From: Escherichia coli | GTDB taxonomy: Bacteria > Pseudomonadota > Gammaproteobacteria > Enterobacterales > Enterobacteriaceae | Direction: 5' to 3' (one strand) | Assembly (NCBI RefSeq): GCF_051903065.1 | Contig: NZ_CP178441.1 | DNA: 42,047 bases | Shown here: one piece after another, positions 1-42,047 of the stretch | Position numbering within the stretch: position 1 is the first letter of the stretch | How the letters are laid out: each line of letters begins with the position of its first letter | Program-made: the position numbers and the translations under genes | The notes under the pieces: generated by a model | What the model was told of the DNA's origin: nothing | The model's input: the letters and a program-made list of their open reading frames with translations, nothing else | Databases searched by the model: none

Positions 1-963
1 GATGCTGTGTACCGGTTTGAAGCCTGTATCTGGAAAATGAACGGTAAAACCTTCTTTGGGTGTAATGCCGGTGAACATGAAGCTGCTCATGTTATCAGTG
101 AATATTGCCGTGCTGATGACGGTAGCATTCCTATGTGGGGCCAGCACGGTGATTTTATCATCGAAAGTTTCAGTGGTATGCGAGCAAGGGTTAAGGTCGA
201 AGCCGGATGTATGATGGGTTATCTTTCCACCTCGTTTCATGCCGTTGATTTAAACGCCCCCTTTGTATCCGAAACAGGGTATCGTTCGCATTTTGTACAG
301 CTTTCAGATGTCAAACCTGGAGAAACCGTTGATGCACACGTATCCCGCGTATTTCAAAGCCTGATTGACGCCAGAAAGAAACCTGCTTTTATCTCTGCTG
401 ATTTCCGTGACAGGCTGGCATCTGAGCCTTTGCCTGATTGGTTAAAATCCCTTTCGCCCCCCCCTGATAGAACGCCTCTAACGCTCCCTGACGGCTTTGT
501 TAGGGTTGAGGCGTTATTACCCGCCTCTAAAGCATTTATCGCCCGTAAATGGGCTGTAGCAGCTCAGGAACGCATTACAGCTATTATGCAGAGAGAGCAG
601 GAGGCTGAAAGAGAAACTATGCGGGCCGAAAGCGAACGGCGCAAGCAACTGGCAAAGGAGCGTTCCAAAGAATACAAAGAGCGGATGATTACTGTTCAGC
701 ATTATAAAGAATTTTACGTTGGTGCTCGATGTGAAATCGTGAGTGTGCATCATCCGGTGTTTGCTAAAAATATTGGCACTATTGTAAAAATCGTTACGAT
801 ATACGATTCAGGATGTGTGGAGGCGCATGAAGATAAGCCTATACGTTATCGAATCAACCGTCGCGGAACTCAGGTAGTGGATTTTGACCCTACTTGCGTT
901 CGTACTTTTTACAATATTGATCAACTGAAATTACTGGAAGACAACAAAACAGGTGAATCGTGA
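1..963 (+). CDS. klcB: KlcB-like protein, 3' part (ORF open to window start; ORF track 7..963); carries a KorA-like C-terminal-domain motif
   Basis: Frame is open from nt 1. Internal motif LPDGFVRVEALLPASKAFIARKW matches the KorA/TrbA C-domain motif seen in 2764..3108 and 38389..38793. Position between klcA and korC matches the RK2 kilC operon. Confidence 0.55.
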   Translation, partial: DAVYRFEACIWKMNGKTFFGCNAGEHEAAHVISEYCRADDGSIPMWGQHGDFIIESFSGMRARVKVEAGCMMGYLSTSFHAVDLNAPFVSETGYRSHFVQLSDVKPGETVDAHVSRVFQSLIDARKKPAFISADFRDRLASEPLPDWLKSLSPPPDRTPLTLPDGFVRVEALLPASKAFIARKWAVAAQERITAIMQREQEAERETMRAESERRKQLAKERSKEYKERMITVQHYKEFYVGARCEIVSVHHPVFAKNIGTIVKIVTIYDSGCVEAHEDKPIRYRINRRGTQVVDFDPTCVRTFYNIDQLKLLEDNKTGES

Positions 964-1224
964 ATGCAAACTAAACCCTACCCTGTCTCAATCAGGTCAG
1001 AATGTTTTTTACCCTTTGGTGCGGGATGGGATTGTCCTACGCCAGAAGAAATTCGTACTTTGATGCAGATAGCAGAGCTAACAGGAAGCAAAGCAGCCAC
1101 ACTGACCGGTCTGAAAGACAGCCGAACCGTCAGGCGCTGGGTTGGGGGGGATACACCCATTCCTTTTTCGGCCTGGGCTATTCTGGTTGAATATGCAGGA
1201 TTGGGTAAAATCTGGAAGGTGTGA
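964..1224 (+). CDS. korC: KorC-like small transcriptional repressor (86 aa)
   Basis: ATG overlaps the klcB stop (TGAATG). Size and position match RK2 KorC. Four 17-bp palindromic operators of KorC type occur in the window. Confidence 0.55.
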   Translation: MQTKPYPVSIRSECFLPFGAGWDCPTPEEIRTLMQIAELTGSKAATLTGLKDSRTVRRWVGGDTPIPFSAWAILVEYAGLGKIWKV

Positions 1225-1231
1225 AACAGAT

Positions 1232-1244
1232 TTTAGCTGCTAAA
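1232..1244. promoter_or_regulatory. KorB-type operator (OB) TTTAGCTGCTAAA
   Basis: 13-bp palindrome with the RK2 OB consensus arms TTTAGC/GCTAAA, just upstream of a -35 hexamer. Confidence 0.6.
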
Positions 1245-1245
1245 A

Positions 1246-1275
1246 TTGCAATTATAGGACAATATGTCCTATAAT
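1246..1275 (+). promoter_or_regulatory. Sigma70-like promoter TTGCAA-18-TATAAT overlapped by KorC-type operator TAGGACAATATGTCCTA (1255..1271)
   Basis: Hexamers and spacing read directly. The 17-bp perfect-arm palindrome covers the spacer and -10, as at RK2 kleA/klcA promoters. Confidence 0.6.
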
Positions 1276-1321
1276 ATGCGTAAAGGTTTGGTAAACCACT
1301 TGAATAAAGCAGGAGGCCGGT

Positions 1322-1645
1322 ATGACCAATGTCGTTAAATTTCCTCGTCAAGAGGGAAGTAAACCGCAGCAAATTCGGGCGGTCGAGGATGTCGCTGGTC
1401 CAGCATCAGAAAACACAGTACGTAATATTCTGTATGGTGTCATTGGTGCGGTATACATGGTGCTGGTTATTCTCTGGATTCCTGTTCGCTTCCTGCTGAT
1501 CGCGAACGTTGTCATCCAGTTTTTTAAAATGCTTTTTAAATGGAGTGATGGCCCATTTGCTGCAGCCTGGCCGTTCGTGACCAGTTTCCTTGTACTGGCT
1601 ACTCTCACTTACATTATGGCAACGTGGAAACCCAAAGTGTCATAG
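1322..1645 (+). CDS. small integral membrane protein (kle-position), function unknown
   Basis: AGGAGG RBS 6 nt upstream of ATG. Product has two long hydrophobic helices. Confidence 0.6.
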   Translation: MTNVVKFPRQEGSKPQQIRAVEDVAGPASENTVRNILYGVIGAVYMVLVILWIPVRFLLIANVVIQFFKMLFKWSDGPFAAAWPFVTSFLVLATLTYIMATWKPKVS

Positions 1646-1720
1646 ATAGAATGAATGCGTTGGCATTTCTGATTATATAATGTCAGTTAATTTCTAATTG
1701 TAAATTATAGAGGGTTTAAT

Positions 1721-1972
1721 ATGAGTATGGATCTATCTCATCTGGCCGAAATGACACCTTCTGATGAAGCACGATTTTTTACCGTTTTTGATAGACAACT
1801 TGGATATGATGCAGGTGAAGAAGCCCGTGCCAATCTTCTTAGTGGCGTACCTATTTATTACGCTGAACGAAATACACCAGAAGGGTGTGTTATAAAAGAA
1901 TATCCAGATGGCCGTAAGGAACTGGTGAGTTTCATGACTGGTACAGAAAAAGTAGTTGAGGTTAAGCTCTGA
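1721..1972 (+). CDS. hypothetical 83-aa protein, putative antitoxin partner of the downstream kinase
   Basis: Stop overlaps the start of the next gene (TGATG coupling). AT-rich leader upstream. Confidence 0.5.
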   Translation: MSMDLSHLAEMTPSDEARFFTVFDRQLGYDAGEEARANLLSGVPIYYAERNTPEGCVIKEYPDGRKELVSFMTGTEKVVEVKL

Positions 1973-2562
1973 TGCGTCCTCAACTCTGGGTTATTGCTGG
2001 GCCTAATGGTGCAGGAAAATCTACCCTAGTTAAGCGACATATCCTTGGGAAAATAGAGGTTGTTAACCCTGATGATATTGCGCGGGAACAAGGTATAAGC
2101 AATCGAAAGGCAGGAGAGCAGGCACTTTTTCTGCGCACGGAAAATATCAAAAATAGATGTACTTTCGCTGTAGAAACGACACTCACAGGAATGGGGGAGA
2201 TTAAGTTAATGCAGCTTGCTGCAACTGCAGGTTACAAAATTAATTTAATCTATGTGGGGGTGAAAGATGTAGGAATGTCAGTAGCTCGCGTTAACCAGCG
2301 TGTAAGCCTTGGTGGTCATAATGTGCCTGTTGATGATATTTTCAGACGATACGAGCGTTCTGTAACCAACCTACCTAAAGCTATGGCCGTGGCTGACCGG
2401 GTATGGGTATTTGATAACAGTTATAACAGACGGCGATTACTTTTCCGCACAGAACAAGATAAAACAAAGTTCATTTCTAATGATTTGCCTGATTGGTTTA
2501 AAAAAGTCGCTGGGACAGAGATTGAGCAGGCCAGAATGAAAAAGAAGAAATTAAGTCGTTAG
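1972..2562 (+). CDS. P-loop kinase of zeta-toxin/AAA_33 type (putative toxin)
   Basis: Walker A GPNGAGKST near the N-terminus, followed by a VVNPDD segment and an HNVP...RRYERS segment typical of zeta-like kinases. Translationally coupled to the upstream small ORF. Confidence 0.55.
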   Translation: MRPQLWVIAGPNGAGKSTLVKRHILGKIEVVNPDDIAREQGISNRKAGEQALFLRTENIKNRCTFAVETTLTGMGEIKLMQLAATAGYKINLIYVGVKDVGMSVARVNQRVSLGGHNVPVDDIFRRYERSVTNLPKAMAVADRVWVFDNSYNRRRLLFRTEQDKTKFISNDLPDWFKKVAGTEIEQARMKKKKLSR

Positions 2563-2579
2563 TTAAACGTCCAAGGATA

Positions 2580-2606
2580 AACCGGCTATAAGCCGGTTTT
2601 TTTTTG
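2580..2606 (+). terminator. rho-independent terminator (AACCGGCT-ATA-AGCCGGTT plus T-run)
   Basis: 8-bp perfect stem followed by nine T residues directly after the 1972..2562 stop. Confidence 0.7.
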
Positions 2607-2660
2607 ATAATAGATGAAAAGTGAGTAGTTTTATGTTTCTTTATATCGAAAAAAGTGTAT

Positions 2661-2706
2661 TTTAGCAGCTAAAATTATTGACCTGCATACGTGGTTTAGC
2701 TAAACT
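2661..2706 (+). promoter_or_regulatory. korA-type promoter: OB (2661..2673), -35 TTGACC (2678..2683), KorA operator GTTTAGCTAAAC (2694..2705) overlapping -10 TAAACT
   Basis: Operator sequences and arrangement match the RK2 korA promoter (OA over the -10, OB just upstream of the -35). Confidence 0.7.
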
Positions 2707-2763
2707 TTGTTTGCGGTGTCATTAAGGCGTCTAGTTAAAGGTGTTGAACCGGGAAGTAAATTT

Positions 2764-3108
2764 ATGACGACTGTTAATAATAATGATCCGCATGTTGCCA
2801 AAACGGGCAATGAAAAAAAACGCCTGACTAATGAGGTATTTGCAAGAGTTACCCGAAGCCTGAATGTTGGTAAGCAAACGCTTGATATCGCTTACGGCGT
2901 ACTGGTTGAAGGAAGACCGCAGAAATATTTTGTTGAAACGCTGGATATTTCTCGCGGGGCTGTTTCTCAGGCAGTTAACAGAGTGTGGGATGCCTATAAA
3001 CAAGAAGTACCTGACGGTTTTGTGCGTATTGAAGTAGTGTTACCGGAGCGGCAGGCTTTCATTGTTAAAAAGTGGGCTGACGAGGCAAAACGTAAACAGG
3101 AAGAATAG
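2764..3108 (+). CDS. korA: KorA global repressor (ORF track start 2707 is probably an upstream extension)
   Basis: Strong similarity to recalled RP4 KorA: HTH segment GAVSQAVNRVW and C-terminal VLPERQAFIVKKWADEAKRKQEE. Confidence 0.8.
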   Translation: MTTVNNNDPHVAKTGNEKKRLTNEVFARVTRSLNVGKQTLDIAYGVLVEGRPQKYFVETLDISRGAVSQAVNRVWDAYKQEVPDGFVRIEVVLPERQAFIVKKWADEAKRKQEE

Positions 3109-3110
3109 CG

Positions 3111-3875
3111 ATGGCTATGAAAGTATTGGTTACAGCAAATCAAAAAGGTGGTGTTGGCAAGACTTCCACCCTGGTTCATCTGGCATTTGATTTTTCAGAA
3201 CGAGGCAAGCGGGTTGCTGTAATCGATATGGATACCCAGGGCAACGCCTCTTTTACCCTGAAACAGTTCTCGTCCGGCATTAAAGCGAATGAAATGTGGG
3301 GCGAGATCGAGCCAACTCGCTTTACCCAAATGCCTGAGAGCGGAATTTCTCTCATTGAGTCAGATATTCAACTAGCAAACGTAGAAAAATTAAATCTGCC
3401 GGAAATGGTGAAGCAGTTCCGCCATAACCTGCAGCAGCTGGCGGACAGTGGCTTTGACGTCTGCCTGATTGATACTGCGCCTACGGTTAACAATGCGCTT
3501 ATAGTTGCGCTGGCGAGCGCTGATTTTGTGGTATGCCCTATTGAGCTTGAGGTGTACTCAATTCAGGGTATTAAAAAAATGCTGACCACTTTCACCCAGG
3601 TGAAACGCAAAATGAACAGCAAGCTGGAATTTATTGGTATGGTTCCAAGTAAGGTAGATGGCCGCAATCCTCGCCATGTAAACCACCTGCAGGAGCTGCA
3701 GACGGCCTACCCTACGTTAATGGTTCCTGTGTCTGTCGGGTTGCGAAGCAGCATTGCTGATGCACTGGCTTCACATGTCCCTGTCTGGAAAATCAAGAAG
3801 ACAGCAGCACGTAAAGCCAGCCAGGAAATGAGAGCACTGGCCTGTCATGTTTTTACTAAGATGGAGATTGCATAA
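3111..3875 (+). CDS. incC: IncC / ParA-family partition ATPase
   Basis: Deviant Walker A KGGVGKTS and a ParA-like fold signature. Immediately precedes the ParB homolog, with stop/start overlap. Confidence 0.85.
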   Translation: MAMKVLVTANQKGGVGKTSTLVHLAFDFSERGKRVAVIDMDTQGNASFTLKQFSSGIKANEMWGEIEPTRFTQMPESGISLIESDIQLANVEKLNLPEMVKQFRHNLQQLADSGFDVCLIDTAPTVNNALIVALASADFVVCPIELEVYSIQGIKKMLTTFTQVKRKMNSKLEFIGMVPSKVDGRNPRHVNHLQELQTAYPTLMVPVSVGLRSSIADALASHVPVWKIKKTAARKASQEMRALACHVFTKMEIA

Positions 3876-4888
3876 TGACTAAAAAAAATTCTTCCGGCCT
3901 TGGCCTTGATACCGTTGGTGATCTCTCCGACTTTCTTGATGCGTCTGCAGGTGCTGAGGGTAAACCACTGATGCTGGACGTTGATGCGATTGATCCCGAT
4001 CCTGAACAACCGCGTAAGCAGGACAACCCAGGGTTCTCAGAGGAATCCATTAAGGAGCTGGCTGATACCATTAAAGCGCGTGGTGTGAAAATGCCTGTCT
4101 CCGTTCGCGAGAATCCGGAGCAAGCGGGGCGCTATATTATTAACCATGGAGAACGTCGCTGGCGAGCCAGTAAAGTGGCCGGGAAGAAACAAATTCCCGC
4201 TTTTATCGATAATGACTATAGCGACGATGATCAGGTCATTGAGAACATCCAGCGTAATGACCTGACGGCGCGTGAAATTGCCGTACACATTGGCCGCAAA
4301 CTGGCTGAGGGGGTATCAAAATCTCAGATTGCTAAACGGCTTGGCAAGTCGCCAGCGTTCGTAACCCAACACGCAGCGTTGCTGGACCTGCCGGATTGTA
4401 TAGCAGATGCTTTTAATAAAGGTTCAATCCGTGATGTTACCGTAGTTAATGAGCTGGTAACGGCTTACAAGCAAGACCCGGAAGAAGTTCAAAAACTGCT
4501 TGAAGAGAACGAGGGTGAAGACATTACCCGTAGTGCGGTGAAAGTTTTCCGTGAGTTCCTGGACGAAAAAGAATCCAGCAAGCGTGATCCAGACACCATT
4601 GACGCCTTCAATGGCCGTACCGATTCGGAAGCTGCCGAAGATGATACGGACGGCCACGATGATAACGATGTGACCGATAAGGTCCGTAAGACGCCAGAAA
4701 AGGAAACCGATCCTGATAAATTCAAAAAGGCTATTGTTATCGTTGAGTACCTGGGGGAGCAGGGCCGCCTTATCCTGACCAAGCGCCCAAGTGAAGAAGG
4801 GCTTGCCTGGATTAAGTTTGATTCAACTGGTGTAGAAGAAGAGCTAAATCTCGAAAACGTGAAAATAATTTGCCTTATTGAAGGATAA
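3875..4888 (+). CDS. korB: KorB / ParB-family DNA-binding partition and global regulator protein
   Basis: ParB box HGERRWRAS and HTH segment SKSQIAKRLGKSPAFVTQH. Eleven cognate 13-bp OB palindromes are present on the replicon. Confidence 0.85.
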   Translation: MTKKNSSGLGLDTVGDLSDFLDASAGAEGKPLMLDVDAIDPDPEQPRKQDNPGFSEESIKELADTIKARGVKMPVSVRENPEQAGRYIINHGERRWRASKVAGKKQIPAFIDNDYSDDDQVIENIQRNDLTAREIAVHIGRKLAEGVSKSQIAKRLGKSPAFVTQHAALLDLPDCIADAFNKGSIRDVTVVNELVTAYKQDPEEVQKLLEENEGEDITRSAVKVFREFLDEKESSKRDPDTIDAFNGRTDSEAAEDDTDGHDDNDVTDKVRKTPEKETDPDKFKKAIVIVEYLGEQGRLILTKRPSEEGLAWIKFDSTGVEEELNLENVKIICLIEG

Positions 4889-4909
4889 AAGGTATCAATT
4901 TCCGCTCAG

Positions 4910-4937
4910 AATCCCGCAGTCGCGGGATTTTTTTTAT
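4910..4937 (+). terminator. rho-independent terminator after korB
   Basis: Stem ATCCCGC/GCGGGAT with a 4-nt loop, followed by a run of eight T. Confidence 0.7.
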
Positions 4938-4958
4938 TAATATTATTTATTGCATAAT

Positions 4959-4971
4959 TTTAGCCGCTAAA
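4959..4971. promoter_or_regulatory. KorB-type operator TTTAGCCGCTAAA
   Basis: Perfect OB consensus. A degenerate KorA-like half site TGTAGCTAAACA lies at 4981..4992. Confidence 0.6.
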
Positions 4972-5086
4972 ATGTATAGATGTAGCTAAACAAAATTTAA
5001 CCTGAGGGCTATGTAGTTCCGTCAGGGCAGAGAATTCATGGTTCCTGGCGGCTATTTCCTAAAAACGCATCATTACCGGTGATGTT

Positions 5087-5370
5087 ACTTATGAGTAAGG
5101 TGACGCAGGGAGAGTTAAGAACCATACTCAACATGCAAAACAACATTAGGAATGAGCGGCAAAAACACCAATATCTGTATCAGAGTACTGACATCCTTAT
5201 CAACCTGGCTGGGATGAGGGATTGAGCGTGACACAATAGCTCTTAACTTATCGTAGCTGGAAGAAAGCCCTATCTTGGTCCTTTCGACAAACAGCGCCTG
5301 AAAGAAGCCCACAAACGCATTTTTAACGGCATTTATCCATAGGGCCGGAGAATACCTGGATGATGGTTAA
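5087..5370 (+). pseudogene. possible frame-disrupted gene remnant (Fic-like N-terminal helix motif) in a 0.5-kb ORF-free region
   Basis: Short frames encode ...FDKQRLKEAHKRIFNGIYP(stop) and, one frame over, AGEY.... Deleting one base near 5340 would give IYPWAGEY, which resembles the Fic N-terminal helix. No intact ORF spans 4972..5468. Confidence 0.25.
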
Positions 5371-5468
5371 AGAGTAGTTGGGTAATCAGTTGCCGATTCA
5401 ACTTAAAAATAGCAGTTAGCCCTATCTCAATACAGACGGTTGATGATAACACAAGGAGTAACACCGAC

Positions 5469-5822
5469 ATGAGCAAACAGCGTGTTCTTGTCATGAACGG
5501 CCAGCGAGTGCTGCAAAGCGAAGAAGCTGGAAAATGGAAAAATGACAATGTTGATAGAGCTGGCAGCATAAAGCCAGGCATTTACCCGCTTTATCTGTCC
5601 AAGGGGCCGGATAAAGCCAGCTCTTATAATGGGCCGATTTTACACGCAGATAAGCAATCAGTATATCAGCAGGTAGGTAAGCAGATTTTCAAGCATGATC
5701 GCCAAAATTTCGATAAACTGCCAGAAGTAGGTACGGAAAAAAGTATTTCGTATGACCAGACTTCCGGTAAAGCTCAGGTAGCAGCAGCCACAGAGAAGCA
5801 GGGCCGGAAGTTCTCCAGATAG
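5469..5822 (+). CDS. hypothetical protein (kfr/upf-position)
   Basis: GGAG RBS before the ATG. Position corresponds to the kfr/upf54 block of IncP-1. Confidence 0.5.
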   Translation: MSKQRVLVMNGQRVLQSEEAGKWKNDNVDRAGSIKPGIYPLYLSKGPDKASSYNGPILHADKQSVYQQVGKQIFKHDRQNFDKLPEVGTEKSISYDQTSGKAQVAAATEKQGRKFSR

Positions 5823-5843
5823 CGAATAGCGTAGGAGTCCCGG

Positions 5844-6524
5844 ATGAAGCCAACTACCCCATTTAAAAATCCCGGCGCGGTCCGGGATACCTCCTCCCCT
5901 CATCAGCAGCTTGATATTACACCTGATCTTCTCGCAGAGTCGGAAGCCGTAAATATCCAGGAACAGGTACAGCAACTGCATGACGAACAGCAGCAGTTGA
6001 TCAATGACCCTTCCCATTTGCAGGATTCGCAAACTGACGCCGGTAACATTGAGCAGGAATATAAGGATGCGGTAGAGGCGGCAGTAGCGGATAAAGAAAC
6101 GCAGGCAGAAAACCTTGAAAACCGGCTGGAATCGCTGATAGACAAGCAGGAGGCGGTTCTGCAGCAGATGATGAGTCGTCAGCCTGGGTTTTTGGCTCTG
6201 CCCGGCCAGAAGGCAAAATGGAAGTCACAGGTGCAACAACAACAGTCATTGCTGAGTCGCCTGCAGAACCGGCTGGAAACTGTCAAAGAGATTCATGACG
6301 GGATGGGGTTACATGGCCCGCGTATACACGAACTTGCGACGGCCAAAGTGCGGCATGATAAACCAGAGCTTGCCGAAGGATGGGATGAAATGCGGGCTGC
6401 ACAGCGAGCGCATGAGAATCTCATGCGGAAGCAGGCGAAAGAACAGAAAGAAAAGCTACAAAGAGAGCAGGCTCCATCACTAAGTAAAGGGAATGGTCTG
6501 AGCCTTACACGAACAATAACTTGA
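5844..6524 (+). CDS. Q/E-rich coiled-coil protein (Kfr-like position)
   Basis: AGGAG RBS. Highly charged, Gln/Glu-rich sequence consistent with long alpha-helical coiled coil, in the position where IncP-1 plasmids carry kfr genes. Confidence 0.5.
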   Translation: MKPTTPFKNPGAVRDTSSPHQQLDITPDLLAESEAVNIQEQVQQLHDEQQQLINDPSHLQDSQTDAGNIEQEYKDAVEAAVADKETQAENLENRLESLIDKQEAVLQQMMSRQPGFLALPGQKAKWKSQVQQQQSLLSRLQNRLETVKEIHDGMGLHGPRIHELATAKVRHDKPELAEGWDEMRAAQRAHENLMRKQAKEQKEKLQREQAPSLSKGNGLSLTRTIT

Positions 6525-6534
6525 TCCGCTACAG

Positions 6535-6560
6535 AATCCCCGTCATGCGGGGATTTTTTT
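6535..6560 (+). terminator. rho-independent terminator (AATCCCCG-TCATG-CGGGGATT plus T-run)
   Basis: 8-bp stem followed by seven T residues. Confidence 0.7.
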
Positions 6561-6652
6561 CCGCAACAATTCCTACCCCCTAAAAACAGCGAAACCCCGA
6601 TAAACGGGGTTCAGGCCGGTTGGCGATAAGGCACGCTACAACATAACAAAAT

Positions 6653-6679
6653 TTTAGCCGCTAAAACTTAGCGGCTAAT
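6653..6679. promoter_or_regulatory. tandem KorB-type operators: TTTAGCCGCTAAA (6653..6665) and degenerate CTTAGCGGCTAAT (6667..6679)
   Basis: Two adjacent copies of the OB palindrome immediately past the traM stop. Confidence 0.55.
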
Positions 6680-6681
6680 AG

Positions 6682-7122
6682 TCACTTGTAAAACGTTGCA
6701 ATGAATGCGACGGCAGCAGCCATTAAGGTGATCACCGCCGCCGCCATATTCATCATGGCAAGTTTTCTTGCCCCTTCTATGTGCGCCCGCGATTTTCTGA
6801 TCTCGTCCTGAACTTCCTTTCTGATTATGACAGCGGTTTCTGTGGCGGCAGATGTCAAAACCCGCTCCATTACTTCCGTATTCGCCTTTAGCGCGGCGTT
6901 AAGGATACGGTCAGCCTTATCCTTCGCGCTGTAATCCCATTGCATCAGGGCGCTTTGTAGCTCGGATTTAAACTCATCCAGAATTTCACCCTGTTTCTCC
7001 TGGCTTTCATCCAGCAAATAACGAAGCAGGGTAGGAACGACCATAATCGGATCGGTTTCATCCAGGGCTATACCATGCTTTTTAGCAATGAGCGCAATGA
7101 GTTCTTCCGTCTTATCATCCAT
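6682..7122 (-). CDS. traM: TraM-like transfer protein
   Basis: Last gene of the traK-traL-traM leading-region operon by synteny with RP4. Start overlaps the traL stop. Confidence 0.5.
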   Translation of the reverse strand: MDDKTEELIALIAKKHGIALDETDPIMVVPTLLRYLLDESQEKQGEILDEFKSELQSALMQWDYSAKDKADRILNAALKANTEVMERVLTSAATETAVIIRKEVQDEIRKSRAHIEGARKLAMMNMAAAVITLMAAAVAFIATFYK

Positions 7123-7907
7123 CAGATCACCGTTGCTAAATCAAGCTGTTCGAAAATAAGGGCGCGAACCTGTTTCAGACGCTGGCGAACCATAATAGAT
7201 AATGATTTATCTTCAATGGCCTCATCGAAGGTCTTGTAGTTTTCCAGCATGTCGGCAAAGTCCTGGCCGTGTAACTCCTTTTTGAGTGTAGGCAAACGGA
7301 TAAGCGCATCAACCTTGTCTTTATTCATCAGGTACGCTTCTGATTCTTCGAATGGCACTCCCTGATCGGATTCCACCGCGCCCCAATACGGGTTAAGCCA
7401 GACAACAAAACGGGTTTCTGACGGATACTGCTCCACCATGGCCTTGAACCCCTCGACGGTGTAATCATGTGCCTGCCCCCCCACAATCGAGATATGAATG
7501 ACAAGCTGTTTACCCATTTCATAAAGCAGGGCGGGGATTTGCTGGCTAATCATATAACTTGATAACGGAATAAATGACGGAGCGCCGTTATCGATAATAA
7601 CGTCCCTATCACCGGCTTCATCAATCCACTGGATGAGGGTATCCAGTTTGCGCTGATTAATTTCATCACCTTCCATGATGTTCAGCTGTCGGACGTTCAG
7701 TTTTTCATAATTAGAGAATGTAGGATTGAGCGGATCGGTATCGATGCACAGCGGTAGCTCACCTTTGCTAATCTTGTACATTGCCACCAAAGCGGTGCTA
7801 ACGGATTTACCACAACCACCTTTTCCTTGCTGGGCGCTGTGAACAGCATGGCGTACCGGCACTGATTCAGCTTCACTCTGTTTTTTATTTTTGTCTGCAG
7901 TAGGCAT
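7122..7907 (-). CDS. traL: TraL-like P-loop protein
   Basis: Nucleotide-binding motif GKGGCGKSVSTALVA. Position between traK and traM as in RP4. Confidence 0.55.
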   Translation of the reverse strand: MPTADKNKKQSEAESVPVRHAVHSAQQGKGGCGKSVSTALVAMYKISKGELPLCIDTDPLNPTFSNYEKLNVRQLNIMEGDEINQRKLDTLIQWIDEAGDRDVIIDNGAPSFIPLSSYMISQQIPALLYEMGKQLVIHISIVGGQAHDYTVEGFKAMVEQYPSETRFVVWLNPYWGAVESDQGVPFEESEAYLMNKDKVDALIRLPTLKKELHGQDFADMLENYKTFDEAIEDKSLSIMVRQRLKQVRALIFEQLDLATVI

Positions 7908-8341
7908 TAGTTAGTCCCCTTCTTTTTTCCAGGATTAAAATTGAAAGATGGCAGCTGACTGCCGGTATTCGTAGGCGGCTCTCTTTTGACCGGCGTTCTC
8001 TCCGGGATCACTGTTTCTTTCTTCGGTGACGGACCGGTTTGTTGGCTTTCTTTCTTTACCGTAGCTCCAGCAGGTGTACTTTCGCTAACAGCAGCTGCAC
8101 GTTTTCGTTCATCTATGTATCGCCGGACATGCCGACGAAAAGTTTCGTATGTGGTATTAACACGACCAGTTTCGTGCATGTGTTCCCATATCGTAGTAAG
8201 AGAGTAACCGGCTTCAATCGCATTTCTGACGTCTTCCCGGATTGCCAGGAAGACTACCCTCCCGCTGTTTGCACTCTTGCCGTTCAGCCCCTTTTTCTGC
8301 TTAACCCACTCCTGTAGGTCAGTTAAATAGTCTTTTCCCAT
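7907..8341 (-). CDS. traK: TraK-like oriT-binding relaxosome accessory protein (ORF track start 8455 is probably an extension through the promoter repeats)
   Basis: Transcribed divergently from traJ across oriT. Internal ATG at 8341 (MGKDYLTDL...) is preceded by repeat-rich non-coding-like sequence. Confidence 0.5.
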   Translation of the reverse strand: MGKDYLTDLQEWVKQKKGLNGKSANSGRVVFLAIREDVRNAIEAGYSLTTIWEHMHETGRVNTTYETFRRHVRRYIDERKRAAAVSESTPAGATVKKESQQTGPSPKKETVIPERTPVKREPPTNTGSQLPSFNFNPGKKKGTN

Positions 8342-8354
8342 CCGATAACCTGCG

Positions 8355-8396
8355 TGTGTATTTATGAGGTATTTCTGTGTATTTACGTGTGTATTT
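8355..8396. repeat. three direct repeats of TGTGTATTT (8355..8363, 8376..8384, 8388..8396) between traK and oriT
   Basis: Read directly from the sequence. Location matches the TraK-binding/promoter region of RP4 oriT. Confidence 0.5.
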
Positions 8397-8519
8397 GAGC
8401 AGGATAACAGTTGTAAACCGCCCGGAAAACCTTGGTTTTCCGGTGTATGTGGCATAGTAACGCCGTTTTTTCGTTATATCCACAGTTTTACATCAAAAAA
8501 CACGACATTCCACTTTTCT

Positions 8520-8600
8520 TTGTGTAGACTTTCCTTGGCGTAAACACCGGCGAAAGCCGGGCAGGACATGTAAAGTAGGCCCACCGTAAACGGTGCTTCT
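8520..8600 (-). other. oriT, with nic region on the minus strand (CTTTACATGTCCTG|CCCGGCT; nick predicted between 8562 and 8561) and adjacent hairpin
   Basis: Minus-strand sequence closely matches the recalled RP4 nic region CTTCACCTATCCTG|CCCGGCT, and CCAAGGAAAGTCTACA is identical. A 5-bp stem hairpin lies at 8582..8595. Confidence 0.75.
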
Positions 8601-8688
8601 ACTTTACCTTCCCTTATTCGCAGCGGGGCTGCTCAACGGGAGTCCTGCTCTGCGAGGCTAATCGGCTACCGCCTATATGGAGATCGAG

Positions 8689-9042
8689 ATGACTGACAAT
8701 CAGACGCGGAAAAATTCCACACCGATCAAGGTTTACTGCTTCCCGGAAGAGAAGATGCAGATTGAAGCAAATGCCGCCGCTGCTGGTCTGAGTGTTGCGG
8801 CCTATTTGCGTAAAGTCGGTATGGGTTACGAAGTGGAGTCAATTGTTGATATAGAACAGGTCAAAGAGTTGAGTCGGGTTAATGGAGACTTGGGCCGACT
8901 TGGGGGGTTACTGAAGTTGTGGCTTTCCAATGACGAACGTACCCGGAATTTTTCGCCAGCGTTAATTAATACTCTGCTGGGAAAAATCGACGCCACGCAA
9001 AGCGCCCTTCGTGACGTAATGGACAGGATACTGAGTAAATGA
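8689..9042 (+). CDS. traJ: TraJ relaxosome accessory protein (ORF track start 8677)
   Basis: Strong similarity to recalled RP4 TraJ (PIKVYC..., GDLGRLGGLLKLWL). GGAG RBS before the ATG at 8689. Confidence 0.8.
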   Translation: MTDNQTRKNSTPIKVYCFPEEKMQIEANAAAAGLSVAAYLRKVGMGYEVESIVDIEQVKELSRVNGDLGRLGGLLKLWLSNDERTRNFSPALINTLLGKIDATQSALRDVMDRILSK

Positions 9043-9043
9043 T

Positions 9044-9056
9044 TTTAGCTGCTAAA
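9044..9056. promoter_or_regulatory. KorB-type operator TTTAGCTGCTAAA between traJ and traI
   Basis: 13-bp palindrome two nucleotides after the traJ stop. Confidence 0.55.
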
Positions 9057-9070
9057 ATCCGGGGGGTATT

Positions 9071-11704
9071 GTGATTTCGCGTCACATCCCAATGCGTAAT
9101 GTAAAAAAAAGCAGTTTTTTTAGACTTGCTGAATATTTACAAGATTCGCAGAACAAACAGGAACGAGTTGGCGCTGTTAAGACTACAAACTGTCATCAGG
9201 AAAATATCCTTGATGCTGCTCGTTATGAGATTGAACCAACACAACGACTAAATACGCGTGCTAAGGGGGATAAAACTTATCATTTGGTTATTTCTTTTCG
9301 GCCTGGAGAAAACCCACCACAGGAGGTTTTAGATGTAATAGAAGAACGTATGTGTACAGCGTTAGGTTATGGTGAACATCAACGTGTAAGTGCAGTTCAT
9401 TACGATACAGACAATGTACATATTCAGATCGCAATAAACAAAGTTCATCCCAAAACTCACAACATTCATACTCCTTATAACGATTATAAGATTCGGACAG
9501 CCGTATGTCAGGAACTGGAAAAAGAGTTTGGCCTCGAAAAAGACAATCACCGGGCAAGTAAGACGCGATCCGAAAATAATGCGGCAGATATGGAAAGGCA
9601 TTCCGGCAGAGAAAGTTTGCTTGGCTGGATAAAGAGGGAGTGCGCAGATCAATTAAAGAGTGCGGCTAACTGGCAAGAGTTACATAAGGCAATGCGCCAG
9701 AATGGGCTTGAGTTACGCCAGAAAGGGAATGGATTCGTTATTACTGGTCCCGATGGCCTTGCTGTAAAAGCCAGCTCTGTAGATCGCTCTCTGTCCCGAG
9801 CAGCGCTTGAAAAGAAATTAGGCTCGTTTGAGTCTTCCATACCCGACACGAAACCTTCCAGACTTTCCCCGGAAGCGATTAAACAACGATTCGGTTCAGC
9901 TGTACATGTTAAGCGGCCCGGAGAACGCCCCCCACCAATTCGTGAAAACCGACAGGTTCACCTTGGGGAGATTCCCGTTATGTCGATTAACAATGGTAAA
10001 CGCTATGAGGGCAAACCGCTGGGTTCTCAGGGTGCAAGTACCTCAGTTCTTTACGGGCGCTACCAGAGTGAACAGCAACGGCTTACTGCTGCCCGTAACG
10101 AAGCACTGCGTCTGGCAAAGGTTAAACGTGATCGCCTCATTGAAAATGCCAAAAGGACAGGCCGGTTAAAGCGGGCAGCTATCAAGTTACTGAAAGGACC
10201 AGGCGTGAATAAACGCCATTTATATGGTTTGGCAAGTAAGGCGCTTGGGGAAGAACTTGAACGGGCAAATGCCATTTATAAAAAAGACCGGCAGGCAGCT
10301 TATGACATTCATAAACGCCGTACATGGGCTGACTGGCTGCAGTTCAAAGCCGCAGGTGGTGATGATGAAGCGCTGAAAATTTTACGCCAGCGGAATGCAC
10401 AACAGGCTCGTAAAGAGGCCAACATTCTGCATGGCGATAAAGTCAAAAAAGATGGCCGTATCCCTGGATTGAAACCGGACAGTGTAACGAAGGAAGGGAC
10501 GATTATTTACCGCGTGGGAGAGAGTGCTATCCGTGACGGTGGTAAACGTCTGGATGTATCACGTGATGCTGGTGATGACGGTCTTCATGCCGCACTGCTG
10601 ATGGCTAAACACCGTTACGGAGACAAACTCACCGTTAACGGCAGTTTTGAATTTAAAAAACGCATTGTAGCTGTAGCCGCTGCGCGTGAGCTGGACGTGT
10701 CATTTACCGATCCTGAACTGGAAAAGTTGAGGCAAATTCTGGCTAAGAAAGCGGCCCGCGAGCGTGAATACATCCACATCCCCTTTGAGCAAAGAGGCAA
10801 GGCCCGACAAGCCGGGGCCATGTGGGACACCGAAAAGAAATCCTGGTTTGTCGGTCCTTACGCAACCAGAGATCGGATTGAAAACTTTATCCGAATGAAT
10901 GAGGAAAAAGACAATGAGCAAAGACGACAAAGATATGCCGGAACAGAACGAACTGAGGCAGGACGAGAACGAAGCGGCAATGGCAATGCTACTGGAGCAA
11001 ATGAACCAGGAGTTACAGGACGAAGCCCCTCCGCTGATGCCGGAAACGGATATGGAACTAGCAACAGCGGAAGACGAACTGGCTCAGGCGATGGCGTTAC
11101 TACAGCAGGAAGCCAGCCAGGAAGGAGTGATGACACCCGTACAGGGAGAAGTCGAGCAGCCGAATCAAATGGTGAACGAGGACATCGTAAGCCCAACGTT
11201 GCGCGACCTGGACGCCAGCCGCCGCCCACAGCAAAAAACCGTCTGCGAGCAATGTCCGAACTCGGTATGGTTCGCATCGCCGGAGGAAGTGAAGTGTTAC
11301 TGCCGGGTAATGTTCCTGACCAGTTGGAGCACAAAACAGCCGAACGTACTGATCAACTGCGACGGGATATGGCTGGGGCAGGAGGAATAACAACACCTGC
11401 TGAGGTTAAGAAACCGCTGAGTAGTGCTGAAAAATATATCAATGAACGTGAGCAAAAACGCCTTAAAGGGTTCGATATACCGAAACATAGAGGGTATAAT
11501 TCTACTGATAAAGGTCTGTTTGAGTATGCAGGCCAACGTAAAAGCGGGCTGGAAACGTTAGCCCTGCTAAAACGGGATGATGAAATTGTTGTGATGCCTG
11601 TCAGCGATTACACCGCCCGGAGACTGAGCAATCTTAAAGTCGGGGAGTCAGTCACACTTACCCCTTCCGGTTCAGTTAGGACAACGAAAGGAAGAAGTCG
11701 ATGA
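9071..11704 (+). CDS. traI: TraI relaxase (MOB-P type), GTG start
   Basis: N-terminus matches recalled RP4 TraI, including the catalytic Tyr region (RLAEYLQD) and the His motif HYDTDNVHIQIAINKVHP. C-terminal third is a low-complexity G/S/R-rich linker. Confidence 0.85.
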   Translation: MISRHIPMRNVKKSSFFRLAEYLQDSQNKQERVGAVKTTNCHQENILDAARYEIEPTQRLNTRAKGDKTYHLVISFRPGENPPQEVLDVIEERMCTALGYGEHQRVSAVHYDTDNVHIQIAINKVHPKTHNIHTPYNDYKIRTAVCQELEKEFGLEKDNHRASKTRSENNAADMERHSGRESLLGWIKRECADQLKSAANWQELHKAMRQNGLELRQKGNGFVITGPDGLAVKASSVDRSLSRAALEKKLGSFESSIPDTKPSRLSPEAIKQRFGSAVHVKRPGERPPPIRENRQVHLGEIPVMSINNGKRYEGKPLGSQGASTSVLYGRYQSEQQRLTAARNEALRLAKVKRDRLIENAKRTGRLKRAAIKLLKGPGVNKRHLYGLASKALGEELERANAIYKKDRQAAYDIHKRRTWADWLQFKAAGGDDEALKILRQRNAQQARKEANILHGDKVKKDGRIPGLKPDSVTKEGTIIYRVGESAIRDGGKRLDVSRDAGDDGLHAALLMAKHRYGDKLTVNGSFEFKKRIVAVAAARELDVSFTDPELEKLRQILAKKAAREREYIHIPFEQRGKARQAGAMWDTEKKSWFVGPYATRDRIENFIRMNEEKDNEQRRQRYAGTERTEAGRERSGNGNATGANEPGVTGRSPSADAGNGYGTSNSGRRTGSGDGVTTAGSQPGRSDDTRTGRSRAAESNGERGHRKPNVARPGRQPPPTAKNRLRAMSELGMVRIAGGSEVLLPGNVPDQLEHKTAERTDQLRRDMAGAGGITTPAEVKKPLSSAEKYINEREQKRLKGFDIPKHRGYNSTDKGLFEYAGQRKSGLETLALLKRDDEIVVMPVSDYTARRLSNLKVGESVTLTPSGSVRTTKGRSR
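10899..11390 (+). CDS. out-of-frame gene embedded in traI: acidic N-terminal half (TraH-like) plus Cys-rich C-terminal half
   Basis: 163-aa ORF in an alternative frame, exactly over the low-complexity linker of TraI. RP4 encodes the acidic TraH inside traI. The C-terminus CEQCPNSVWFASPEEVKCYCRV...CDG has a zinc-ribbon-like Cys pattern. Confidence 0.45.
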   Translation: MRKKTMSKDDKDMPEQNELRQDENEAAMAMLLEQMNQELQDEAPPLMPETDMELATAEDELAQAMALLQQEASQEGVMTPVQGEVEQPNQMVNEDIVSPTLRDLDASRRPQQKTVCEQCPNSVWFASPEEVKCYCRVMFLTSWSTKQPNVLINCDGIWLGQEE

Positions 11705-11889
11705 AACAAAATTCCGAAGAATTAGGGCTGTTACTCGCCATGCTAAATACGGGGCATGGTGGTGCATTGGCAGGAAACCCAAACGAAGCCAGCCTGAATA
11801 CAGGCAAGGTTCAACAACTGTTAAACGTGATGGACGTCACCGCTGATGACTGGAACATAAAGGAGCAAGTCCATGAGAAAGCCAAATAA
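11701..11889 (+). CDS. small hypothetical ORF (62 aa) between traI and traG
   Basis: ATG overlaps the traI stop (ATGA). Overlaps the traG start by 17 nt. No recognisable motif. Confidence 0.3.
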   Translation: MKQNSEELGLLLAMLNTGHGGALAGNPNEASLNTGKVQQLLNVMDVTADDWNIKEQVHEKAK

Positions 11890-13816
11890 TGCCGTAGGGC
11901 CGCAGGTCCGTAATAAAAAGAAGGCAGCGAAAGGGAAACTGATCCCGGCGATGGCTATAACTTCACTGGCGGCTGGCATTCAGGCCGCCACACAGTATTT
12001 TGCTTACAGCTTTAATTATCAGGAACTGTTGGGGCCGAACTTTAATCACATCTATGCGCCGTGGTCCTATTTCAAATGGTATTCAGCATGGCATGAGCGC
12101 TTACCTGATGCGTTTTTTGCTGCTGGCAGTGTGGGGGCGGCGGTTGCTGCCGGTGGCCTAGTTCTGACCGCGCTGACAAGTATGATGAAAGCAAATTCAT
12201 CCAAGGCTAACGAATATCTTCATGGCTCTGCAAGATGGGCTGATGAGCAGGATATCAGAGATGCTGGTTTGCTGAATGATGAAGGTGTTTATGTTGGTGC
12301 GTGGGAAGACAAAAACGGTCAGTTGCGGTATCTGCGTCACAACGGCCCGGAACATGTTCTGACGTATGCACCTACCCGTTCTGGCAAAGGTGTCGGCCTG
12401 GTTGTTCCCACCTTGCTTTCCTGGAAACATTCAACGGTAGTGGCTGACCTTAAAGGTGAACTGTGGGCGATGACGGCGGGCTGGCGTAAAGAATATGCCA
12501 AGAATCTGTGTCTGAAATTCGAACCTGCTGCAGCTAATGGTTCCGTCGCCTGGAATCCTCTTGATGAAATCCGTGTGGGCACTGAAAACGAAGTTGGCGA
12601 CGTTCAGAATCTTGCCACGCTGATAGTTGACCCGGACGGTAAAGGACTAAATGACCACTGGCAGAAAACATCCCAGGCGCTTTTAGTCGGTGTGATCCTC
12701 CATGTACTTTACAAGCACAAAAATGAAGGTACGCCAGCAACGCTTCCGTATGTTGACTCCATCATGGCCGACCCGGAAAGAGGGGCAGGGGAATTGTGGA
12801 TGGAAATGACGCAATATAGTCACATAAATGGCGAGAATCATCCGGTGGTGGGGGCTGCCGGTCGTGACATGATGGACCGCCCGGAAGAAGAAGCCGGTTC
12901 CGTGCTGTCTACCGCAAAATCTTATCTCGCCCTTTTCCGTGATCCAGTTGTGGCTCGTAACGTCAGTGAGTCACATTTTAAAATAAAAGACCTGATGAAT
13001 CATGATGATCCGGTTTCGCTGTATATCGTTACTCAGCCTAATGATAAAGCTCGTCTGCGTCCGCTGGTACGAATCATGCTGAACATGATTGTTCGTTTGC
13101 TGGCTGACAAGATGGAATTTGAGCGTGTAGATAACAACCTTACGTTATGGCAGCGTTTTAAACAGGCGTTTGGTTTTTCAGTTCAGGGAACAAAAAGAGT
13201 ACAGACAAAGAAAACCTACAAACATCGTCTTCTGGGAATGATCGATGAGTTTCCAAGTCTGGGTAAACTCGAAATCATTCAGGAATCATTGGCTTTCCTT
13301 GCAGGTTATGGCATCAAGTTCTACCTCATCTGCCAGGATATTAATCAGTTGCGTAGCCGTGAAACAGGTTATGGGCCGGATGAAACAATAACCTCGAACT
13401 GCCATGTGCAGAACGCATATCCACCTAACCGTACTGAGACTGCAGAGCACCTTTCTAAGTTGACCGGACAAACAACGGTTATCAAAGAGCAGATCACAAC
13501 CAGCGGGAAACGTGCCAGTGCGATATTGGGTGGAGTATCCAAAACCATTCAGGAAGTACAGCGCCCACTTCTGACAGTGGATGAATGCCTGCGTATGCCA
13601 GGACCTAAGAAGAATGCTGAAGGTCTGATTACCGAGCGCGGCGACATGGTTATTTATGTGGCAGGTTTTCCGGCTATCTATGGAAAACAGCCGTTGTTTT
13701 TCCAAGATGAGATTTTCTCGCTTCGTGCTTCTGTACCTGCACCAAAAGTTACCGATCGGATTCGAGCTGTAGCTGCCGCGAATGATGACGCCAGTAATGA
13801 GGCTATCGCAATATGA
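11873..13816 (+). CDS. traG: TraG type IV coupling protein (VirD4 family)
   Basis: N-terminus matches recalled RP4 TraG (NNAVGPQ..., LHGSARWAD). Walker A APTRSGKGVG. Confidence 0.85.
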   Translation: MRKPNNAVGPQVRNKKKAAKGKLIPAMAITSLAAGIQAATQYFAYSFNYQELLGPNFNHIYAPWSYFKWYSAWHERLPDAFFAAGSVGAAVAAGGLVLTALTSMMKANSSKANEYLHGSARWADEQDIRDAGLLNDEGVYVGAWEDKNGQLRYLRHNGPEHVLTYAPTRSGKGVGLVVPTLLSWKHSTVVADLKGELWAMTAGWRKEYAKNLCLKFEPAAANGSVAWNPLDEIRVGTENEVGDVQNLATLIVDPDGKGLNDHWQKTSQALLVGVILHVLYKHKNEGTPATLPYVDSIMADPERGAGELWMEMTQYSHINGENHPVVGAAGRDMMDRPEEEAGSVLSTAKSYLALFRDPVVARNVSESHFKIKDLMNHDDPVSLYIVTQPNDKARLRPLVRIMLNMIVRLLADKMEFERVDNNLTLWQRFKQAFGFSVQGTKRVQTKKTYKHRLLGMIDEFPSLGKLEIIQESLAFLAGYGIKFYLICQDINQLRSRETGYGPDETITSNCHVQNAYPPNRTETAEHLSKLTGQTTVIKEQITTSGKRASAILGGVSKTIQEVQRPLLTVDECLRMPGPKKNAEGLITERGDMVIYVAGFPAIYGKQPLFFQDEIFSLRASVPAPKVTDRIRAVAAANDDASNEAIAI

Positions 13817-14346
13817 AAAAAATGACCCGCTATGCCGCCATTGGTGTTATTTCGGCTTCATTGATTGGTGCAGTTGTGTGTTGCTTTGGATATGCCGCCG
13901 GGTTACGCATCAATACCACGAAAAGTATCCCTGTTGGCTTGTACAAAATCAGCCAGAAAGCGCCAGAGAAGGGCGACTATGTAATTTTCTGCCCGCCTGA
14001 AAAGGCTATTTTCTCACTGGCACAGAAGCGTGGTTACATCGGCAGCGGCTTTTGTCCAGGGGGGTATGGCGAGATGATGAAGCGGATTTTAGCGGCTAAA
14101 GGTGATGAAGTTGCTTTTCGTGATGATGGTGTTTACGTCAACGGACAGTTATTGCCTTACAGCAAGCCGTTAAGTGTTGATCCGGGCGGGCGTAAACTGC
14201 CCGCCATTCGTGAAGTATACACGTTGGGTAAATCAGAACTGTTGCTGATGACTGACCGCAGCGCATCTTCATTTGACGGGAGATATTTCGGCGCGGTCAC
14301 AAAGTCACAGATTATTTCTACGATATTACCTGTAATGACCTGGTAA
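13813..14346 (+). CDS. traF: TraF pilin-maturation peptidase (signal peptidase-like)
   Basis: Signal peptide and S26-like motif SFDGRYFG. Synteny after traG. Confidence 0.75.
   Translation: MKKMTRYAAIGVISASLIGAVVCCFGYAAGLRINTTKSIPVGLYKISQKAPEKGDYVIFCPPEKAIFSLAQKRGYIGSGFCPGGYGEMMKRILAAKGDEVAFRDDGVYVNGQLLPYSKPLSVDPGGRKLPAIREVYTLGKSELLLMTDRSASSFDGRYFGAVTKSQIISTILPVMTW
14088..14100. promoter_or_regulatory. KorB-type operator TTTAGCGGCTAAA inside the traF coding sequence
   Basis: Perfect OB consensus located within the CDS (encodes RILAAKG). Confidence 0.55.
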
Positions 14347-14365
14347 AAAGAATAGGGGAATTGAT

Positions 14366-14695
14366 ATGGGGTTATTTCATAAGAGTGCGGAGAAGGAGAA
14401 GTTAGAGGCACTGGAAAAGGTTATTTCAAAAACCAATCGTGGCATTTTTAAACGAATTGATGAAAATCGCGAGCTACTCGAATTGTTATATGAAAAAGCA
14501 CCAGAGCTTATGGATAAATGTTTCTGGATTCGATGCTGGATTGAATCTCAGGATGAATTTTTAAGTAAGTTGGCAGAGATTTCTGGCGTGGAAAATCGAA
14601 CCTATAACCTTACTCCTGATAAACCTTATCCACGTCCTTTTCCGAAAAAACCAGATTGCCTTATGGATTCTTCGAATGAGGATAATGCCGTATGA
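14366..14695 (+). CDS. hypothetical protein (109 aa), inserted between traF and the topoisomerase gene
   Basis: Good RBS (AGGGGA) before the ATG. AT-rich codon usage unlike the flanking transfer genes. Confidence 0.5.
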   Translation: MGLFHKSAEKEKLEALEKVISKTNRGIFKRIDENRELLELLYEKAPELMDKCFWIRCWIESQDEFLSKLAEISGVENRTYNLTPDKPYPRPFPKKPDCLMDSSNEDNAV

Positions 14696-14874
14696 ATACT
14701 CTCATTATGTATGCTTTGAAAACTATTCGTTATCGCAGCCTCATTGCTGAGGCACTTTTGGGTAATTTATCAAAGTGTGAAGATACAAAAAGGCGAAGTG
14801 AAATCATCACGGTTTGTCATCGCTCCGCTGATGTCCTGATAGTGAAGAAATTAAAGTGCTTATGGCAGAAATAG
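14692..14874 (+). CDS. hypothetical small basic protein (60 aa), translationally coupled to the upstream ORF
   Basis: ATGA start/stop overlap with 14366..14695. Confidence 0.45.
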   Translation: MNTLIMYALKTIRYRSLIAEALLGNLSKCEDTKRRSEIITVCHRSADVLIVKKLKCLWQK

Positions 14875-14884
14875 GGAGTGTCAA

Positions 14885-16915
14885 ATGAGAGTATTCATTG
14901 CAGAAAAACCAAGTGTTGCGAAAGCCATCGCTGAAATATTAGGCGCAACCAATAAAAAAGACGGTTACATTGAGTGCGGCAGTGACTATGTGACCTGGTG
15001 TTTTGGTCATATGTTTGAGCAGGCTGAACCTGATGAATATACACCAGACAATGTGCCTCGTAATGAAAGCGGTAAAAAAATCTGGCGAGAAGATGAACTG
15101 CCAATTATCCCCGAAAAATGGATTATTAATCCTCGTGAAGATGCTGAGAAACAGCTGAAAACCATCCGGCATTTGGTTGAGCGAGCTGACACGATTGTAA
15201 ATGCTGGCGATCCAGATCGCGAGGGGCAGTTACTGGTTGATGAAATCCTTGATGACATGGGATGTACTAAACCGGTTCTGCGTTACTGGTGTAATGCGAA
15301 TGATACGGTAAGTGTCACAAGGGCGTTGAAAGGACTTGAGAACAACGATAAATATGTAAATTTTGGACGTGCAGCTCTTGCGCGTGGTCGGGCTGATTGG
15401 TTGGTTGGAATGAACCTTTCAAGAGGATTCACGTTGTCGGCAGCGCGTGGTGGCTCGCGTGTTCTGTTGACGGTCGGGCGAGTTCAGACACCAACGCTGG
15501 CACTTGTTGTTGCCCGCGATCTCGAAATTGAAAACTTCAAACCAATTCCTTATCACAATATTAAAGCTGTCTTTAAACATGACAAAGGAGCGTTTGTTGC
15601 GGCATGGCAGGCCAGAGAAGATCAGCCAGGGCTTGATTCAGAGGGAAGGCTTATTGACACTAAAGAAGCTGATAAGCTAGTAGCGGCTTTAACCGGAAAA
15701 TCCGGTAAGGTTGTTGAATATAAGCAAGAGCCAAAGAAAAAATATCATCCAAAAGCCTATTCTCTTGGCAGTATCACCGCTGTTGCTTCAAGTAAGTTTG
15801 GTTATTCTGGTGAGCAAGTGCTGGCTATATGCCAGTCTCTTTATGAAACGCATAAACTTACCAGTTATCCACGTTCTGATAGTTCTTATTTGCCTGAATC
15901 TCAACACGCAGATGCACCTCAAATTCTGGATTCTCTTCGGGTTACTTATCCGGGAATAGCTGCTCTAATCGATAAGGCTGATCCAAAAGTAAAATCAAAA
16001 ACTTTTGATGACTCTAAGGTTACAGCGCATCACGGCATTATCCCAACGATGCACAAAGGTAACGTTGAAAGGCTTACGCCAGAAGAGCGTAATATTTACG
16101 ACCTTATCGTAAGAACATACCTTGCTCAATTTTATCCAGTACATGAATATAAAGCGACATCAATTATTATTGATGTTAATGGTGAAACATTTGGGGCCGG
16201 TGGCCGCGTAACGACTAAAAATGGATGGAAGGATGTTTATTCAGATGGAGAGGATGAAGAAGAAAAAGAAAATGAGTCTGAACAGACTCTTCCATCAATG
16301 AGAAATGGTGACGAAATTATTTGTGCTCAGGCACAGCGGCAGGATGCTAAAACTAAAGCTCCGCGTCGTTTTAATGACGGTACACTCAACACTGCAATGG
16401 AAAATATTCATAAGTATGTTGAAGACCCGGCTCAGAAAAAATTACTGCGGGAAGGTGATGGTATTGGCACATCAGCTACCCGCGCCACAATAGTTGCTGA
16501 TTTAAAGAAACGTGGTTTTATTGAAAACAAAGGCAAAGACATTATCAGTACCAAGCTGGGAAGGGGGCTGATAGCCATTCTGCCAGAACTGGTTAAAAGC
16601 CCGGTAATGACAGCCATCAACGAACGTATGTTACTGGAAATAGAGCAGGGGAAACGTGACGTTGATTCTTTTGTGAAGATTCAGGAAAAATTTGTACGAG
16701 AGCAGATTAAGGTTATTAATGCCGGAGCTATCAAAGTTGCCGGTGGTGTGCAAATTTCTGACAAGTACAAATGCAAGGTATGTGGTAAAGGACTTATTCG
16801 TCGTCCGTCCAAAAAATCCGGTCACTTCTGGTCTTGCAGTGGTTATCCCAATTGTAAAGAGTCGTACCCAGATATTAAAGGTAGTCCAAACTATAACCCC
16901 ATAAAACGCGCTTAA
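14885..16915 (+). CDS. traE: DNA topoisomerase III (TraE-like)
   Basis: Toprim N-terminus MRVFIAEKPSVAKAIA, topoisomerase IA core, and a C-terminal zinc ribbon (CKVCGK...CSGYPNC). RP4 TraE is a topoisomerase III homolog. Confidence 0.85.
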   Translation: MRVFIAEKPSVAKAIAEILGATNKKDGYIECGSDYVTWCFGHMFEQAEPDEYTPDNVPRNESGKKIWREDELPIIPEKWIINPREDAEKQLKTIRHLVERADTIVNAGDPDREGQLLVDEILDDMGCTKPVLRYWCNANDTVSVTRALKGLENNDKYVNFGRAALARGRADWLVGMNLSRGFTLSAARGGSRVLLTVGRVQTPTLALVVARDLEIENFKPIPYHNIKAVFKHDKGAFVAAWQAREDQPGLDSEGRLIDTKEADKLVAALTGKSGKVVEYKQEPKKKYHPKAYSLGSITAVASSKFGYSGEQVLAICQSLYETHKLTSYPRSDSSYLPESQHADAPQILDSLRVTYPGIAALIDKADPKVKSKTFDDSKVTAHHGIIPTMHKGNVERLTPEERNIYDLIVRTYLAQFYPVHEYKATSIIIDVNGETFGAGGRVTTKNGWKDVYSDGEDEEEKENESEQTLPSMRNGDEIICAQAQRQDAKTKAPRRFNDGTLNTAMENIHKYVEDPAQKKLLREGDGIGTSATRATIVADLKKRGFIENKGKDIISTKLGRGLIAILPELVKSPVMTAINERMLLEIEQGKRDVDSFVKIQEKFVREQIKVINAGAIKVAGGVQISDKYKCKVCGKGLIRRPSKKSGHFWSCSGYPNCKESYPDIKGSPNYNPIKRA

Positions 16916-16930
16916 TTGTAGAGGCACTAT

Positions 16931-17116
16931 ATGACTGATACTAATGCAGTAATTCGCCCTGATGTTAACGACGCAATACAGGAAAAATATCGCGATCTGA
17001 TGACACCGGGATATGTAGTCGAATTTTCACCCGATGAGGCTGATCTTGTGGGGGCATTCGAAGATGATGCGCTGAATGTACGTGACGCATACGAAAGCGC
17101 TTTTGATGCGGAGTAA
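16931..17116 (+). CDS. small strongly acidic protein (61 aa)
   Basis: RBS GAGG before the ATG. Very high Asp/Glu content. Lies immediately upstream of the ArdC-like gene. Confidence 0.45.
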   Translation: MTDTNAVIRPDVNDAIQEKYRDLMTPGYVVEFSPDEADLVGAFEDDALNVRDAYESAFDAE

Positions 17117-17121
17117 GGGCC

Positions 17122-19239
17122 ATGGCAGAAGCTAAAGCGAAAAAACCATTTTATGAGATTGTGGCTGAAAACCTGATAGCCCAGCTTAAAGAGGGGACTG
17201 CTCCATGGCAGAAACCATGGAACCCCGGCGCTCCTGGTGTCGCATTGCCTATGAACCCTACGACGGGTAAACGTTATAAAGGCATTAACGCTATTCACCT
17301 TATGGCGCAGGGTTATAGCGATCAACGTTGGATGACCTATAAGCAGGCGACGGCTGCAAATGCGCAGGTAAGGAGAGGCGAAAAAGGCACGCCGATCCAA
17401 TACTGGAAATTTACTGAGGAACGCATCAAACGCAACGATGATGGTAGCGTTGTGCTCGATAAAGACGATAAACCGGTAAAAGAAACTGTCCAACTGGAGC
17501 GACCGAAGGTATTTAACGCAGTTGTGTTTAATGCGGAGCAGATTGACGGTCTACCGCCGATGGCCGTTCGCCAAGATAAGAGCTGGAACAGTATTGAACG
17601 TGCTGAATCTATTCTCGAAGCCTCTGGCGCGAAAATCTCTCATGACCAGGTTGACCGGGCTTTTTACCGTATGTCTACAGACAGCATTCATTTGCCGCAG
17701 CAGGCTTCCTTTCCAAGTGCTGATCGTTACTATGCCACTGCACTTCATGAATTGAGCCACTGGACAGGTCACGCATCGCGTCTTGATCGTGACCTGTCTC
17801 ATCCTTTTGGAAGTGAAGGTTACGCCAGAGAAGAACTACGCGCAGAGATTGCCAGTATGATCATTGGCGATGAACTGGGGATAGGTCATGACCCTTCCCA
17901 GCATGTTGCCTATGTAAAATCTTGGATTAAAGCCTTACAGGATGATCCGCTGGAAATTTTCCGTGCAGCAGCTGATGCTGAAAAAATCCAGGGGTTCGTG
18001 TTGGGCCTTGAACAACAGAGAATACAGGAACAACCGGTAACTCTGGAAAGAGAGCAGCGCGAAAAAGAGCATAATGAGGTAATGGCTGAGGTACAGCGGC
18101 TGACTAACCCGCAGATTTTCGATGCGGAAACAGCTCAACTCTATCATTTCACATTCATGACACTGGAGCAGACAGCTGAGGAAGCTGGTTACGTTACCTA
18201 TTACAGCCGTGGCACTGGTGAGCTGGGCGAAGAAACTATTCGGGTTAATTACGAAGACAGTAATGGAAATACTATTCCTGTTCATACTGATGTGGTTGGG
18301 CGCGGAAAAGCATTGACATATATCGGTGATGAGCGTGTCCCCGGAACGGGATTTTCATCCGATAATGAATGGCAAAGCAATGCTCTTAAAACCGCTTTCG
18401 CCAGCATGGATAACAACCTAACTTTAGTCGCTAAAAAAGTTCATAGTCAGATTGAAAATATCAGTGGAGACCCGCGAGAGTTACCGCAGGATGTTAAGTT
18501 TCCTAAAAACTGGTGGCCTAATTCCAGTTTTCTGGCGTCGACCCCAAGTGTGGAGAACTCAAAAGCAGCTGCAGAGGCTGATATGACCACTAAAACTGAA
18601 ACGTCTATTACATCAGCGCAGCAGCGCCAGTATCGTGCAGAGAAATTTATTCTTTCGAATCTCGATAGTGGTCTTTCTAAGCACGTTCAGAATATGAACC
18701 GTCGCCAGCTTACGTTGTCACGAAACGTTCTCTATGATGCTCAAAATAGCAATCAGGATAGTGATTTTTGGCAGCGTAACAAGGAATTTCATTCTTCGTT
18801 CAGTCAAAACTGGAATGAGGCTCAGGACAAGATCAAGAGCGCATACCGTGAGATTGATTTTGCATTATCACTTCTACCAGAGCCGAAATATAACATTGTG
18901 GAAAATCCTGGTCAGAATGAGCATGTGAATATAATCATGCAGACCAACAGTGCAGTTAAGGCGCTGGCCGCTGTTAACGAAGGGGATAATCGTTCAATTT
19001 ATGACTCACGTCTCATCAATAACGGTAAGGTCGATCTGAATGACCTGCAGAACAATTTTTATCAAACACTTGAAGCAGAAAAAGCAGCCTTAAAGCAAGG
19101 TATTATCAAGCCTGATGATGAGATTAGCGTGCTCCCACCAAGAGAAGCACAGGAATGGTATCAAGACCGTGTTGAAGGCTTGACGTATAGGAAATTGAAA
19201 AACCAGTCGATACCATTGTCCACGCCTTATGCCACGTGA
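17122..19239 (+). CDS. ardC: ArdC-like antirestriction protein (N-terminal ssDNA-binding domain plus HExxH metalloprotease) with a roughly 400-aa C-terminal extension
   Basis: N-terminal ...APWQKPW... ArdC-type segment and HExxH motif ALHELSHWTGH. Total length 705 aa versus about 300 aa for canonical ArdC. Confidence 0.7.
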   Translation: MAEAKAKKPFYEIVAENLIAQLKEGTAPWQKPWNPGAPGVALPMNPTTGKRYKGINAIHLMAQGYSDQRWMTYKQATAANAQVRRGEKGTPIQYWKFTEERIKRNDDGSVVLDKDDKPVKETVQLERPKVFNAVVFNAEQIDGLPPMAVRQDKSWNSIERAESILEASGAKISHDQVDRAFYRMSTDSIHLPQQASFPSADRYYATALHELSHWTGHASRLDRDLSHPFGSEGYAREELRAEIASMIIGDELGIGHDPSQHVAYVKSWIKALQDDPLEIFRAAADAEKIQGFVLGLEQQRIQEQPVTLEREQREKEHNEVMAEVQRLTNPQIFDAETAQLYHFTFMTLEQTAEEAGYVTYYSRGTGELGEETIRVNYEDSNGNTIPVHTDVVGRGKALTYIGDERVPGTGFSSDNEWQSNALKTAFASMDNNLTLVAKKVHSQIENISGDPRELPQDVKFPKNWWPNSSFLASTPSVENSKAAAEADMTTKTETSITSAQQRQYRAEKFILSNLDSGLSKHVQNMNRRQLTLSRNVLYDAQNSNQDSDFWQRNKEFHSSFSQNWNEAQDKIKSAYREIDFALSLLPEPKYNIVENPGQNEHVNIIMQTNSAVKALAAVNEGDNRSIYDSRLINNGKVDLNDLQNNFYQTLEAEKAALKQGIIKPDDEISVLPPREAQEWYQDRVEGLTYRKLKNQSIPLSTPYAT

Positions 19240-19503
19240 GCCTTTCTGCTTTTCCCACCACTCCGGTGGTTTCCCTCTCTGTATGGTCGATTTTTATACC
19301 GTAACAGGCTGTTTTTTATACTTTCACCGATTCCCGGGCACACTTAGCCTGTGTCAGGCCGGCATATACCTCAGTAGACTGATATCCCGCGCGTTTTTCT
19401 TCAGCCCTGATACATTCAGCCCCGCAATGGCCCGGCGGTATACCATCCGGCAGCCACACAGCACGCATTCGAACGGGTCACGACTCAGGAACTGTTTCAC
19501 CAT

Positions 19504-21291
19504 TTGTGCATAGCACACTTTCGCCACTGGTTCATGGAGGACGCTGACAGCCCGGATGAACTGAAAAGCGCTCTGGATGCGCTTGGCCCAGAACCGGGAG
19601 ATAATGAGGCTGTTTTCCTTGGTGAAGATGGAGGGCGAATTCTTCCAGAATTCAGTCTGAACGTTACGCAGGAAAATACTCCAATCAATGTCCCCTACAA
19701 AGAACGCAATGAAGCTAAAGCGCTTGGGGCAAAATGGGATCGAACCGAACAGACCTGGTTTGTACCAAAAGGTGTATCTCTGGATAAATTTGCAAAATGG
19801 GTTGGTGGGCCAACTGCAGAAAACAATTCATCTGTCGTATCTGTGAAAGAAGTAACGCCAAAAGTGGGTGAGCGTCAGAATCTGGCTGTCCCTTATAAAG
19901 ACCGCGCAGAAGCTAAAGCAGCTGGTGCTAAATGGGACAAAGAGAAAAAAACTTGGTATGCCGAAGCTGGGGCAGATATGCAAAAACTGGCGAAGTGGAA
20001 ACCGGAAAATGTGGTGATCGAACAGTCACCGGCCATGACGCTAAAGGAGGAAGTAGAAACCGCGCTGAAAGATATTGGGTGCATCCTTGATGCCGATACT
20101 GACAAAGGACAGAAACATCCAATTATGGATGGTAAGAAGCATCGGATCACGGTAGAGGGAGACAAGAAAGGGGAAAAGTCAGGTTTTTATATCATCTATA
20201 CTGACGGCCATCCTGCGGGCTTCATGCAGAACAACCGCACCAAAGAAGAGTTACGTTGGTCTTCCAAGGGAAATGTGATGTCCGACGAAGAAAAAGCGCT
20301 CCTGCGGGCGCAGGCTGCTCAGAAACAGGCCGAAAAAGCGGCACAGCAGCAAAAAGACCATGAGTCCTCTGCAAAGCGTGTTCAAAAGCAGCTCGCTAAA
20401 CTCAATGAACCTCAGCAGCAAACTGCTTACCTGAAGAAGAAAGGGCTGCAGGTACATAAAGGTGTGTTCACTGATAAGGACGGACAGAAAACCTTTATTC
20501 CTGCTTATGATGTCCATGGTAAGCAATGGACTATGCAGTACATCAACGAGGACGGCACAAAACGTTTTGCCAAAAATGCTCGCAAAGAGGGATGTTTCCA
20601 TGTCATTGGCGGGCTGGATGCGCTTAAAAAATCTCCGGTGTTGATTGTGGCCGAAGGTTACGCAACGGCAGGGAGCATCACAGAGGCTACTAATATACCA
20701 ACGGTCGCCGCCTTCGATTCAGGTAATCTGGAATCTGTCGCGAAAACGCTTAAAGAAGCCTACCCCGATAAGCCAATCATCATTGCCGGTGATGATGATA
20801 TTTCTCAGTCATGCAAAATGAAGGTGAAGGATAAAGCCAGTGTAAACGTCGGCAGGGAAAAAGCGCTGGAAACAGCGAAAGCTGTCGGCGGTGTGGCTGT
20901 GTTTCCAGTTTTTGCTAAAGGTGAATTACCTGGGAAAGACGAACTCAGCCAGATTAAACCGGCGGCGTATCTTGCACACCAGACCGCCTCGCGCAAACTG
21001 GAGGCCCATACGAGCGGTGATAAGCCACTCTCGGATGCCGAAGTGAAGGTTCTGCAGGCAGCACAGCTATCGGAAAAGCAGCTTGATATTATTCGCCGCG
21101 CTGATCGTTACACTGACTTTAACGATCTGGCCGTAAATAGTTCTCTTGGCCGGGAAGGTGTGGCGATGCAGTTGAAAGCCGTCATTGCTGACCAGCTGAA
21201 TAAAAAACAGCAGCAGTCACAGGTCCAGATCGAAGAGAAGAAACTCGTTCAGGAAAAAGAGAAAAAACGGACCATTCGCCACGCTATGTAA
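19504..21291 (+). CDS. traC: TraC-like DNA primase (Toprim domain); start uncertain (alternative ATG at 19534)
   Basis: Toprim segment VLIVAEGYATAGS...IIIAGDDD. Two N-terminal repeats of the ...AK..GAKWD...K.W motif. Confidence 0.75.
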   Translation: MCIAHFRHWFMEDADSPDELKSALDALGPEPGDNEAVFLGEDGGRILPEFSLNVTQENTPINVPYKERNEAKALGAKWDRTEQTWFVPKGVSLDKFAKWVGGPTAENNSSVVSVKEVTPKVGERQNLAVPYKDRAEAKAAGAKWDKEKKTWYAEAGADMQKLAKWKPENVVIEQSPAMTLKEEVETALKDIGCILDADTDKGQKHPIMDGKKHRITVEGDKKGEKSGFYIIYTDGHPAGFMQNNRTKEELRWSSKGNVMSDEEKALLRAQAAQKQAEKAAQQQKDHESSAKRVQKQLAKLNEPQQQTAYLKKKGLQVHKGVFTDKDGQKTFIPAYDVHGKQWTMQYINEDGTKRFAKNARKEGCFHVIGGLDALKKSPVLIVAEGYATAGSITEATNIPTVAAFDSGNLESVAKTLKEAYPDKPIIIAGDDDISQSCKMKVKDKASVNVGREKALETAKAVGGVAVFPVFAKGELPGKDELSQIKPAAYLAHQTASRKLEAHTSGDKPLSDAEVKVLQAAQLSEKQLDIIRRADRYTDFNDLAVNSSLGREGVAMQLKAVIADQLNKKQQQSQVQIEEKKLVQEKEKKRTIRHAM

Positions 21292-21386
21292 GATGTTCTG
21301 ACTCTGGCCTGCCTGCGGGCCAGTAAATTGCGCTCGCTTTAATGGTAAAATTAAATGCATCAAAAGATTACTTTTAAGGACAGAAA

Positions 21387-21878
21387 ATGAAAAAGATATA
21401 TACCGCAGCGTTTTTATTAATTTTTACCCCTTTAACTTATGCCACCGGATTTCCATGTGCTGGCTGTGGAATTGTTGATAATATGATAAAAGGAAAGGCT
21501 GATGAAACACCAATAATGGTGATGCTAGATACTCCGATTGAAAAAAATGACATTACGCCGAAGGAAATAAACTTAATATCACACGACGATAAATGTCTTT
21601 ACTCTGGTGTACTTACACAGACTCTTTCGAAAAATAAAGACAGCCGTATTATTGATGTCAATAAAAAGGTTTGCGGCTCGAATACTGAAAAGGTGTCTTA
21701 CTCCGTTTTGAGCATTAGTTCCAGCGAGCAATACAGCAAAGGCACACCGCTAAAGCTGTATCATGTCGCCGTAATGACTTCGGCAGGTCCGTTGTTCAGC
21801 GCTGATGTAATGAGCGAAATGATTAAAGATATTGCAGATGCAGTAGAACAGGCTAAGGCAAAAGGACTGACTAAGTGA
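21387..21878 (+). CDS. secreted/periplasmic hypothetical protein
   Basis: N-terminal signal peptide MKKIYTAAFLLIFTPLTYA. AT-rich. RBS AAGGA. Confidence 0.55.
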   Translation: MKKIYTAAFLLIFTPLTYATGFPCAGCGIVDNMIKGKADETPIMVMLDTPIEKNDITPKEINLISHDDKCLYSGVLTQTLSKNKDSRIIDVNKKVCGSNTEKVSYSVLSISSSEQYSKGTPLKLYHVAVMTSAGPLFSADVMSEMIKDIADAVEQAKAKGLTK

Positions 21879-22090
21879 GTCATTCAGATAAAAGGTCCGA
21901 GTTTTTGTATATGTTCCGGCGTTGCAGAACGATAGATACAGTTGAACGCCTTTATGAACATAAGCGGGACATTGTTTCTTCTGAACATCTTAGCGATTTT
22001 CTGAGTGCTTATGATCATCGCAAGGCAGAAATTTATCATGGAAAAATCTGGGATAAGGTTCCTGCGTCTGCCTGGCGGAATGTGAAATAA
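21875..22090 (+). CDS. hypothetical protein (71 aa), coupled to the upstream secreted protein gene
   Basis: GTGA start/stop overlap. Followed by a strong hairpin terminator. Confidence 0.4.
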   Translation: MSHSDKRSEFLYMFRRCRTIDTVERLYEHKRDIVSSEHLSDFLSAYDHRKAEIYHGKIWDKVPASAWRNVK

Positions 22091-22120
22091 AACAGCCGGG
22101 TAAACCCCGGCTGTTGTTAA
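22091..22120. terminator. bidirectional terminator hairpin (AACAGCCGGG-TAAAC-CCCGGCTGTT) between convergent operons
   Basis: 10-bp perfect stem with T-rich and A-rich flanks. Confidence 0.65.
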
Positions 22121-22122
22121 TT

Positions 22123-22135
22123 TTTAGCGGCTAAA
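22123..22135. promoter_or_regulatory. KorB-type operator TTTAGCGGCTAAA
   Basis: Perfect OB consensus between convergent genes. Confidence 0.55.
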
Positions 22136-22146
22136 ATAAATGAACG

Positions 22147-23133
22147 TTAATCATCATGGTCCAAAGGAGCTGAGTTTTTAATAGCTTCAATTTCATCAAG
22201 CAATCTTTTATTACGCTTTATTGCATCTTCAATGCGACGAATCAGCGCCTCATCACCTTTCCAGTAATTAAATTTACCTCTTTGACTTTTATCCCAAATA
22301 TCCTCCCACCACATGCTTTCATTTACACGATAATCCTTGAGAAGCATCAGTGGATAGGCTTGTTCCTCTTCTCTGATTTGCTTATAAGCAGATCGCGGCA
22401 TAAGGTAGCCTTTGACGTTTACATCAAGTTTGACAAAACTCTTGTACAGCGCCCGAAGAGTGACAAAAAAATCAGCCAAATCAGACTCGCCACCGGCTCC
22501 AATGACTTCACTTACGTGTAGGTTTGTCCAGAACGCATCAACATACCGTGTATTTTCAAACTCACGGAGTATCAGAAGTGCTCCTATATCACTATCTTCC
22601 CTTAGCAGCCTGATGTCTGTGACTTTATTACCATCACTATCAGGTCTGAGAAGGTGCTTAACAGCAGCCCGGCCTGTGCCGTGCATTCTGACGCCTGAGT
22701 TCCATTCATACACATCCCCCTCACCGTGAATTAACCAGTCGGCGCGACAACCAAATAACTTGCTTAACCGCTGCAGCTCAGTGAAGGAAGGGAGTACGTC
22801 ACCACTGAACCAGTTGGCGACAAGGCCAAGATCTTCAATCCCCAGCTCTACGGCCACATTGGACGGCACAAGAGGTTTGTAGTTACGGAATTGGTTGGTT
22901 TTCCGCAGAACTGTATTGAGGCGGCCAGACACTTCCTGCCGGTATAGTTCTTCTCCAGAATAAACCTGCTCAGGAGGTGCTATCCATTTCAACAGAGCAT
23001 AGCGGGCCTCACCTTCGACCGAACGTTGATTTTCGTTTGCTAACTGTTCTAGGGCGAAATATGCATCGTCCGGGAAATTTCTGACCTGAAATTTTTTCAT
23101 AACGCACCATTTTGGGAGAATGTGTGGCTTCAT
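22147..23133 (-). CDS. RHH (Arc/CopG-like) plus XRE-HTH-like protein with a large unknown C-terminal domain; start may be the internal ATG at 23100
   Basis: N-terminus KKFQVRNFPDDAYFALEQLANENQRSVEGEARYAL is RHH-like. A mid segment ...LQRLSKLFGCRADWLIHGEG is HTH-like. Downstream of a KorC-operator promoter region. Confidence 0.55.
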   Translation of the reverse strand: MKPHILPKWCVMKKFQVRNFPDDAYFALEQLANENQRSVEGEARYALLKWIAPPEQVYSGEELYRQEVSGRLNTVLRKTNQFRNYKPLVPSNVAVELGIEDLGLVANWFSGDVLPSFTELQRLSKLFGCRADWLIHGEGDVYEWNSGVRMHGTGRAAVKHLLRPDSDGNKVTDIRLLREDSDIGALLILREFENTRYVDAFWTNLHVSEVIGAGGESDLADFFVTLRALYKSFVKLDVNVKGYLMPRSAYKQIREEEQAYPLMLLKDYRVNESMWWEDIWDKSQRGKFNYWKGDEALIRRIEDAIKRNKRLLDEIEAIKNSAPLDHDD

Positions 23134-23207
23134 AATGAGGGCGGTTTGTCTTCATTGAAAGTTTCAAATTAATTCTATATGTATCTATTTGTTTTCAATA
23201 AGATCTA

Positions 23208-23414
23208 TTAAAAACCAATAAGTCTGCATTCATGGCTGACCATTTGGCTCAGGTAACGTGGTATCTGCTCGACCAAGTGGATGTTCGTCTCAGCGAGTTT
23301 TTCAATCTCATCAATGGTAACGGTTGGCAGAGCATGGATGAAATCTGACAGGGAAAGATGCTCCAGTGGCCGTCTGTCATATGATGCTGTTTTGCTATAG
23401 GATATACGGGACAT
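23208..23414 (-). CDS. small hypothetical protein (68 aa), first gene downstream of the KorC operators
   Basis: AAGGAA RBS upstream of the ATG. Confidence 0.5.
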   Translation of the reverse strand: MSRISYSKTASYDRRPLEHLSLSDFIHALPTVTIDEIEKLAETNIHLVEQIPRYLSQMVSHECRLIGF

Positions 23415-23445
23415 TTCAAATTCCTTGCACGGATTTTAGGTGTCG

Positions 23446-23471
23446 GATAGGGAGGTTGCAGCCTCCCTATC
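23446..23471. repeat. perfect 10-bp inverted repeat GATAGGGAGG-N6-CCTCCCTATC
   Basis: Read directly. Lies in the divergent intergenic region next to the KorC-type operators. Confidence 0.6.
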
Positions 23472-23481
23472 ATCCTTTGTA

Positions 23482-23524
23482 TAGGACATTATGTCCTGCA
23501 CCTATGATAGGACATTTTGTCCTA
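23482..23524. promoter_or_regulatory. two KorC-type operators (TAGGACATTATGTCCTG at 23482..23498; TAGGACATTTTGTCCTA at 23508..23524) in a divergent promoter region
   Basis: Same 17-bp palindrome family as at 1255..1271 and 41307..41323. Confidence 0.6.
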
Positions 23525-23567
23525 TTTGCAAGTGATTTTCAAACCGTCTAAGGATTGGGAGTGCGCC

Positions 23568-23678
23568 GTGCTATATATGTTAATCTGCAGTGTTCTGATG
23601 CTGGCACTGGTAAATGGCAAAAGTAAAGATTTGACTAAAGGCATTGATAAGCTGCAGGATGAATTTAAAGATAAATAG
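23568..23678 (+). CDS. possible small hydrophobic peptide (about 36 aa, GTG start)
   Basis: Short ORF with GGGA RBS and a hydrophobic N-terminus (LICSVLMLALV). Below the ORF-track size cutoff. Confidence 0.3.
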   Translation: MLYMLICSVLMLALVNGKSKDLTKGIDKLQDEFKDK

Positions 23679-23692
23679 AAGGAAGAGAATTA

Positions 23693-23890
23693 ATGGAAAT
23701 TTTCTTGAAGCCGCTGGGTATGGGGGCAGTGGCTGTATTTATCGGGATTGTTTTGCTCTGGCTTATTCCTGAATATAAAAAGACGCCCAGGAAAGCGGCT
23801 GTAGCTGTAATTAATATCGGAGTAGCTCTCATGCTCGCGGTGGCAGTAGGAATGATTGCAGTGATGATGATGACGCCAGCAGGAACCTGA
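23693..23890 (+). CDS. small membrane protein (65 aa, two predicted TM helices)
   Basis: AGGAAG RBS. Almost entirely hydrophobic sequence. Confidence 0.5.
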   Translation: MEIFLKPLGMGAVAVFIGIVLLWLIPEYKKTPRKAAVAVINIGVALMLAVAVGMIAVMMMTPAGT

Positions 23891-23898
23891 GAAAACTC

Positions 23899-23911
23899 TT
23901 TAGCGGCTAAA
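23899..23911. promoter_or_regulatory. KorB-type operator TTTAGCGGCTAAA
   Basis: Perfect OB consensus 9 nt after the 23693..23890 stop. Confidence 0.55.
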
Positions 23912-24060
23912 ATCGTAGCCGCTGATTTTACGAAATTTTCTTTTTCTTGGCGTAAATCGCATAGCAAATGACAGTAATCACAGCCCAGCAAATAATAAAA
24001 GGGTAGCTCTAAAAGAAGCCAAAGGGGAAATATAAAAAATAAGAGCAAATATTTTCATGT

Positions 24061-24948
24061 TTAACCCTCACCGTAAAGTAAACGTATTTGTTTGATAACG
24101 TTAGCCGCATCACCATTAACAAGTTTATGAAATTCTACAGCCATATCCTTTAGCTCGCTATCTTTCAGCAGCAGCTGCAGTCTCCCTAAGAAAAGTGACC
24201 ATGGTTTTTCGCTATCCATACGGCGGCCAAGGCGGGTATACGTACCGGCGTGGCATTTAGATTCTTCACCATTATGTACTGCGTTCATGAGCCTCACCAG
24301 TGCAATGAAAGTATCCCAATCATGGCGGGTATCAAATTGCGCGGTTTCACAGGTAAACGCCAGAACAGGAGGGCGGTTATCCTCCGGTGTATCGAAGGAA
24401 TTACTGTCATTTCCCCGGACAATAATCGTAAAGGTCTTGTTCCCAACCGTAAACGAATAATCGACGGATTGGATGCCTACCGGCGCGTGTTCGGTTGCAA
24501 ACGTCCTTCTGGATTCTTCATCACGAATATAGAAGCGATGTGCAAAGCCGAACAGATCCTGATAATAGTTAAGACTGCTTTCTATTAGGGTATTATCGAT
24601 GCGGTCACGTATTGCAAAGTAATCAGGGCCAGCCAAATGTTTGCTATCCAGTTGCTTCCTGGCCGCATCTGTCAAAAAAGCTATTTCAGCGGGAGTCAGA
24701 TCAGCAGGTTCATTTGTATTCCAAGGATCGCAAATTTTGTGATGAAGCCTTGAAAGCGTTTTGACCGGTTCAGCTACAAGCCGTGTAAGTTCATTCTGTG
24801 TTCCGTCATTAGCAATATTGTTTAGTGAGTTCTCTATCAGGTTAACCAGGAAAGCGTTAACTGACAGGTTACTTGCTTTTGCATAGGTTTTGATGCGCTC
24901 GACTTGCTCTCGCGACGTTCGCAATGAAATCTGTGTTAACTCCATCAT
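24061..24948 (-). CDS. RHH-domain protein with large unknown C-terminal domain, apparent paralog of 22147..23133 (ORF track start 25008)
   Basis: N-terminus ISLRTSREQVERIKTYAKASNLSVNAFLVNLIENSL is RHH-like. AGGAG RBS before the ATG at 24948. C-terminal region shows loose similarity to that of the 22147..23133 product. Confidence 0.55.
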   Translation of the reverse strand: MMELTQISLRTSREQVERIKTYAKASNLSVNAFLVNLIENSLNNIANDGTQNELTRLVAEPVKTLSRLHHKICDPWNTNEPADLTPAEIAFLTDAARKQLDSKHLAGPDYFAIRDRIDNTLIESSLNYYQDLFGFAHRFYIRDEESRRTFATEHAPVGIQSVDYSFTVGNKTFTIIVRGNDSNSFDTPEDNRPPVLAFTCETAQFDTRHDWDTFIALVRLMNAVHNGEESKCHAGTYTRLGRRMDSEKPWSLFLGRLQLLLKDSELKDMAVEFHKLVNGDAANVIKQIRLLYGEG

Positions 24949-24958
24949 TTCACTCCTA

Positions 24959-24985
24959 TTGAATGATTTATCATTGAATGATGCT
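24959..24985. promoter_or_regulatory. candidate operator: AATGAT-TT-ATCATT palindrome plus a third AATGAT direct copy, upstream of the RHH gene
   Basis: Repeats read directly in the leader of 24061..24948. RHH regulators commonly autoregulate through such repeats. Confidence 0.35.
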
Positions 24986-25175
24986 ACCACATCTAAAAGT
25001 GATGTCATTTCATTTTTATCACATTAATGGCTTTTTTAAGTTGCCTTGATTGACCTAGCCAGTTTAAGCTGTATTTGCAGTAAAAAAGCCATACACTTAA
25101 CGAGTGGGCTTTTAGGGTATACCTTAATTAACTAGCCTACGCATTTACTTTAAAGGCACTTGAGAAGGAGATTAA

Positions 25176-25541
25176 ATGAATTTTATTGCTTTATGGCCTT
25201 TATTGCTGGCCCAAGTGACAGTGATGTCACTGACAGTGATTTTTCTTGCTGCTGACAGGCGTTTTTTTTCATGGGACTGTTTTGTTGTTTGCACTCTGTC
25301 CATGATGATGGCAGAAGGTATTGTTATTATGAAATATGAACTGTGGCATATCCCTCCTGCCCTGCTGGGTCTGGCAGGAGGGTTGTCATGGTCGCTGCTG
25401 CTACTCCATACAGGATATTTCTCAGGCATATCAGAAGGAGCGCATAAGCGTTTGTGGCTCGCTGTCGCCGCAGTGTTTTCTGGTGCGGGAATGATTATAT
25501 TCTACTGGTTGCTCCATGCATCAGAAAACATAATTAAATAA
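25176..25541 (+). CDS. small integral membrane protein (4 predicted TM helices)
   Basis: GGAG RBS. Hydrophobic throughout. Confidence 0.5.
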   Translation: MNFIALWPLLLAQVTVMSLTVIFLAADRRFFSWDCFVVCTLSMMMAEGIVIMKYELWHIPPALLGLAGGLSWSLLLLHTGYFSGISEGAHKRLWLAVAAVFSGAGMIIFYWLLHASENIIK

Positions 25542-25624
25542 CGAATGGATAATGCGAGAAAGAGACATAACCAGAGAATATTGATAGATGATTGCGTGAT
25601 TGATTTGCTGGGGTATTTTATTAT

Positions 25625-26239
25625 ATGAAAATAGCGCGAATATATTTGCGGGTTAGTACAGACGAACAAGATTTAACCCGGCAAAATGAAATTATTGAAA
25701 ATGCCAGGAATAATGGATTCTATGTTGCCGGTATCTATAAAGAAAAGGCGTCCGGTGCAAGAGCTGACCGCCCGGAACTGCAACGTATGATTGATGATCT
25801 GCAGCTAGACGAAGTAGTTATTGCAGAACATATAGATCGTATCAGTCGTTTACCGCTCGATAGTGCGTTAGCGTTAATAAACTCTATAAAAGAGCGGGGA
25901 GCGAAGCTCGCCATTCCCGGTATTGTGGATCTTACCGAACTGGCAAACGCTCAATCCGGTGTCGCGAAGGTCGTTCTGGAATCTGTTCAGGATATGTTAC
26001 TCAAAGTTGCCCTACAGTTGGCAAGGGATGAGTATGAAAACCGTCGTAAACGCCAGAAAGAGGGTATTGAGCTGGCTAAACGGCAAGGCCGGTATCAGGG
26101 GCGAACTGCAAATCTACGGCTCCATAAACGCATCATTGAGTATCGTTCAAGGAAGACGAGTATTGCGGAAACAGCGAAACTTTGTGAATGTAGCGTTAGT
26201 CTTGTAAAAGCTGTATGGTCTAAACATAAAAATAAGTAA
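25625..26239 (+). CDS. serine recombinase (resolvase/invertase family)
   Basis: Catalytic N-terminal motif YLRVSTDEQDLTRQ and a C-terminal HTH. Typical length of about 200 aa. Confidence 0.85.
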   Translation: MKIARIYLRVSTDEQDLTRQNEIIENARNNGFYVAGIYKEKASGARADRPELQRMIDDLQLDEVVIAEHIDRISRLPLDSALALINSIKERGAKLAIPGIVDLTELANAQSGVAKVVLESVQDMLLKVALQLARDEYENRRKRQKEGIELAKRQGRYQGRTANLRLHKRIIEYRSRKTSIAETAKLCECSVSLVKAVWSKHKNK

Positions 26240-26270
26240 TTAAATTTAAATAATATAAGGTAGAGATTAA

Positions 26271-26639
26271 ATGAGCAAAGAAATTAGAGCGGAAAGAATC
26301 AAGAATGTAATTCTGGAAAACTCGACTTATGAAGAACTGGCCGAGAAGACTGGCATTAGCGTGAGTACGCTGGTCAGGATAGCGTCCGGTAAAACTGAAC
26401 CTAAGTTCAGTGATATTATTAAAATTGCGATGGTGACAGGCGTTGATTTAAATGAATTGGCACATGGAGATATTGTTAATATAAAGGAAGATGCAATGCT
26501 AAAAAATGATAAGCAAAATGACGAAGTTGTTAAGGCTCATAATTTCATCGTCTGGAATATATCCAGTTTAGATAAAAAAGATATATTATCTATATCAAGA
26601 ATAGTTTACGCACTTTCGACTTTGAAAAAAAAGCCCTAA
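26271..26639 (+). CDS. XRE-family HTH transcriptional regulator
   Basis: HTH segment YEELAEKTGISVSTLVRIASGKTEP. AT-rich codon usage. Confidence 0.6.
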   Translation: MSKEIRAERIKNVILENSTYEELAEKTGISVSTLVRIASGKTEPKFSDIIKIAMVTGVDLNELAHGDIVNIKEDAMLKNDKQNDEVVKAHNFIVWNISSLDKKDILSISRIVYALSTLKKKP

Positions 26640-26803
26640 TTATTTAATAATGCATAACAAACGTATAAATGTTTTGGTTTCTAACTTCTTTTATTAAAGG
26701 GTGAGGAATGGTCCCTCCCCGCCCTTAATACGCCAGAACAAAGCAAAAAAGAGGCATAACGACACGACCAGCATTAGCATGTTTTAGACGCTAGACGCAA
26801 AAA

Positions 26804-27577
26804 TCAACGTAGTTTGATATTTCCATATACTGCAGCCAGTGCATCAGCTGCAGCCTTGTTATAACGACCCGGTAGTTGCTGTGTGGGCTGCTGATAGTCA
26901 GCTTTTACGACGCTTTCAACCGGTATTTGTTTTACAGAAGCGGAAAAACCAATAAGTTGATTCGGTGTAGTCGGTGTTACTGTTGTTCCGTCATTTTTGG
27001 GCGGTTCTGTAGCGAGTGTGTCGCTTTGTGCAAGGTTAGTAACCAGTGTAATGTTTTTCCCTGCTCTTTCTTCTGGCGTAACTCCAACCGTCGCCTGTTG
27101 AGGCTGTGGAGTAGTCGTTCCTGCAGGTTTCGTTGTGTCAAACGTATTAAAGCGAGCTTCAATCCAGGTCTGCCATTTAGCTGCTTTTCTGATCAGGTCA
27201 GCACGATATACCTTGTTAAATTGAGGCGTTTTTGAATGATAATTTGCTGCTTTTGTCCAGATATCTCCCTTATCATTTTTGATATGGCCGCGTATACGCC
27301 ACGCAGCCAAATCATACGAATAACAGCCTGGCTGTGCTACATCTTCTTCTGTAATGCCGTATTTTTCCAGATCCTTTAAATAAACCGTATTAAACTGCAT
27401 ACGGCCTATATCATATGTGCCGTTTGAGTTACGGTTTTTATTCTCAAGTCCGGGACGACCACCCTCTTTTTCAGCTATGGCTAACATGATGTTAGCCGGA
27501 ACCTGATATTTTATCGCTGCAGTAATTGAGCAAACTACACGTTCAACCTGAGCCGGTGGAATATCTAAATACGGCAT
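26804..27577 (-). CDS. trbN: TrbN / VirB1-like lytic transglycosylase
   Basis: SLT-domain character (…AEKEGG…, …YDIGRMQFN…). Last gene of the trb operon. Confidence 0.7.
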   Translation of the reverse strand: MPYLDIPPAQVERVVCSITAAIKYQVPANIMLAIAEKEGGRPGLENKNRNSNGTYDIGRMQFNTVYLKDLEKYGITEEDVAQPGCYSYDLAAWRIRGHIKNDKGDIWTKAANYHSKTPQFNKVYRADLIRKAAKWQTWIEARFNTFDTTKPAGTTTPQPQQATVGVTPEERAGKNITLVTNLAQSDTLATEPPKNDGTTVTPTTPNQLIGFSASVKQIPVESVVKADYQQPTQQLPGRYNKAAADALAAVYGNIKLR

Positions 27578-27592
27578 ATTATTTCCCTTTTG

Positions 27593-27901
27593 TCAAAAAA
27601 AGCGTAGACGACCAAATTTATTCTGTATTTTATCTACGTAAGCAGGTGAAGCTGATGGGCAATTATTAGTTAGCCATCCTCTTCTTTTTTTCTCTGTTCG
27701 ACTTGCGCTGAATTTTCCATGCTTGAAGCTGATTTGACTGAAATAGTTGTTCACACTCCCCGAACAACCATCCTGGACACTACCTGTGGCAACCAATCCC
27801 CACATGCATAATACGGGTTGGCATGGATCTGCCGCCTTTGTTGGAATGCTGTAAATACTAATAGATAATGCCATCAATGTAACTGATAGATATTTTTTCA
27901 T
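27593..27901 (-). CDS. small secreted Cys-containing protein in the trbM position (ORF track start 27955)
   Basis: Signal peptide MKKYLSVTLMALSISIYSIPTKA from an internal ATG with GAGG RBS. Lies between trbL and trbN. Confidence 0.5.
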   Translation of the reverse strand: MKKYLSVTLMALSISIYSIPTKAADPCQPVLCMWGLVATGSVQDGCSGSVNNYFSQISFKHGKFSASRTEKKRRGWLTNNCPSASPAYVDKIQNKFGRLRFF

Positions 27902-27911
27902 ATTAATAGCC

Positions 27912-29456
27912 TCAGAACTTTGACTTGTTTTTAAATTGTTCGTATTCATCACCACTTTGTGATGTTTGTGTATCTATAGAACCAGTATTTTCTGTTTGAG
28001 TCGTTGTTTGCTCCTCCCCTCCAAGACTGTCGCCGTTGAACTTGTTACTTGTTGTTATGCTCCCGTAGCCAAAAGATTCTTCTGTGTTGTTCGATTGACG
28101 TTCAACAGTTTGCGAACGGATTTGAGAAGCGAGCTTTCCACCTGGAGTTTGTGCAATGATGTCTCTTGCCGCTCTGACTTTTGAGTCATGCTTGGCTGCA
28201 TTGCGTGCAGCCAGGCCGTTAGCCAAACTATTCGCCATATGCGAAGCCATGCGGCCAGCTCGTGAGAATGATGAAGCAAAGCCCTGGCTTCCTCCACTGG
28301 AACTACCTGTACTGTTCTCTGCAGACGAACCACCGGAACCGCCTGATGGTTGTCCTCCAGAAGTATCTACAGAACCGGTATCCTCCCCACTTCCAAATCC
28401 TCCACCTGAACCGCCTTTACTACCAGTACTAGACTCTTCGGCCATCGCTGCTTGTGCCGATTCAAATGCCGCTTTAAGTGCTGATGCACCTCCGGCAGCA
28501 TTTGCAGCACCTGCTGCCGCAGCAGCGCCAGATGCTGCTATTGCGGCTCCTGCTGCAGCAGCAGCCCCAATAATTGCACCGGCACCAAAGCCACCAATGC
28601 CTTGCATTGAAGCACCGCCTACAATACTGCCAACCATAGGAGGAACTTTATTAACAAGAACCAAAAGAACAATTGAGGCTACAAGCATTACAAACATAGA
28701 TTTCATTTGTACTGCGTCATCGCCCATTGCCTGGTAATACTGGTCTATGAAGGATTTTCCAATACCAACAATTAGAACCATTGTGAACAGCTGCAGGGCA
28801 ATTCCTAGAACTGTTTTGAAGTATGTAATGGCAATATCGGAAGTCCAACGAGCCCCCCCAAAACCGAGTAAGAAAATACCGCCGTAACTTAAAATCCAGC
28901 CGGTAATCAGCAGAAGAAGCATATTCACACCGACAAGTGCTAATACGCATAGAATAACTCCGGCTAAAATCAAGCCGACAGTGGAGTCTGCCGGGGACCA
29001 AATAGAAGACTGGTCAACGACTCTTGATACGATATCAAACCCTATATCTACAATGCCCGAAGGCGAGAATGATTTTGATAAACCAGAAGCATTAGCCGCG
29101 AGTTGACGTAATGAATCCTGAATATCTACCGATATTGCCGGGCCGTTTTTTAGCAGATAGAAGAAAAAACCTAACACAGCAAAAAAACGAACTACTTCCG
29201 CAAGAGCTGCCGATAATCCTTCGCCCTGCATTGCCATCATTGCGAATGTCCATACCATTGAAATTACCGCTAATGACCAAAATATCCAGGTCGCGTAATT
29301 TTGTATGGTTCCAGCCCAGGTGCTGGCAACATTTGCAAAGCGCTTAAGGATATCATCAAGTAACCCAGCACTATCTAATGGCGCAGCCTGTGCCTGTGTG
29401 CTGATTAATATCAGCAACACAGATAAGCAAGGATAAATTAGATGCCTGAATTTCAT
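27912..29456 (-). CDS. trbL: TrbL / VirB6-like polytopic inner-membrane protein with Gly/Ser-rich C-terminal tail (ORF track start 29507)
   Basis: Signal peptide from MKFRHLIYPC, multiple TM helices, and a low-complexity G/S/A-rich C-terminus. Confidence 0.7.
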   Translation of the reverse strand: MKFRHLIYPCLSVLLILISTQAQAAPLDSAGLLDDILKRFANVASTWAGTIQNYATWIFWSLAVISMVWTFAMMAMQGEGLSAALAEVVRFFAVLGFFFYLLKNGPAISVDIQDSLRQLAANASGLSKSFSPSGIVDIGFDIVSRVVDQSSIWSPADSTVGLILAGVILCVLALVGVNMLLLLITGWILSYGGIFLLGFGGARWTSDIAITYFKTVLGIALQLFTMVLIVGIGKSFIDQYYQAMGDDAVQMKSMFVMLVASIVLLVLVNKVPPMVGSIVGGASMQGIGGFGAGAIIGAAAAAGAAIAASGAAAAAGAANAAGGASALKAAFESAQAAMAEESSTGSKGGSGGGFGSGEDTGSVDTSGGQPSGGSGGSSAENSTGSSSGGSQGFASSFSRAGRMASHMANSLANGLAARNAAKHDSKVRAARDIIAQTPGGKLASQIRSQTVERQSNNTEESFGYGSITTSNKFNGDSLGGEEQTTTQTENTGSIDTQTSQSGDEYEQFKNKSKF

Positions 29457-29460
29457 TCTG

Positions 29461-29634
29461 TCACCATTTCTTTTCGGGGCTTTTTGTAAATTCGCCTGAT
29501 TTACCACATTGCGTTTTTTCCTGGTCAGTCATCTTTGATACTGACTTATTGCAATCAACCTGGTTGGGATCGGTTTTTGGGTCGCAAGCAGTGATAAAAA
29601 ACGCCGACAGAATGAGAGGAATGATATATTTCAT
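29461..29634 (-). CDS. trbK: TrbK-like entry-exclusion lipoprotein (57 aa; not in the ORF track because under 60 aa)
   Basis: Manual translation gives MKYIIPLILSAFFITAC... with a lipobox-like signal. Position between trbJ and trbL as in RP4. Confidence 0.55.
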   Translation of the reverse strand: MKYIIPLILSAFFITACDPKTDPNQVDCNKSVSKMTDQEKTQCGKSGEFTKSPEKKW

Positions 29635-29646
29635 AGGAGTACCACC

Positions 29647-30417
29647 TTACCAAGATTGAGCGGGGCTTTTGGTATAAGTCCCTGCCCTAAAAGTTTCTGA
29701 TGCAGCCGCTTGCTGGGCCTCTTTATCGGCCTGAGCCTGCGCCAGTGTAGTTGCAGCGTTTTGCTGGGCAACTAGAAGCGAGCGGATTTGCAGTAACTGG
29801 TTTGTTTGCGCACTGGCAAGCTGGTTAGCGGCCTGAATAGCTTCCATTTGCCCCTGTGCTCCAGTTACTTGAGTTTGTAAGTCAGCAAGGTTATCTGCAT
29901 CTCTTTGCAGTGTTTCTTGCTGTTCATCGAGAACCTTAAAAACGGCGTCATTGGCCTTTTTACGAGCCTCAGAGTTATTTTGTTCAGCTTTACGTAGTGC
30001 GCTAATTTCATCTGCAGTGCATTCAACATTACTGTTAAAGCATGGCGATGAACGGTAGTAATTAATGTCCTGATAACGTTTTAGATATGAGTCAAGACTC
30101 CCGGCCTGATTTTTGTAGTAATTAAGAGTGTCCTGTGCCTGCAATAATTTGTTGATAGTTGAATTGGCCTGATCCCATATATAGGCCGCAGGTGCGACTG
30201 TGTTTCTCAGCATGTTTTCATATTGTTGCAACTGCGTCTGATACTGTTGGATCTGTTTAGCCACAGCCTGAACGTTATTGACAGCGCTGATTGTGGTCTG
30301 CACCACATTAGTAGCATCAAAAACAGGAATACCAGCTTTCGCAGGTAGGGCCATGATTGACGCCACGAAGGAAGCTAGTAACGCTTTTTTAGCGGCTAAA
30401 ACGAAACGTGTATTCAT
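29647..30417 (-). CDS. trbJ: TrbJ / VirB5-like protein
   Basis: Signal peptide and a Q/A-rich coiled-coil body. Synteny. Confidence 0.7.
   Translation of the reverse strand: MNTRFVLAAKKALLASFVASIMALPAKAGIPVFDATNVVQTTISAVNNVQAVAKQIQQYQTQLQQYENMLRNTVAPAAYIWDQANSTINKLLQAQDTLNYYKNQAGSLDSYLKRYQDINYYRSSPCFNSNVECTADEISALRKAEQNNSEARKKANDAVFKVLDEQQETLQRDADNLADLQTQVTGAQGQMEAIQAANQLASAQTNQLLQIRSLLVAQQNAATTLAQAQADKEAQQAAASETFRAGTYTKSPAQSW
30388..30400. promoter_or_regulatory. KorB-type operator TTTAGCGGCTAAA inside the 5' end of trbJ
   Basis: Perfect OB consensus 15-29 nt downstream of the trbJ start codon. Confidence 0.55.
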
Positions 30418-30429
30418 CGTCTTCCCCTA

Positions 30430-31824
30430 TTAGTAATCAAAGGCTTGGTAAGGTTTTGTGAATGCTAAGTCTTTAGTAACCATTATATTGAAGCGATAAC
30501 CCGGTCGAATTTCGAGCGTAGGTGAGATATTCAGGTTTTTTTGTACAACCTGCGCAATAGCTTGGCCGAATACCTGACCCAGCGCTGCACTCATTTCACT
30601 GCTCATGTTCGGAGCTTGATTCGAGTTGTTATTGTTTTGGTTACGATCCTGAGAATAAGCAATTGTCGCGGTGATACCAGATAGCAGTAAGGCATTGCCA
30701 AAAATGCGGAAGTAATGGTTATTAACCTGATCTCGGAAACCAGAGTAACCGGCCATGTCTGCTCCCGGCATGGAACCTAAATCAAGAGCTTTTCCATCTG
30801 GGAACACTAGACGTTGCCAGGCAATCATGACCCCTTCCTGACCATAGGTAATATCACTTGAATATGTACCTATCACACGAGTTCCATGAGGAATAAGAAG
30901 GTATTTGCCTGTTGCTGAGTCATAAACGTCCTGAGCAACCTGACCAATAATCTGCCCTGGAAGATCCGAGTTAATGCCACTAATCATGACGCCAGGAATG
31001 ACCCAACCTGCACGAAGTTCGTATTGGCTATGTGGTGCTGAAATTTGTTCATCCAGTAACCACCTGTCACCCTGCCCTTTCTTACCGAACTGGTTGATGT
31101 CATTATGAGAAACGGATACGCCACCCACTGATGCCAATTGCATACCTGTATCGCTATTGCTATCTGTGACGCCATTCATTGAAGCCCGGATTCTCTGAAC
31201 CTGAGCGTCGTAACTTGCAGTTGCATCGCCAGCGTTGTTCTGTTCCATCTGACGGCGAACGTTAGCAATTTCTTGCAGCATTTCATCGCGGGTTTGTGGT
31301 GTATTACCTGTAGTACTCGAGCGTCCTAGTTGGTTAGGCAAATTGACTTCTGTTTTTGCTTTTACAGCTTCAATAAAATCACGCATTTTATTGCGGCGAA
31401 TCTGGTCTGCTTCTGGATCGTTTGACCGTGACGTTACCGATTGTGGCGGAACGGGGGGCTGATCTGGATCAGCTACTGGAACAATGGGGACCGATGTATA
31501 ATTCGTGCTCTGTTGGGTTTTATTATCCTGTGTCGGAATTTCTGACGGTGCTGTTGGGGCTTCAATAATGCCGGAGGTACTTCCTCCCATAACGTCCATT
31601 GCCATTGCCGAGGTATCTCGGCTGCTCCCACGCTGAATAGTTGTTTCTGCCGTATCTGACATGCCTTGGTTGGCTCGTTTATTGGCAATGTACGCCACGA
31701 GAATGCAGAATAAAGCGAAGCCACCAATAGCAATGTACATTGGTCTTTTATTAACGCGGCGTACACCAGTTTTGTTTGCGACGCCAGGAGACGCGTCGGG
31801 GGACATTTTATCTTGTTCTGCCAT
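30430..31824 (-). CDS. trbI: TrbI / VirB10
   Basis: N-terminal TM segment, Pro-rich linker, conserved VirB10 C-terminal domain. Synteny. Confidence 0.8.
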   Translation of the reverse strand: MAEQDKMSPDASPGVANKTGVRRVNKRPMYIAIGGFALFCILVAYIANKRANQGMSDTAETTIQRGSSRDTSAMAMDVMGGSTSGIIEAPTAPSEIPTQDNKTQQSTNYTSVPIVPVADPDQPPVPPQSVTSRSNDPEADQIRRNKMRDFIEAVKAKTEVNLPNQLGRSSTTGNTPQTRDEMLQEIANVRRQMEQNNAGDATASYDAQVQRIRASMNGVTDSNSDTGMQLASVGGVSVSHNDINQFGKKGQGDRWLLDEQISAPHSQYELRAGWVIPGVMISGINSDLPGQIIGQVAQDVYDSATGKYLLIPHGTRVIGTYSSDITYGQEGVMIAWQRLVFPDGKALDLGSMPGADMAGYSGFRDQVNNHYFRIFGNALLLSGITATIAYSQDRNQNNNNSNQAPNMSSEMSAALGQVFGQAIAQVVQKNLNISPTLEIRPGYRFNIMVTKDLAFTKPYQAFDY

Positions 31825-31827
31825 CTT

Positions 31828-32271
31828 TTATTCCTCGCGAGTCCATGGGCCAGCCGGGTATGCCTTGCCGTCTGTTGCCAAAACGAATCCCCGGCTTAAT
31901 TTGACGTCGCCCACAAATGCTGTGACTTGGTAGAGATTGGGAACGATAGTGTTCACAACATAACCAAGAGGTGTCCCTGAGGTGCTCTGAGGTTTGCCGT
32001 CTTTCGTGAACTCGATGACAGCATAACCGCGTGAACGCAAACGCTGAACAAGTGCTGAACCGAAAGGATCTTTAGCAGGTTGTTTCATCGTGAATGTTGT
32101 ACGTCCAGGAGGATACAGCGTTGCCAGATTAACAACGGTGTTATCAGCCATGCTTGCAGAGGCAAACATGTTAGCATTCGAATAGTTTCCATAACTCGAA
32201 GATACACAGCCAGTCGTTAACAGGCTTGCGATTAGCACCATAACGGAGGTTAATTTCATTGCTGCTTTCAT
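31828..32271 (-). CDS. trbH: TrbH lipoprotein (VirB7-like position)
   Basis: Lipoprotein signal ...LLTTGC. Position between trbG and trbI. Confidence 0.6.
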   Translation of the reverse strand: MKAAMKLTSVMVLIASLLTTGCVSSSYGNYSNANMFASASMADNTVVNLATLYPPGRTTFTMKQPAKDPFGSALVQRLRSRGYAVIEFTKDGKPQSTSGTPLGYVVNTIVPNLYQVTAFVGDVKLSRGFVLATDGKAYPAGPWTREE

Positions 32272-32273
32272 TA

Positions 32274-33164
32274 TTATCCCCTTGTGATAGTCACTTTTTC
32301 TTGGCTCGAACCGACACCAATAACCAGATATGCCTTGTCAAAAAGACCATCGACAATAGTTCTATCTCCTTGGGTTCGCAGATTAACCATTTGTGTTTCA
32401 TCTTTAGAGAACAGTCCGCCTTCTTTACGCACGACCAGAAGGATTGGGGTTTCGCCAGAAGAAATTGTTTTAGGGAATTGGATAATAGTTTTAACCCCAT
32501 CGTTATATACCCGAACGGGTTTCCAACTGGCAGAACCGCTTATTTTATAGTTGAAATCCAGATTTCCCAGGTATTCACCAGTTTGAGGAATTGTGTTATC
32601 ACGCAATTGTTTGGCTTCACGCGTCCGAATTGCATCCCATTTAGCCTTGGCATCTTCCGGGTAGGTAAAAGACACATATGGCATAAATTTGGTGCGGCTG
32701 GTTTTAACACGCATACGATACGTACGACGGTCAGTTGTCACTACTAGGGAAGTATCAAGTCCCACATCAAGTGGCTTTATAATTAGATGCAATTGCTGTG
32801 TGGCACCAGAACCAGTGATTGAAGGAGATACCGTTACGCGTGGATCACCAACATCAATGTTGTTGACGTTTTCTCCGGGTTGTAAAGCGATGTCACACAG
32901 TTGCAGTACAGCACAGACAATTTGTGTCTGCCCTGTTGTATATACGTAACTGATAGCACCGTCTGGTCCAGCAAATGGTTTACTTGTTACGCTACCAGCA
33001 CCAGTCTGCCATTTTTGGCCTATTCCGATGGCGGCTTGTTCCTGCGGTGTGAGGGATGGTTCATTATTAGAGAAATATTGATCAGCCAGCGGATCACTTC
33101 CAGGAGCCGCATTAGCCAGAAGCGGTAAGCTCAAAATTAACGCTGAGATAATTGACTTTTTCAT
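32274..33164 (-). CDS. trbG: TrbG / VirB9
   Basis: Signal peptide MKKSIISALILSLPLLANA. Synteny. Confidence 0.8.
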   Translation of the reverse strand: MKKSIISALILSLPLLANAAPGSDPLADQYFSNNEPSLTPQEQAAIGIGQKWQTGAGSVTSKPFAGPDGAISYVYTTGQTQIVCAVLQLCDIALQPGENVNNIDVGDPRVTVSPSITGSGATQQLHLIIKPLDVGLDTSLVVTTDRRTYRMRVKTSRTKFMPYVSFTYPEDAKAKWDAIRTREAKQLRDNTIPQTGEYLGNLDFNYKISGSASWKPVRVYNDGVKTIIQFPKTISSGETPILLVVRKEGGLFSKDETQMVNLRTQGDRTIVDGLFDKAYLVIGVGSSQEKVTITRG

Positions 33165-33179
33165 GTTTCGGCCCCGAAT

Positions 33180-33887
33180 TTACAGTTGTTTTGACCAGTT
33201 AAAATCTTTAATGAAAATACGATGTGGGTTTATCACGTCATTGTTTTCTTTAATATTTGCGTTCAAGTCAGTGTTCTGATAAAGATTGACCAGTGCTCTC
33301 ATTCGAACCGGTGGATTTTTTAACGTACCGTCGCGGTTACGTGTTGTCTCAATCCAGTCAACCTGCCAGGTGTCAGGTGTTTGCTGCAGAACGGAAATTA
33401 GCTCATTGCTAACCATTTCCGTTTTTGCTCGGGTGAAAGGATTACGTTCTTTCGAACTATTCAAATATTCATTCGCTTTTTTTGTGGCCGGATCATCCGG
33501 GGATAAAAATGCGTAGGTGCGTAATACGGCTTTACGTTGTAGTTCGCCATCTGGCGTAACCATTCTTATGTTATCGATAAAGTTCCATACAGCGGTACGG
33601 TAGTCGTCGATTTTGGCTGGAGACAAGCGGTCTGCCCTTGTCAGGCTGATATAGTTACCAGCCCTGTCCTGTTCATAGACCATCGGGATGATTTTCGATT
33701 GGCTTCCGATATAGGTAATTCCCCCCACAGCAGCCAGACCAATAAGCAGGCCCGCTACGCCAATGAAAATACCCAGCGTCCCGAACTGCTGCACATGTCC
33801 CATATGGATATTCCATGAACGACGTGCGTTGAGATACGGATTAGGGCTATCAGGTTGAGGGGTTTTTTTATTGTTAAAAAGTTTCAT
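33180..33887 (-). CDS. trbF: TrbF / VirB8
   Basis: Single N-terminal TM helix followed by a periplasmic domain. Synteny. Confidence 0.75.
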   Translation of the reverse strand: MKLFNNKKTPQPDSPNPYLNARRSWNIHMGHVQQFGTLGIFIGVAGLLIGLAAVGGITYIGSQSKIIPMVYEQDRAGNYISLTRADRLSPAKIDDYRTAVWNFIDNIRMVTPDGELQRKAVLRTYAFLSPDDPATKKANEYLNSSKERNPFTRAKTEMVSNELISVLQQTPDTWQVDWIETTRNRDGTLKNPPVRMRALVNLYQNTDLNANIKENNDVINPHRIFIKDFNWSKQL

Positions 33888-36427
33888 GCAGCAACCTCAT
33901 ACTCGTAATCATTTAAGTCCAGTCCCTTAGTGCGTAGCCATTCATCAACCCAGCCATCACCGTATGTTTCAGACAGTTGTTTAATTGTTGCGATTGAATC
34001 GGGATCTGTGGCTCCTACAAATGCCAACGCAAGTGGCCCTAGTGCAAGCTGATACAGGCGACGACCTTGTTCGGATACATAGTAGTAATCGCGTTTTGGT
34101 ACAGCTGACGCGATGATTTCAATTTGGCGGCGATTAAGCCCCATATTGATATACAGAGACATAGCTTCTTCCTGCAGGGCATTGCCGTTTGGCAAGAAAA
34201 ATCTGGAGGCAGTTGACTCAATAATGACATCAAGAATGCCAGAATTGGCCGCATCACTAAGCTGCTGAGTTGCCATAAGAACAGCGCAGTTTTTCTTCGC
34301 CATGGATTTAAGCCAGTCGCGGATTTTTCCCCTGAATTCTGGATGACCCAGCATGAGCCAAGCCTCATCAAGAATGATGAGTGTAGGATTACCATCCAGA
34401 GATTCTTCAATGCGACGAAAGAGATAGAGCAGCACAGGTAGTGCGTATTTCTGATCCATGTTCATAAGGTGTTCAATCTCGAACGTCATGAAATCAGAAA
34501 TATCAAGACCATCTTCCTCTGCATCAAGCAGATGCCCCATGTTGCCATCAATGGTGTATTGTTTGAGCGCCTCACGAATAACATTGTTCTGTACCGTGAC
34601 TGTAAATTCAGACAGGGTTTTGGAATGAGTCTCAGACATACTCTTAATAGCATCAGCTATAGAGTTGCGCATAGGTGCGTCAACATTGACCCCATTTAGG
34701 ATCAGAATGGCTTCAATCCATTCCATCGCCCATGTGCGGCGAGTAGGGGTATCAAGGCGTGATAAAGGTGCAAACGCCAGTTGGTTATCATCACCGGCAA
34801 TCGTGAAATGTTTTCCACCTACAGCCTTGCAGGTTGCAAACATCGACAGTCCTTTATCGAAAGTGAAAATTCGCGAATTAGAGTAACGACGCCACTGCAT
34901 AGCGGTTAACGCCAGGTGGGTAGACTTACCTGCACGGGTTGGCCCAAACATGAAAGCGTGGCCGAGATCACGAACATGTAGGTTAAGTCTGAACGGAGTG
35001 TTTCCAGAAGTAACGCAGTGTGTTAATGGCGGTGCACCTACTTCGAATAGCGGACTTGGGGCTTTATTTTCGCCCGGCCAGATAGTGCTGGTTGGCATCA
35101 GATCGGCAAGGTTAAGAGTGTTTACCAGCGGTCGCCGTACGTTTTCAACACCGTGGCCTGGTAAGGAACCAAAGTAGGCATCCACCGTATTTACTGTTTC
35201 AATTCTCGCAGCGAAGCCAGTATTGTTAACAGCCTTGCGCATAAACTCTGCGGCATCCTCGACCTTCTGGCGGTCCTCATTCATCAGGACAATGACACTG
35301 GTTATATAACCTTGGCTGACTAAACCAGAGTTAGTTTCTGCAATAGCGGAAGATGCATCGTTGACCATGGACAAGGCGTCTTCATCAACGTAACCGTTAT
35401 TGGTATTGAATAGCTGGGACATAAAGCCGCGTACTTTCTGTTTCCATTTCCTGCGGAATGCCGTCAGTTTTGATATGGCTTCGTGAGAATCAAGGAAAAT
35501 AAAGCGCGTAGACCAGCGGTATTCACATGGCTGCTCGGCCAGCTTGCTGAGAATGCCTGGATAAGATTCAGAGGGGTAGCCTTCAATCGCCACAACCTGA
35601 ATGAAGTTTTTCCCGATACGTGGCGTGATGCCAGGAATAAACTCCTGACCACCAATGAGGCTATCCAGATAAATAGGATTGTTTGGCAGACGTATAGGAT
35701 GTTGCAGCCCCGTAATGCAATACTGCAGGTACTCCAGCTGCTGATCCATCGTTGCAACGGAGCCGTCTTCCTGTTCGATTTTCACGCCGTTCAGTCGTTC
35801 AATCGAAACAGCCTGCGAAAGGTTTGCCTGAATTATGCTGATCTCATGCTTAAATTTTTCAATGAGATTCAGCGTAGTGTCTTTATCGGTAGAAACTTCG
35901 CGTTCATCATCAAACATCAGTTCCGTGAATTTACTTTCCGCCAGTGCAGGTGGAAACCAGGTGAACGTAACGATAAAGCAGCCTTCGTACAGTTGCCCCA
36001 GCTTTTCAAACAGGCGGCGACGTTCTTCATCCACGGCAGCGGAAACTCGATCAGGAAAGTGTGAAGCGTTTCGGTCACTGTATGACGGAGCCGGATTGCG
36101 AATCGCATCAACGTGCATCATCCAGCCGTTGCCGAGTCTGCCAATTGCCTTATTAATACGAAATGAGACAAGCTCTCTTTCCTGGTCTGTCGCACTCGCG
36201 TTGTCTGCACCTTTAAAAAAGAAAGACGCCATAAAAGAACCGTTCTTACATACGATTACACCATCATCAACAACAGCGGCGTAATTAAGCATGTCGGCGA
36301 AGGATTCATCCTTTGAGCGATATTTTTTAAGGTGATATTCCTTCACCATACGCTGATAGTAAGCCAGCATCATGCCAAGCAAGATCAGCCCTATCAGCGC
36401 AACTAAAACAGGAATTGCGGTATTCAT
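33884..36427 (-). CDS. trbE: TrbE / VirB4 ATPase
   Basis: Walker A GPTRAGKSTHL. 847 aa. Synteny. Confidence 0.9.
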   Translation of the reverse strand: MNTAIPVLVALIGLILLGMMLAYYQRMVKEYHLKKYRSKDESFADMLNYAAVVDDGVIVCKNGSFMASFFFKGADNASATDQERELVSFRINKAIGRLGNGWMMHVDAIRNPAPSYSDRNASHFPDRVSAAVDEERRRLFEKLGQLYEGCFIVTFTWFPPALAESKFTELMFDDEREVSTDKDTTLNLIEKFKHEISIIQANLSQAVSIERLNGVKIEQEDGSVATMDQQLEYLQYCITGLQHPIRLPNNPIYLDSLIGGQEFIPGITPRIGKNFIQVVAIEGYPSESYPGILSKLAEQPCEYRWSTRFIFLDSHEAISKLTAFRRKWKQKVRGFMSQLFNTNNGYVDEDALSMVNDASSAIAETNSGLVSQGYITSVIVLMNEDRQKVEDAAEFMRKAVNNTGFAARIETVNTVDAYFGSLPGHGVENVRRPLVNTLNLADLMPTSTIWPGENKAPSPLFEVGAPPLTHCVTSGNTPFRLNLHVRDLGHAFMFGPTRAGKSTHLALTAMQWRRYSNSRIFTFDKGLSMFATCKAVGGKHFTIAGDDNQLAFAPLSRLDTPTRRTWAMEWIEAILILNGVNVDAPMRNSIADAIKSMSETHSKTLSEFTVTVQNNVIREALKQYTIDGNMGHLLDAEEDGLDISDFMTFEIEHLMNMDQKYALPVLLYLFRRIEESLDGNPTLIILDEAWLMLGHPEFRGKIRDWLKSMAKKNCAVLMATQQLSDAANSGILDVIIESTASRFFLPNGNALQEEAMSLYINMGLNRRQIEIIASAVPKRDYYYVSEQGRRLYQLALGPLALAFVGATDPDSIATIKQLSETYGDGWVDEWLRTKGLDLNDYEYEVAA

Positions 36428-36750
36428 TTTTTCACCCTTTCATAACGTTTGCCTTGGGTTCCTGTATTTTTGCGGAACGGCGTGGCACGGGGCGCATAAT
36501 ACGGCTGGTTGTATTTGAGGCTACGTAGATAAACATGACGTAACATCGGATCTGATTTAGCCATTTTCCTTAACAGGAAAAGTGATCCCCCCCACATCAC
36601 TATGCCTATACCAACAGCGATCCAGTCTTGTGACATAAAGATAAGGACCGCTGCCAGTAGGATTGAAAACATAACCAATTCACGGTCCCCGCCCATGAAG
36701 AGGTTCGTTCTTGAAGCCGCCCTACGAATGGGGATCGTGCGTAATGCCAT
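36424..36750 (-). CDS. trbD: TrbD / VirB3
   Basis: Small membrane protein overlapping the trbE start. Synteny. Confidence 0.75.
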   Translation of the reverse strand: MALRTIPIRRAASRTNLFMGGDRELVMFSILLAAVLIFMSQDWIAVGIGIVMWGGSLFLLRKMAKSDPMLRHVYLRSLKYNQPYYAPRATPFRKNTGTQGKRYERVKK

Positions 36751-36752
36751 GG

Positions 36753-37136
36753 TTATGCCGCTCCCCCAGTTTTAGAACCAGTCAGCATTGCTACCAGTTC
36801 GGCCCCCTGCCCTGTGATTGCAGACAAAGTGTTTTGTGCTGCAACTAGAAAGCTAAGAACAAGAACGATGAAAATCAGAGTGCGAAGGAATCCGTTCATA
36901 TCACCGCCAAAGATCAACATCGCACCTGCACCGACAATGCCGATAATGGAAGCGGTAAATGCAAATGGTCCTGTAATAGAAGTACGGATATTGGTCATCC
37001 AGTCATCGAACGGCAAGCCACCGCCTGATGTGTTTGACGCCAGAGCAGGTTCAGCTGCCATGAGGAACAGCATGGCACCTAAAAATGCAATAAAGGCGTG
37101 CTTGCTCAGATTGAAGTGGAATAAACCTGTTTTCAT
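36753..37136 (-). CDS. trbC: TrbC pilin precursor (VirB2 family)
   Basis: Core closely matches recalled RP4 pilin (LIFGG..N.F.RTLIF.VLV..LV.AQN), with a cleavable C-terminal tail. Confidence 0.85.
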   Translation of the reverse strand: MKTGLFHFNLSKHAFIAFLGAMLFLMAAEPALASNTSGGGLPFDDWMTNIRTSITGPFAFTASIIGIVGAGAMLIFGGDMNGFLRTLIFIVLVLSFLVAAQNTLSAITGQGAELVAMLTGSKTGGAA

Positions 37137-37249
37137 TAAATAACCCCTTATAAAGGTTGTTCTGGAATGATTTGAATTAGGTTGAGCTTTATGGCCTGCT
37201 CAATGGCCTGAGTTTCGTTGCTGTGTGTAGTAGATATGCCCTCCATGTT

Positions 37250-38206
37250 TTAAGCCGCAATGAGTTGGGAAATATATTCCCCGTTTTCATAACCCTGAAT
37301 CTCGCGAATTTCTTTAATCCGGCGACCCTCAGAAGTTTTAGATATCTGAACGATCACGTTGACCGCTTCGCCAATTACCGGCTCAATTTCTCGCGGAGCA
37401 AAGGGGTTACGTGAGATTAAAGAACGCAGACGCGTGAGAGCAGAAAGTGTGTTGTTGGCGTGAAGTGAGGCCGCGCCGCCCTCATGACCGGTGTTCCAGG
37501 CGTCAAGCATATCGAGAGCTTCTGGACCGCGAGTCTCGCCTACGAAAATACGGTCAGGTCGCATACGCAGGATCAGACGAAGAATGTCAGTCATAGTGAC
37601 ATTAATGGTGGTGTGATATTGAACAAAATTCAGCGCGGCGCACTGCAGTTCGCCCGTATCTTCGATAATGCAGATGCGCTCGTCTGGAAACTGACGAACT
37701 ATTTCAGCAATGATGGCGTTTAACAGCGTTGTTTTTCCTGAACCAGTACCACCAATAACTAAAATATTTTTATGAGCGGCAATTGCGCGACAAATAAAAT
37801 CAGCCTGCACCCTGGTCATTACGCCTTTATCTACATATTCATCCAGAAGGAAAATACGTGAGGCTTTCTTACGAATAGCAAAGGTTGGACCTGCAACCAG
37901 TGGCGGCAGTTGACCAGCAAAACGGGAACCGTCAATAGGGAGTTCACATTCAAGAAATGGCGAGTTGGAATCGATAATCTTTTTGTGAAAGCCCGCGATA
38001 GTTTGAATAATGGTTTTTGAACGTTGTACAGGCACAGTTCCCATGCAGAACATGGGTTGACCGAATTTTTCACGCCATAACTTACCATCTGGATTCAGCA
38101 TTATTTCTAGTGTTTCAGGATCTTCTAACGCTTCCATTAGGCTTCGTCCCATGTCCCTTTTGAGCTTTTCTATCGCTCTTAAATCGACGGAATCTACAGT
38201 GTCCAT
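37250..38206 (-). CDS. trbB: TrbB / VirB11 secretion ATPase
   Basis: Walker A GGTGSGKTTLLNA. Synteny. Confidence 0.9.
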   Translation of the reverse strand: MDTVDSVDLRAIEKLKRDMGRSLMEALEDPETLEIMLNPDGKLWREKFGQPMFCMGTVPVQRSKTIIQTIAGFHKKIIDSNSPFLECELPIDGSRFAGQLPPLVAGPTFAIRKKASRIFLLDEYVDKGVMTRVQADFICRAIAAHKNILVIGGTGSGKTTLLNAIIAEIVRQFPDERICIIEDTGELQCAALNFVQYHTTINVTMTDILRLILRMRPDRIFVGETRGPEALDMLDAWNTGHEGGAASLHANNTLSALTRLRSLISRNPFAPREIEPVIGEAVNVIVQISKTSEGRRIKEIREIQGYENGEYISQLIAA

Positions 38207-38341
38207 AATTCATCCTTTATTTTTACTGCGTTTATAATAGGAATTACGACAAACGATATAACGAAACAAGTTTTCAGGCAATAGTTAAGCAAGCATTAAA
38301 GTGAAATTATTGGTAGTTCGAAGACGGGAAAGGGGATGTTT

Positions 38342-38354
38342 TTTAGCGGCTAAA
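38342..38354. promoter_or_regulatory. KorB-type operator TTTAGCGGCTAAA in the trbB promoter region
   Basis: Perfect OB consensus between trbA and trbB, as in RK2. Confidence 0.6.
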
Positions 38355-38388
38355 ATCTGCATCCCTGCAGTCCCATTCCTTTTTGGCG

Positions 38389-38793
38389 TTAACTGTTTTT
38401 CTTTTCTTGCATGATCTCCAGCATTGCTTTGGCTTCTTGCTCTAACTTCTGACGTGTATGTTCACTCCACATTCGTACCCGAAAGGCTTGCTGTTCAGAA
38501 AGAATTACGGACACTCTTACATATCCAGGAGGGAGACTTTTTACAGGTTTTCCATCAGCCATAAGCATAAGACTGTGTTCATCAAGGTCAGTTGTTTCAA
38601 GGAGAACGGGAAGGGCTACATCGAGGGCATTAGCAATGGATTCCATCACCCTTAAAGATGGGTTCGCTTTTCCATTTGTTAGGTCCGACAAAAAAGAGAT
38701 TGAAACCCCAGCTTTTTGGGATAGTTCCTGCTTTGTCATGTCTCTTTCTTCAAGAAGTCTGAGGATGTTAGTAAAAAAAATTAGGTTGTACAC
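38389..38793 (-). CDS. trbA: TrbA repressor (XRE HTH plus KorA-like C-terminal domain); likely GTG start
   Basis: HTH MTKQELSQKAGVSISFLSDLTNGK and C-terminal PPGYVRVSVILSEQQAFRVRMW, which matches the KorA C-domain motif. Confidence 0.75.
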   Translation of the reverse strand: MYNLIFFTNILRLLEERDMTKQELSQKAGVSISFLSDLTNGKANPSLRVMESIANALDVALPVLLETTDLDEHSLMLMADGKPVKSLPPGYVRVSVILSEQQAFRVRMWSEHTRQKLEQEAKAMLEIMQEKKNS

Positions 38794-38818
38794 GATACGC
38801 TTACGCCTCGATGTAAAT

Positions 38819-38863
38819 TTTAGCGGCTAAAATATTGACCGAATTAAATTGTTTAGCTAAACT
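38819..38863 (+). promoter_or_regulatory. ssb-trfA promoter region: OB (38819..38831), -35 TTGACC (38835..38840), KorA operator GTTTAGCTAAAC (38851..38862) overlapping -10 TAAACT
   Basis: Same operator/hexamer geometry as the korA promoter at 2661..2706. Corresponds to the RK2 trfA promoter, divergent from trbA. Confidence 0.7.
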
Positions 38864-38897
38864 CTGTATTCCTTAGTCACAGAAATAGAGACTGCAT

Positions 38898-39272
38898 ATG
38901 AAAAATCTTAATCGTTTTCAGTTTATCGGAAATCTAACAAAAGACACAGAGTTACGGTATACAGCAAAAAGCACACCAATCGCAATTTTCGATATAGCGG
39001 TTAACGGGAGCTATAAAGATCAGGAAACCGGTGAAATTAAGGAATATACCGACTTTTTCCGCATCAAGGTATGGGGTAAGGCTGCAGAAAACGCTGCAAA
39101 GTTCCTAGGGAAAGGCTCGCAGGTCTTTGTAGAAGGTTCTATGCGTAACACCCAGTATGAATCAAACGGCCAAAAAGTGTATGGCATCGATTACATTGCA
39201 GAGAATATTCAGTATTTAAATATAAAATCCCCGGCAAGCAGTTCCGCAGTTGCAGGTAAGAAAACTGATTGA
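38898..39272 (+). CDS. ssb: single-stranded DNA-binding protein (OB fold, no acidic tail)
   Basis: SSB-like OB-fold sequence. Position upstream of trfA as in RK2. Confidence 0.75.
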   Translation: MKNLNRFQFIGNLTKDTELRYTAKSTPIAIFDIAVNGSYKDQETGEIKEYTDFFRIKVWGKAAENAAKFLGKGSQVFVEGSMRNTQYESNGQKVYGIDYIAENIQYLNIKSPASSSAVAGKKTD

Positions 39273-39295
39273 TGGGGCAAGATGGTATAGAATGG

Positions 39296-39318
39296 AAGGC
39301 CCGATGAGGGCCTTTTCT
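39296..39318 (+). terminator. hairpin/attenuator between ssb and trfA (AAGGCCC-GATGA-GGGCCTT then TTCT)
   Basis: 7-bp stem with a short T-rich tail. Confidence 0.4.
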
Positions 39319-39346
39319 CAATGCGCTTCAAAGCGGTGAGGCACTT

Positions 39347-40225
39347 ATGAAGAATGACAATAATAATTCTGAACTTGAAAAGCTAAAAAAGGCAGCGCTT
39401 GATCAGCGCTCCAGAATGGCGAATGAAGGGCAGACAGAGAAGCAACTGACGCTATTTGACATTGCACCATGGCCGGATTCGATGCGGGCATTACCTAACG
39501 ATTATGCTCGTTCTGCTCTGTTTACTGTCAAGAATAAACGTCAGCCCCGTGAAGCACTGCAGAAGAAAGAGATTTTCCACATTAATAAAGATGTGCGGAT
39601 CACCTATACCGGGCTTGAGTTACGTGCTGATGACGATGAACTTGTGTGGCAGCAGGTTCTTGAATACGCCAAAAGGAAACCAATGGGTGAACCTATTACC
39701 TTCACGTTTTACGAACTTTGCCAGGATCTAGGCTGGTCTTATAATGGTCGTTATATAGAAAAGGCCGAGGAGTGCCTAACACGCCTACAGGCAACAGCCA
39801 TGCAATTTATTTCTGAGCGTGTCGGTCAACTGGAGTCTGTTTCATTGATTGGTCGCTTTCGCGTTCTTGACCGTGGGAAACGGTCGTCAAGATGTGAAGT
39901 CATCATTGATAAAGAGATGGTTTTGCTTTTTGCAGGTGAGCACTATTCAAAGTTTGTGTGGGAGAAATACCGTAAACTTTCACCTACAGCTCGCCGCCTC
40001 TTTGATTACTTTGGTTCTCACCGGGAGCCATATCCTATGAAATTAGATACATTCAAGATGATGTGTGGCTCGGAATCCGACCGCCTGAAAAAGTGGCGAG
40101 AGCAGGTTAATAAAGCATGTGCTGAGCTTAAAGATAGTGGGTTAATTCATAGTGCTTGGATAGATAAAGATCGTATTCATTGCAAACGAACTAACGATGC
40201 CGCAGCGAGGAATGGTGACACTTGA
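39347..40225 (+). CDS. trfA: TrfA replication initiator (iteron-binding Rep)
   Basis: Very close to recalled RK2 TrfA (LFDIAPWPD, ITFTFYELCQDLGW, KYRKLSPTARR). Cognate iterons follow immediately. Confidence 0.9.
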   Translation: MKNDNNNSELEKLKKAALDQRSRMANEGQTEKQLTLFDIAPWPDSMRALPNDYARSALFTVKNKRQPREALQKKEIFHINKDVRITYTGLELRADDDELVWQQVLEYAKRKPMGEPITFTFYELCQDLGWSYNGRYIEKAEECLTRLQATAMQFISERVGQLESVSLIGRFRVLDRGKRSSRCEVIIDKEMVLLFAGEHYSKFVWEKYRKLSPTARRLFDYFGSHREPYPMKLDTFKMMCGSESDRLKKWREQVNKACAELKDSGLIHSAWIDKDRIHCKRTNDAAARNGDT

Positions 40226-40540
40226 GGGGCACATATTTTTTTTATGACAGTTGAGGGGCGCTTTATTGCGCCCTTCTTTGTTTAGGACGAGTTTAGCCCG
40301 CACGAAATTTTGTTTAGGCGTATAGAGCTTAACCAGACGTTAGAATTATCCCCTTAATTTGTGGATAAGTCTGTTAATATCCCGGTAAAGATACGACATT
40401 TAAGGGGCGGAAAGGTGACACTTGAGGGGCGCTATTATGACATATGAAGGGCGCTATCATGATATTTGAGGGGCGGAAAGGTGACACTTGAGGGGCGCTA
40501 TTATGACATATGAAGGGCACTATCATGACATTTGAGGGGC
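40216..40540 (+). repeat. oriV iterons: nine copies of TGACA-N-TTGAGGGGC-like 15-17-mers (two at 40216..40259; seven at exact 22-bp spacing from 40394 to 40540)
   Basis: Repeat sequence matches the RK2 iteron consensus. 22-bp periodicity read directly. The first iteron overlaps the trfA stop codon. Confidence 0.85.
40360..40368 (-). promoter_or_regulatory. DnaA box (TTATCCACA on the minus strand); a second near-consensus box at 40544..40552
   Basis: Exact 9-mer consensus read between the two iteron groups. Confidence 0.55.
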
Positions 40541-40680
40541 GCTTGTGGATATGATTTTCCATGTTTTTCATATTGATACAGTTGTTTTCCACAACCCTCT
40601 AACCAGATCTTAACCGATCTTTTAACCGATCTTTTAACCATTTCTAACCAAAAGAAATAACCTGTTATTTTAACCGGCGT
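40541..40680. other. oriV A+T-rich region with tandem AACCGATCTTTT-like repeats (candidate DNA unwinding element)
   Basis: Approximately 12-13-bp direct repeats between 40601 and 40672, immediately after the iterons. Confidence 0.5.
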
Positions 40681-40800
40681 CATAGACGCCCCCGAAGGGG
40701 GGAAACCCCCCTTCTCAATCCCACCCGGCCGCAAGCGGCCTCCCATCCCCCCAGGGGCAAGCCCCTCGACCGCAAGCGGTCTTCACCCCAAATTTTTCTC
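40681..40800. other. oriV G+C-rich segment with G/C runs and two copies of CCGCAAGCGG
   Basis: Read directly. RK2 oriV has an analogous G+C-rich block after the A+T-rich region. Confidence 0.45.
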
Positions 40801-41298
40801 ACTCGCTTCGCGAGCTTAGGCCGCTTCGCTCTGCCAGAGATAAATCTCTGGCCAACCACACCAACCAACGTGCAAAACATTCAATTCTTAAAAATTCCTC
40901 ACCAAAACAGCTTGATAAGTACTCGCTTGAATTACCAAGCACACTTCGAAATTCCGTATTCGCTATAAACTCGAAAAGTTTTACACCAAGGAAAAGCCGT
41001 TTAAGGGGTTCCAAGCCGGAAACGGGGTTTGAGGGCCAACCGTACGAAAACGTACGGTAAGGGGGCCGCTTGGCATTCGGAAAATAAACCACGTTAAGAC
41101 TATTTTTTAGCCAAAAGACTTTTAGAAATCGCCAGAATGGCGGGACAACAGCAGTTTTGGTGTCCGAAATCGTACAATTTTTACGTTCAGTAAGTTAGCT
41201 GGCCTGGATGTAACCATCCGTTCAACTCAATTCTCTTGGCGTGGGAAAATTTCCGAATTCCAAGCTGATCCCTGCTACGGCTCCATCAATAATAATGC

Positions 41299-41327
41299 TT
41301 GAACAATAGGACAAAATGTCCTATTAT
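41299..41327 (+). promoter_or_regulatory. klcA promoter TTGAAC-17-TATTAT overlapped by KorC-type operator TAGGACAAAATGTCCTA (41307..41323)
   Basis: Hexamers plus a perfect-arm 17-bp palindrome. Same geometry as the promoter at 1246..1275. Confidence 0.6.
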
Positions 41328-41376
41328 GTGTTTGAAGGCCGAGTATATCACTCAGGTCAAATACCGGAGAACTCCG

Positions 41377-41844
41377 ATGAATAATGAAGTTATCGTTACT
41401 GCTCGTAAACTTACAGATTATGAAGAACGCCTGATGTTTATGCCGAAATTCTTCGGCCAATATTGGCTTTTTGTGGAAAACCACACTTATAACTGGATGC
41501 GTAAATTAAGTCCTGAAAATAAAAGCCAATATTTAAGTAGTGCGCTGGATAAAATTGAAGCCCATTACGATGGTGGTGAGTGGGATTTTTATGAACTTTC
41601 AAATGGTGGTTATTTTATGGCACCAAACAGCCGTGAACATTACCGTATTTCTGTCCAGGGTAATTACTTTGACGGTTTGTTAAGCGCAGAAGCTGCAGGT
41701 ATGGTGGCAACCAGTTTTGTGCTGGCCCAGCTTGCTAATTCTAATCTGCCATTTTCAGAAAAATGCTGTGCTTATTATCATCAGCTGTTTGATTACGCCA
41801 GCGGGCATCAAGAATATGCGCAGTTCCGTGCTGCCATCGATTAA
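41377..41844 (+). CDS. klcA: KlcA (ArdB/KlcA-family antirestriction protein); ORF track start 41299 is an extension through the promoter
   Basis: Similarity to recalled RK2 KlcA (...YELSNGGYFMAP..., AEAAGMVATSFVLAQLA). GGAGA RBS before the ATG at 41377. Confidence 0.8.
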   Translation: MNNEVIVTARKLTDYEERLMFMPKFFGQYWLFVENHTYNWMRKLSPENKSQYLSSALDKIEAHYDGGEWDFYELSNGGYFMAPNSREHYRISVQGNYFDGLLSAEAAGMVATSFVLAQLANSNLPFSEKCCAYYHQLFDYASGHQEYAQFRAAID

Positions 41845-41854
41845 GTGAGTCTTT

Positions 41855-41880
41855 ATCCCCTGCTCTGCAGGGGATTTTTC
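41855..41880 (+). terminator. hairpin plus T-run after klcA (ATCCCCTGC-TCT-GCAGGGGAT TTTT)
   Basis: 9-bp perfect stem followed by T-run. May act as an attenuator before klcB. Confidence 0.6.
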
Positions 41881-41891
41881 AGGGGGTTAAT

Positions 41892-42047
41892 ATGTCCAAA
41901 CATTATCCTGGCGATGACTCTCGCGATCAGCAAATGGAAGCCATTGCGCAGCAACTGCCGGACGACCATCGCATTCTTGACGTGGCATACTCAGCGCTAA
42001 TTGATTTGAATAAAGCCTGTATGACCGGCGATCCGCAACAGCGTCAT
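41892..42047 (+). CDS. klcB: 5' part of the klcB-like gene (runs off the window end; in frame with 1..963 if the molecule is circular)
   Basis: AGGGGG RBS and ATG at 41892. ORF is open to the last base of the window with an exact number of codons. Confidence 0.5.
   Translation, partial: MSKHYPGDDSRDQQMEAIAQQLPDDHRILDVAYSALIDLNKACMTGDPQQRH

Follow-up and report, generated by a model that had tools for sequence, protein, structure and literature searches.

The window, by which we mean the whole stretch of 42,047 nucleotides of Escherichia coli DNA that was analysed, is an essentially complete conjugative plasmid of ~42 kb. Its backbone is IncP-1-like and carries ssb, trfA, kleE, korA, incC, korB, kfr, traM-L-K, traJ-I-G-F and trbB-L. 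The region of interest is 100% identical to the Salmonella plasmid pCFSA664-2, and the same 100% identity is shown by ten other plasmids of ~41 kb from E. coli, E. fergusonii, Shigella and Salmonella. Together with pMCR_1511, pHS102707 and pEN3600, pCFSA664-2 is placed in an enterobacterial subgroup of the IncP/P-1 "clade II" plasmids (PMC9499019, PMC5660977), and the window plasmid is a member of this enterobacterial clade II.

The genes traJ-traI-traG-traF-topB(traE)-traD-traC all lie on one strand with the divergent traK-L-M adjoining, which is the order of an IncP/P-1 Tra1 region, and within this otherwise standard order two extra open reading frames stand between traF and topB. On the upstream side traI (9071-11704) is followed by a 62-aa ORF (11701-11889) and by traG (11873-13816). 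The left border of the extra segment is traF, encoding the conjugative signal peptidase (13813-14346, + strand; NCBIfam PRK13884, 238.8 bits with a cut-off of 156), a gene that is annotated as such in plasmids identical to the window. The right border is topB/traE, encoding a DNA topoisomerase III of 676 aa (14885-16915, + strand; NCBIfam PRK07726, 719 bits with a cut-off of 597) with its own Shine-Dalgarno sequence GGGAG at 14874-14878. Further downstream lie a 61-aa TraD-type ORF (16931-17116) and the ArdC-primase gene (17122-21291), which is split into 17122-19239 and 19504-21291.

Of the two extra frames, ORF1 (14366-14695, + strand) is intact, runs from an ATG for 109 aa, and is preceded by a Shine-Dalgarno sequence GGGGA at 14355-14359. 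ORF2 (14692-14874, + strand) has 60 codons in the window, and its ATG shares bases with the TGA of ORF1 (gtATGA). The first-pass annotation had placed both ORFs, their ATGA overlap and the flanking traF and topoisomerase genes correctly, and its remark that the two ORFs are AT-rich holds as well: their GC contents are 0.385 and 0.383, below the 0.478-0.486 of traF and traG, with topB at 0.431 and the whole window at 0.454. A search for internal promoters and terminators around ORF1 gave nothing convincing, the matches being at or below shuffle expectation; they include a weak promoter-like match at 14814-14843, which was created by a deletion in ORF2 described below, and one weak terminator-like hairpin. 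A scan of 13500-15500 with Rfam gave no match. Translation of ORF1 would, we expect, start from this ribosome-binding site of its own, on a transcript running traG-traF-...-topB.

How ordinary is the presence of genes at this position? The traF-topB interval measures 538 bp here versus 14 bp in R751, pTE_T100_2 and pYKAM033, and traF is not immediately followed by traE as it is in the RP4/R751-type operon, so that the comparison bears out the earlier claim that the two ORFs are additions to the traG-traF-traE arrangement. Neither ORF is a conserved core transfer gene, since close relatives lack one or both. The backbones that we compared have a common set of transfer genes (TraI of 871-878 aa, TraG of 647-648, TraF of 177, TopB of 675-678, TraD of 61-69, and an ArdC-primase fusion), and differ in what stands between traF and topB. 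The interval is empty in the canonical IncP-1 plasmids just named. It holds an ORF1 homologue only in our backbones L024 and L025, an ORF1 homologue and an unrelated gene for a 151-aa Walker-A (P-loop) protein in L023, and an ORF2 homologue only, coupled to topB, in L019-L021; in the more distant backbone of Pandoraea pPA35 it holds an ORF1 homologue only, again coupled to topB. ORF1 and ORF2 stand together in the window clade (e.g. in pYDC107_41), and local tblastn searches, which confirmed the absences, limit their co-occurrence to this clade.

Our comparison thus shows the traF-topB junction of the clade II backbone to be a variable slot that takes up small accessory genes. The slot moreover coincides with a recombination breakpoint, or mosaic boundary: between the window and L019 nucleotide identity is ~81% over traG/traF and ~91% over topB, and the corresponding protein identities are 84% for TraF, 67% for ORF2 and 97% for TopB. 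The insertion is an old and variable slot, prone to recombination, and not a cassette of two genes that arrived recently. The first-pass description of a coupled two-gene cassette does not survive, given that sister backbones have ORF1 and ORF2 apart from each other and one clade only has them together.

The second ORF is best understood by reference to pYDC107_41, which is 99.7% identical to the window, carries 130 extra bases, and has an annotated 108-aa protein at the position of ORF2. There the start of ORF2 overlaps the ORF1 stop and its stop overlaps the topB start. Alignment to this intact gene places the junction of a 130-bp frameshifting deletion at 14834/14835 in the window, such that residues 1-48 are native, the frame shifts after 'SADV', and the final 12 residues, LIVKKLKCLWQK, are out of frame. 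The window copy is a pseudogene inactivated by the deletion, and the PGAP annotation of an identical RefSeq plasmid calls nothing at this position. The earlier statement that the second ORF is very basic is correct for the 60-aa product (pI 9.8), but this basic character is an artefact because the tail is out of frame and the intact 108-aa protein is acidic (pI 4.8). AlphaFold2 models the intact protein with confidence (pLDDT 94.8) as a four-helix bundle. Of this bundle the remnant retains the first helix and a portion of the second only, and a functional protein would no longer be made from it. The intact protein has homologues in ~25 clusters at 50% identity among 1.8 billion proteins, with the conserved segments IRxRSLIAEAL, SxDVIEHIAQ, LIQDLExAL and P..EI..L in their alignment; the window copy, ending its native part at residue 48, is not a full-length member of this family. 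With dN/dS of 0.11-0.21 between clades, intact ORF2 is under purifying selection, and these several lines show it to be a real gene. We also considered whether ORF2 might be a HEPN-type toxin, a four-helix bundle with a conserved Rx4-6H catalytic motif; its candidate motif is R44-x6-H51, and we rejected the idea because homologues have G, V, K, Q and other residues in the arginine column.

Loss of ORF2 is not peculiar to the window. The locus is present in 58 of 5,426 complete E. coli genomes, each time on a plasmid, and ORF2 is full length in 79 of the 100 PLSDB plasmids that carry ORF2 DNA. Among ~100 sequenced relatives we find at least five distinct, independent deletion alleles: the 130-bp deletion of this window and ~11 PLSDB records; a 104-bp deletion in pS58-43k; a 226-bp deletion in pB16EC1050-2, pEN3600 and others; a 65-bp deletion in pGABEEC10_3 that fuses ORF1(1-104) in frame to ORF2(19-108); and, in pSTEC2018_607-e and at least 2 more E. 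coli plasmids, an allele that lacks the whole of ORF1 along with most of ORF2. Deletion has thus hit ORF2 at least four times with ORF1 retained, and both genes are gone in one plasmid type. Since whole-slot deletions persist, ORF1 is dispensable in nature, and the alleles show that both genes are dispensable for plasmid persistence in nature. Moreover, ORF1-less plasmids, found in at least 3 E. coli isolates, are typed as conjugative and occur naturally, so that any role of ORF1 in transfer must be non-essential.

These deletions bear directly on the suggestion, made in the first-pass annotation, that the two genes might be a toxin-antitoxin module. In such a type II addiction pair ORF1 would be the antitoxin and ORF2 the toxin, or the reverse, and there is some resemblance: the two ~108-aa genes share a 4-bp overlap, the upstream protein is acidic, and repeated loss of the downstream gene with the upstream gene kept is the pattern expected of toxin decay. 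However, genes of a type II pair travel as a unit, whereas here we find backbones with ORF1 only, with ORF2 only and with ORF1 plus another gene, and co-occurrence in one clade only. Furthermore, neither gene belongs to a recognised toxin-antitoxin family in Pfam, NCBIfam or PADLOC, ORF1 lacks a DNA-binding domain, ORF2 in its intact form is itself acidic and the arginine of its candidate Rx6H motif is not conserved, and in the pSTEC2018_607-e type both genes were deleted jointly. The family searches, the at least four losses of ORF2 with ORF1 kept and the single loss of both all disfavour the suggestion, and we regard an addiction pair as the least probable of the readings considered here. 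More generally, given the variability of the slot and the pattern of deletions, any reading of the two genes as an obligate coupled pair loses its basis; ORF1 and ORF2 are independent single-gene modules and not a functional pair.

A second feature of the locus could in principle give ORF2 DNA a role even without its protein. The first 15 nt of ORF2 (ATGAATACTCTCATT, 14692-14706, + strand), which cover its start, are the perfect reverse complement of AATGAGAGTATTCAT at 14884-14898 (+ strand), which covers the topB start codon, and the resulting stem appears in both the MFE and the centroid RNA folds, in deleted and intact versions alike. Such a stem would occlude both start codons unless opened by ribosomes from ORF1, and translation of topB would then depend on ribosomes arriving from ORF1/ORF2; the ORF2 remnant would at most serve to carry ribosomes from ORF1 toward the topB start. 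That a perfect 15-nt complement falls exactly on two start codons, with an estimated chance expectation of ~3e-4 in 800 nt, and that the 130-bp deletion leaves both arms in place, speak for this idea. Against it, the sister clades do not have the repeat, the left arm is lost in the pGABEEC10_3 and pSTEC2018_607-e alleles, and pB16EC1050-2 has one central mismatch that is uncompensated, with Asn-3 in the 93%-identical P0078 pointing to the same change in the pB16EC1050-2 subgroup; the fold z-scores, moreover, are only -1.6 to -2.0. We also note that 5 of 5 deletion alleles retain the 41 bp upstream of the topB ATG, and because every deletion spares the GGGAG Shine-Dalgarno sequence within them, topB needs neither ORF1 nor ORF2 to be expressed. 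A function at the RNA level seems to us improbable, and we record the inverted repeat as unexplained rather than functional.

We now turn to ORF1, the one intact gene in the slot. Its product is acidic (pI 5.3) and its AF2 model is all-helical (pLDDT 84.5); on these predictions it is a cytoplasmic helical protein, with a ribosome-binding site of its own. Homologues fall into 77 clusters by single-sequence search and at least 817 clusters by profile search, and all 817 are labelled hypothetical with a Pfam domain in none. The family is marked by a 16-residue segment, GIxKRIDENRELLELL, kept in at least 90% of aligned sequences, and by two further motifs, W..W..SQDEFL (in which W58, Q62 and D63 are invariant) and a C-terminal YPRPxP. 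The window protein carries all three, at residues 26-41, 54-66 and 87-92, and the family profile search gives it 1e-36 to 1e-37 versus close relatives. We thus find ORF1 to belong to a large family that has no annotation and whose members are small, acidic and helical and occur on proteobacterial conjugative elements.

The conservation resides in the protein. The 13-residue motif KRIDENRELLELL, encoded at 14450-14488 (+ strand), consists of columns conserved at 90% or above in 42 diverse homologues, and in 10 loci from different elements 13 of its 13 codons vary synonymously. The constraint must therefore act on the protein, and the possibility of a hidden DNA or RNA element behind the motif is ruled out by the same variation. 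Outside such motifs ORF1 changes quickly, with dN of 0.21-0.31, where the same plasmid pairs give 0.05-0.13 for traF and 0.07-0.11 for topB. Its dN/dS is ~0.1 in the single measurable pair, where dS is 2.2 and close to saturation. With these patterns of substitution and at least 817 clusters of homologues, ORF1 is a real, intact gene under purifying selection and not a chance ORF.

We also searched for known relatives. ORF1, the ORF2 remnant, intact ORF2 and the ORF1 alignment gave no family match in Pfam, NCBIfam, PHROGs or PADLOC, the sole library match being MtrR at noise level (16.7 bits). A sequence profile search of the PDB with ORF1 reached a best E-value of 0.64, and a fold search of AFDB50 returned uncharacterised homologues only, a single one of the AFDB matches being annotated with a CI-type HTH. 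The C-terminal extensions on some ORF1 homologues likewise match nothing in Pfam or NCBIfam, and the AF2 models consist of helices alone and show neither an enzyme-like nor a DNA-binding fold. We found no description of ORF1 or ORF2 in the clade II and related literature that we searched, and no papers on DUF6012, a neighbour of ORF1 homologues in IncX plasmids. A transposon-mutagenesis screen has been published for IncX4 (PMC8725589); the arms of its deletion primers have no match in the IncX plasmid that carries an ORF1 homologue, and the screen says nothing on ORF1 because IncX4 has no ORF1 homologue.

What might such a protein do? We inspected twelve genomic contexts of ORF1 homologues, a sample that is small and not random. 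In these sampled contexts the family is found mostly in the coupling-protein operon. In Citrobacter pK1219-2 and Acidovorax pYSCONJ the homologue immediately precedes the gene for a VirD4-type coupling protein, in an IncU plasmid it immediately follows the coupling-protein gene, and in IncP-like backbones traF alone stands between the coupling-protein gene and the ORF1 homologue. In IncX/IncX5 plasmids the order is thermonuclease-...-ORF1 homologue-DUF6012-topB-hha-hns, with the homologue 1.6-2.8 kb downstream of the coupling-protein gene, and a position upstream of topB-hha-hns is frequent. In 4 of the 12 contexts (Acidithiobacillus, Paraburkholderia and two metagenomic elements) coupling protein and topB are absent within 6-7 kb; in these four the homologue stands in an array of small genes annotated as hypothetical, with H-NS, DUF4942, a metallophosphatase, an integrase or ParAB close by.

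We tentatively propose that ORF1 is a dispensable, non-enzymatic, protein-binding accessory factor of the DNA-transfer/establishment module, to which the coupling protein, TopB and the primase belong. The nearly invariant KRIDENRELLELL helix would bind a conserved partner, and ORF1 would modulate transfer or establishment and be required for neither. This proposal, which falls short of even odds, has to contend with the four contexts just mentioned and with the fact that the adjoining coupling proteins are highly diverged while the ORF1 motif is nearly invariant. Diverged coupling proteins next to a near-invariant motif imply that a universal host target or self-assembly fits better than a plasmid-specific partner. 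A somewhat less probable and bolder reading is that ORF1 stands for a widespread family that had gone unrecognised, whose near-invariant helix would bind a universal target, be it the coupling protein or a conserved host protein, and would tune transfer or establishment in new hosts, with the slot as a dedicated docking site at which IncP-like backbones swap such factors.

The position of small genes directly before topB raises the possibility that their translational coupling to topB reflects an action on its product, as dedicated partners or regulators of topoisomerase III. In three arrangements (an ORF1 homologue in pPA35, an ORF2 homologue in L019-L021, and ORF1-ORF2 in pYDC107_41) the last small gene indeed meets topB in an ATGA overlap or nearly so, and in IncX and IncU plasmids topB has an ORF1 homologue upstream of it. 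However, canonical IncP-1 plasmids and IncX4 have topB without either gene, ORF1 homologues exist without a nearby topB, and so do ORF2 homologues, which are also found after trbI or traV with topB absent there. Since, in addition, the Shine-Dalgarno sequence of topB is spared in all deletions, we consider a dedicated TopB partner unlikely, if somewhat less so than the RNA stem.

The main alternative to an accessory factor of the transfer module, and one to which we give appreciable if minor weight, is a host- or recipient-directed factor for establishment or anti-defence, in which ORF1, and ORF2 where intact, would aid the incoming element by binding some conserved protein of the bacterium, in the manner of leading-region anti-defence proteins. 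The motif is near-invariant across elements of Enterobacterales, Burkholderiales, Acidithiobacillus and Aeromonas, the rest of ORF1 evolves 3-4 times faster than the flanking core genes, and the distribution is patchy and the GC content low. Moreover, the distant homologues stand in long co-directional arrays of small ORFs near H-NS, DUF4942, integrase and ParAB, and the neighbours of ORF1, TopB and the ArdC-primase fusion, have establishment-type functions. On the other hand, our fold searches and the general family libraries showed no likeness to known anti-restriction and anti-CRISPR proteins (Ard, Acr, Ocr, Klc). Nor is ORF1 in a leading-region position, because in RP4 the DNA on the relaxase/primase side of oriT is the last to arrive in the recipient.

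There is also precedent for small genes of a transfer operon that inhibit the coupling proteins of other plasmids, and the first-pass annotation had named fertility inhibition among its suggestions. A fertility-inhibition or entry-exclusion module against competing plasmids would be compatible with ORF1 homologues lying close to T4CP genes, although the precedent is a general one. Neither gene matches anything in Pfam, NCBIfam, PADLOC or PHROG, libraries that may hold no fertility-inhibition models, and the plasmid already has trbK. We judge such a module very improbable, on nearly the same footing as an addiction pair.

Taken as a whole, we assign a probability of roughly 0.7 to the following reading as the best explanation of the locus: the traF-topB junction is a variable slot that in this plasmid holds an intact ORF1 and a dead ORF2, the two are independent modules, and ORF1 has an accessory role. 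The finding is real but modest. The window itself is ordinary, with one unexplained accessory gene and one pseudogene, and the remaining interest lies in the ORF1 family, which is large, motif-conserved, linked to conjugative elements and entirely unannotated. Were a function assigned to ORF1, hundreds of genes of conjugative elements now labelled "hypothetical" could be annotated with it. In Enterobacteriaceae, mcr-1, blaKPC-2 and blaIMP are found on plasmids of IncP/P-1 clade II (PMC9499019, PMC5660977), and a swappable, repeatedly eroded slot offers a handle on the accessory factors that shape the spread of these plasmids.

How does the locus compare with systems already described? The canonical Tra1 regions of RP4 and R751 resemble that of the window in TraJ, in TraI with an embedded TraH-like ORF, in TraG, TraF and TopB/TraE, in a TraD_b_g-type protein and in the ArdC-primase TraC, and the window plasmid also has the trfA, korA, incC, korB and trb backbone; the window differs in that its TraF is ~57% identical to that of R751 and its GC content is 45%. 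With type II toxin-antitoxin operons the intact version has in common two genes of ~100 aa, a 4-bp overlap and an acidic upstream product, but family homology and a DNA-binding antitoxin domain are absent, the partners are independent, and there are natural losses. Among type IV secretion systems, VirE1 and IcmS/IcmW are small acidic helical chaperones or adaptors, of which IcmS/IcmW bind the coupling protein, and ORF1 resembles them in being small, acidic, predicted to be all-helical and cytoplasmic, and encoded in a coupling-protein operon. The anti-defence and establishment arrays of leading regions find a parallel in the long co-directional small-ORF arrays of distant ORF1 homologues, whereas ORF1 here lies in the relaxase/primase operon and matches no known anti-defence family. 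Finally, IncP-1 plasmids have classical insertion sites for accessory genes, between oriV and trfA and between Tra1 and Tra2. Like those sites, the traF-topB junction is a backbone position that tolerates compositionally foreign DNA and varies among close relatives; unlike them, it lies inside the transfer operon itself, and it takes up single, small, promoterless and translationally linked ORFs rather than transposons or resistance genes.

Our comparison of the plasmid backbones indicates that the slot, the variable small-gene site between traF and topB, coincides with a recombination breakpoint. When the window from 11873 to 17116 is aligned with L019, a sister backbone that carries a homologue of ORF2 alone in the slot, nucleotide identity is about 81% over traG and traF and then about 91% over topB, and the step between these two levels falls exactly at the slot.

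The stretch from the ORF2 start to the topB start carries two further features. The first is a perfect 15-nt inverted repeat with arms at 14692-14706 and 14884-14898, in which the start codons of ORF2 and topB lie opposite each other. Both the MFE and the centroid RNA folds predict the corresponding long-range stem, with z-scores of -2.0 and -1.6. The repeat is confined to the clade of the window, and in the relative pB16EC1050-2 it contains a single mismatch, which is uncompensated. The second is a promoter-like match (9/12) at 14814-14843, upstream of topB, where the 130-bp deletion in ORF2 places the hexamers TTGTCA and GATAGT 18 nt apart; a match of this quality is not above shuffle expectation.

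Other backbones hold different alleles and occupants of the slot. In pGABEEC10_3 (positions 301-888 of the locus) a 65-bp deletion joins residues 1-104 of ORF1 in frame to residues 19-108 of ORF2, giving a 195-aa chimera whose gene keeps its coupling to topB. In the sister backbone L023 the second position of the slot (5330-5785) is taken by an unrelated protein of 151 aa, which contains the Walker-A motif GKTGTGKST and whose P-loop matches in Pfam are all weak.

Downstream of topB, the ArdC-primase (traC-like) gene is a single ORF of 1272 aa in the Salmonella plasmid pCFSA664-2 and two ORFs in the window (17122-19239 and 19504-21291), because a 351-bp fragment at about 19184-19534 splits it; its presence also accounts for the 351-bp difference in length between the window and pCFSA664-2. 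Bases 1 to 349-350 of this fragment recur, at identities up to 100%, in some 1,900 plasmids of enterobacteria, where many of the copies are annotated as IS91-family transposase. CTTG adjoins the fragment in the window.

Between topB and the ArdC-primase gene lies an extremely acidic (pI 4.05) 61-aa ORF (16931-17116), which is the traD equivalent, because its counterpart in related backbones has Pfam PF27712 (TraD_b_g-type). A 62-aa ORF annotated as hypothetical (11701-11889) bridges traI and traG, overlapping the former at its end and the latter at its start; family searches with it returned no match, and of the five related backbones examined, four have an ORF of 31-53 aa called at this position.

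Finally, a 163-aa ORF (10899-11390, plus strand) is nested within traI in another reading frame. The PLSDB gene table for the RefSeq record does not list it, and Pfam and NCBIfam gave no match. It is open and conserved in all relatives examined, including R751 and the more distant Pandoraea plasmid pPA35, and has the C-terminal motif CxxCPNSVWFASPxEVKCYCRVMF. Its placement inside traI matches the known nesting of traH in RP4.

Follow-up and report, generated by a model that had tools for sequence, protein, structure and literature searches.

TraD, a small acidic protein encoded directly upstream of traC on an IncP-1-like Escherichia coli plasmid, is a candidate partner of TraC

The window, that is, the whole 42,047-nt stretch of E. 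coli DNA analysed here, carries a run of conjugation genes in the order traI-traG-traF-orf109-traE-traD-traC, with oriT between traK and traJ. Our subject is traD, the 61-aa ORF between traE and traC (Table 1), which lies 8 kb into the traJ-side operon. Its stop codon (17114-17116) is separated from the traC ATG at 17122 by 5 nt, and the traC Shine-Dalgarno site is found inside traD, a layout that suggests translational coupling of the two genes. Promoter and terminator signals at the traE-traD-traC junctions do not rise above chance, and no Rfam match was found in 13000-22000. An antisense ORF of 188 aa (16927-17493, minus strand) matches no family and was treated as a shadow ORF.

Table 1. 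Features of the traD locus and its surroundings (positions in the window)
Feature	Position	Strand	Remarks
traK	7907-8455	minus	
traJ	8677-9042		
traG (coupling protein)	11873-13816		TIGR02759 match
traE (DNA topoisomerase III homolog)	14885..16915	+	NCBIfam NF005829 DNA topoisomerase 3, E=5.8e-216
Shine-Dalgarno AGAGG of traD	16920..16924	+	6 nt 5' of ATG, read from sequence
traD ORF	16931..17116	+	ATG start, 61 aa, MTDTNAVIRPDVNDAIQEKYRDLMTPGYVVEFSPDEADLVGAFEDDALNVRDAYESAFDAE
Shine-Dalgarno GGAG of traC	17110..17113	+	within last traD codons, read from sequence
traC 5' fragment	17122..19239	+	705-aa ORF, ends 17 codons inside IS1294 insert
ArdC-like module of TraC (aa 1-310; ArdC-N ssDNA-binding and zincin metallopeptidase domains)	17122..18051	+	Foldseek, phrog_7245
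IS1294 fragment (IS91 family), 347 bp	19184..19530		boundaries approximate within a few bases
traC 3' part (DUF5710-type repeats and Toprim primase domain)	19531..21291	+	phrog_2249 DNA primase, 2.5e-58

The 61-aa protein is 100% identical to QMM50934.1, a 'conjugal transfer protein TraD', and the identical protein is annotated as TraD on 29 plasmid records; IncP-1-like E. coli and Salmonella plasmids of ~41 kb carry such proteins. TraD of the IncP-1beta plasmid pJP4 shares 53% identity with it over residues 13-59 (tblastn, E=1e-6), tblastn with the window TraD finds matches on 372 plasmid records, and the close homologs all bear the precomputed Pfam assignment PF27712. Judged by these matches, the ORF encodes the IncP-type TraD of conjugative plasmids. 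TraD is a long-annotated name without a characterised function: we found no phenotype for an IncP traD in the literature, where the RP4 tables list no function and the RA3 papers say only 'putatively Dtr'. The initial annotation counted it against its own proposal if the protein were the conserved TraD homolog with a transfer-only role; the homology holds, and the transfer-only role is at most putative. When the protein was searched directly, NCBIfam and PADLOC returned 0 matches each, PHROGs returned one (E=0.29), and the sole Pfam-A match, DUF7443 (E=0.009), was judged compositional. The Ti-plasmid TraD family PF06412 is not matched in the same Pfam-A scan. Two further proteins have only the name in common with the window TraD: TraD of the F plasmid, a VirD4-type ATPase of roughly 700 aa, and TraD of pKM101, a VirB6 homolog. 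In the window the role of F TraD falls to TraG, and it is TraG, not the 61-aa ORF, that TIGR02759 (TraD_Ftype) matches.

The protein was originally singled out as small and strongly acidic, and this description is borne out. It contains 16 Asp/Glu versus 4 Lys/Arg residues, with a calculated pI of 4.05 and a net charge of -12.5 at pH 7, and it ranks first in acidity among the 142 ORFs of 50 aa or more in the six frames of the window: its (D+E-K-R)/length of +0.197 compares with a mean of -0.057 (sd 0.069). The AlphaFold2 (AF2) model of TraD alone has three short helices and a pLDDT of 77. Searched with Foldseek, this model has no fold match to DNA mimics and no meaningful hit either in the PDB (best E 7.8) or among the viral folds of BFVD (best E 3). 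A TraD profile run against all PDB chain sequences gave 0 matches at E<=10.

A phmmer search of 1.84 billion cluster representatives recovers 367 matches at E<=1e-3, mostly proteins of 55-130 aa that have in common a core of ~45 aa. Some proteins of 1262-2077 aa that ranked high were discarded as spurious. Most of the false-positive matches are WD40-repeat proteins in which '...VAFSPDG...' was aligned to 'EFSPDEADLVGAF'; one (P0013) is a different repeat protein. Across 140 family representatives the median net charge is -15 and the highest pI is 5.3. The homologs span elements of Gamma-, Beta-, Alpha- and Epsilonproteobacteria (Legionella, for example), and none was found in 50,697 phage records. 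This is a large family of small, uniformly acidic proteins, found only in conjugative elements of the MOBP/MPF_T type.

The TraD core follows the pattern …K..D…PG…EF.P.EA…GAF.EDAL…DA…S..D, and 14 positions are near-invariant: K19, D22, P26, G27, P34, E36, A37, G41, A42, F43, E45, A47, A53 and D59. Only four of these 14 are Asp or Glu, the remainder being largely Lys, Pro, Gly, Ala and Phe. Because the near-invariant residues are mostly non-acidic, conservation of the core points to an interface with a specific protein and not to charge mimicry of a general kind. The same pattern bears on whether the ORF is a gene at all. Its shortness and the lack of a published function after about 30 years of IncP work are what one might expect of a chance ORF, or of a sequence that merely separates traE from traC; yet it has its own Shine-Dalgarno site, hundreds of homologs with near-invariant residues, and is retained when the neighbouring genes change. 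The 61-aa ORF is a real gene, and judged by the conservation pattern the chance-ORF reading is effectively refuted.

TraD proteins of the IncP-1 (RP4/RK2, R751, pJP4) and IncU (RA3, pMBUI7) plasmids have a homologous acidic core, and their genes likewise lie immediately before traC or traC3 in the Dtr operon. The IncP-1 alpha and beta versions are longer (128-133 aa) and carry a further conserved segment at the C-terminus (...PAFLDDEGP...PPFITTTNARELY...), which the window TraD lacks. The latter is a minimal, 'core-only' version of 61 aa; the IncU and Campylobacter versions are 46-48 aa long.

The gene downstream of traD had been called ardC, and this is correct only in part: the next ORF opens with an ArdC-like module but makes up only the 5' part of a traC gene that encodes 1272 aa when intact. 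In Foldseek the module matches R388 ArdC (6I89/6SNA) with E=1e-18, 35% identity and a TM score of 0.78-0.80, and phrog_7245, 'anti-restriction protein', matches TraC residues 5-314 (2.7e-78). In CP057780.1 the uninterrupted traC is a single 1272-aa CDS consisting of the ArdC-like module, a spacer and the primase, and in blastn the 3' part of the window traC is collinear with the 3' end of that gene. The fragment in between is 100% identical to IS1294/IS91-family transposase genes on many plasmids. Each of the 25 best plasmid matches listed covers 94% of the query in 2-3 pieces, and none of these 25 spans the insert point in one piece. The 'ardC' of the window is a traC split by the IS1294 fragment: the gene is in two parts because the fragment has inserted there, and the fragment is not part of the TraD system. 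The likeness to ArdC of R388/pSa (IncW), which extends over about the first 300 aa of TraC, also has its limits. ArdC of the R388 type is a stand-alone protein of 297 aa that works when expressed in the recipient; the module in the window forms the N-terminal 'header' of a primase that is 1272 aa long and is produced in the donor.

To follow traD through other genomes we used a degenerate DNA pattern for P-x-E-A-xxx-G-A-F-x-E-D-A, which located candidate loci in 100,044 species genomes; 116 of the 120 encode a TraD-like ORF. The next gene on the same strand encodes an ArdC-N/zincin protein in 95 of the 107 loci with downstream sequence, so the clustering with an ArdC-like gene noted in the initial annotation is real and evolutionarily conserved. 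Beyond these 95, two loci have a small ORF intervening and three have TraC directly upstream. The gap between the genes at paired loci ranges from -125 to +55 nt as bounded by the longest ORFs, the values for the window (5 nt) and for pJP4 (3 nt) having been read directly. On the upstream side the neighbours vary: TraF at 57 of 106 loci, TraE at 24 and others at 25. A pairing of TraD with the topoisomerase III TraE was considered and rejected, TraE being upstream in only the 24 loci.

The surrounding order also differs between elements. It is traG-traF-traE-traD-traC in pJP4, ssb-traD(46 aa)-traC-virD4 in Campylobacter coli, traC4(primase)-traD-traC3(ArdC-like) in the IncU-type pMBUI7, primase-TraD-ArdC-like at locus L012 and virD4-LPD7-traD in Piscirickettsia. 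The traD-traC pairing survives operon rearrangement. A few loci depart from it: at L107 and L052 TraD is followed by a methylase/SNF2-helicase polyvalent protein without detectable ArdC-N, and two Legionella loci have TraD without a nearby TraC. ArdC-like genes are found on 3139 plasmids versus 372 for TraD, a count that is comparable to the size of the subclade with at least 60% identity to the window TraC (524 records). Among ArdC-like genes, this TraC-type subclade alone has TraD at its side.

Taken together, we favour a reading in which TraD is a co-translated partner of TraC, acting on it like VirE1 on VirE2, and assign it a probability of about 0.45. TraD would be made together with TraC in the donor, as the traC ribosome-binding site inside traD and the 5-nt gap would allow, and would bind the ArdC-like N-terminal module. 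There its acidic/aromatic motif TPGY-x-x-EF-x-P-x-EA-x-x-GAF-x-ED-AL may occupy the basic ssDNA-binding surface, keeping TraC soluble and/or off donor ssDNA, and/or ready to be passed on to TraG, the coupling protein, and to the type IV secretion system. In a variant of this scheme, TraD would keep the zincin domain inactive until transfer. TraD would thus be an ssDNA mimic for its own partner and not a duplex-DNA mimic for host restriction enzymes.

Several observations are consistent with such a contact. ArdC-N (residues 1-150) has a pI of 9.5 versus 4.05 for TraD, a complementarity of charge, and the structure of R388 ArdC has a positively charged groove beside its protease domain (bioRxiv 10.1101/756429). 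We joined TraD through a 25-residue GS linker to TraC(1-305) and modelled the fusion with AF2 using 33 paired sequences. The pTM is 0.85, and TraD residues 11-60 reach a pLDDT of ~89 compared with ~83 alone, a modest gain of ~7 points; residues 30-31 turn strand, with no other TraD strand residues to pair with. The fused model lends weak support to a predicted contact between TraD and the ArdC-like module. When TraD and TraC columns were compared by MI/APC covariation (86 pairs, Neff about 40), terminal and gap columns dominated, and no signal between the two proteins could be used.

VirE1 is a single long helix that occupies the ssDNA-binding region of VirE2; the PDB contains it as part of the VirE1-VirE2 complex. 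VirE1 prevents VirE2 oligomerisation and aggregation (PMC3297438). The likeness to TraD is in the way of working: an acidic protein of ~60 aa whose gene is directly upstream of, and apparently coupled to, the gene for a T4SS-transported ssDNA-binding protein. The folds are unlike, TraD being predicted to form three short helices, and we rejected membership of TraD in the VirE1 family after the profile search across the PDB showed no sequence similarity between the two.

The initial annotation had proposed another role, that of a DNA-mimic anti-restriction protein. Spelled out on the model of ArdA and Ocr, the carboxylates of TraD would block type I (or other) restriction in the recipient alongside the ArdC-like module, with TraD maybe carried over together with TraC. 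The resemblance that prompts it is clear: like ArdA and Ocr, TraD is small, rich in Asp and Glu and very low in pI (about -0.2 charge per residue), and the acidity is kept family-wide. Moreover, traD adjoins a module whose R388 homolog counters HsdRMS, and TraC1 is transferred, so a bound partner could in principle travel along. However, by homology with RP4, traD lies in the trailing Tra1 operon and not in the leading region. In RP4, traJIHGFEDCBA makes up the trailing region, which is the last into the recipient, and zygotic induction of traD is 1.1-fold, versus 10-16x for leading-region genes (PMC7314908). The plasmid also already has klcA, a KlcA/ArdB-type anti-restriction gene (phrog_10132, 3e-25), in its leading part. 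TraD gave no match to ArdA, Ocr or other mimic families in Pfam-A, PDB sequences, PDB folds or viral folds, and it differs from ArdA and Ocr in being absent from the phage records, tied to one partner gene and conserved mostly at non-acidic positions. At 35-45 aa (the minimal member, from Campylobacter, has 46 aa in all), the conserved core is short compared with mimics that cover the DNA site of a type I enzyme. Finally, at the two loci examined (an IncFIB/MOBC plasmid and pSGI4), stand-alone ardC genes, of a kind known or expected to work in the recipient, have no TraD next to them. We consider mimicry directed at restriction improbable; TraD more likely serves TraC than mimics DNA.

Given its setting, TraD could also be a Dtr accessory factor for TraG or the relaxosome, for example an acidic adaptor of the coupling protein (T4CP) or a stabiliser of TraI/TraJ, for which the acidic RP4 TraH provides a precedent. 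The gene lies in the Tra1/Dtr operon, typically as traG-traF-traD; a T4CP gene (traG/virD4) is nearly always within one to three genes of traD, including in Campylobacter and Piscirickettsia; and the labels given by depositors ('DNA processing protein') and authors ('putatively Dtr') point in the same direction. Yet the immediate adjacency and the frame-abutting coupling are with TraC and not with TraG or TraI, no TraD was seen, in an unsystematic look, in MOBP/MPF_T systems that have TraG and TraI but no TraC-type gene, and in the fused model TraD is predicted, at reasonable confidence, to lie against the ArdC-like module. We regard this role as unlikely. If TraC is the partner, TraD might instead serve its primase part or the inter-domain region, regulating the Toprim domain or controlling a TraC2-like product. 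The primase domain is strongly basic (pI 9.25, charge +14.7), and in IncU-type plasmids and at L012 traD sits between the primase gene and the ArdC-like gene, adjoining both. Co-occurrence cannot separate the ArdC-like module from the primase domain as the partner, since one ORF encodes both in 64 of the 71 complete TraC-type genes. Speaking against the primase part, TraD is kept beside ArdC-like genes whose loci lack any primase (L082, L040), traD precedes the ArdC-like gene and is frame-coupled to it where the arrangement is split, and modelling with the ArdC-like module alone already raises the predicted confidence of TraD. A primase-directed role accordingly seems quite improbable to us.

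Returning to TraD as a partner of the ArdC-like module, a broader and more tentative version can be formulated, which we consider possible but doubtful. TraD would be the founding member of a widespread group of conjugative 'header chaperones', in which a minimal acidic/aromatic, ssDNA-mimicking peptide caps, or sits on the ArdC-N/'protein transport' domain in the donor, is needed for stability and T4SS export of TraC-type proteins and is stripped off at the coupling protein. In RP4 it is the N-terminal (ArdC-like) part of TraC1 alone that is needed for transfer to recipients (PMC8744291). The logic would resemble that of VirE1/VirE2 but would have evolved independently, and would operate in hundreds of IncP-, IncU-, Legionella-, Neisseria- and Campylobacter-type elements.

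For the plasmid at hand, traD is an ordinary, known backbone gene of an IncP-1-like plasmid, and the analysis is a caution against applying the label of DNA mimic to each small acidic ORF on a plasmid. For the family the implications are wider. Few proteins have been shown to accompany DNA in conjugation; TraC-type primases with an ArdC-like head belong to them, and they assist broad-host-range resistance plasmids in becoming established in new hosts. IncP TraD, a function-less name since the 1990s, is now linked, in elements of very diverse kinds, to the ArdC-like head of TraC.

The 61-aa ORF, as the initial annotation described it, is open on the plus strand and strongly acidic: the product has 16 Asp/Glu against four Lys/Arg (computed pI 4.05, net charge about -12) and tops the window in acidity: of 142 ORFs with 50 aa or more across all six frames it ranks first, ~3.7 sd above the mean. 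The GGAG of the next gene, traC, lies within the final codons of the ORF, and this layout suggests translational coupling. No promoter or terminator signals above chance were found between the genes flanking the ORF, and Rfam families gave no match in the region. An antisense ORF that covers it has no family match and is most likely the shadow of two conserved sense-strand genes.

Features of the window around traD and related loci
Feature	Position	Strand	Remarks
109-aa ORF between traF and traE	14366-14695	+	unmatched
traD ORF	16931..17116	+	ATG start, 61 aa
AGAGG ribosome-binding site of traD	6 nt 5' of ATG	+	read from sequence
traD stop codon	17114-17116	+	ATG of traC 5 nt downstream
Antisense ORF, 188 aa	16927-17493	-	covers all of traD and the traC start
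IS1294 (IS91-family) fragment, 347 bp	about 19184-19530, approximate boundaries		inside traC; 100% identical to part of IS1294
klcA, KlcA/ArdB-type anti-restriction gene	41377-41844	+	phrog_10132, E=3e-25; 'antirestriction protein' in CP057780.1

Conjugative plasmids of ~41 kb from E. coli, Salmonella and Shigella, such as CP057780.1 (MOBP, MPF_T), match the region at 100% identity, and an identical 61-aa product, QMM50934.1, is named 'conjugal transfer protein TraD' in GenBank. The window backbone is IncP-1-like (trb, trfA, ssb, klcA, klcB, kleE, korA/incC/korB-like, traO/N and traM-L-K), with the order traJ-traI-traG-traF-orf109-traE-traD-traC beyond oriT. The IncP-1 plasmid pJP4, in contrast, has no gene between traF and traE; the 109-aa ORF found there in the window has no match in NCBIfam, PHROGs or PADLOC, and the only homolog seen at the equivalent position was in a Zophobihabitans entericus plasmid locus (L038).

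A word-indexed search returned only close relatives (70-100% identity), all with precomputed Pfam PF27712 and several named TraD. An exhaustive phmmer search of 1.84 billion representatives yielded 367 matches at E<=1e-3 which, once repeat-protein false positives (mostly WD40) are removed, are proteins of 45-135 aa. The rejected long WD40-repeat proteins (P0015, P0042, P0063, P0067, P0091 and P0154; eukaryote-like and bacterial) reach E=1e-9 to 1e-6 with the 61-aa query solely through the likeness of their repeat motif, VAFSPDG(A/S), to EFSPDEADLVGAF; significant-looking artefacts of this sort can arise with short acidic queries. Family members share a ~45-aa core, with near-invariant K19, D22, P26, G27, P34, E36, A37, G41, A42, F43, E45, A47, A53 and D59, and all are acidic (median net charge -15, maximum pI 5.3). 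By tblastn the family occurs on 372 plasmids (325 typed as conjugative), including classical IncP-1 plasmids such as pJP4, whose 129-aa TraD (L123, 4917-5306) is encoded between traE and traC, with 3 nt separating it from traC. The family search, the shared core and the pJP4 relative together identify the window protein as an IncP-type TraD in core-only form. In the IncP-1 alpha/beta proteins (128-133 aa; pJP4 and loci L015, L085, L088, L091, L095 and L046) a second conserved stretch (…PAFLDDEGP…PPFITTTNARELYDLRPGET…) follows at the C-terminal end; it is absent from the window protein and from the Campylobacter, IncU and Legionella versions of 46-54 aa. The F coupling protein TraD and the Ti TraD (PF06412) are unrelated.

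At a Massilia glaciei locus (L002, 6281-7156, plus strand) the TraD core is fused in frame to ~170 N-terminal and ~30 C-terminal residues of a topoisomerase III, which looks like an internal traE deletion joining a traE remnant to traD. The 248-aa protein P0062 has an SLT lytic-transglycosylase domain followed by a C-terminal TraD core; since the Campylobacter plasmid (L125) has an SLT gene two genes 5' of traD, the arrangement may not be genuine but an artefact of gene fusion or of a frameshift.

The ORF had been placed immediately upstream of ardC. An ArdC homolog does adjoin it; the gene, however, is traC, not a stand-alone ardC, and forms a single 1272-aa CDS in CP057780.1. In the window the IS1294 fragment splits traC into a 705-aa 5' ORF and a 595-aa 3' ORF bearing the primase domain, and GTTC, the usual IS91-family target, adjoins its right end (19530-19533). 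In all 25 of the best 25 plasmid matches listed, the alignment breaks at this fragment and takes 2-3 pieces to cover 94% of the query. The first ~300 residues of TraC are a genuine ArdC homolog: Foldseek aligns them with R388 ArdC (6I89; E=1e-18, 35% identity, TM 0.78), and the N-terminal part matches phrog_7245, 'anti-restriction protein', at 2.7e-78. The ArdC-N part is basic (computed pI 9.5); in the R388 structure a positively charged groove between two domains is the likely ssDNA site (bioRxiv 10.1101/756429).

To follow traD across genomes we searched one-genome-per-species contigs with a degenerate DNA pattern for P-x-E-A-xxx-G-A-F-x-E-D-A, which gave at least 120 loci, from Legionella, Nitrosomonas, Burkholderiales, Methylobacter, Shewanella, Rhizobium, Sphingomonas and others; a TraD-like ORF is present in 116 of the 120 matches listed. 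Where at least 300 nt lie downstream, the next same-strand gene is of the ArdC-N/zincin (TraC) type in 95/107 of the loci listed, with a longest ORF that adjoins or overlaps traD (-125 to +55 nt). In two more of the listed loci a small ORF is all that separates the genes, and in three TraC is immediately upstream. The upstream neighbour is inconstant among the listed loci (TraF 57, TraE 24, others 25), so TraD travels with TraC rather than with the topoisomerase. Even where the operon is completely reshuffled, the pair stays together: ssb-traD(46 aa)-traC-virD4 in Campylobacter coli, traE-traD(60 aa)-traC on a Neisseria gonorrhoeae plasmid, traC4(primase)-traD(48 aa)-traC3(ArdC-like) on IncU-type pMBUI7, and primase-TraD-ArdC-like at locus L012. 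ArdC-like modules occur on 3139 plasmids against 372 for TraD, and the subclade at least 60% identical to this TraC comprises 524 records, a number near that of TraD. No TraD lies beside stand-alone ardC on an IncFIB/MOBC plasmid or pSGI4, even with all HMM filters off, and the 50,697 phage records contain no TraD homolog.

In two Methylobacter-type loci (L107, 1-3283, and L052, 1-2537, both minus strand) TraD is followed instead by a very large polyvalent protein with an N6-adenine methylase motif region, an SNF2-like helicase and a distinct ~100-aa N-terminus, in which ArdC-N is not detectable; the alternatives are that TraD works with different types of polyvalent 'header' or that another gene has taken the partner's place. 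In two IncP-1-like loci (L108, 1-600, minus strand; L080, 3405-4097, plus strand) a ~200-230-aa ORF with an HEVxGH zincin-like motif follows TraD; it does not match the window ArdC-N or zincin segments and may represent a TraC N-terminus that has diverged or been rearranged.

AF2 (138-sequence alignment) predicts TraD with moderate confidence (pLDDT 77) as three short helices (10-23, 34-39 and 50-57); the model had no meaningful match in PDB or BFVD, nor the family profile among PDB sequences. We also modelled TraD fused to TraC through a 25-residue GS linker, using 33 natural pairs and judging by pTM, pLDDT and secondary structure alone. The pTM is 0.85, with a linker pLDDT of about 40, and the TraD core rises from about 83 alone to about 89. 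Residues 30-31 are assigned to a strand in the fused model; nothing else in TraD is, so whatever they hydrogen-bond with must belong to the TraC part. Contact is thereby suggested but not proven. For covariation analysis, Neff was about 40, too few effective sequences.

We tentatively propose, with a probability of roughly 0.45, that TraD is a partner of the ArdC-like head of TraC. It would be co-made with TraC in the donor, bind the head, and act as dedicated chaperone, ssDNA-site cap or export adaptor. RP4 TraC1 moves to recipients and requires its N-terminal ArdC-like part (PMC8744291). The pair would be analogous, not homologous, to the Agrobacterium chaperone and ssDNA-binding effector VirE1/VirE2 (VirE1: PMC3297438). 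TraD could conceivably pair with the primase part, which we consider improbable; 64 of 71 complete TraC-type genes also hold a primase, so co-occurrence cannot separate the two. A T4CP gene is nearly always near traD, and a Dtr or T4CP accessory role independent of TraC is unlikely, though less so. That a gene with this distribution is a chance ORF has a vanishingly small likelihood.

The initial annotation proposed the protein as a candidate DNA-mimic anti-restriction factor, its position suggesting an anti-defence cluster. Adjacency to an ArdC-like function is real; the mimic itself, backed by composition and nothing further, is doubtful, if somewhat less so than the primase reading. The conserved core is very short, its near-invariant residues are mostly non-acidic, and there is no similarity to known mimics. 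Moreover, traD belongs to the trailing region (the traJ...traA operon) and RP4 traD is not zygotically induced (PMC7314908), while klcA, the plasmid's more conventional anti-restriction candidate, is already in the leading part, on the traK side of oriT. The initial annotation would have counted a conserved TraD homolog with a transfer-only role as refutation: the protein is that homolog, but the transfer-only role is likewise not established.

Since annotations exist for both the gene and its family, the entity is already known. What may be new is the chaperone hypothesis and the family-wide statement that TraC proteins with an ArdC-N head have TraD as their obligate companion upstream: outside the older subscription RP4 literature, our search found no paper stating either idea. 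RP4 and RA3 literature assigns TraD no function, and it goes unmentioned in the survey of polyvalent proteins in which ArdC-N was defined as an N-terminal 'header'. An ordinary backbone gene thereby gains a testable hypothesis for a function left blank for ~30 years.

Follow-up and report, generated by a model that had tools for sequence, protein, structure and literature searches.

The ArdC protein of R388/pSa (IncW) is a stand-alone protein of ~297 aa that joins an ArdC-N domain to an HExxH gluzincin metallopeptidase. ArdC has been described as resembling the N-terminal 300 aa of the RP4 protein TraC1 (Belogurov et al., 2000, as quoted in PMC7213743 and PMC8744291). RP4 TraC1 combines primase activity with conjugative transfer to the recipient cell (PMC8744291), and the N-terminal part of TraC1 is reported to be needed for its transport into the recipient (PMC8744291, PMC7213743).

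Fusions of this kind are documented. A count by Gonzalez-Montes et al. (2020) gave 84 plasmid proteins in which DUF1738 and TOPRIM are fused – nearly all of them from MOBP plasmids, and about half from IncP1 – as well as 203 plasmids that encode the two domains on separate proteins (PMC7213743). Iyer, Burroughs, Anand, de Souza & Aravind (2017) described such fusions as polyvalent proteins, in which ArdC-N serves as an N-terminal header (PMC5512222). The combination of ArdC-N, a zincin-like metallopeptidase (MPTase) and Toprim is therefore an already known ArdC-associated architecture.

Here we analyze an Escherichia coli plasmid gene that appears to encode an ArdC-like protein with a long C-terminal extension. 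We are highly confident that its 705-aa open reading frame (ORF) is the 5′ portion of a traC gene, truncated by a 351-bp fragment from the oriIS end of IS1294.

An ArdC-like reading frame on an IncP-1-like plasmid

The window (the whole stretch of DNA that was analyzed, 42,047 bp) is a complete, IncP-1-like conjugative plasmid of a lineage that is common in Enterobacteriaceae. Its annotated backbone includes TrfA, Ssb, TrbB-L, TraJ/K/L/M, homologues of KorA/IncC/KorB, KfrB/C, KleE and KlcA, and the window also contains 22-bp oriV iterons and a traJ-II RNA motif. An IncX backbone, which had been guessed from the plasmid size and a TopB neighbor, was rejected because annotation and synteny are IncP-1-like. 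Separately from the gene discussed below, the plasmid has an anti-restriction gene of the klcA type. Apart from two SNPs and a 351-bp insertion, the window and NZ_CP127008.1 (41,696 bp) are colinear (41,696 + 351 = 42,047).

Comparison with R751 by tblastn revealed a colinear series of matches to TraG (67% identity; the coupling protein), TraF (57%), the traE region (53%; topoisomerase III), TraD (53%) and TraC (75%/49%). The TraD match is a 61-aa gene directly 5′ of the 705-aa ORF (Table 1), and an identical 61-aa gene elsewhere (L005) carries the Pfam domain TraD_b_g-type.

A plausible Shine-Dalgarno sequence, GGAG, precedes the 705-aa ORF. The preliminary description of this DNA had placed an ArdC single-stranded DNA-binding segment and an HExxH metalloprotease motif, ALHELSHWTGH, in the N-terminal 300 aa of the product, and both assignments were confirmed. 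Pfam identified the ArdC-N domain (PF08401, aa 10-126), and the ALHELSHWTGH motif (aa 206-216, with HELSH at aa 209-213, nt 17746-17760) falls within a zincin-like MPTase-PolyVal domain (PF18818, aa 159-284). R388 ArdC (6sna, 6i89) is the sole protein of solved structure in the PDB that the sequence matched (aa 4-292, E ~3e-48), and its two-domain unit of ArdC-N and HExxH metallopeptidase aligns end to end with this segment. The remaining ~400 aa, in which no motif had been recognized, indeed gave no match in Pfam, NCBIfam or PHROG families (aa 300-705); NCBIfam returned zero matches for the 705-aa protein as a whole and likewise for the 1272-aa protein described below.

Table 1. Features of the traC locus. 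Positions are counted from the first nucleotide of the window; residue numbers refer to the native 1272-aa protein.
Feature	Position	Strand	Evidence
traD homologue, 61 aa, directly 5′ of traC	16931..17116	+	53% identity to R751 TraD (tblastn)
705-aa ORF, ATG to TGA	17122..19239	+	ORF listing of the window
traC 5′ part, native codons 1-687	17122..19182	+	100% identical to NZ_CP127008.1 CDS WP_031626063.1
ArdC-N ssDNA-binding domain (ArdcN), aa 10-126	17149..17499	+	Pfam PF08401, E 1.3e-33; matches R388 ArdC 6sna/6i89
Zincin-like metallopeptidase MPTase-PolyVal, aa 159-284	17596..17973	+	Pfam PF18818, E 9.9e-48
Module 1, conserved alpha+beta domain, aa ~338-430	18133..18411	+	Homologue alignment and own HMMs
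Module 2, conserved helical domain, aa ~493-587	18598..18882	+	Homologue alignment; HMM; AlphaFold2 pLDDT about 90-97
IS1294 (IS91 family) fragment, 351 bp, nt 1-351 from the oriIS end	19183..19533	-	351/351 nt identical
18 codons from the IS (TYRKLKNQSIPLSTPYAT) and TGA closing the 705-aa ORF	19183..19239	+	Translation
traC 3′ part, native codons 688-1272 and stop	19534..21291	+	Identical to aa 688-1272 of WP_031626063.1
Two DUF5710 repeats, aa 738-777 and 801-844	19684..20004	+	Pfam PF18974, E 2e-16 each
Toprim primase core (Toprim_3), aa 1057-1138	20641..20886	+	Pfam

The reading frame as an interrupted traC

A megablast search of PLSDB with the 705-aa ORF identified about 100 near-identical plasmids, and all of the matches ended at query base 2062 – 56 nt short of the stop codon. 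In NZ_CP127008.1 and about 100 other plasmids, the gene is a single 3819-nt CDS with the same start codon that encodes 1272 aa (WP_031626063.1). The 705-aa ORF ends at 19239 because the IS1294 fragment interrupts this 3819-nt gene, exactly between codon 687 (TTG) and codon 688 (ATG). The IS1294 fragment contains four in-frame stops, and translation ends at the first of these after the fragment has supplied residues 688-705 (TYRKLKNQSIPLSTPYAT). Removing 19183-19533 in silico regained every residue of the 1272-aa protein. As the length of the insert is a multiple of three (351 = 3 × 117), the 5′ and 3′ parts of the gene share one frame. The 3′ part was listed as a downstream ORF of 595 aa that begins at a TTG at 19504, inside the IS.

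The severed 3′ half has the characteristics of a primase. Beyond its two DUF5710 repeats and Toprim core, it contains EGYATA at 20653-20670 (aa 1061) and an acidic cluster, AGDDD, at 20785-20799 (aa 1105), and it matches PHROG DNA primase families (E 3e-57). EGYATA is reportedly the signature of P/I-type primases, as described by Strack et al. in 1992. Beyond the Toprim core, at 21115-21126 (aa 1215), lies DFND, an instance of the DaN- motif defined for Toprim primases (PMC5512222).

BLASTP aligned both ends of the restored protein with R751 TraC (1448 aa): its N-terminal part was 62% identical over aa 7-391 (E 4e-149), and its aa 738-1269 were 48% identical to R751 aa 912-1446 (E 7e-152). We found no alignment of the central ~440 aa with R751 TraC, either by BLASTP or with our own HMMs, so orthology in this region rests on position and flanking domains. 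Based on the gene order traG-traF-traE-traD, the identity to R751 TraC, and the domains and motifs of the 3′ half, the gene is identified as traC, encoding a predicted TraC1-type ArdC-primase fusion. Like TraC1 of the IncP-1 plasmids RP4/RK2 and R751, it follows traG-traF-traE-traD in the Tra1 operon, and its product has the same domain order – ArdC-N and MPTase, then two DUF5710 repeats and a Toprim domain with EGYATA at the C-terminus.

Several features distinguish this gene from its described relatives. The native protein is shorter than R751 TraC (1272 versus 1448 aa) and is missing the ~215-aa N-terminal leader of the latter, whereas its central region contains two conserved modules that R751 TraC is without. 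Unlike traC of R751 and RP4, the gene in the window is broken by an IS1294 fragment. The ArdC-like ~300 aa and the Toprim domain with EGYATA and the acidic cluster belong to one polypeptide in the insert-free frame, but an uninterrupted fusion frame is lacking in the window, and the Toprim motifs are found in the downstream ORF and not in the 705-aa ORF. Similarly, although the 705-aa ORF shares both the ArdC-N domain and the HExxH metallopeptidase with R388/pSa ArdC, it does not represent a stand-alone, two-domain protein of ~300 aa: the native gene encodes 1272 aa, and the ArdC unit is the N-terminal header of a fusion with a C-terminal primase.

As in polyvalent proteins generally, the header is followed by an MPTase hub domain and a Toprim domain with the DaN- motif, and uncharacterized domains are interspersed. 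By its predicted domains, the native 1272-aa protein is thus a polyvalent fusion of ArdC-N, a zincin metallopeptidase, a lineage-variable central region, two DUF5710 repeats and Toprim. By the same comparison, the 705-aa ORF is an incomplete gene, the front 54% of an IncP-type traC (a TraC1-type DNA-binding/primase fusion), and the 705-aa form is one that exists only through the IS insertion. Its odd architecture is almost certainly a mutational artefact, as opposed to an evolved architecture or a new anti-defence protein.

These results change the reading of the C-terminal extension. The extension had been taken to belong to a complete protein, but the IS1294 fragment at 19183-19533 cuts a 1272-aa gene. 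A match to a known ArdC-associated domain had been named as grounds for rejecting that view; there is one at the level of the gene, which joins ArdC-N and MPTase to Toprim, but the 400 aa themselves match no named domain. The suggestion of an ArdC-N header that brings extra cargo into recipients agrees with what has been published on TraC1 and polyvalent proteins (PMC5512222, PMC7213743, PMC8744291), except that the cargo is not the 400 aa. In place of an extra effector or targeting domain, these residues represent the central region of TraC, and the extra domain is the Toprim primase encoded downstream.

A fragment of IS1294 within traC

We compared the insert with the 1688-bp IS1294 element in MF510496.1. 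It comprises only 351 of the 1688 bp and includes the last 177 nt of tnpA, whose sense strand is the minus strand, so that sequence identity assigns it to IS1294 but a complete element, with intact transposase gene and terIS, is not present. The same sequence matches IS1294 in about 2,900 plasmids; a 351-bp remnant of the oriIS end is unusual. No further IS1294 sequence was found in the 42,047-nt window, and any transposase must therefore have acted in trans.

The junctions follow what is known of IS91-family insertion, in which a CTTG/GTTC target adjoins oriIS, the target site is not duplicated, and the terIS of IS1294 is cleaved at GTTC (PMC13181058). A CTTG target at 19179-19182 abuts the first base of the IS at its oriIS end, and the target bases were neither duplicated nor lost. 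The other end of the fragment reads ...CACTGGTTC, with an internal TGGTTC/GTTC, whereas the genuine terIS of IS1294 ends ...CCGTGGTTC; the final 6 nt of the element, TGGTTC, also occur internally, and it is at this internal copy that the fragment stops.

The 351-bp product may have arisen by rolling-circle transposition that ended prematurely at the internal GTTC, or it may reflect insertion of the full element followed by deletion between the two copies of TGGTTC. We considered whether the internal end is a pseudo-terIS hairpin and rejected this, as it has no terIS-like fold above background (-3.6 kcal/mol, z -0.2, versus -10.9 kcal/mol, z -2.1, for the real terIS) and shares only the TGGTTC hexamer. 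With no terIS-like hairpin, and with the hexamer alone in common, neither premature termination nor later deletion is favored. A search of 100,044 representative genomes for IS1294 breaking off right after this GTTC gave 0 matches, and so nothing points to the 351-bp piece as a recurrent mini-element.

The central region of TraC

Aligned with the native protein, the ~400 aa without a recognized motif correspond to the TraC central region (aa ~293-737). Pfam gave no match for this region, whether the query or 22 homologues were searched, and PHROGs were likewise negative for aa 301-687. When 1.84 billion representatives were scanned exhaustively with HMMER, only 30 relatives emerged, nearly all of them TraC-like proteins of 850-1950 aa, and only two of these (67% and 44% identity) covered the whole region. 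A word-indexed search of 5.8 billion proteins with the central region returned one match.

The preliminary description had proposed domain-boundary prediction and a structure search for the extension. AlphaFold2, run on the homologue alignment, predicted three units with pLDDT >90 – aa 312-437 (helix-helix-four strands-helix), aa 493-587 (helical) and aa 672-722 (a small helical unit) – connected by linkers of low confidence. The structure search yielded no PDB match for the first two of these, and significant Foldseek matches in AFDB50 were almost entirely to conjugative-element proteins of the TraC, ArdC or primase type. One uncharacterized protein was also recovered by Foldseek. The IS insertion lies inside the predicted first helix (aa 673-690) of the third unit.

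Homologue alignments define two conserved modules within this region (Table 1). Module 1, with the consensus GY..ESWxNL...A...G...Y.D..G...P..T.L..DGKA.T...G.RVPGTG.TSD.EWQ..AL, is present in almost all of the relatives; two of them (P0026 and P0027) contain two copies, and in another (P0024) it lies next to LPD7. Module 2 is restricted to a subset, with HMM matches in P0001, P0002, P0009, P0010, P0015 and P0026 and a weak match in P0019. Neither module matched Pfam, including the LPD families of polyvalent proteins, or the PDB, and both are almost confined to proteins of the TraC-like or polyvalent kind in which a primase or LPD7 follows. As two confidently folded modules without a family assignment, they could join the catalogue of polyvalent-protein domains.

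A more speculative proposal, which we consider rather doubtful, combines two ideas. Modules 1 and 2 may be undescribed, independently folding domains that act in their own right in the recipient, for example by binding partners or countering defences, and the 705-aa protein that keeps them might still work as a stand-alone ArdC-type establishment factor; and premature rolling-circle termination at the internal GTTC may have made the 351-bp insert, as a ‘short-ended’ IS1294 product – the mirror of the known one-ended read-through.

Predicted effect of the insertion and alternative explanations

By analogy to RP4 TraC1 and R388 ArdC, the native protein would bind the transferred single strand through its ArdC-N domain and enter the recipient with that strand. 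There, as proposed by analogy to RP4 TraC1, the Toprim domain would prime synthesis of the complementary strand, and the ArdC part may also shield the DNA from type I restriction, again by analogy. The insertion is predicted to add 18 foreign codons and a stop, giving a product that would keep ArdC-N, the peptidase and modules 1-2 and would lose the DUF5710 repeats and the primase. Though in frame downstream, the primase half probably has little or no expression, since it is without a recognizable ribosome-binding site: we found no convincing Shine-Dalgarno sequence before 19504 (computed) or before 19534 (by reading the sequence). From the sequence of the locus, the plasmid primase is thus expected to be lost or strongly reduced, while ArdC-type functions are possibly retained in the 705-aa product.

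Translation of the two halves as separate, functional products – a 705-aa ArdC-type protein and a DUF5710-Toprim primase starting at 19504, 19534 or later – strikes us as unlikely, even though several observations speak for it. The downstream half is unbroken and, with an insert that is a multiple of three, still in frame, so re-initiation may yield a separate primase; the resulting pair would mimic both RP4's shorter TraC2 product and plasmids that encode the two domains separately, as the 203 plasmids with DUF1738 and TOPRIM apart do (PMC7213743). Split forms also persist in another allele of this gene, Q501* (4 contigs; 500-aa and 748-aa ORFs), and a weak promoter-like site occurs in the insert at 19293-19322. 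Such sites are, however, no commoner in the insert than in shuffled sequence, and the truncated allele is a singleton. Moreover, the 705-aa ORF stops about 265-295 nt upstream of 19504/19534, and neither position is preceded by a good Shine-Dalgarno sequence, making translational coupling unlikely.

The gene could also be taken at face value, as a complete anti-restriction protein of the ArdC family, to whose C-terminus an effector or targeting domain of ~400 aa has been added; the frame is open from ATG to TGA behind its GGAG, NCBI names the product an ‘ArdC family protein’, and residues 312-437 and 493-587 are conserved and have confident predicted folds. We regard this as extremely improbable. 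The C-terminal 18 aa and the stop come from IS1294, the supposed extension stops within the predicted helix at aa 673-690, modules 1 and 2 are almost confined to proteins with a primase or LPD7 downstream, and on 818 contigs the same DNA encodes an uninterrupted 1272 aa, as against 1 contig for the truncated allele. At the sequence level, an extended ArdC is already refuted by the in silico removal of the insert. It is equally hard to credit that reads containing repeats were mis-assembled so as to place the 351-bp piece within traC. IS1294 is plentiful on plasmids of Enterobacteriaceae, the truncated allele is unique, and the plasmid has no other IS1294 sequence, all of which would fit such an artefact; but the junctions obey IS91-family rules exactly, with oriIS at CTTG, target bases intact and GTTC at the other end, and junctions this clean are unexpected from a chimeric assembly. 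Truncation of traC by the IS1294 fragment accordingly remains our preferred explanation.

traC alleles in the plasmid population

In a cluster table, the exact 705-aa product occurs on 1 contig (42,047 bp) and the intact product on 818. A separate exact look-up of contigs encoding the 705-aa protein returned none, where the cluster table lists one, and neither PLSDB nor the RefSeq complete E. coli genomes contain the insertion junction. The truncated traC is a private and probably tolerated mutation of the loss-of-function or split type. The analysis corrects the reading of its record (WP_439691078.1/XXC66344.1, ‘ArdC family protein’): both the automatic NCBI annotation and a reading of the sequence by itself present an unusually long ArdC where the gene is really an insertion-truncated traC.

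The Q501* allele, in GCA_001621145.1, represents a second and independent break in the gene. Together with the IS1294 fragment, it suggests that inactivation of traC is tolerated in these hosts. That traC of this lineage has been broken at least two times independently is compatible with enterobacterial hosts not needing the primase fusion.

Truncation of traC by an IS1294 fragment

The segment that interrupts traC, the gene for a TraC1-type ArdC-primase fusion, is an exact match to the oriIS-proximal 351 bp of IS1294 (19183-19533). Its far end is formed by an internal TGGTTC, the same six nucleotides that close terIS. The fragment may be a rolling-circle product that was terminated prematurely, or it may be a deletion derivative; we found neither a transposase nor further IS1294 sequence elsewhere on the plasmid. 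With the insert set aside, we identified only two base differences (at 3590 and 23499) from NZ_CP127008.1, a reference plasmid with an intact traC; the fragment has therefore entered an otherwise clonal plasmid very recently.

The same gene is broken independently in a second allele, Q501*, which is present on four contigs. There it is called as an ArdC-type ORF of 500 amino acids and a DUF5710/Toprim ORF of 748 amino acids.

Internal start and C-terminus of TraC

Directly C-terminal of the ArdC/MPTase unit (the ArdC-N and zincin metallopeptidase domains), traC has an ATG in frame at codon 321 (18082), closely preceded by a weak GAGG. Met 321 is also the first residue of P0003, a metagenomic gene call, and the internal TraC2 start of RP4 traC lies in roughly the same place.

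The last 19 amino acids of native TraC (...EEKKLVQEKEKKRTIRHAM; 21232-21288) include many Lys/Arg residues and in this resemble C-terminal T4SS substrate signals. If a T4SS signal sits there, the 705-amino-acid product of the interrupted gene would not be transferred.

Other plasmid features

The traJ-II RNA motif is located upstream of traJ, and the oriV iteron array lies just downstream of trfA. The presence of a klcA/ArdB-type gene indicates that the plasmid has a second, predicted intact anti-restriction gene.

Features of the plasmid and of the second broken traC allele
Feature	Location	Strand	Details
traJ-II RNA motif (Rfam RF01760)	window 8559-8659	+	97-bit match, full-length
oriV iterons, IncP-type	window 40395-40542		~6.7 tandem copies, 22-bp unit GACAyTTGAGGGGCG...
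klcA/ArdB-type 'antirestriction protein' gene	window ~41377-41844, carried over from reference record	+	WP_023352239.1 in reference plasmid
Independent broken allele, same traC gene	locus L005 (GCA_001621145.1 LVRO01000141.1) 2429-6247		C>T at nt 1501, giving Q501*

What the first reader, a model, noticed from the sequence alone, without database searches (positions are those of the whole stretch)
21300..26700. Accessory block between the Tra1 and Trb operons, wired into the KorC/KorB circuit, with paralogous RHH-domain proteins and small membrane peptides
This is the largest non-backbone stretch and is AT-richer than the transfer genes. Two KorC-type operators (23482..23524) sit in a divergent promoter region. 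On one side they control a 68-aa ORF plus a 328-aa protein with RHH, HTH-like and unknown C-terminal domains (22147..23133). On the other side are two tiny hydrophobic peptides (23568..23678, 23693..23890). A second RHH protein with a related C-terminal domain (24061..24948) is encoded nearby. In RK2 the Kor repressors control host-toxic kil loci, so this looks like an uncharacterised kil-like or defence/anti-defence module. I could not match the large C-terminal domains to any family I know.
Basis: partly seen in the sequence, partly recalled or inferred. Interest (0 to 1): 0.7.

Follow-up and report, generated by a model that had tools for sequence, protein, structure and literature searches.

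The report
KorC-controlled unit in mosaic plasmid cargo region
The stretch is the patchwork, partly decayed cargo region of a low-GC IncP-1 plasmid, and one 1.8-kb part of it is wired into the plasmid's KorC/KorB repressor circuit. The two large proteins are unrelated DNA-binding proteins of unknown function, not a paralogous pair or a recognisable defence system.

Summary
The window is a complete plasmid of about 42 kb from the Enterobacteriaceae 'clade II' IncP-1 group. It is near-identical to pCFSA664-2.

**What holds up**
- The operators are real. There is a KorC homologue (964-1224), and only four 17-bp KorC operators on the plasmid. Two of them lie at 23482-23524.
- Two perfect KorB operators (22123, 23899) bracket the unit.
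- The leftward promoter has the same layout as the plasmid's own klcA and kleE promoters. It drives orf68 and gene A.

**What does not hold up**
- The two large proteins are not paralogues (BLASTP shows nothing; hhalign probability is 0.08%).
- Gene A is FitA-type RHH + XRE HTH + a C-terminal domain with no Pfam or PDB sequence match. The family occurs on about 1,180 sequenced plasmids, nearly all listed as 'hypothetical'.
- Gene B is RHH + a Whirly/Pur-alpha-like fold, from a rare family.
- The first 'tiny peptide' is an in-frame deletion remnant of a membrane-protein gene of about 200 aa. That gene is also damaged in other lineages.
- Genes downstream of B are missing compared with a relative.
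- In relatives, mcr-1 sits where A lies.
- No defence-system model matches.

**Best reading:** a third KorC regulon member, probably expressed briefly on entry into a new host, inside a mosaic region. Function remains unknown. Interest is moderate.

The parts
964..1224 (+). korC, the 86-aa repressor. It is the last gene of the klcA-klcB-korC operon.
   Evidence: tblastn: 54-55% identity to annotated KorC of IncP-1beta plasmids, E 3e-19 and 6e-18.
1255..1271 (.). KorC operator in the kleE promoter. It lies outside the block and is shown for the regulon.
   Evidence: The -35 is TTGCAA, the operator sits in the spacer, and the -10 is TATAAT.
41307..41323 (.). KorC operator in the klcA promoter. 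It lies outside the block.
   Evidence: Same position relative to the start codon as in pJP4.
21387..21878 (+). 163-aa protein with a predicted signal peptide and no known family. It is the first gene of a unit that also contains hha.
   Evidence: ORF. No NCBIfam, PADLOC or PHROG match. The signal peptide is read from the sequence.
21911..22090 (+). Hha/YmoA-family modulator of nucleoid-associated proteins.
   Evidence: NCBIfam Hha match at E 4e-18; RefSeq name.
22091..22115 (.). Two-way terminator-like hairpin between the converging hha and gene A.
   Evidence: 10-bp stem with 7 GC pairs, found on both strands.
22123..22135 (.). Perfect KorB operator (OB). It marks the left edge of the KorC-controlled unit, 12 bp beyond the stop codon of A.
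22147..23100 (-). Gene A (317 aa). Residues 6-46 are a FitA-type RHH and residues about 57-130 are an XRE/cI-type HTH. Residues about 130-317 form an alpha/beta domain with no sequence match to any known family.
23208..23414 (-). orf68, the first gene of the leftward KorC-controlled transcript. Function unknown.
   Evidence: Conserved at protein level on 135 plasmids. An AAGGA ribosome-binding site is read. No family match.
23446..23471 (.). 11-bp-stem palindrome in the leader of the leftward transcript. Its role is unexplained: RNA hairpin, protein-binding site or insulator.
   Evidence: the leader folds with z = -4.5. Conserved in relatives.
23482..23498 (.). KorC operator OC1. It lies at about +1 of the leftward promoter and in the spacer of the rightward promoter.
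23508..23524 (.). KorC operator OC2. It lies in the spacer and -10 of the leftward promoter and at about +1 of the rightward promoter.
23504..23531 (-). Leftward promoter: TTGCAA, 16-nt spacer, TATCAT. Same layout as the klcA and kleE promoters.
23503..23508 (+). Probable -10 of the rightward promoter (TATGAT here, TATAAT in relatives). It overlaps the leftward -10, and there is no good -35.
   Evidence: plus my reading.
23568..23678 (+). In-frame deletion remnant (171 codons lost) of a 197-224-aa membrane-protein gene.
   Evidence: N- and C-terminal residues match the full gene of pMTY18780-4. Alignment breakpoints. Other damaged alleles.
23693..23890 (+). Intact 65-aa protein with two predicted membrane helices.
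   Evidence: ORF conserved in relatives. Hydrophobic segments read from the sequence.
23899..23911 (.). Perfect KorB operator (OB). It marks the right edge of the unit, 9 bp after the stop codon of the 65-aa ORF.
23912..24060 (-). Deletion scar. It holds the first ~16 codons of an 82-aa secreted-protein gene and, out of frame, the last ~26 codons of a 113-aa membrane-protein gene. 1,710 bp present in pMTY18780-4 are absent.
   Evidence: searches (breakpoints; the relative's genes), and my reading.
24061..24948 (-). Gene B (295 aa): N-terminal RHH, a helical linker, and a C-terminal Whirly/Pur-alpha/MRP-like domain. It probably has its own promoter and has no KorC operator.
25176..25541 (+). 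121-aa membrane protein. This cassette is replaced by four other genes in pMTY18780-4.
25625..26239 (+). Serine recombinase (resolvase/invertase type). By position it is the counterpart of RK2 ParA.
   Evidence: PHROG 125 at E 1e-34. NCBIfam. RefSeq name.
26271..26639 (+). 122-aa XRE-family HTH regulator.
   Evidence: PHROG 3557 at E 2e-45. NCBIfam.

Best explanation
The 5.4-kb stretch is the variable cargo and maintenance region of a clade-II IncP-1 plasmid. It lies between the primase end of Tra1 and trbN, at the site where RK2 carries its par/mrs genes. It is a mosaic of independent units:
- a secreted protein plus Hha;
- a KorC/KorB-controlled divergent unit;
- gene B with a deletion scar;
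- a membrane-protein cassette;
- a resolvase plus an XRE regulator.

Only the 1.78-kb unit from 22123 to 23911 is wired into the central control circuit.

**Shown**
- Two back-to-back promoters with overlapping -10 boxes are covered by two KorC operators.
- One KorB operator sits at each end of the unit.
- The leftward promoter copies the klcA/kleE promoter design. It drives orf68 and gene A, a three-domain DNA-binding protein.
- The rightward side held a two-gene membrane-protein operon, which in this plasmid is reduced to a remnant plus one intact 65-aa protein.

**Inferred**
- As with RK2 kil loci, the unit fires when the plasmid enters a cell that lacks KorC, together with the anti-restriction gene klcA.
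- It is then shut down by KorC, which is made from the klcA operon. KorB loaded at the flanking operators adds to the silencing.
- Gene A most likely acts as a transcription factor. Its C-terminal domain probably senses a signal or mediates oligomerisation. Its target is unknown.
- The membrane proteins are a costly, kil-like load that has been lost repeatedly.
- Gene B is a separate, probably self-regulated RHH protein with a domain of the kind that binds single-stranded nucleic acid. It is left over from a larger operon.
For: - **Plasmid identity and context:** and PMC9499019.
- **KorC homologue:**
- **KorC operators:** four sites only. Same motif and spacing as the pJP4 klcA/kleA operators.
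- **Leftward promoter:** -35, operator in the spacer, then -10, identical in design to the klcA and kleE promoters of the same plasmid.
- **Conservation of the control region:** the intergenic region is 94% conserved across three plasmids, while orf68 is only 69% identical at protein level to the pMCR-type plasmid group.
- **KorB operators:** they bracket the unit. KorB silences over distances above 1 kb as a sliding clamp (PMC11790492).
- **RP4 precedent:** KorC represses klcA, kleA and kleC (PMC12365149).
- **Mosaic structure and deletions:**
- **Domain make-up of A:**. Always the same three-domain architecture. A stand-alone gene in other plasmids and in a chromosome.
- **Fold of B:**
Against: - Nothing here measures transcription, KorC binding or toxicity.
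- The rightward promoter has no convincing -35, so KorC control of the membrane genes is inferred from operator position alone.
- There is no KorA operator in the block. In the published RK2 model, KorA is what locks the KorB clamp near promoters, so KorB action here is uncertain.
- Gene A may have its own promoter in the 107-bp gap after orf68. I read a possible TTGAAA-15-TAGAAT there, which the scan did not call.
- Gene A is not in the leading region of transfer, which weakens an 'early establishment' role.
- Repeated decay of the membrane gene could reflect neutral loss rather than cost.
Confidence: 0.55

Rival explanations
1. This is a defence or anti-defence module. Genes A and/or B, with the small membrane proteins, would protect the host from phage or protect the incoming plasmid from host immunity. 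The module would be kept silent by KorC because it is toxic.
For: - It shares a repressor with klcA, an ArdB-type anti-restriction gene.
- It sits in the most variable, AT-rich part of the plasmid.
- The A family occurs on about 1,180 plasmids, and its conserved C-terminal motifs look like an active or binding site.
- B family members lie among runs of small unknown genes on other plasmids.
Against: - No PADLOC model matches beyond generic HTH or marginal hits.
- No enzymatic domain was found in A or B.
- A is a stand-alone gene with no conserved partner.
- The block is not in the leading region that enters the recipient first. This follows from gene order relative to oriT.
- In the widespread mcr-1 plasmids, mcr-1 sits where A lies.
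- The membrane-protein gene is broken in several lineages.
Confidence: 0.15
2. Gene A is a fused, single-protein toxin-antitoxin or addiction element. The FitA-type RHH would be the antitoxin-like DNA-binding part, and the unknown C-terminal domain would be the toxic effector.
For: - The RHH matches the FitA antitoxin.
- Sources name some homologues 'plasmid stability protein' or 'antitoxin FitA'.
- The gene is found alone and mostly on plasmids.
Against: - There is no PIN or other toxin partner, and no toxin-like family match for the C-terminal domain.
- The source names come only from the RHH match.
- The extra XRE HTH and the constant three-domain layout fit a regulator better.
- The gene also occurs in a chromosome next to an ordinary MazE/PIN pair.
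Confidence: 0.1
3. The unit is decaying cargo with no current function in this plasmid. The operators persist only because they are recent or because KorC binding is harmless.
For: - In-frame deletion of the membrane gene, a deletion scar after B, and cassette swaps.
- Replacement of A by mcr-1 in relatives.
- An IS91 fragment sits in traC of this same plasmid.
Against: - The control region is better conserved (94%) than the flanking orf68 (69% protein identity).
- A keeps all family-invariant residues and an intact reading frame, as do orf68, the 65-aa gene and B.
- The deletion in the membrane gene is exactly in frame.
Confidence: 0.2

Closest known systems
RK2/RP4 KorC regulon (kilC = klcA operon; kilE = kleA and kleC operons)
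   Same: - A homologous KorC repressor.
- The same 17-bp palindromic operator placed in the spacer and -10 of a sigma-70 promoter.
- The repressor is encoded at the end of one of its own target operons.
- KorB operators lie nearby.
   Different: - The target genes are unrelated to klcA or kle.
- The locus lies between Tra1 and Trb, not in the central control region.
- There are two operators 26 bp apart, covering two overlapping divergent promoters.
- There is no KorA operator.
- A kil (host-lethal) phenotype has not been tested.
RK2 par/mrs region (parCBA resolution system plus parDE)
   Same: - Same position between Tra1 and the Trb operon.
- A serine recombinase is present.
- Relatives also carry a thermonuclease of the ParB (RK2) type.
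   Different: - No nuclease gene and no parDE in this plasmid.
- The KorC-controlled unit, Hha, A and B have no RK2 counterpart.
Phage cI / P22 C2 / R-M controller type XRE repressors, and the FitA RHH antitoxin
   Same: - Residues 6-46 match FitA.
   Different: - Both DNA-binding modules sit in one chain.
- They are followed by a roughly 190-residue domain with no detectable relatives outside this family.
- There is no FitB/PIN partner.
Whirly / Pur-alpha / MRP1-2 / PMN2A0962-like fold (single-stranded nucleic-acid-binding regulators)
   Different: - Sequence identity is 4-9%.
- The model is of moderate confidence (pLDDT 78).
- The domain is fused to an RHH.
- No nucleic-acid binding has been shown.

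Membership tests
IncP-1 KorC-regulated (kil-type) locus | The plasmid encodes a KorC repressor. | tested here: met
   964-1224 is 54-55% identical to annotated KorC of IncP-1beta plasmids.
IncP-1 KorC-regulated (kil-type) locus | A 17-bp palindromic KorC operator overlaps the core promoter. | tested here: met
   Two operators at 23482 and 23508. The leftward promoter places OC2 between -35 and -10, exactly as in klcAp and kleEp of the same plasmid and of pJP4.
IncP-1 KorC-regulated (kil-type) locus | Expression is repressed by KorC in vivo. | not testable with these tools
   Needs reporter fusions or RNA-seq with and without korC.
IncP-1 KorC-regulated (kil-type) locus | The locus is lethal or inhibitory to the host when the kor gene is absent. 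| not testable with these tools
   There is only indirect evidence: the rightward membrane-protein gene is deleted or frameshifted in several lineages.
KorB-regulated operon | A consensus OB site (TTTAGCSGCTAAA) lies within reach of the promoter. | tested here: met
   Perfect sites at 22123 and 23899. The second is roughly 380-390 bp from the promoters.
KorB-regulated operon | A partner repressor with the KorA/TrbA-type clamp-locking domain is bound at the promoter. | tested here: not met
   No KorA operator in the block; the only ones are at 2694 and 38851. Whether KorC can substitute is unknown.
Paralogous pair (A and B) | Detectable sequence or profile similarity between the two proteins. 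| tested here: not met
   Best BLASTP E-value is 2.7. hhalign probability is 0.08%. The C-terminal folds differ.
Known anti-phage defence system (PADLOC) | A significant match of any block protein to a defence-system model. | tested here: not met
   Only generic HTH matches and marginal hits (E 7e-4 or weaker for A and B).
FitAB-type type II toxin-antitoxin | A small RHH antitoxin encoded next to a PIN toxin. | tested here: not met
   A is 317 aa, has an extra HTH and an extra domain, and has no adjacent toxin gene here or in other contexts.
Whirly/Pur-alpha-like fold (B, C-terminal domain) | A repeated beta-beta-beta-beta-alpha unit that superposes on family members. | tested here: inconclusive
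   [not shown]
RK2 parCBA-type multimer resolution system | A resolvase, a nuclease and ParC together in one operon. | tested here: not met
   Only the serine recombinase is present. The nuclease is found in relatives but not here.

The most novel reading that the evidence does not exclude
Gene A would represent a widespread, unstudied class of plasmid-borne three-domain proteins: RHH, HTH, and a new alpha/beta domain with invariant S-E-x-x-G-x-G-G-E and W-W-E-D-x-W motifs. The family is present on about 1,180 sequenced enterobacterial plasmids, including Klebsiella IncFII and IncI1-type plasmids. In this reading it acts as an establishment factor made in a burst when the plasmid enters a new cell. 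Its C-terminal domain would sense or act on a host component, for example an immune or nucleoid protein. Here it would have been recruited into the KorC regulon alongside the anti-restriction gene klcA.
Probability: 0.15. Interest if true: 0.65.

Novelty: new member of a known kind. Interest (0 to 1): 0.4.

Why it matters
Clade-II IncP-1 plasmids carry mcr-1, KPC and IMP genes in Enterobacteriaceae, and this block is where such cargo lands. In a relative, mcr-1 sits exactly where gene A lies.

The work shows that KorC has a third target on these plasmids, outside the classical kilC and kilE loci. The target promoter pair is easy to test with reporter fusions and gel shifts.

It also flags a protein family found on more than a thousand sequenced resistance plasmids that almost no annotation names and that has no solved or annotated relative for its main domain.

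It corrects the picture of a coherent 'module': much of the block is patchwork and partly decayed.

Tried and rejected
**Paralogy of A and B.** Tested by BLASTP and profile-profile comparison and rejected.

**Defence system.** The PADLOC scan found nothing real.

**Family assignment of the C-terminal domain of A.**
- Pfam on the single sequence and on 13 members gave no hit.
- A PDB sequence profile at E up to 10 gave nothing.
- Foldseek against AFDB50 returned only uncharacterised full-length relatives.
- A profile search for other domain architectures always returned the same three-domain layout.

**A conserved partner gene for A.**
- A DUF7706 gene follows it in Klebsiella plasmids but is not convincingly similar to orf68.
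- Nothing is conserved next to it in Ralstonia, Gallionella or IncI1 contexts.
- orf68-like genes occur elsewhere without A.

**Palindromes upstream of the Klebsiella A homologue.** Looked for, in the hope of finding an operator for A; nothing similar to the 23446-23471 palindrome turned up.

**Structured RNAs.** An Rfam scan of the whole plasmid found only the traJ-II motif, and there are no tRNAs.

**Canonical rightward promoter.** No acceptable -35 was found.

Full report
**What the window is.** The 42,047-bp window is a whole circular plasmid.
- The block 21300-26700 is 100% identical to Salmonella plasmid pCFSA664-2 and several E. coli and Shigella plasmids of about 41.7 kb. In all, 189 PLSDB records match at least part of it.
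- The typing is MOBP / MPF_T with a TrfA replicon.
- Published work places pCFSA664-2 in 'clade II' of IncP/P-1. This is a low-GC, Enterobacteriaceae-restricted branch that also holds the mcr-1, KPC and IMP plasmids pMCR_1511, pHS102707 and pEN3600 (PMC9499019).
- Gene order follows RK2: klcA-klcB-korC, a kle operon, korA-incC-korB, kfr, traM-K, oriT, traJ to a traC-like gene, the block, trbN to trbB, trbA, ssb, trfA.

**Checking the observation.**
- The block is the most AT-rich 5.4 kb of the plasmid: 41.7% GC against 46.0% for the rest. Only 0.3% of equal-sized windows are as low.
- The 17-bp palindrome TAGGACATNNTGTCCTA occurs at four places only: 1255, 23482, 23508 and 41307. No shuffle matched this count.
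- In pJP4 (IncP-1beta) the same motif sits upstream of klcA and kleA at the same distance from the start codons.
- The 86-aa product of 964-1224 is 54-55% identical to annotated KorC of IncP-1beta plasmids.
- The KorB operator consensus occurs 12 times against 0.06 expected. Perfect copies lie at 22123 and 23899.
- KorA operators occur only at the korA and trbA/trfA promoters.

**Promoter anatomy.** I aligned the block's control region with the plasmid's own klcA and kleE promoters and with those of pJP4.
- The leftward promoter is TTGCAA (23531-23526), a 16-nt spacer, then TATCAT (23509-23504). Its design is the same as the others: -35, then the KorC operator filling the spacer and running into the -10.
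- OC2 plays that role. OC1 then lies at about +1.
- Rightward, the best -10 is TATGAT at 23503-23508. In two relatives it is a perfect TATAAT. It overlaps the leftward -10 on the other strand. OC1 lies in its spacer and OC2 at its start site, but no good -35 exists.
- These are therefore overlapping, back-to-back promoters, both covered by the operator pair.
- The 206-bp control region is 94% identical across three plasmids. The orf68 protein, by contrast, is only 69% identical to that of the pMCR-type plasmid group. This argues for selection on the control region.
- The two KorB operators lie 12 bp beyond the stop codon of gene A and 9 bp after the stop codon of the 65-aa ORF. They bracket a 1.78-kb unit.
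- KorB is known to silence over more than 1 kb as a CTP-dependent sliding clamp. In RK2 that clamp is locked near promoters by KorA (PMC11790492). The block has no KorA operator, so KorB action here is inferred, not shown.
- An 11-bp-stem palindrome at 23446-23471 sits in the leftward leader. That leader folds well beyond shuffled controls (z = -4.5). The palindrome is kept even in a relative that has mcr-1 where gene A would lie. Its role is unexplained.

**Gene A (22147-23100, minus strand, 317 aa).** Homologue alignments and RefSeq both start it at the second ATG.
- Residues 6-36 match Pfam FitA-like_RHH (E 1.8e-5), and residues 94-123 match HTH_3.
- A profile of 30 family members hits FitA and P22 C2 repressor in the PDB.
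- Residues about 130-317 form an alpha/beta domain. Its invariant residues cluster in S-E-x-x-G-x-G-G-E and W-W-E-D-x-W.
- This domain has no Pfam hit, even member by member. It has no PDB sequence hit at E up to 10.
- Foldseek against AFDB50 returns only full-length uncharacterised relatives from many Proteobacteria.
- A profile search with this domain alone found 67 clusters. All the full-length ones are about 290-350 aa, and most carry the FitA-RHH Pfam tag, so no other domain combination was seen.
- tblastn finds the family on 1,177 PLSDB plasmids. Of these, 913 are from Klebsiella, and they include IncFII and IncI1-type plasmids. Nearly all listed matches are annotated 'hypothetical'.
- The gene has no conserved neighbour.
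- Close copies (95% identity or more) occur on only 30 records. In pMCR_WCHEC1622 the mcr-1-pap2 cassette sits between hha and orf68, where A lies here. A is therefore not needed for plasmid survival.

**Gene B (24061-24948, minus strand, 295 aa).** It has a strong ribosome-binding site, AGGAG, read.
- The N-terminus gives only weak RHH sequence matches (NikA-like, Arc/Mnt).
- The model (pLDDT 78) superposes on the RHH antitoxins TacA, FitA and ParD.
- The family is rare. An exhaustive profile search found 29 representatives among 1.84 billion, and 113 PLSDB plasmids carry it. All contexts examined are plasmid-like.
- No KorC, KorB or KorA operator lies upstream of B.

**A and B are not paralogues.** BLASTP finds nothing (best E 2.7). 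hhalign of the two family profiles gives a probability of 0.08%. Their C-terminal folds also differ.

**The small ORFs, and the mosaic.** I compared the block with pMTY18780-4, a 57-kb relative.
- That plasmid has a 197-224-aa membrane-protein gene to the right of the operators.
- The window keeps its first 33 codons (counted from the upstream TTG at 23517) and its last 20, joined in frame. This is a loss of 513 bp, or 171 codons.
- The same gene is split by a frameshift in pMCR_WCHEC1622.
- Across 109 plasmids the locus exists in at least four states: complete, about 77 bp shorter, in three pieces, and 513 bp shorter.
- The 65-aa protein with two predicted membrane helices is intact and conserved.
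- Between the right-hand KorB operator and B, the window lacks 1,710 bp. In the relative this stretch encodes a membrane-anchored FtsH-like M41 peptidase domain protein and three small proteins. Only the first ~16 codons of one gene and the last ~26 codons of another remain, out of frame with each other.
- Further right, the 121-aa membrane-protein gene and the XRE gene are cassettes. The relative carries other genes in their place, including a thermonuclease of the RK2 ParB type. The serine recombinase is shared.
- The block is therefore a recombination-prone cargo region at the place where RK2 carries par/mrs. It is not a single module.

**Interpretation.** The supported core is a third KorC-controlled locus, in addition to klcA-klcB-korC and the kle operon.
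- By that logic, orf68, A and the rightward membrane genes should be expressed when the plasmid enters a KorC-free cell, then silenced. This is inference.
- A looks like a transcription factor with two DNA-binding modules and a sensing or oligomerising domain. Its targets are unknown.
- Repeated damage to the membrane-protein gene fits a costly kil-like load, but neutral decay would look the same.
- I found no support for a defence or anti-defence role. The block also lies late in the order of transfer rather than in the leading region.

**Verdict.**
- It is best filed as a new member of the known class of Kor-regulated IncP-1 loci, sitting in a mosaic and partly degraded region.
- The most interesting residue is the A family. 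It is common on resistance plasmids, almost never named, and has a main domain with no known relatives.
- Interest is 0.4.

Noticed in passing
window 19184-19530: A 347-bp fragment of an IS91-family element is inserted in the traC-like primase/zincin gene. It is absent from pCFSA664-2. It splits the reading frame into 17122-19239 and 19504-21291, so this plasmid copy may lack an intact TraC.
   Followed up: yes
window 1232-2562: The kle operon sits behind a KorB-like site (1232) and a KorC operator (1255). It carries kleE, an 83-aa ORF and a zeta-toxin family gene (1972-2562). This is a possible toxin-antitoxin pair under Kor control and a more obvious 'kil' candidate than the block.
   Followed up: partly
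window 23446-23471: A conserved 11-bp-stem palindrome lies between orf68 and the KorC operators. It is kept in relatives that have mcr-1 in place of gene A. In pMTY18780-4 one stem change would keep pairing (G-U) only in plus-strand RNA. Function unknown.
   Followed up: partly
NZ_KY463452.1 46221-48640 (locus L019 2222-4641): In the mcr-1 plasmid pMCR_WCHEC1622, the mcr-1-pap2 cassette lies between hha and orf68. That is exactly where gene A lies in the window.
   Followed up: partly
window 8559-8659: The traJ-II RNA motif (Rfam RF01760, 97 bits) lies upstream of traJ. It is the only Rfam match on the plasmid.
   Followed up: no
window 7-963: The KlcB-like protein carries the C-terminal segment shared with TrbA and KorA (NCBIfam TrbA match over residues 155-191). 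The window starts inside this gene, so the sequence is a circular permutation of the plasmid.
   Followed up: partly
L002 6888-7910 (pMTY18780-4): Relatives encode, directly after gene B, a 340-aa membrane protein with an FtsH-like M41 peptidase domain (HEAGH motif) but no ATPase domain. It is absent from the window.
   Followed up: partly
whole window: There are twelve KorB operator sites (up to one mismatch), mostly intergenic. This is the same number that, from memory, is usually quoted for RK2, despite the large sequence divergence.
   Followed up: no

Follow-up and report, generated by a model that had tools for sequence, protein, structure and literature searches.

Directly upstream of a terminator, and downstream from the primase gene traC, two overlapping genes are found on the plus strand of the plasmid analyzed here. 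All positions refer to the window, by which we mean the whole stretch of 42,047 nucleotides of Escherichia coli DNA (contig NZ_CP178441.1) covered by the analysis. The first gene is referred to as orf163 and the second as hha, and the features of the locus are the following:

21304-21323, plus strand: small hairpin CTGGCC-N8-GGCCAG directly 3' of the traC stop codon, with no T-run (read from the sequence)
21376-21380, plus strand: Shine-Dalgarno sequence AAGGA of orf163, 6 nt 5' of the ATG (from the sequence)
21387-21878, plus strand: orf163, ATG start, 163 aa, predicted exported orphan protein
21387-21443, plus strand: predicted Sec-type signal peptide MKKIYTAAFLLIFTPLTYA, codons 1-19 of orf163, with a predicted signal peptidase I cut after T-Y-A (from heuristic features and the conserved layout)
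21862-21866, plus strand: Shine-Dalgarno sequence AAGGA of hha, within the 3' end of orf163 (from the sequence)
21875-21878, plus strand: start/stop overlap GTGA of 4 nt, the coupling junction (sequence AAGTGA)
21875-22090, plus strand: hha-like gene, GTG start, 71 aa, Hha/YmoA family
22091-22125, both strands: bidirectional intrinsic terminator common to hha and a convergent 328-aa gene, 10-bp stem with 7 GC pairs and T-tails on both strands

An initial annotation of the locus had described a 163-aa frame and a coupled 71-aa frame, and both are indeed present, sharing the four nucleotides GTGA and with the Shine-Dalgarno sequence of the second gene located inside the first. An overlap of the NTGA type is kept in the six lineages examined, down to amino-acid identities of 38-40% for orf163 and 61% for Hha. 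The metagenomic IncP-like contig L004 combines an upstream protein ~38-40% identical to orf163 with a 61% identical Hha and the junction TTGA, and an overlap of 4 nt was also called in the Pantoea plasmid contigs L009-L011. The AAGGA sequence of hha is kept in five lineages, as read from the junction strings. Comparison with four plasmid lineages gave dN/dS values of 0.14-0.24 for orf163 and 0.08-0.25 for hha. Since these values are low and the two genes with their NTGA overlap are found again in distant lineages, it is clear that both genes are under purifying selection and are real genes rather than chance ORFs.

The pair was also said to be AT-rich, which is true but modest, the GC content being 39.8% against 45.4% for the window, at the 5th percentile of 704-nt windows. 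Its assignment to the end of the Tra1 operon was borne out as well, as the two genes come after the ArdC-primase gene (traC) and are followed by a hairpin terminator with a T tail. This terminator is conserved in the sister plasmid pYDC107_41, and a similar one is present in L004. No sigma-70-like promoter was found between 21100 and 22300 in a consensus scan, which a non-consensus promoter would escape. The small hairpin directly after traC was not flagged by the terminator scan, and an equivalent hairpin, CTGGCCC-N4-GGGCCAG, follows traC in the distant L004 (~7445-7462), where the flanking proteins are only ~40-60% identical. It might serve in RNA processing or stability, or as a site to which a protein binds.

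The window comprises nearly the whole of a conjugative plasmid of the IncP clade II / PTU-P2 lineage, a non-canonical branch of IncP that is restricted to Enterobacterales and known as clade II (PMC9499019) or PTU-P2 (PMC12728208). Plasmids of this branch are carriers of blaKPC-2, blaIMP, and mcr-1 in clinical Enterobacterales, they have in common “hypothetical genes of unknown function”, and compared with classical IncP-1 they were recently shown to have a higher transfer in the gut (PMC12728208). Positions 19531-23200 are 100% identical to 41.7-kb plasmids from Salmonella, E. coli, and Shigella, such as pCFSA664-2, which are typed MOBP/MPF_T. The gene order in pCFSA664-2 is korA/incC/korB-kfr, traM-L-K, oriT, traJ-traI-traG-traF, topoisomerase III, and traD, continuing with a 1,272-aa ArdC-metallopeptidase-primase (traC), two small genes, a convergent gene and, farther on, the trb operon including trbK. 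The same two-gene module is present at 87-88% amino-acid identity in pKPC2_sg2, a pKPC2 type plasmid of clade II / PTU-P2. In the pKPC2-type contigs L005-L008, and in the more distant L004, a 154-aa KfrB-domain gene, once annotated “TraB”, separates traC from orf163; the lineage of the window has no such gene at this position and carries KfrB-domain and KfrC genes elsewhere (~5469-6524). The convergent gene on the other side of the module (22147-23133, minus strand) encodes a 328-aa protein that has a FitA-like ribbon-helix-helix at its N-terminus and an HTH_3 domain, the large C-terminal remainder being uncharacterised, and a different, shorter gene (~150 aa) occupies this site in pKPC2-type plasmids.

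Among ~110 PLSDB plasmids with this backbone, 86-87 carry the module, while ~23 are without it and are still typed conjugative. In every case found, that is in the 86-87 PLSDB plasmids and in two more distant lineages, orf163 is linked to the transfer operon and to hha. In sister plasmids devoid of the module, such as pYDC107_41, its place is taken by a gene for an unrelated 124-aa multi-pass membrane protein with no family assignment. When positions 3000-3520 of L002 (pYDC107_41) are compared with the corresponding positions 21292-22146 of the window, the bodies of orf163 and hha are seen to be replaced, and what is kept is ~65 nt from the 3' end of orf163, including the Shine-Dalgarno sequence and the GTG junction, and ~20 nt from the 3' end of hha together with the terminator. 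The replacement gene reuses the ribosome binding site and the GTG start of hha, its product begins with MSHS like Hha, and the swap is a precise cassette exchange at the coupling junction. In some plasmids or assemblies orf163 is frameshifted, truncated, or internally deleted (P0008, P0009, and P0011, in the last of which the signal peptide is fused to the C-terminal helix), which suggests an occasional natural loss of function. Since sister plasmids have replaced the module yet are typed conjugative, and since broken variants of orf163 exist, the module is accessory and dispensable, and not needed for transfer as such.

The 71-aa product matches the Pfam family HHA (PF05321) with 65.8 bits (cut-off 25, E 4e-18) over profile positions 3-57 of 57. 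The matches among PDB sequences are to Hha, the Hha-H-NS complex, YmoA, and Cnu, with 4icg_C, 1jw2_A, and 2k5s_A aligning to residues 7-71 at E-values of 1e-13 to 1e-14. RefSeq/PGAP annotates hha as a gene of 59 aa starting from an internal ATG at 21911 (L001 22381). Because the homology to Hha/YmoA begins at residue 7 and the N-terminus (the first 12 residues of the 71-aa frame) is conserved across lineages, we take the GTG start and the 71-aa form to be correct and the 59-aa call to be too short. Judged from its sequence, the protein is a cytoplasmic H-NS co-regulator of the Hha/YmoA family without signal peptide. The term “secreted protein operon” used in the initial annotation is thus appropriate for orf163 with its signal peptide, but has to be abandoned for the second gene, whose product the PF05321 score assigns to a cytoplasmic family. 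The NCBIfam models for Hha (NF008191, 65.4 against a cut-off of 90) and YdgT (NF007703, 32.2 against 101) were not reached, and the protein appears to be a divergent plasmid Hha paralogue rather than an equivalog of Hha or YdgT. Outside the lineage the nearest plasmid Hha is 52% identical and located on an IncN plasmid, and most others are 35-45% identical. As this closest relative comes after a restriction endonuclease gene and not after a gene for a secreted protein, the pairing of an exported protein with hha is specific to this IncP lineage.

The residue D48 of Hha is essential for H-NS binding (PMC4519777) and aligns with D47 of the 71-aa product. The equivalents of E25, C18, R16, R17, K32, and R50 of Hha are kept as well, and R14 is changed to Met. 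By analogy, the plasmid Hha would be expected to bind H-NS. A tblastn search with approximate query sequences gave no H-NS or TomB gene in the window, so the plasmid Hha, with no H-NS encoded on the same plasmid, would have to work together with H-NS/StpA of the host. Complexes of H-NS and Hha silence AT-rich DNA that was acquired horizontally, they repress R27 conjugation, and the Hha family is restricted to Enterobacteriaceae (PMC2686267). A silencer of the Hha type makes sense only in enterobacterial hosts, which fits the narrowed host range of IncP clade II. In its length of 71 aa and its full-length HHA match the protein resembles the known family (E. coli Hha, Yersinia YmoA, Cnu/YdgT, R27 Hha, and R100 RmoA), it shares with Hha the Asp used for H-NS binding, Cys18, and basic residues (PMC4519777), and as in the case of R27 Hha the gene is borne on an enterobacterial conjugative plasmid (PMC2686267). 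It differs from the family in that the gene ends an IncP Tra1 operon, that the upstream gene it overlaps encodes an exported protein and is not tomB, and that it has no H-NS partner on the plasmid. The hha half of the module is in other words known biology in a new plasmid context.

The other half, orf163, belongs to a tiny family. The signal peptide that had been attributed to it is recognized from the n/h/c layout on heuristic grounds: an MKK n-region (+2), a hydrophobic core with Kyte-Doolittle values of 2.1-2.75 (11-residue mean 2.1), and T-Y-A before the cut, which is followed by TG. This layout and the conserved Y-A are kept in the homologs P0010 and P0013, which are only 39% identical, and we predict from these features that orf163 is exported via Sec, leaving a mature protein of ~144 aa. 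Searches in Pfam, NCBIfam, PADLOC, and PHROGs yielded no meaningful match for orf163, and comparison with PDB sequences gave only noise (azurin and adenylate kinase, E>0.07). The gene is present in 87 PLSDB plasmids, all copies being at least 80% identical. A word-indexed search of 5.8 billion proteins returned only relatives of at least 72% identity, and when 1.84 billion representatives were searched exhaustively with an HMM, one further real relative was gained, the distant cluster P0010, to which P0013 is related. P0012 (E 3e-4), a protein with rhodanese repeats, was judged spurious as a relative, since four short repeats of it matched a segment of low information. In the literature searched nothing was found about orf163, nor about an hha gene of IncP clade II plasmids. 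The protein is an uncharacterised orphan.

The AlphaFold2 models, although built for this family from shallow alignments of only 6-8 sequences, predict a moderately confident beta-barrel core with pLDDT values of 80-88 for orf163 and 86-92 for P0010, and for P0010 all five models score 70-72. In the orf163 model the barrel spans residues ~40-128 and is followed by an amphipathic C-terminal helix at ~139-158, while residues 1-39 have pLDDT values below 50. The invariant Cys70 and Cys96 are cross-strand partners in a predicted hairpin (strands 70-81 and 84-96), and according to the model they would be expected to form a disulfide in the periplasm. When the orf163 model was compared with known structures using Foldseek, the relatives found were VirB10 barrels, with weak E-values (best 6e-3) and TM scores of 0.30-0.44, and only ~90-110 of the ~190 residues of the VirB10 C-terminal domain were matched. 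The model therefore suggests a beta-barrel fold resembling the C-terminal domain of VirB10, a prediction that we found to be both reproducible and unexpected. The comparators for this domain were TraF of pKM101 (3jqo), TrwE (7o3j), Xanthomonas VirB10 (6gyb), TraB of F (7okn), ComB10 (2bhv), CagY, and DotG.

In several respects orf163 is nevertheless unlike VirB10/TrbI. With PF03743, or with any Pfam family, no match was obtained for orf163, P0010, or P0013 (E<=0.1 to 1), a BLASTP comparison of orf163 with TrbI of the same plasmid gave an E-value of 56, and hhalign against a 120-sequence profile of the TrbI C-terminal domain gave a probability of 0.2%, both profiles being shallow. The mature protein of ~144 aa compares with 380-460 aa or more for VirB10/TrbI, and ahead of the barrel it has only a 19-residue signal peptide of the cleavable type and a linker of ~20 residues, where VirB10/TrbI has a cytoplasmic segment, a membrane anchor, and a proline-rich arm. 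DSSP analysis of the orf163 and P0010 models showed no helix pair inside the barrel corresponding to the VirB10 antenna, a helix-loop-helix insertion that makes the outer-membrane pore, and one C-terminal helix only. A normal full-length TrbI is encoded elsewhere on the plasmid. Because there is no sequence match, no N-terminal anchor or proline-rich arm, and no visible antenna helix pair, orf163 does not appear to be a member of the VirB10/TrbI family and can best be called an exported protein that stands alone and whose predicted fold is VirB10-barrel-like. The literature searched has no description of a soluble VirB10-barrel protein standing alone.

Our preferred explanation, to which we would give an even chance of being right, is that the two genes form a dispensable accessory operon at the distal end of Tra1, combining a plasmid Hha that acts on host H-NS with a periplasmic VirB10-barrel-like factor that possibly acts on the type IV secretion system (T4SS). 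Transcription of orf163-hha would most likely read through from traC and stop at the 22091-22125 hairpin, and the two genes would be translated as a coupled unit. By analogy with the chromosomal and R27 Hha proteins, the plasmid Hha would bind the N-terminal domain of host H-NS/StpA via its Asp D47 (Hha D48) and strengthen the silencing of AT-rich acquired DNA, including the plasmid and possibly its transfer genes, which would tune conjugation and lower the cost of the plasmid. The orf163 protein would leave the cytoplasm via Sec and be set free in the periplasm, with a Cys70-Cys96 bond clamping a beta-hairpin of the VirB10-like barrel. There it may dock on, or compete for partners of, the outer-membrane core complex made of TrbH, TrbG, and TrbI (VirB7, VirB9, and VirB10, respectively), belonging to its own plasmid or to one that is co-resident or incoming, and it would modulate the assembly or activity of the channel rather than form a channel itself. 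The interaction with the secretion machinery is something we infer, and the T4SS is put forward as the most likely target because the sole structural relatives of orf163 are T4SS core barrels and because the gene occurs only in transfer operons. Several findings count against this explanation, namely the lack of sequence homology to TrbI/VirB10, the shallow models, the weak Foldseek statistics, the dispensability of the module, and the insertion that interrupts traC in the window and could lower expression by read-through; in addition, the NCBIfam cut-off for Hha was missed, so that binding of H-NS by this divergent paralogue is assumed. The explanation also leaves the coupling of a periplasmic protein with a nucleoid protein without a reason. 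A more specific version of it, which we hold to be rather improbable, would make orf163 a soluble periplasmic “mini-VirB10” that inserts into, caps, or titrates the T4SS outer-membrane core complex of its own plasmid or of a rival and is produced one-to-one with the plasmid Hha, giving a two-level brake or tuner of conjugation that works in the envelope and in transcription.

The same properties of orf163 can be read in other ways. The likeness of fold may be coincidental or a modelling artefact, in which case orf163 would be a lineage-specific periplasmic cargo protein (e.g. a stress, adhesion, or niche factor) with no link to the T4SS. This possibility we find somewhat doubtful but worth taking seriously, as it is in agreement with the missing sequence homology to VirB10, the shallow alignments behind the models, the weak Foldseek statistics, the dispensability of the module, and the tiny family; the points already named in support of the T4SS as target speak for our preferred explanation. 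Roles in entry or surface exclusion or in fertility inhibition, together with the coupled 71-aa partner, were originally suggested for the secreted protein, as was a function in periplasmic immunity, and the idea of exclusion or fertility inhibition overlaps with our preferred explanation. It is attractive that orf163 is predicted to be exported and is encoded in a transfer operon, that a VirB10-like barrel could plausibly bind parts of a competitor's secretion system, and that the module varies among sister plasmids, as genes for exclusion or competition often do. Like the IncP entry-exclusion lipoprotein TrbK, orf163 is small, predicted to be exported, and encoded in an IncP transfer region, but TrbK has ~57-69 aa and is encoded in the Tra2/trb operon, and the plasmid thus already has an entry-exclusion gene in trbK. 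Moreover, orf163 shows no similarity to TrbK or other known proteins of these kinds (no Pfam, NCBIfam, or PADLOC matches), it has no membrane anchor left after the predicted cleavage, conjugative sister plasmids do altogether without the module, and the 71-aa partner is a cytoplasmic Hha and not an envelope protein. We also considered a lipoprotein of the TrbK type directly and rejected it: no lipobox was found (criterion [LVI][ASTVI][GAS]C where the signal peptide ends), Cys24 following G-F-P and Cys27 following C-A-G/S/T, and both cysteines are absent in P0010 and P0013. All in all, we consider a role in exclusion or fertility inhibition unlikely.

These two cysteines belong to a CxxC motif (PCAGC) at residues 24-27, which does not vary among the lineages of E. 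coli, Salmonella, and Klebsiella and could point to a periplasmic thiol-disulfide oxidoreductase. However, P0010 and P0013 lack the motif and keep everything else, the motif is placed in the unstructured linker of low confidence, and no thioredoxin fold or family match was seen, which makes such a function very improbable. We think just as little of a toxin-antitoxin pair in which orf163 would neutralise a toxic Hha in the manner of TomB. The TomB(YbaJ)-Hha operon also has two genes with the partner upstream and hha distal, and the equivalent of Cys18, the residue targeted by TomB, is conserved (PMC5133643). On the other hand, with a signal peptide and a cysteine pair of the disulfide type orf163 should leave the cytoplasm, its predicted structure is all-beta with one helix, unrelated to TomB, and the sister plasmid that replaced both genes left no orphan toxin behind. 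A TomB-like identity of orf163 was rejected in the searches as well, with no match to Pfam YbaJ/TomB and, using an approximate TomB query in tblastn against the window, only noise at E>=1 with nothing at the orf163 locus.

Coming back to our preferred explanation of an accessory operon acting through Hha and on the T4SS, orf163-hha is a lineage-specific element among the hypothetical genes of PTU-P2 and now has concrete assignments that can be tested. If orf163 truly binds to the T4SS, it would represent a novel type of conjugation modulator and might offer a means of blocking the spread of plasmids, and if the “mini-VirB10” brake should be true, it might add to the transfer advantage in the gut or under anaerobic conditions, or to the competitive behaviour, of PTU-P2 resistance plasmids. 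If it does not bind, what is left is a routine plasmid hha and an orphan periplasmic protein. The value of the present analysis accordingly lies in a lead that can be tested, in a plasmid lineage of clinical importance, and not in the demonstration of a new mechanism.

The gene preceding the module also differs between the window and its relatives. In pCFSA664-2 and pYDC107_41 traC is a single ORF of 1,272 aa, and in the window a 351-bp insertion (~19183-19533) splits this ArdC-primase gene into ORFs of 705 and 595 aa. The inserted sequence is present in 2,935 PLSDB plasmids, in 1,486 of them with at least 99% identity and often in 3-6 copies, and it sometimes falls under the annotation “IS91 family transposase”. 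It lies directly after CTTG, a target of the IS91 family, and its reverse strand has a short ORF that may be the remnant of a transposase. The insert looks like a miniature mobile element derived from IS91; it may influence how the primase domain and the downstream module are expressed, and read-through into the latter could be reduced.

Follow-up and report, generated by a model that had tools for sequence, protein, structure and literature searches.

A conserved inverted repeat in the leader of a small plasmid ORF as a possible stem-loop of a cis-antisense RNA

The 5′ leader of a small minus-strand ORF (68 aa) on an Escherichia coli plasmid carries, downstream of a promoter with a KorC-type operator, a perfect 10-bp inverted repeat that is present in all the lineages of the plasmid group, including those with no more than 70–90% identity in the intergenic DNA. 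The repeat goes with this ORF rather than with the KorC promoter or the RHH/HTH regulator encoded further downstream. The substitutions in its stem and the predicted folds indicate that a selected structure on the plus strand, antisense to the ORF, fits better than one on the mRNA strand. With moderate confidence, the repeat can be read as the second stem-loop (SL2) of a small RNA, encoded in cis and antisense to the 68-aa ORF, that would be about 65 nt long and mask the SD sequence and the AUG of this ORF. From the observations set out below we infer the production of this candidate RNA, its 3′ end, and its action. The window, i.e., the whole stretch of DNA that was analyzed, has 42,047 nucleotides (contig NZ_CP178441.1); the features discussed are collected in Table 1.

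Table 1. Features of the window that are relevant to the inverted repeat.
Feature	Positions	Strand	Sequence or remarks
KorC-size ORF (86 aa)	964–1224		assigned by size and by the position of korC
KleE	1322–1645
KorA	2707–3108
328-aa RHH + HTH protein	22147–23133	−	downstream of the 68-aa ORF; FitA-like RHH, HTH_3
68-aa ORF	23208–23414	−	annotated as hypothetical protein; C-terminus HECRLIGF; repeat in its leader
−35-like CTGTCA	23374–23379	+	18 nt upstream of the −10-like hexamer; weak match (4/6)
−10-like hexamer TAGGAT	23398–23403	+	inside codons 4–6 of the 68-aa ORF; predicted start about 23410
Proposed stem-loop 1 (SL1)	23410–23444	+	starts at the start-codon complement GACAU; anti-SD UUCCUU
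SD of the 68-aa ORF	23426–23421	−	AAGGAA
Proposed stem-loop 2 (SL2)	23446–23471	+	10 Watson–Crick pairs, U·G closing pair, UGCA tetraloop
Tail after SL2	23472–23482	+	AUCCUUUGUAU; moderately U-rich; terminator-like in the plus-strand scan
KorC-type operator OC2	23482–23498		TAGGACATTATGTCCTG; within the 26-bp tandem duplication between promoter and hairpin
Minus-strand promoter	23504–23531	−	−35 TTGCAA (23531–23526), OC1 in spacer, −10 TATCAT (23509–23504)
KorC-type operator OC1	23508–23524		TAGGACATTTTGTCCTA; in the spacer of the minus-strand promoter
KorB-type operator, perfect	23899–23911		TTTAGCGGCTAAA; about 430 bp from the repeat
KlcA	41378–41844

The window resembles pCFSA664-2 and belongs to the IncP/P-1 plasmids of the enterobacterial clade II. 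The 1.2 kb between 22900 and 24100 are 99.9–100% identical to conjugative plasmids of about 41–43 kb, including NZ_CP033354 (pCFSA664-2), which has been grouped with pDS1, pMCR_1511, and pHS102707 (PMC9499019). The repeat is composed of GATAGGGAGG (23446–23455), the centre TTGCAG (23456–23461), and CCTCCCTATC (23462–23471), which confirms the perfect 10-bp palindrome with a 6-nt centre noticed in the preliminary description. On the plus strand it forms 11 pairs and a 4-nt loop when the loop-closing T·G is counted, and its complement in the mRNA leader is a hairpin with a 10-bp stem and a 6-nt loop. Neither a pattern search for the decamer nor a covariance-model search revealed a second copy in the 42-kb window. 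In windows resampled with a first-order Markov model from the base transitions of the window itself, perfect inverted repeats (arm of at least 10, loop of 3–8) occur 0.32 times per 42 kb and 24% of the resampled windows contain at least one, so that the repeat by itself is only mildly unusual and might have arisen by chance. It is judged to be real because it is conserved across lineages and is also found upstream of distant homologues of the ORF. Two other perfect 10-bp inverted repeats were noticed in the window. One of them, CCCTCCTGCC-N11-GGCAGGAGGG (25352–25382, 11-nt loop), sits within a 121-aa plus-strand ORF (25176–25541) and has a G-rich and a C-rich arm, a composition resembling that of the repeat at 23446–23471. 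The other, AACAGCCGGG-TAAAC-CCCGGCTGTT (22091–22115), lies directly after an hha-like gene (21875–22090) and is probably the terminator of this gene, facing the end of the convergent 328-aa gene.

The location of the repeat beside KorC operators and outside the three Kor operator classes, both put forward in the preliminary description, held true on closer analysis: two KorC-type palindromes, OC1 and OC2, lie next to it, and GATAGGGAGG-N6-CCTCCCTATC shares no core with the OA, OB, or OC consensus. These consensus sequences are GTTTAGCTAAAC for OA, TTTAGCSGCTAAA for OB, and TAGGGCATAATGCCCTA for OC. The KorC-type site TAGGACA-N3-TGTCCTA occurs four times in the window, against 0.8 copies expected. 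Three promoters, those of kleE (about 1247–1275) and klcA (about 41290–41328) and the minus-strand promoter upstream of the 68-aa ORF, have one and the same layout, in which a −35 box (TTGCAA or TTGAAC) is followed by the operator in the spacer and by a −10 box beginning on the last TA of the operator. The 26-bp tandem duplication that carries OC2 is found in the window lineage only. Each duplicated unit consists of a KorC-type operator and a −10-like hexamer (...AGGACAAAATGTCCTATCATAGGTG in the OC1 unit and ...AGGACATAATGTCCTATACAAAGGATG in the OC2 unit), and variability in the region is highest in the spacers flanking OC2. In the lineages with a single operator (L006, L007, L038, L040, and L041) the hairpin comes straight after the −10 box. 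The perfect KorB-type site lies between a 65-aa membrane ORF (23693–23890) and a 315-aa minus-strand ORF; another KorB-type operator, TTTAGCTGCTAAA, is found at 1232–1244, directly upstream of the −35 box of the kleE promoter, and a pair of them at 6654–6678. Like the IncP-1 Kor operators, the repeat is a palindrome in a Kor-regulated promoter region, near two OC-type sites and an OB site. Unlike them, it is unrelated in sequence, it does not recur at several promoters of the plasmid as the sites of a regulon do (one copy in 42 kb), and it is also found outside IncP backbones together with the ORF. On the plus strand, a 36-aa ORF (23569–23678) starting GTGCTATATATG... corresponds to the beginning of a longer gene (197 aa) that is annotated in relatives (1887–2480 in L004 and 1899–2492 in L008), and the window apparently lacks about 500 bp found at this gene in both of them. 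The interval from OC1 to the 36-aa ORF yielded no convincing promoter on the plus strand.

The hairpin lies 29–36 nt before the ATG in every homologue that has a recognizable one, and this distance is maintained behind different operators, promoters, and backbones. Hairpin and ORF occur together in pDS1, a Serratia plasmid, Salmonella plasmids typed as IncFII, and metagenome contigs; in the Salmonella plasmids the hairpin is kept even though the identity of the ORF protein falls to 34%. No recognizable hairpin is present in two distant homologues, L022 and L025. In L019, the nearest promoter-like site lies about 270 nt upstream of the hairpin, before another gene. The gene downstream of the 68-aa ORF differs or is absent among plasmids, and the RHH/HTH gene is absent in pDS1. 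Since the downstream gene and the promoter vary and the hairpin stays with the ORF, the element belongs to the small ORF; the 328-aa RHH/HTH gene is a variable cargo of the operon, unlinked to the hairpin in other plasmids. Among 15 close relatives, the segment from hairpin to ATG is variable at 5 of 62 positions, and the two spacers just upstream of the hairpin at 17 of 21. Database scans for more variants gave two loci in the genome scan and none in the viral scan, and further scans yielded no new hairpin variants. Other readings of the region were considered and discarded. The relatives do not conserve the CsrA-like motif ACAAAGGAUGA that immediately precedes the hairpin. A recombinase core site (arms plus a 6-bp centre), considered given the resolvase/integrase genes near the repeat in some plasmids, was rejected since the repeat stays linked to the start of the ORF irrespective of the neighboring genes. 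The overlapping ORFs at 23249–23473 (minus strand) and 23366–23551 (plus strand) were taken as spurious, their start context not being conserved across lineages.

Comparison of the lineages shows substitutions in both partners at six of the ten stem pairs. Read on the minus strand, the 5′ and 3′ arms are GAUAGGGAGG and CCUCCCUAUC in the window, AGUGGUGAGG and CCUCACCACU in pDS1, AUGCGGUGAGG and CCUCACCGCAU in the Salmonella plasmids, ACGGAGAGG and CCUCUCCGU in L014, and GGCGGUAAGG and CCUUACCGCC in L019. The covariation score of the stem was reached in none of 500 shuffles, although the lineages are related, and the shuffle and Wilcoxon statistics thus overstate the significance. The KorC-type sites also change symmetrically (TAGGACA/TGTCCTA in the window, TAGGTCT/AGACCTA in pDS1 and L014); therefore, the covariation of a palindrome alone cannot separate a hairpin from the operator of a dimer. 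The repeat might accordingly be a DNA operator, bound by a dimer at +1 to +26 of the minus-strand promoter and repressing it in the manner of lac O1; candidates for the binding protein are the product of the 68-aa ORF, some other regulator of the plasmid, and a factor of the host. In agreement with such a role, the repeat comes directly after the −10 box in several lineages, its conserved inner half-sites (GAGG-N6-CCTC) are one helical turn apart, its centre is often palindromic itself (C-TGCA-A, C-GGCC-A), symmetric changes are seen in true operators too, as in the KorC-type sites, and changes in a single arm would be strand-neutral. We nevertheless consider an operator improbable. The only constant partner of the repeat is the 68-aa protein, which is acidic or neutral in eight of nine representatives of the family and matches no DNA-binding family or fold, and the likeness of the palindromes does not follow that of the proteins: the pDS1-type and Salmonella-type palindromes have one pair different, while their proteins share only about one third of the residues. 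A host factor could not account for the covariation at the outer stem positions, the site in L019 is far from the nearest promoter-like site, and there is a single site in the plasmid. An operator would also leave unexplained the conserved leader, the U·G pairs of SL1, and the antisense −10-like element. The same evidence speaks against the binding site for an accessory regulator suggested in the preliminary description, as the repeat is unique in the plasmid and travels with the 68-aa ORF instead of the RHH/HTH gene, the 68-aa products are mostly acidic, and the outer stem covaries without a common partner protein.

The two strands differ in how well the stem is kept. On the mRNA (minus) strand, 95% of the stem cells pair, without any G·U, and seven of the eight mismatches are A·C. 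On the plus strand, 99.4% of the stem cells pair, with seven G·U where the mRNA strand has A·C. In 14 of 16 lineages, the C/A that closes the loop on the mRNA strand becomes U·G. Plus-strand hairpin energies stay between −19 and −22 kcal/mol in 15 of the 16 lineages, while those of the mRNA-strand hairpin range from −7.4 to −21.7 kcal/mol. For the whole element, which begins at the complement of the start codon and extends slightly beyond the hairpin, the mean folding energy over the 16 lineages is −29.5 ± 1.8 kcal/mol on the plus strand versus −23.4 ± 4.9 kcal/mol on the mRNA strand, and the plus strand is the more stable in 15 of them. A plus-strand consensus of two stem-loops, obtained with RNAalifold, fits all 16 lineages and both protein subfamilies, and the base pairs of SL1 are mostly U·G on the plus strand and cannot form on the mRNA strand. 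Because of the G·U versus A·C asymmetry, the folding energies, and the −10-like element on the opposite strand, the plus strand is favored as the one carrying the selected structure. The G·U asymmetry rests on about six independent substitutions and could partly reflect strand-biased mutation or a general advantage of the G+U-rich strand. The alternative suggestion of the preliminary description, an RNA hairpin in the leader of the minus-strand operon, is thus retained in part: the hairpin does lie in the transcribed leader, and the selected structure is indicated on the plus strand instead.

A role of the hairpin on the mRNA itself has to be weighed against these data. Stem-loops at the 5′ end stabilize some E. 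coli mRNAs, such as that of ompA, and a hairpin located close to the beginning of the leader, or right there, could protect the transcript from 5′-end-dependent decay and, together with a small SD hairpin and a GACA/UGUC helix over the start codon, might tune translation. In several lineages, promoter prediction places a −10-like hexamer ending 6–9 nt before the hairpin (TATCAT in L006, TACTAT in pDS1, TATTAT in L012, TAATAT in L014, and TACACT in L010), so that the hairpin would start at about +1, as in the ompA-type stem-loops. The constant distance between hairpin and ATG and the stability of the mRNA-strand hairpin in the window (−17.8 kcal/mol, z −4.3) are also in line with this function, and for both subfamilies RNAalifold on the mRNA strand gives the hairpin together with two further helices, GACA/UGUC and one at the SD. 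The extra helices, however, never vary and thus lack covariation support, and the energy of the mRNA-strand hairpin is the variable one. Seven of the eight stem mismatches being A·C, and none G·U, is the opposite of what selection on the mRNA strand predicts; the substitutions therefore favor the other strand, unlike in the ompA-type stem-loops. In the window lineage, moreover, the 26-nt OC2 segment precedes the hairpin, which lies about 26 nt from the predicted 5′ end and is not 5′-terminal there. Stabilization of the mRNA is thus an unlikely main function, even if it can coexist with an antisense role. A role as single-stranded DNA was set aside: the transferred strand is presumably the minus strand, by analogy with RP4, and this is the strand with the A·C mismatches.

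The candidate antisense RNA comprises two predicted stem-loops, of which SL1 has the base helix GACAUUU/AGGUGUC, with two U·G pairs. The plus-strand fold that supports SL1 has an energy of −30.5 kcal/mol (z −5.6), and with the covariance model R1 the plus strand reaches 82 bits. The sequence GACA(C) just after the hairpin (23440–23444) complements AUGUC at the start codon (23414–23410), and both are near-invariant in the homologue loci; on the plus strand this pairing makes the base of SL1, and on the mRNA it would sequester the AUG. The −10-like hexamer of the plus strand holds a fixed position in 15 of 16 loci and lies 2 nt further upstream in the remaining one (L022); its variants are TATGAT (8 loci), TAGGAT (2), TACGAT (2), TAAACT (2), TAATAT (1), and TATAAT (1). 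Codon 4 ends in A throughout, whichever amino acid it encodes (ATA, ACA, CTA, TTA, GTA, and TCA; GCA in L025), and this A is kept even by means of rare codons (ATA, CTA). CTG or TTG is found at the 18-nt spacing from the hexamer in most lineages. The candidate promoter matches 8 of 12 consensus positions, below the threshold of the scan, and three of the −10 matches are forced by the Ser-Tyr codons. A plus-strand promoter that would use the hairpin loop (TTGCNG) as −35 was rejected, the spacing to the downstream −10-like hexamers being inconsistent (13–18 nt).

The SL2 stem is rich in G+C, with six G-C among the 11 plus-strand pairs and a predicted energy of about −19.8 kcal/mol. Together with the tail ATCCTTTGTA, this led the plus-strand scan to flag the repeat as terminator-like, and the stable form indeed lies on the plus strand. 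The repeat could then be an intrinsic terminator or insulator only, shielding the divergent promoter region controlled by KorC from stray plus-strand transcription, without any functional RNA. The tails, however, are poor in U in most lineages: that of the window, AUCCUUUG, has four U in 8 nt, the 16 lineages have on average 2.7 U in these 8 nt, and no conserved U-tract was found 3′ of the stem across lineages (the mRNA-strand tail, CGACACCU, has no U). For this reason SL2 is not a canonical intrinsic terminator, and a classical terminator was ruled out on either strand. Besides, no plus-strand gene ends upstream, hha having its own terminator-like inverted repeat (22091–22115), and the conserved 35 nt upstream (SL1) and the fixed −10-like element would be left unexplained. 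A function restricted to termination or insulation is thus very improbable.

In the antisense reading, which is based on sequence comparison and folding models, transcription would be directed by a promoter within the first codons of the 68-aa ORF, with TAGGAT as its −10 element. The RNA would begin at about 23410, at the complement of the start codon, pass through the anti-SD in SL1, and end in or just after SL2, so that its 3′ end would abut the start site of the minus-strand mRNA. Given the predicted start, the RNA (23410 to about 23480) covers both the AUG (23414–23412) and the SD sequence, and it would pair with them because it is fully complementary to the mRNA leader. The pairing would block translation or trigger cleavage. 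First contact may take place between loops, which is plausible because the mRNA carries complementary hairpins. SL2 would represent the stable 3′ domain of the antisense RNA and may also keep antisense transcription out of the KorC-controlled promoter.

Several well-known systems offer points of comparison. FinP is a plasmid antisense RNA of about 65–80 nt with two stem-loops, complementary to the traJ leader and its ribosome-binding site, and mirror-image stem-loops on the mRNA allow loop–loop pairing. The candidate RNA likewise has a predicted fold of two stem-loops and is complementary to the leader of one gene. Unlike FinP, it shows neither sequence nor Rfam similarity, its target is a 68-aa ORF without characterization and not a transfer activator, no FinO-like partner was identified, and its 3′ tail is not a U-tract. 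In the SymR/symE pair, the promoter of the antisense RNA lies within the first few codons of symE, and SymR overlaps both the start codon and the SD sequence. The predicted arrangement of the candidate is similar to that of SymR/symE and Sok/hok, with the antisense promoter within the first codons and the RNA over start codon and SD. The 68-aa protein differs from the proteins of these systems in being soluble and mostly acidic, without a membrane helix or any hint of toxicity, and in having no PADLOC or family match. In Rfam, the best match over the repeat reaches 9.4 bits, against a gathering score of 382, with nothing significant at E ≤ 10, and no description of the element was found in the literature.

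The 68-aa ORF is carried by at least 135 PLSDB plasmids, and its homologues are few (12 clusters in a search of 1.8 billion representative proteins). The family is recognized by its C-terminus, HECRxIGF. The N-terminus is variable and modeled at low confidence, apart from Ser5/Tyr6: Tyr6 is invariant across the members and Ser5 is replaced in four distant ones. All the members start with Met-Ser except P0016 (Met-Ala). Searches in Pfam, NCBIfam, PHROGs, and PADLOC gave no usable family match, and an OST-HTH match (E = 0.04) was discarded, as it lies below the score cut-off of that family. The AlphaFold2 model of the 68-aa protein, of low confidence (pLDDT 68), has three helices and no fold match in the PDB.

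More tentatively, the data may point to a previously undescribed family of cis-antisense RNAs with two stem-loops, each forming a portable cassette with a conserved protein of 65–70 aa whose last residues are HECRxIGF. Spanning only about 300 bp, the cassette is carried by IncP/P-1 clade II plasmids (including carriers of mcr-1 and KPC), IncFII-typed Salmonella plasmids, and other enterobacterial elements. The pair of antisense RNA and ORF could constitute a post-transcriptional switch or a type-I-like addiction/establishment module under the control of KorC. The global control of IncP-1 plasmids, exerted by KorA, KorB, KorC, and TrbA, is the textbook example of a purely protein-based one. If the proposed reading is correct, a layer of RNA regulation would be added to the Kor network, nested in a KorC-controlled promoter region, and a first handle would be gained on a conserved small ORF without assigned function that is carried by mcr-1 and other resistance plasmids. 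If expressed, the candidate RNA would join the well-known plasmid cis-antisense regulators as a new member; if it is not made, the finding shrinks to an ordinary conserved leader hairpin.

Some observations concern the surroundings of the cassette in other replicons. In L003 (1–1469) and L005 (2640–3956), ISApl1 and mcr-1 are inserted within 1–1.5 kb of it; in L003 ISApl1 truncates the gene downstream of the 68-aa ORF, and in L005 mcr-1 lies on the divergent side. Insertions thus recur in this accessory region. A homologue of the ORF together with a hairpin, GCGGTGAGG-CTGCAA-CCTCACCGC, was also found in L028, a 7.4-kb contig deposited as Capnocytophaga gingivalis ATCC 33624 (NZ_ACLQ01000015.1); this host is unexpected for a cassette that is otherwise enterobacterial, and the contig may be a plasmid or a contaminant. 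In the IncFII-typed Salmonella plasmids L010 and L011 (2400–2435 and 2735–2760), other inverted repeats of 9–10 bp flank the cassette, CAGTGTAAAT-N7-ATTTACACTG upstream and AGTGTATTT-N7-AAATACACT downstream, which possibly represent a different operator. Downstream of the cassette, at a distance of about 250 bp, these two plasmids carry dqlB, which encodes a type I toxin of the DinQ-like kind.

Follow-up and report, generated by a model that had tools for sequence, protein, structure and literature searches.

The window, by which we mean the whole stretch of 42,047 nucleotides analysed here, is an IncP-1-like conjugative plasmid of about 41.7 kb. Its segment from 22000 to 26700 is 100% identical to Salmonella plasmid pCFSA664-2, the record of which lists trfA, korA-like/incC/korB, kfr, tra, and trb genes, and 12 KorB operator boxes were found in the window. 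The locus of interest, that of orf295, is present in about 110 PLSDB plasmids, for example pHNFP671 and pJJ1886_4; IncP-1-like plasmids of this type are widespread in the Enterobacteriaceae and carry mcr-1, cfr, CTX-M, and similar resistance genes. The features at the locus are as follows.

24061..24948, minus strand: orf295, 295 aa, with a predicted Arc-like RHH domain (about residues 5-43), a helical linker, and a modelled PUR/Whirly-like C-terminal fold
24953..24957, minus strand: Shine-Dalgarno sequence AGGAG, 4 nt 5' of the ATG at 24948, conserved in close relatives
24958..24979: imperfect 22-bp dyad ATTGAATGAT-TT-ATCATTGAAT, centred at 24968/24969
24962..24967: hexamer 3, AATGAT on the plus strand and ATCATT on the gene strand, adjoining the Shine-Dalgarno sequence
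24970..24975: hexamer 2, ATCATT on the plus strand and AATGAT on the gene strand
24977..24982: hexamer 1, AATGAT on the plus strand and ATCATT on the gene strand, overlapping the final two bases of the −10 box
24981..24989, minus strand: extended −10 element TGG-TAGCAT, from promoter scan and conservation, with −10 hexamer TAGCAT at 24986-24981
25008-25003, minus strand: −35 hexamer ATGACA, from promoter scan, 16 nt from the −10 hexamer
25002..25017, minus strand: conserved block AAAAATGAAATGACAT, holding the −35 ATGACA and a tandem AATGA pair
25027..25092: 12-nt perfect inverted repeat ATGGCTTTTTTA / TAAAAAAGCCAT, arms at 25027-38 and 25081-92
25029..25060, minus strand: direct repeat R2, GGCTAGGTCAATCAAGGCAACTTAAAAAAGCC, adjoining the orf295 promoter and conserved across lineages
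25107..25137, minus strand: direct repeat R1, GGCTAGTTAATTAAGGTATACCCTAAAAGCC, containing the GTATAC palindrome
25112..25127: 16-bp palindrome TTAGGGTATACCTTAA with core GTATAC at 25117-25122, the probable res crossover subsite
25176..26639, plus strand: divergent operon of orf121, resolvase, and HTH protein
25176-25541, plus strand: orf121, membrane protein, first gene of the divergent operon
25625-26239, plus strand: ParA-type serine resolvase, in the divergent operon
26271-26639, plus strand: HTH protein of 122 aa, weakly TrbA-like, last gene of the divergent operon

The original prediction had taken 24949-25175 as the leader of an RHH gene with repeats that would serve as its operator. Most of this interval proved not to be leader; it holds the probable res site of the resolvase and the control region of the divergent operon. 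The repeats are confined to 24958-24982, a fraction of the interval, and reach from the end of the −10 box to the Shine-Dalgarno sequence that precedes orf295.

The gene arrangement recurs in distant relatives. At homolog loci L005 (71% protein identity), L006 (69%), L004 (61%), L003 (56%), L002 (47%), and L013 (34%), orf295 is divergent from an operon of small ORFs with the resolvase, and at L002, L003, L005, and L013 that operon also includes an SNase nuclease gene. Downstream of orf295 there is a variable ORF for a small membrane or secreted protein, here a 26-aa remnant; no toxin gene follows orf295, only such small ORFs or a remnant. The locus had been called accessory, and by this comparison orf295 is a conserved neighbour of the putative res site in the IncP-1-like clade, not simply accessory. 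It is dispensable all the same, since it is naturally deleted from about codon 6 in CP035638.1 and pSTEC2018_607-e, where promoter and leader are retained. A second RHH/HTH protein encoded at 22147-23100 was considered as a paralogue and rejected, as BLASTP found no similarity between it and orf295. The sole PADLOC match was JetA-like, weak (E 7e-4), and not interpretable.

We examined the N-terminus of orf295 by several methods, and they bore out the claim that the gene encodes an RHH protein. A profile of 17 family members matched Arc in hhalign (probability 88.5%, E 2.7e-6), a phmmer search of the PDB with residues 1-49 gave Arc repressor as the best match (E 0.028), and Foldseek aligned the N-terminus with Arc at probability 0.99 and TM 0.69. 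Pfam matches among the 17 members were to DUF6364 (11/17, best 4.4e-7), HicB (8/17), and Arc (3/17); orf295 of the window, taken alone, stayed under the Pfam cut-offs (NikA-like, E 0.0025). The predicted RHH layout consists of a TQISLRTS strand, an REQVERIKTYAKA helix, an NLSVN turn, and an AFLVNLIENSL helix, and the AF2 monomer model has helices at residues 13-25 and 30-43 with pLDDT of 76-82. All 17 homologs share R10, V30, and N31, and Q6 and S29 hardly vary; in the reading strand TQISLRT the Q, S/T, and R are kept down to 24% identity; Q6, S8, and R10, which we take to be the DNA-facing residues, parallel Gln9, Asn11, and Arg13 of Arc. Membership of orf295 in the RHH superfamily is thus supported by sequence comparison and by modelling, and its C-terminus models as a PUR/Whirly-like fold. 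The family is small, with 23 clusters at 90% identity and 30 matches among 1.84 billion representative proteins. We rejected the idea that orf295 is a ParD antitoxin on account of its 295-aa length and the lack of any ParD/ParE match in Pfam or NCBIfam.

A promoter scan of 24800-25300 yielded a sole sigma-70-like site, that of orf295 on the minus strand. Its −35 block and its TGnTAnnAT motif are retained at loci with 34-71% protein identity, TGnTAnnAT at the same position in all IncP-like homolog loci, and a de novo search for k-mers common to the leaders of seven lineages returned the −10 region only, as TGGTA/TGATA. Consensus match and phylogenetic conservation both showed support for this predicted promoter. 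In the pHNFP671 annotation the gene starts at ATG 25008 and encodes 315 aa, a reading which would make the repeats coding, with SFN encoded twice. We rejected it because the extension has an in-frame TAA in L009 and L010, no Shine-Dalgarno sequence precedes 25008, and every homolog begins M(M)E/D-x-x-Q. A 12-mer, ATGnnATGwCAT, precedes the start codon by about 54-68 nt in the window, where it overlaps the −35 box, and in L004, L005, L006, L017, and L021. Its background is about one match per 5 kb, and upstream of the remote homologs it sits in unrelated contexts; as a candidate for the cognate site it either rivals the hexamer cluster or adds to it. By eye, a TGAT-N3-ATCA dyad was seen over the −10 box in L002, L005, and L019 and, with one mismatch, in the window. 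Judged against the extended −10 consensus this dyad is largely accounted for, and it is a possible family-wide lead.

Read directly, the plus strand from 24958 is ATTGAATGAT-TT-ATCATTGAAT-GATG. The predicted AATGAT-TT-ATCATT palindrome and third AATGAT are there as exact copies, and a repeat search recovered them as well. The hexamers are separated by TT at 24968-69 and G at 24976, that is by 2 bp and 1 bp, and on the gene strand the order after the −10 box is ATCATT-C-AATGAT-AA-ATCATT-CAAT, followed by AGGAG (24957-53) and ATGATG (24948). Note that a further ATCATT at 24944-49 is merely the ATGATG start codons. The repeat search also gave an alternative reading, a 10-nt direct repeat of ATTGAATGAT at 24958-67 and 24973-82 with a 15-bp period, which could have arisen as a 15-bp tandem duplication. 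The leader offers the repeated elements of which an operator with subsites spaced at about a helical turn or less would be made, namely three exact hexamers with 1- and 2-bp spacers, the 22-bp dyad, and the direct repeat. No further copy of the 10-mer or of the 13-mer palindrome was found near other promoters of the plasmid, and the idea of a regulon was rejected on this ground; a single copy on the plasmid fits a local rather than a global operator.

The repeats exceeded chance expectation moderately, and the signal was not overwhelming. The exact 14-mer pattern with at most one mismatch is expected 0.22 times per window. Shuffles of the 42-kb sequence yield on average 0.38 clusters of three hexamers inside 25 bp, and the window has two more of these in addition to the one in the leader, each in coding sequence, one at 25218 and the other an overlapping pair at 28494/28503. 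For the 63-nt promoter-leader, p is about 0.10 for a perfect inverted repeat with 6-bp arms and about 0.05 for a 10/10 dyad with one mismatch, and the local significance of the dyad is marginal; the corresponding value for the 10-nt direct repeat is about 0.001. The strongest of the chance statistics is the density of the pentamer AATGA/TCATT, which occurs six times in 24940-25025 versus 0.34 expected (Poisson p about 2e-6); nowhere else in the 42-kb window are there at least five per 86 bp. Of the six pentamers, the repeats supply three and the conserved −35 block two, and the last is at the start codon.

We compared the leader among close relatives. Over the 71-bp promoter-leader, 18 of the 110 related plasmids have the window allele, and 84 of the 110 are 90-95% identical to it, with genes about 97.6% and proteins about 98% identical; sequenced representatives of those 84 have one mismatch each in hexamers 1 and 2 and an identical β-strand. 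The haplotype set comprised 20 close-relative sequences, 9 of them from the 11 loci of a metagenome pattern scan, and fell into three classes.

Haplotype A: ATCATT-C-AATGAT-AA-ATCATT, protein E3/E14
Haplotype B: ATCATT-C/T-AATGTT-AA-ATCATT, protein E3/D14
Haplotype C: ATCGTT-G-AATGTT-AA-ATCATT, protein D3/D14

The natural allele sequences are ATCATTCAATGATAAATCATT for the window, ATCGTTGAATGTTAAATCATT for the pHNFP671 type, and ATCATTTAATGTT for L009. The exact palindrome is restricted to haplotype A; the sequence of haplotype C is the commonest leader in relatives and occurs with an unchanged Q6-S8-R10 reading strand. Hexamer 1 is polymorphic (ATCGTT), hexamer 2 is AATGTT in all fetched relatives outside the haplotype of the window, and hexamer 3 is intact in 19 of the 20 close-relative sequences, the remaining one having TTCATT. 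Haplotype C has a perfect dyad with 7-bp arms, TTGAATG-N6-CATTCAA, at the same centre (24968/69), and both allele classes are one mismatch short of an ideal 20-bp palindrome, with the mismatches at different positions (p about 0.05 each). In haplotype A the triple hexamer is unchanged across four promoter-spacer variants, and within haplotypes there were 7 changes in the 13-nt promoter spacer versus 2 in the 25-nt leader (Fisher p=0.007). The substitutions E3D and E14D track the hexamer alleles without exception; we did not count this as co-evolution because the sites are physically linked, less than 70 bp apart. From promoter to codon 14 the alleles are 7-10% divergent versus about 2.4% for the gene, and this higher divergence of the 5' segment suggests recombination between alleles. 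The perfect-palindrome allele was found with differing divergent-operon contexts, for example in the 55-kb plasmids L023 and L024.

Beyond the close relatives the repeats disappear. The intergenic blocks that align across lineages are GTATACCC(A/T)AAAA, GGCTTTTTTAC, ACAGnTTAAACTGGCTAGGnCAA, AAAAAAGCC, AAAAATGAAATGACA, and TGnTAnnAT, and the interval from the −10 box to the Shine-Dalgarno sequence is unrelated among loci at 34-71% identity. The leaders of these homologs contain neither AATGAT/ATCATT repeats nor a significant dyad, although their proteins retain Q-x-S/T-x-R and SVN; the leaders of L003-L006 are unrelated, without a significant dyad, even though the Q-S-R face of the protein is the same. 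The site is thus neither conserved nor co-varying with the presumed DNA-reading residues, and the main argument against the autoregulatory-operator reading is, on this comparison, that the reading head is conserved while no such site goes with it.

The adjoining region has properties of its own. Its direct repeats R1 and R2, each about 31 nt, align with a score of 12 versus a best of 7 among 2000 shuffles, most lineages keep both the ATGGCTTTTTTA and TAAAAAAGCCAT arms, L013 having matched C>T and G>A changes, and an inverted AAAAGCC pair also lies within the block. The window resolvase is 66.7% identical to ParA of the IncP-1 plasmid pAKD17, GTATACCC(A/T)AAA is found just upstream of parA in pAKD17, and GCGTATACCCAAAA immediately upstream of the same gene. 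Among the cis sites recognised in IncP-1 plasmids is the parA-res region (PMC7765201). Because the block has repeated subsites, because the gene for a ParA-family serine resolvase lies beside it, and because the GTATAC palindrome is also found upstream of IncP-1 parA, 25027-25145 is probably the res site of this resolvase, with crossover at GTATAC, by prediction at its central AT. In four plasmid pairs GTATAC is a sharp mosaic boundary, identity being about 97-100% on one side versus 45-58% on the other; this switch is compatible with site-specific crossover and also with homologous recombination in a conserved block. If the res reading holds, recombination at this boundary explains the mosaicism of the backbone. 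GGTATACC occurs a second time, at 19437, between unrelated, GC-rich flanks, and this copy was taken as chance.

We propose tentatively, as the best of the explanations considered though short of calling it probable, that the hexamer cluster is a repressor-binding site through which orf295 represses its own synthesis. As far as the original operator claim is concerned, the placement from the −10 box to the Shine-Dalgarno sequence and the hexad architecture speak for it, the cluster being predicted to overlap the promoter of the regulator's own gene, while the exact palindrome, with its 18 of 110 plasmids and its absence at 34-71% identity, does not have the conservation that such a site would be expected to show. 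We infer binding by orf295 and the resulting repression as follows. The site would lie in the part of the orf295 promoter that is transcribed first, transcription being predicted to start at about 24974. Dimers of the Arc-like RHH domain would occupy AATGA/TCATT-type subsites extending from the −35 block (AATGA-AATGA-CAT) past the −10 box as far as the 22-bp dyad beside the Shine-Dalgarno sequence. Bound orf295 would then occlude the −10 box, the transcription start, and the Shine-Dalgarno sequence, blocking RNA polymerase and possibly the ribosome, and the outcome would be negative autoregulation of orf295. In an alternative form of this proposal, the repeats would be the promoter-proximal part of a longer, weakly constrained array of AATGA type. 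What keeps the operator idea alive is the dyad of haplotype C, the constancy of haplotype A across spacer variants, and the lower polymorphism of the leader; this leader conservation could also be due to 5'UTR or translation constraints. On this reading the exact palindrome is a lineage-specific, near-optimal version of a degenerate site, and not a family-wide operator. A candidate RHH operator is an ordinary kind of feature, and this one is exact in one plasmid lineage only.

It is also quite possible, if again less than probable, that the cluster has no dedicated function and is the product of drift, of a small tandem duplication, or of recombination in an AT-rich leader, in which case any autoregulation would act through the −35 block ATGAAATGACAT or a dyad like TGAT-N3-ATCA. 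This explanation would account for the loss of the motif at all more distant homolog loci with the reading residues conserved, for its polymorphism among genes whose proteins are 98% identical, and for the raised divergence between promoter and codon 14, and it is in keeping with inverted-repeat p values of merely about 0.05-0.1, with the occurrence of similar triple-hexamer clusters by chance or in coding sequence, and with the recurrence of ATGnnATGwCAT, and not of the palindrome, upstream of the remote L017 and L021. It does not account for a leader significantly less variable than the promoter spacer within haplotypes, a dyad centre kept in two allele classes, an AATGA density unique in the window, or the low p value of the direct repeat.

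We consider it unlikely that the cluster is an operator for some other regulator, such as a host factor, the 122-aa HTH protein, or the second RHH/HTH protein (22147-23100). Genes for several DNA-binding proteins do lie within 3 kb, and a lineage-specific binder would predict no co-conservation of the site with orf295; what the divergent operon contains does vary among lineages, with a mosaic boundary at GTATAC. However, the known candidates failed: the best Fur box in 24941-25010 matches 9/19 positions versus the at least about 13/19 to GATAATGATAATCATTATC looked for, the AATGAT/ATCATT halves being 2 bp apart instead of 1 (elsewhere in the window 21 sites reach 13/19 and one reaches 14), and the IncP-1 KorB boxes are elsewhere. 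IHF, ArgR, and CRP sites, compared by eye only, were poor matches to consensus. In addition, the motif has no second copy near any other promoter of the plasmid, and the perfect-palindrome allele pairs with different divergent-operon contexts (L023, L024).

An RNA-level element, in which a repeat pairs with the Shine-Dalgarno sequence and damps translation or the leader forms a hairpin, is very unlikely. A UCAUUC:GAGUGA pairing that covers part of the Shine-Dalgarno sequence is predicted in the 5'UTR at −4.9 kcal/mol; the fold, however, is no better than that of shuffled sequences (z −1.27, with 22 of 200 shuffles folding at least as well), AU-rich 6-bp arms with 1-2 nt spacers are unable to form stable hairpins, and the pairing is not conserved in other lineages. 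Rfam gave no match within 23000-26000. Scarcely credible, finally, is an accessory subsite of the adjacent res: the cluster is within 50 bp of the conserved block at 25027-25145, and the RP4 res site sits together with the divergent promoters in a single intergenic region, but the block is conserved in all lineages and the hexamers are not, the hexamers have no motif in common with the R1, R2, or AAAAGCC repeats, and half-sites of 6 bp set 1-2 bp apart leave too little room for serine-resolvase dimers, the subsites of Tn3-family res being about 25-34 bp.

If the cluster is a true operator, as we tentatively propose, it is the place from which an uncharacterised backbone gene is controlled. Its practical value is modest, a defined promoter-operator pair with natural allelic variants for direct comparison; perhaps more useful than the palindrome are the putative res site with its GTATAC boundary, the conserved extended −10 promoter, and the family combining an RHH head with a PUR/Whirly-like fold. 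That fold otherwise serves single-stranded nucleic-acid binding. A broader proposal, which we regard as improbable, is that orf295, with its RHH head and PUR/Whirly-like fold, binds the AATGA array and perhaps single-stranded or res DNA and so couples its expression to plasmid maintenance or multimer resolution; orf295 would then have taken the place of parDE beside res in the IncP-1-like clade. If true, such coupling would make this not a simple autorepressor but a plasmid stability or regulatory module of a new kind.

The nearest known systems are ParD/parDE, Arc, omega, and RelB-relO. In RK2/RP4 an autoregulated RHH gene, parD, lies beside parA/res, and ParD autoregulates parDE. Like parD, orf295 is divergent from a resolvase operon with a probable res in the shared intergenic region, and, as in RK2 parCBA, relatives combine parA with an SNase-type parB, orf295 being in the parDE slot; unlike ParD, orf295 has no Pfam ParD match, a different architecture, and no ParE. 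Arc of the phage P22 immI region aligns with the N-terminus of orf295 over the β-strand, helix A, and the start of helix B, with Q-x-S-x-R in orf295 corresponding to Q-x-N-x-R in Arc and an SVN turn in both; however, Arc has 53 aa, whereas orf295 has 295 aa with an extension of about 250 aa (the helical region and the PUR/Whirly-like fold). Arc dimers bind adjacent operator subsites, and the operator overlaps a promoter; its 21 bp hold TAGA subsites at a distance of about 11 bp and do not resemble AATGAT/ATCATT in sequence. The omega repressor of the pSM19035 inc18 plasmids binds as an RHH dimer to 7-bp units, direct or inverted, in arrays over promoters, and the window units likewise recur every 7-8 bp with alternating orientation. 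The omega unit, WATCACW, is different in sequence, and omega, of 71 aa, regulates globally through numerous arrays on each plasmid, where the present plasmid has one site.

RelB of E. coli relBE is a small antitoxin with a toxin as co-repressor, whereas orf295 is not followed by a toxin gene. Its operator, relO, has four 6-bp repeats, [A/T]TGT[A/C]A, two per strand, within the promoter, each hexad is contacted by an RHH dimer with autorepression as the result, and the hexads form contiguous 12-bp palindromes in which no spacing is tolerated (PMC2812701); the window has spacers of 1 and 2 bp. Hexads on both strands are, from relO, an established design of RHH operators (PMC2812701), which supports the description of the repeats as typical of RHH sites, and like relO the window presents 6-bp units of alternating orientation in a promoter and leader.

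Besides orf295, the minus-strand gene (24061-24948) with an Arc-like ribbon-helix-helix (RHH) N-terminus, and the divergent orf121 membrane protein gene, the window contained the following elements.

Elements around orf295 (window coordinates unless stated)
25112-25127: conserved palindrome TTAGGGTATACCTTAA, core GTATAC at 25117-25122, inside the block 25027-25145
25002-25013: 12-mer ATGnnATGwCAT, also at 273-284 of L017 and 2440-2451 of L021, loci of remote orf295 homologs
25214-25241: CAGTGA-TG-TCACTG-A-CAGTGA, within the 5' coding region of orf121
23470-23535, minus strand: near-identical palindromes TAGGACAaaaTGTCCTA and AGGACAtaaTGTCCT, upstream of a 68-aa ORF (23208-23414)
~23170-23207, minus strand: three ATAGA boxes (aATAGATc, aATAGATa, tATAGAAt), upstream of the second RHH gene (22147-23100)
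22123-22135, 23899-23911 and 10 other sites: KorB boxes TTTAGCSGCTAAA

The TTAGGGTATACCTTAA palindrome is a sharp mosaic boundary among related plasmids, which in four pairs switched there from 97-100% identity on one side to 45-58% on the other. The sequence GTATACCC(A/T)AAA is also found directly upstream of parA in the IncP-1 plasmid pAKD17. Taken together with the direct repeat R1/R2 (25107-25137 and 25029-25060) and the 12-nt inverted repeat (25027-38 and 25081-92), the block is probably the res site of the resolvase. Two natural plasmids, L008 (CP035638.1; 3960-4260) and L026 (NZ_CP075702.1), have lost orf295 from about codon 6 and yet retain its promoter, its leader and the res-like block. 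L026 has ATGACATGACATCAC as its −35 block, and 10 bp are duplicated within its promoter spacer.

The 12-mer stands ~54-68 nt before the start codon both in the window group and upstream of remote orf295 homologs, which are 24-28% identical and lie in unrelated genomic contexts; it may be a cis element common to the whole family, or else the actual site for RHH binding. The cluster inside orf121 matches the AATGAT/ATCATT/AATGAT cluster of the orf295 leader in its 6-2-6-1-6 geometry and its 15-bp period, and shares with the orf295 promoter −35 region the 10-mer AGTGATGTCA, whose only two copies in the window lie at 24998 and 25220. Since the cluster encodes VTVMSLTV, its pattern may have arisen by coincidence from the coding sequence; L009, another related locus, has it unchanged.

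Two nucleotides past the orf295 stop codon begins a 26-aa ORF (23978-24058, minus strand), a truncated remnant of the 56-82-aa signal-peptide protein found in relatives L011 and L012. Other lineages have, downstream of orf295, a gene for another small membrane protein or for an HExxH membrane protein. Farther on, the TAGGACAaaaTGTCCTA/AGGACAtaaTGTCCT palindromes, followed by a hairpin, GATAGGGAGG-ctgcaa-CCTCCCTATC, resemble a pair of operators at which some regulator would bind. The ATAGA boxes are a possible operator for the second RHH protein (317 aa; FitA-like RHH plus an HTH_3 segment). KorB boxes numbered 12 in the window versus 0.06 expected, and those at 22123-22135 and 23899-23911 flank the orf295/second-RHH region, which therefore lies within the IncP-1 global KorB network.

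The C-terminal half of orf295 (residues ~160-280) was modeled as two beta-beta-beta(-beta)-alpha units, whose closest structural neighbors, Pur-alpha/PURA, MRP1/2, SsgA-like and Whirly proteins, are single-stranded nucleic-acid binders. An RHH head is unusual in combination with such a predicted PUR/Whirly-like fold.
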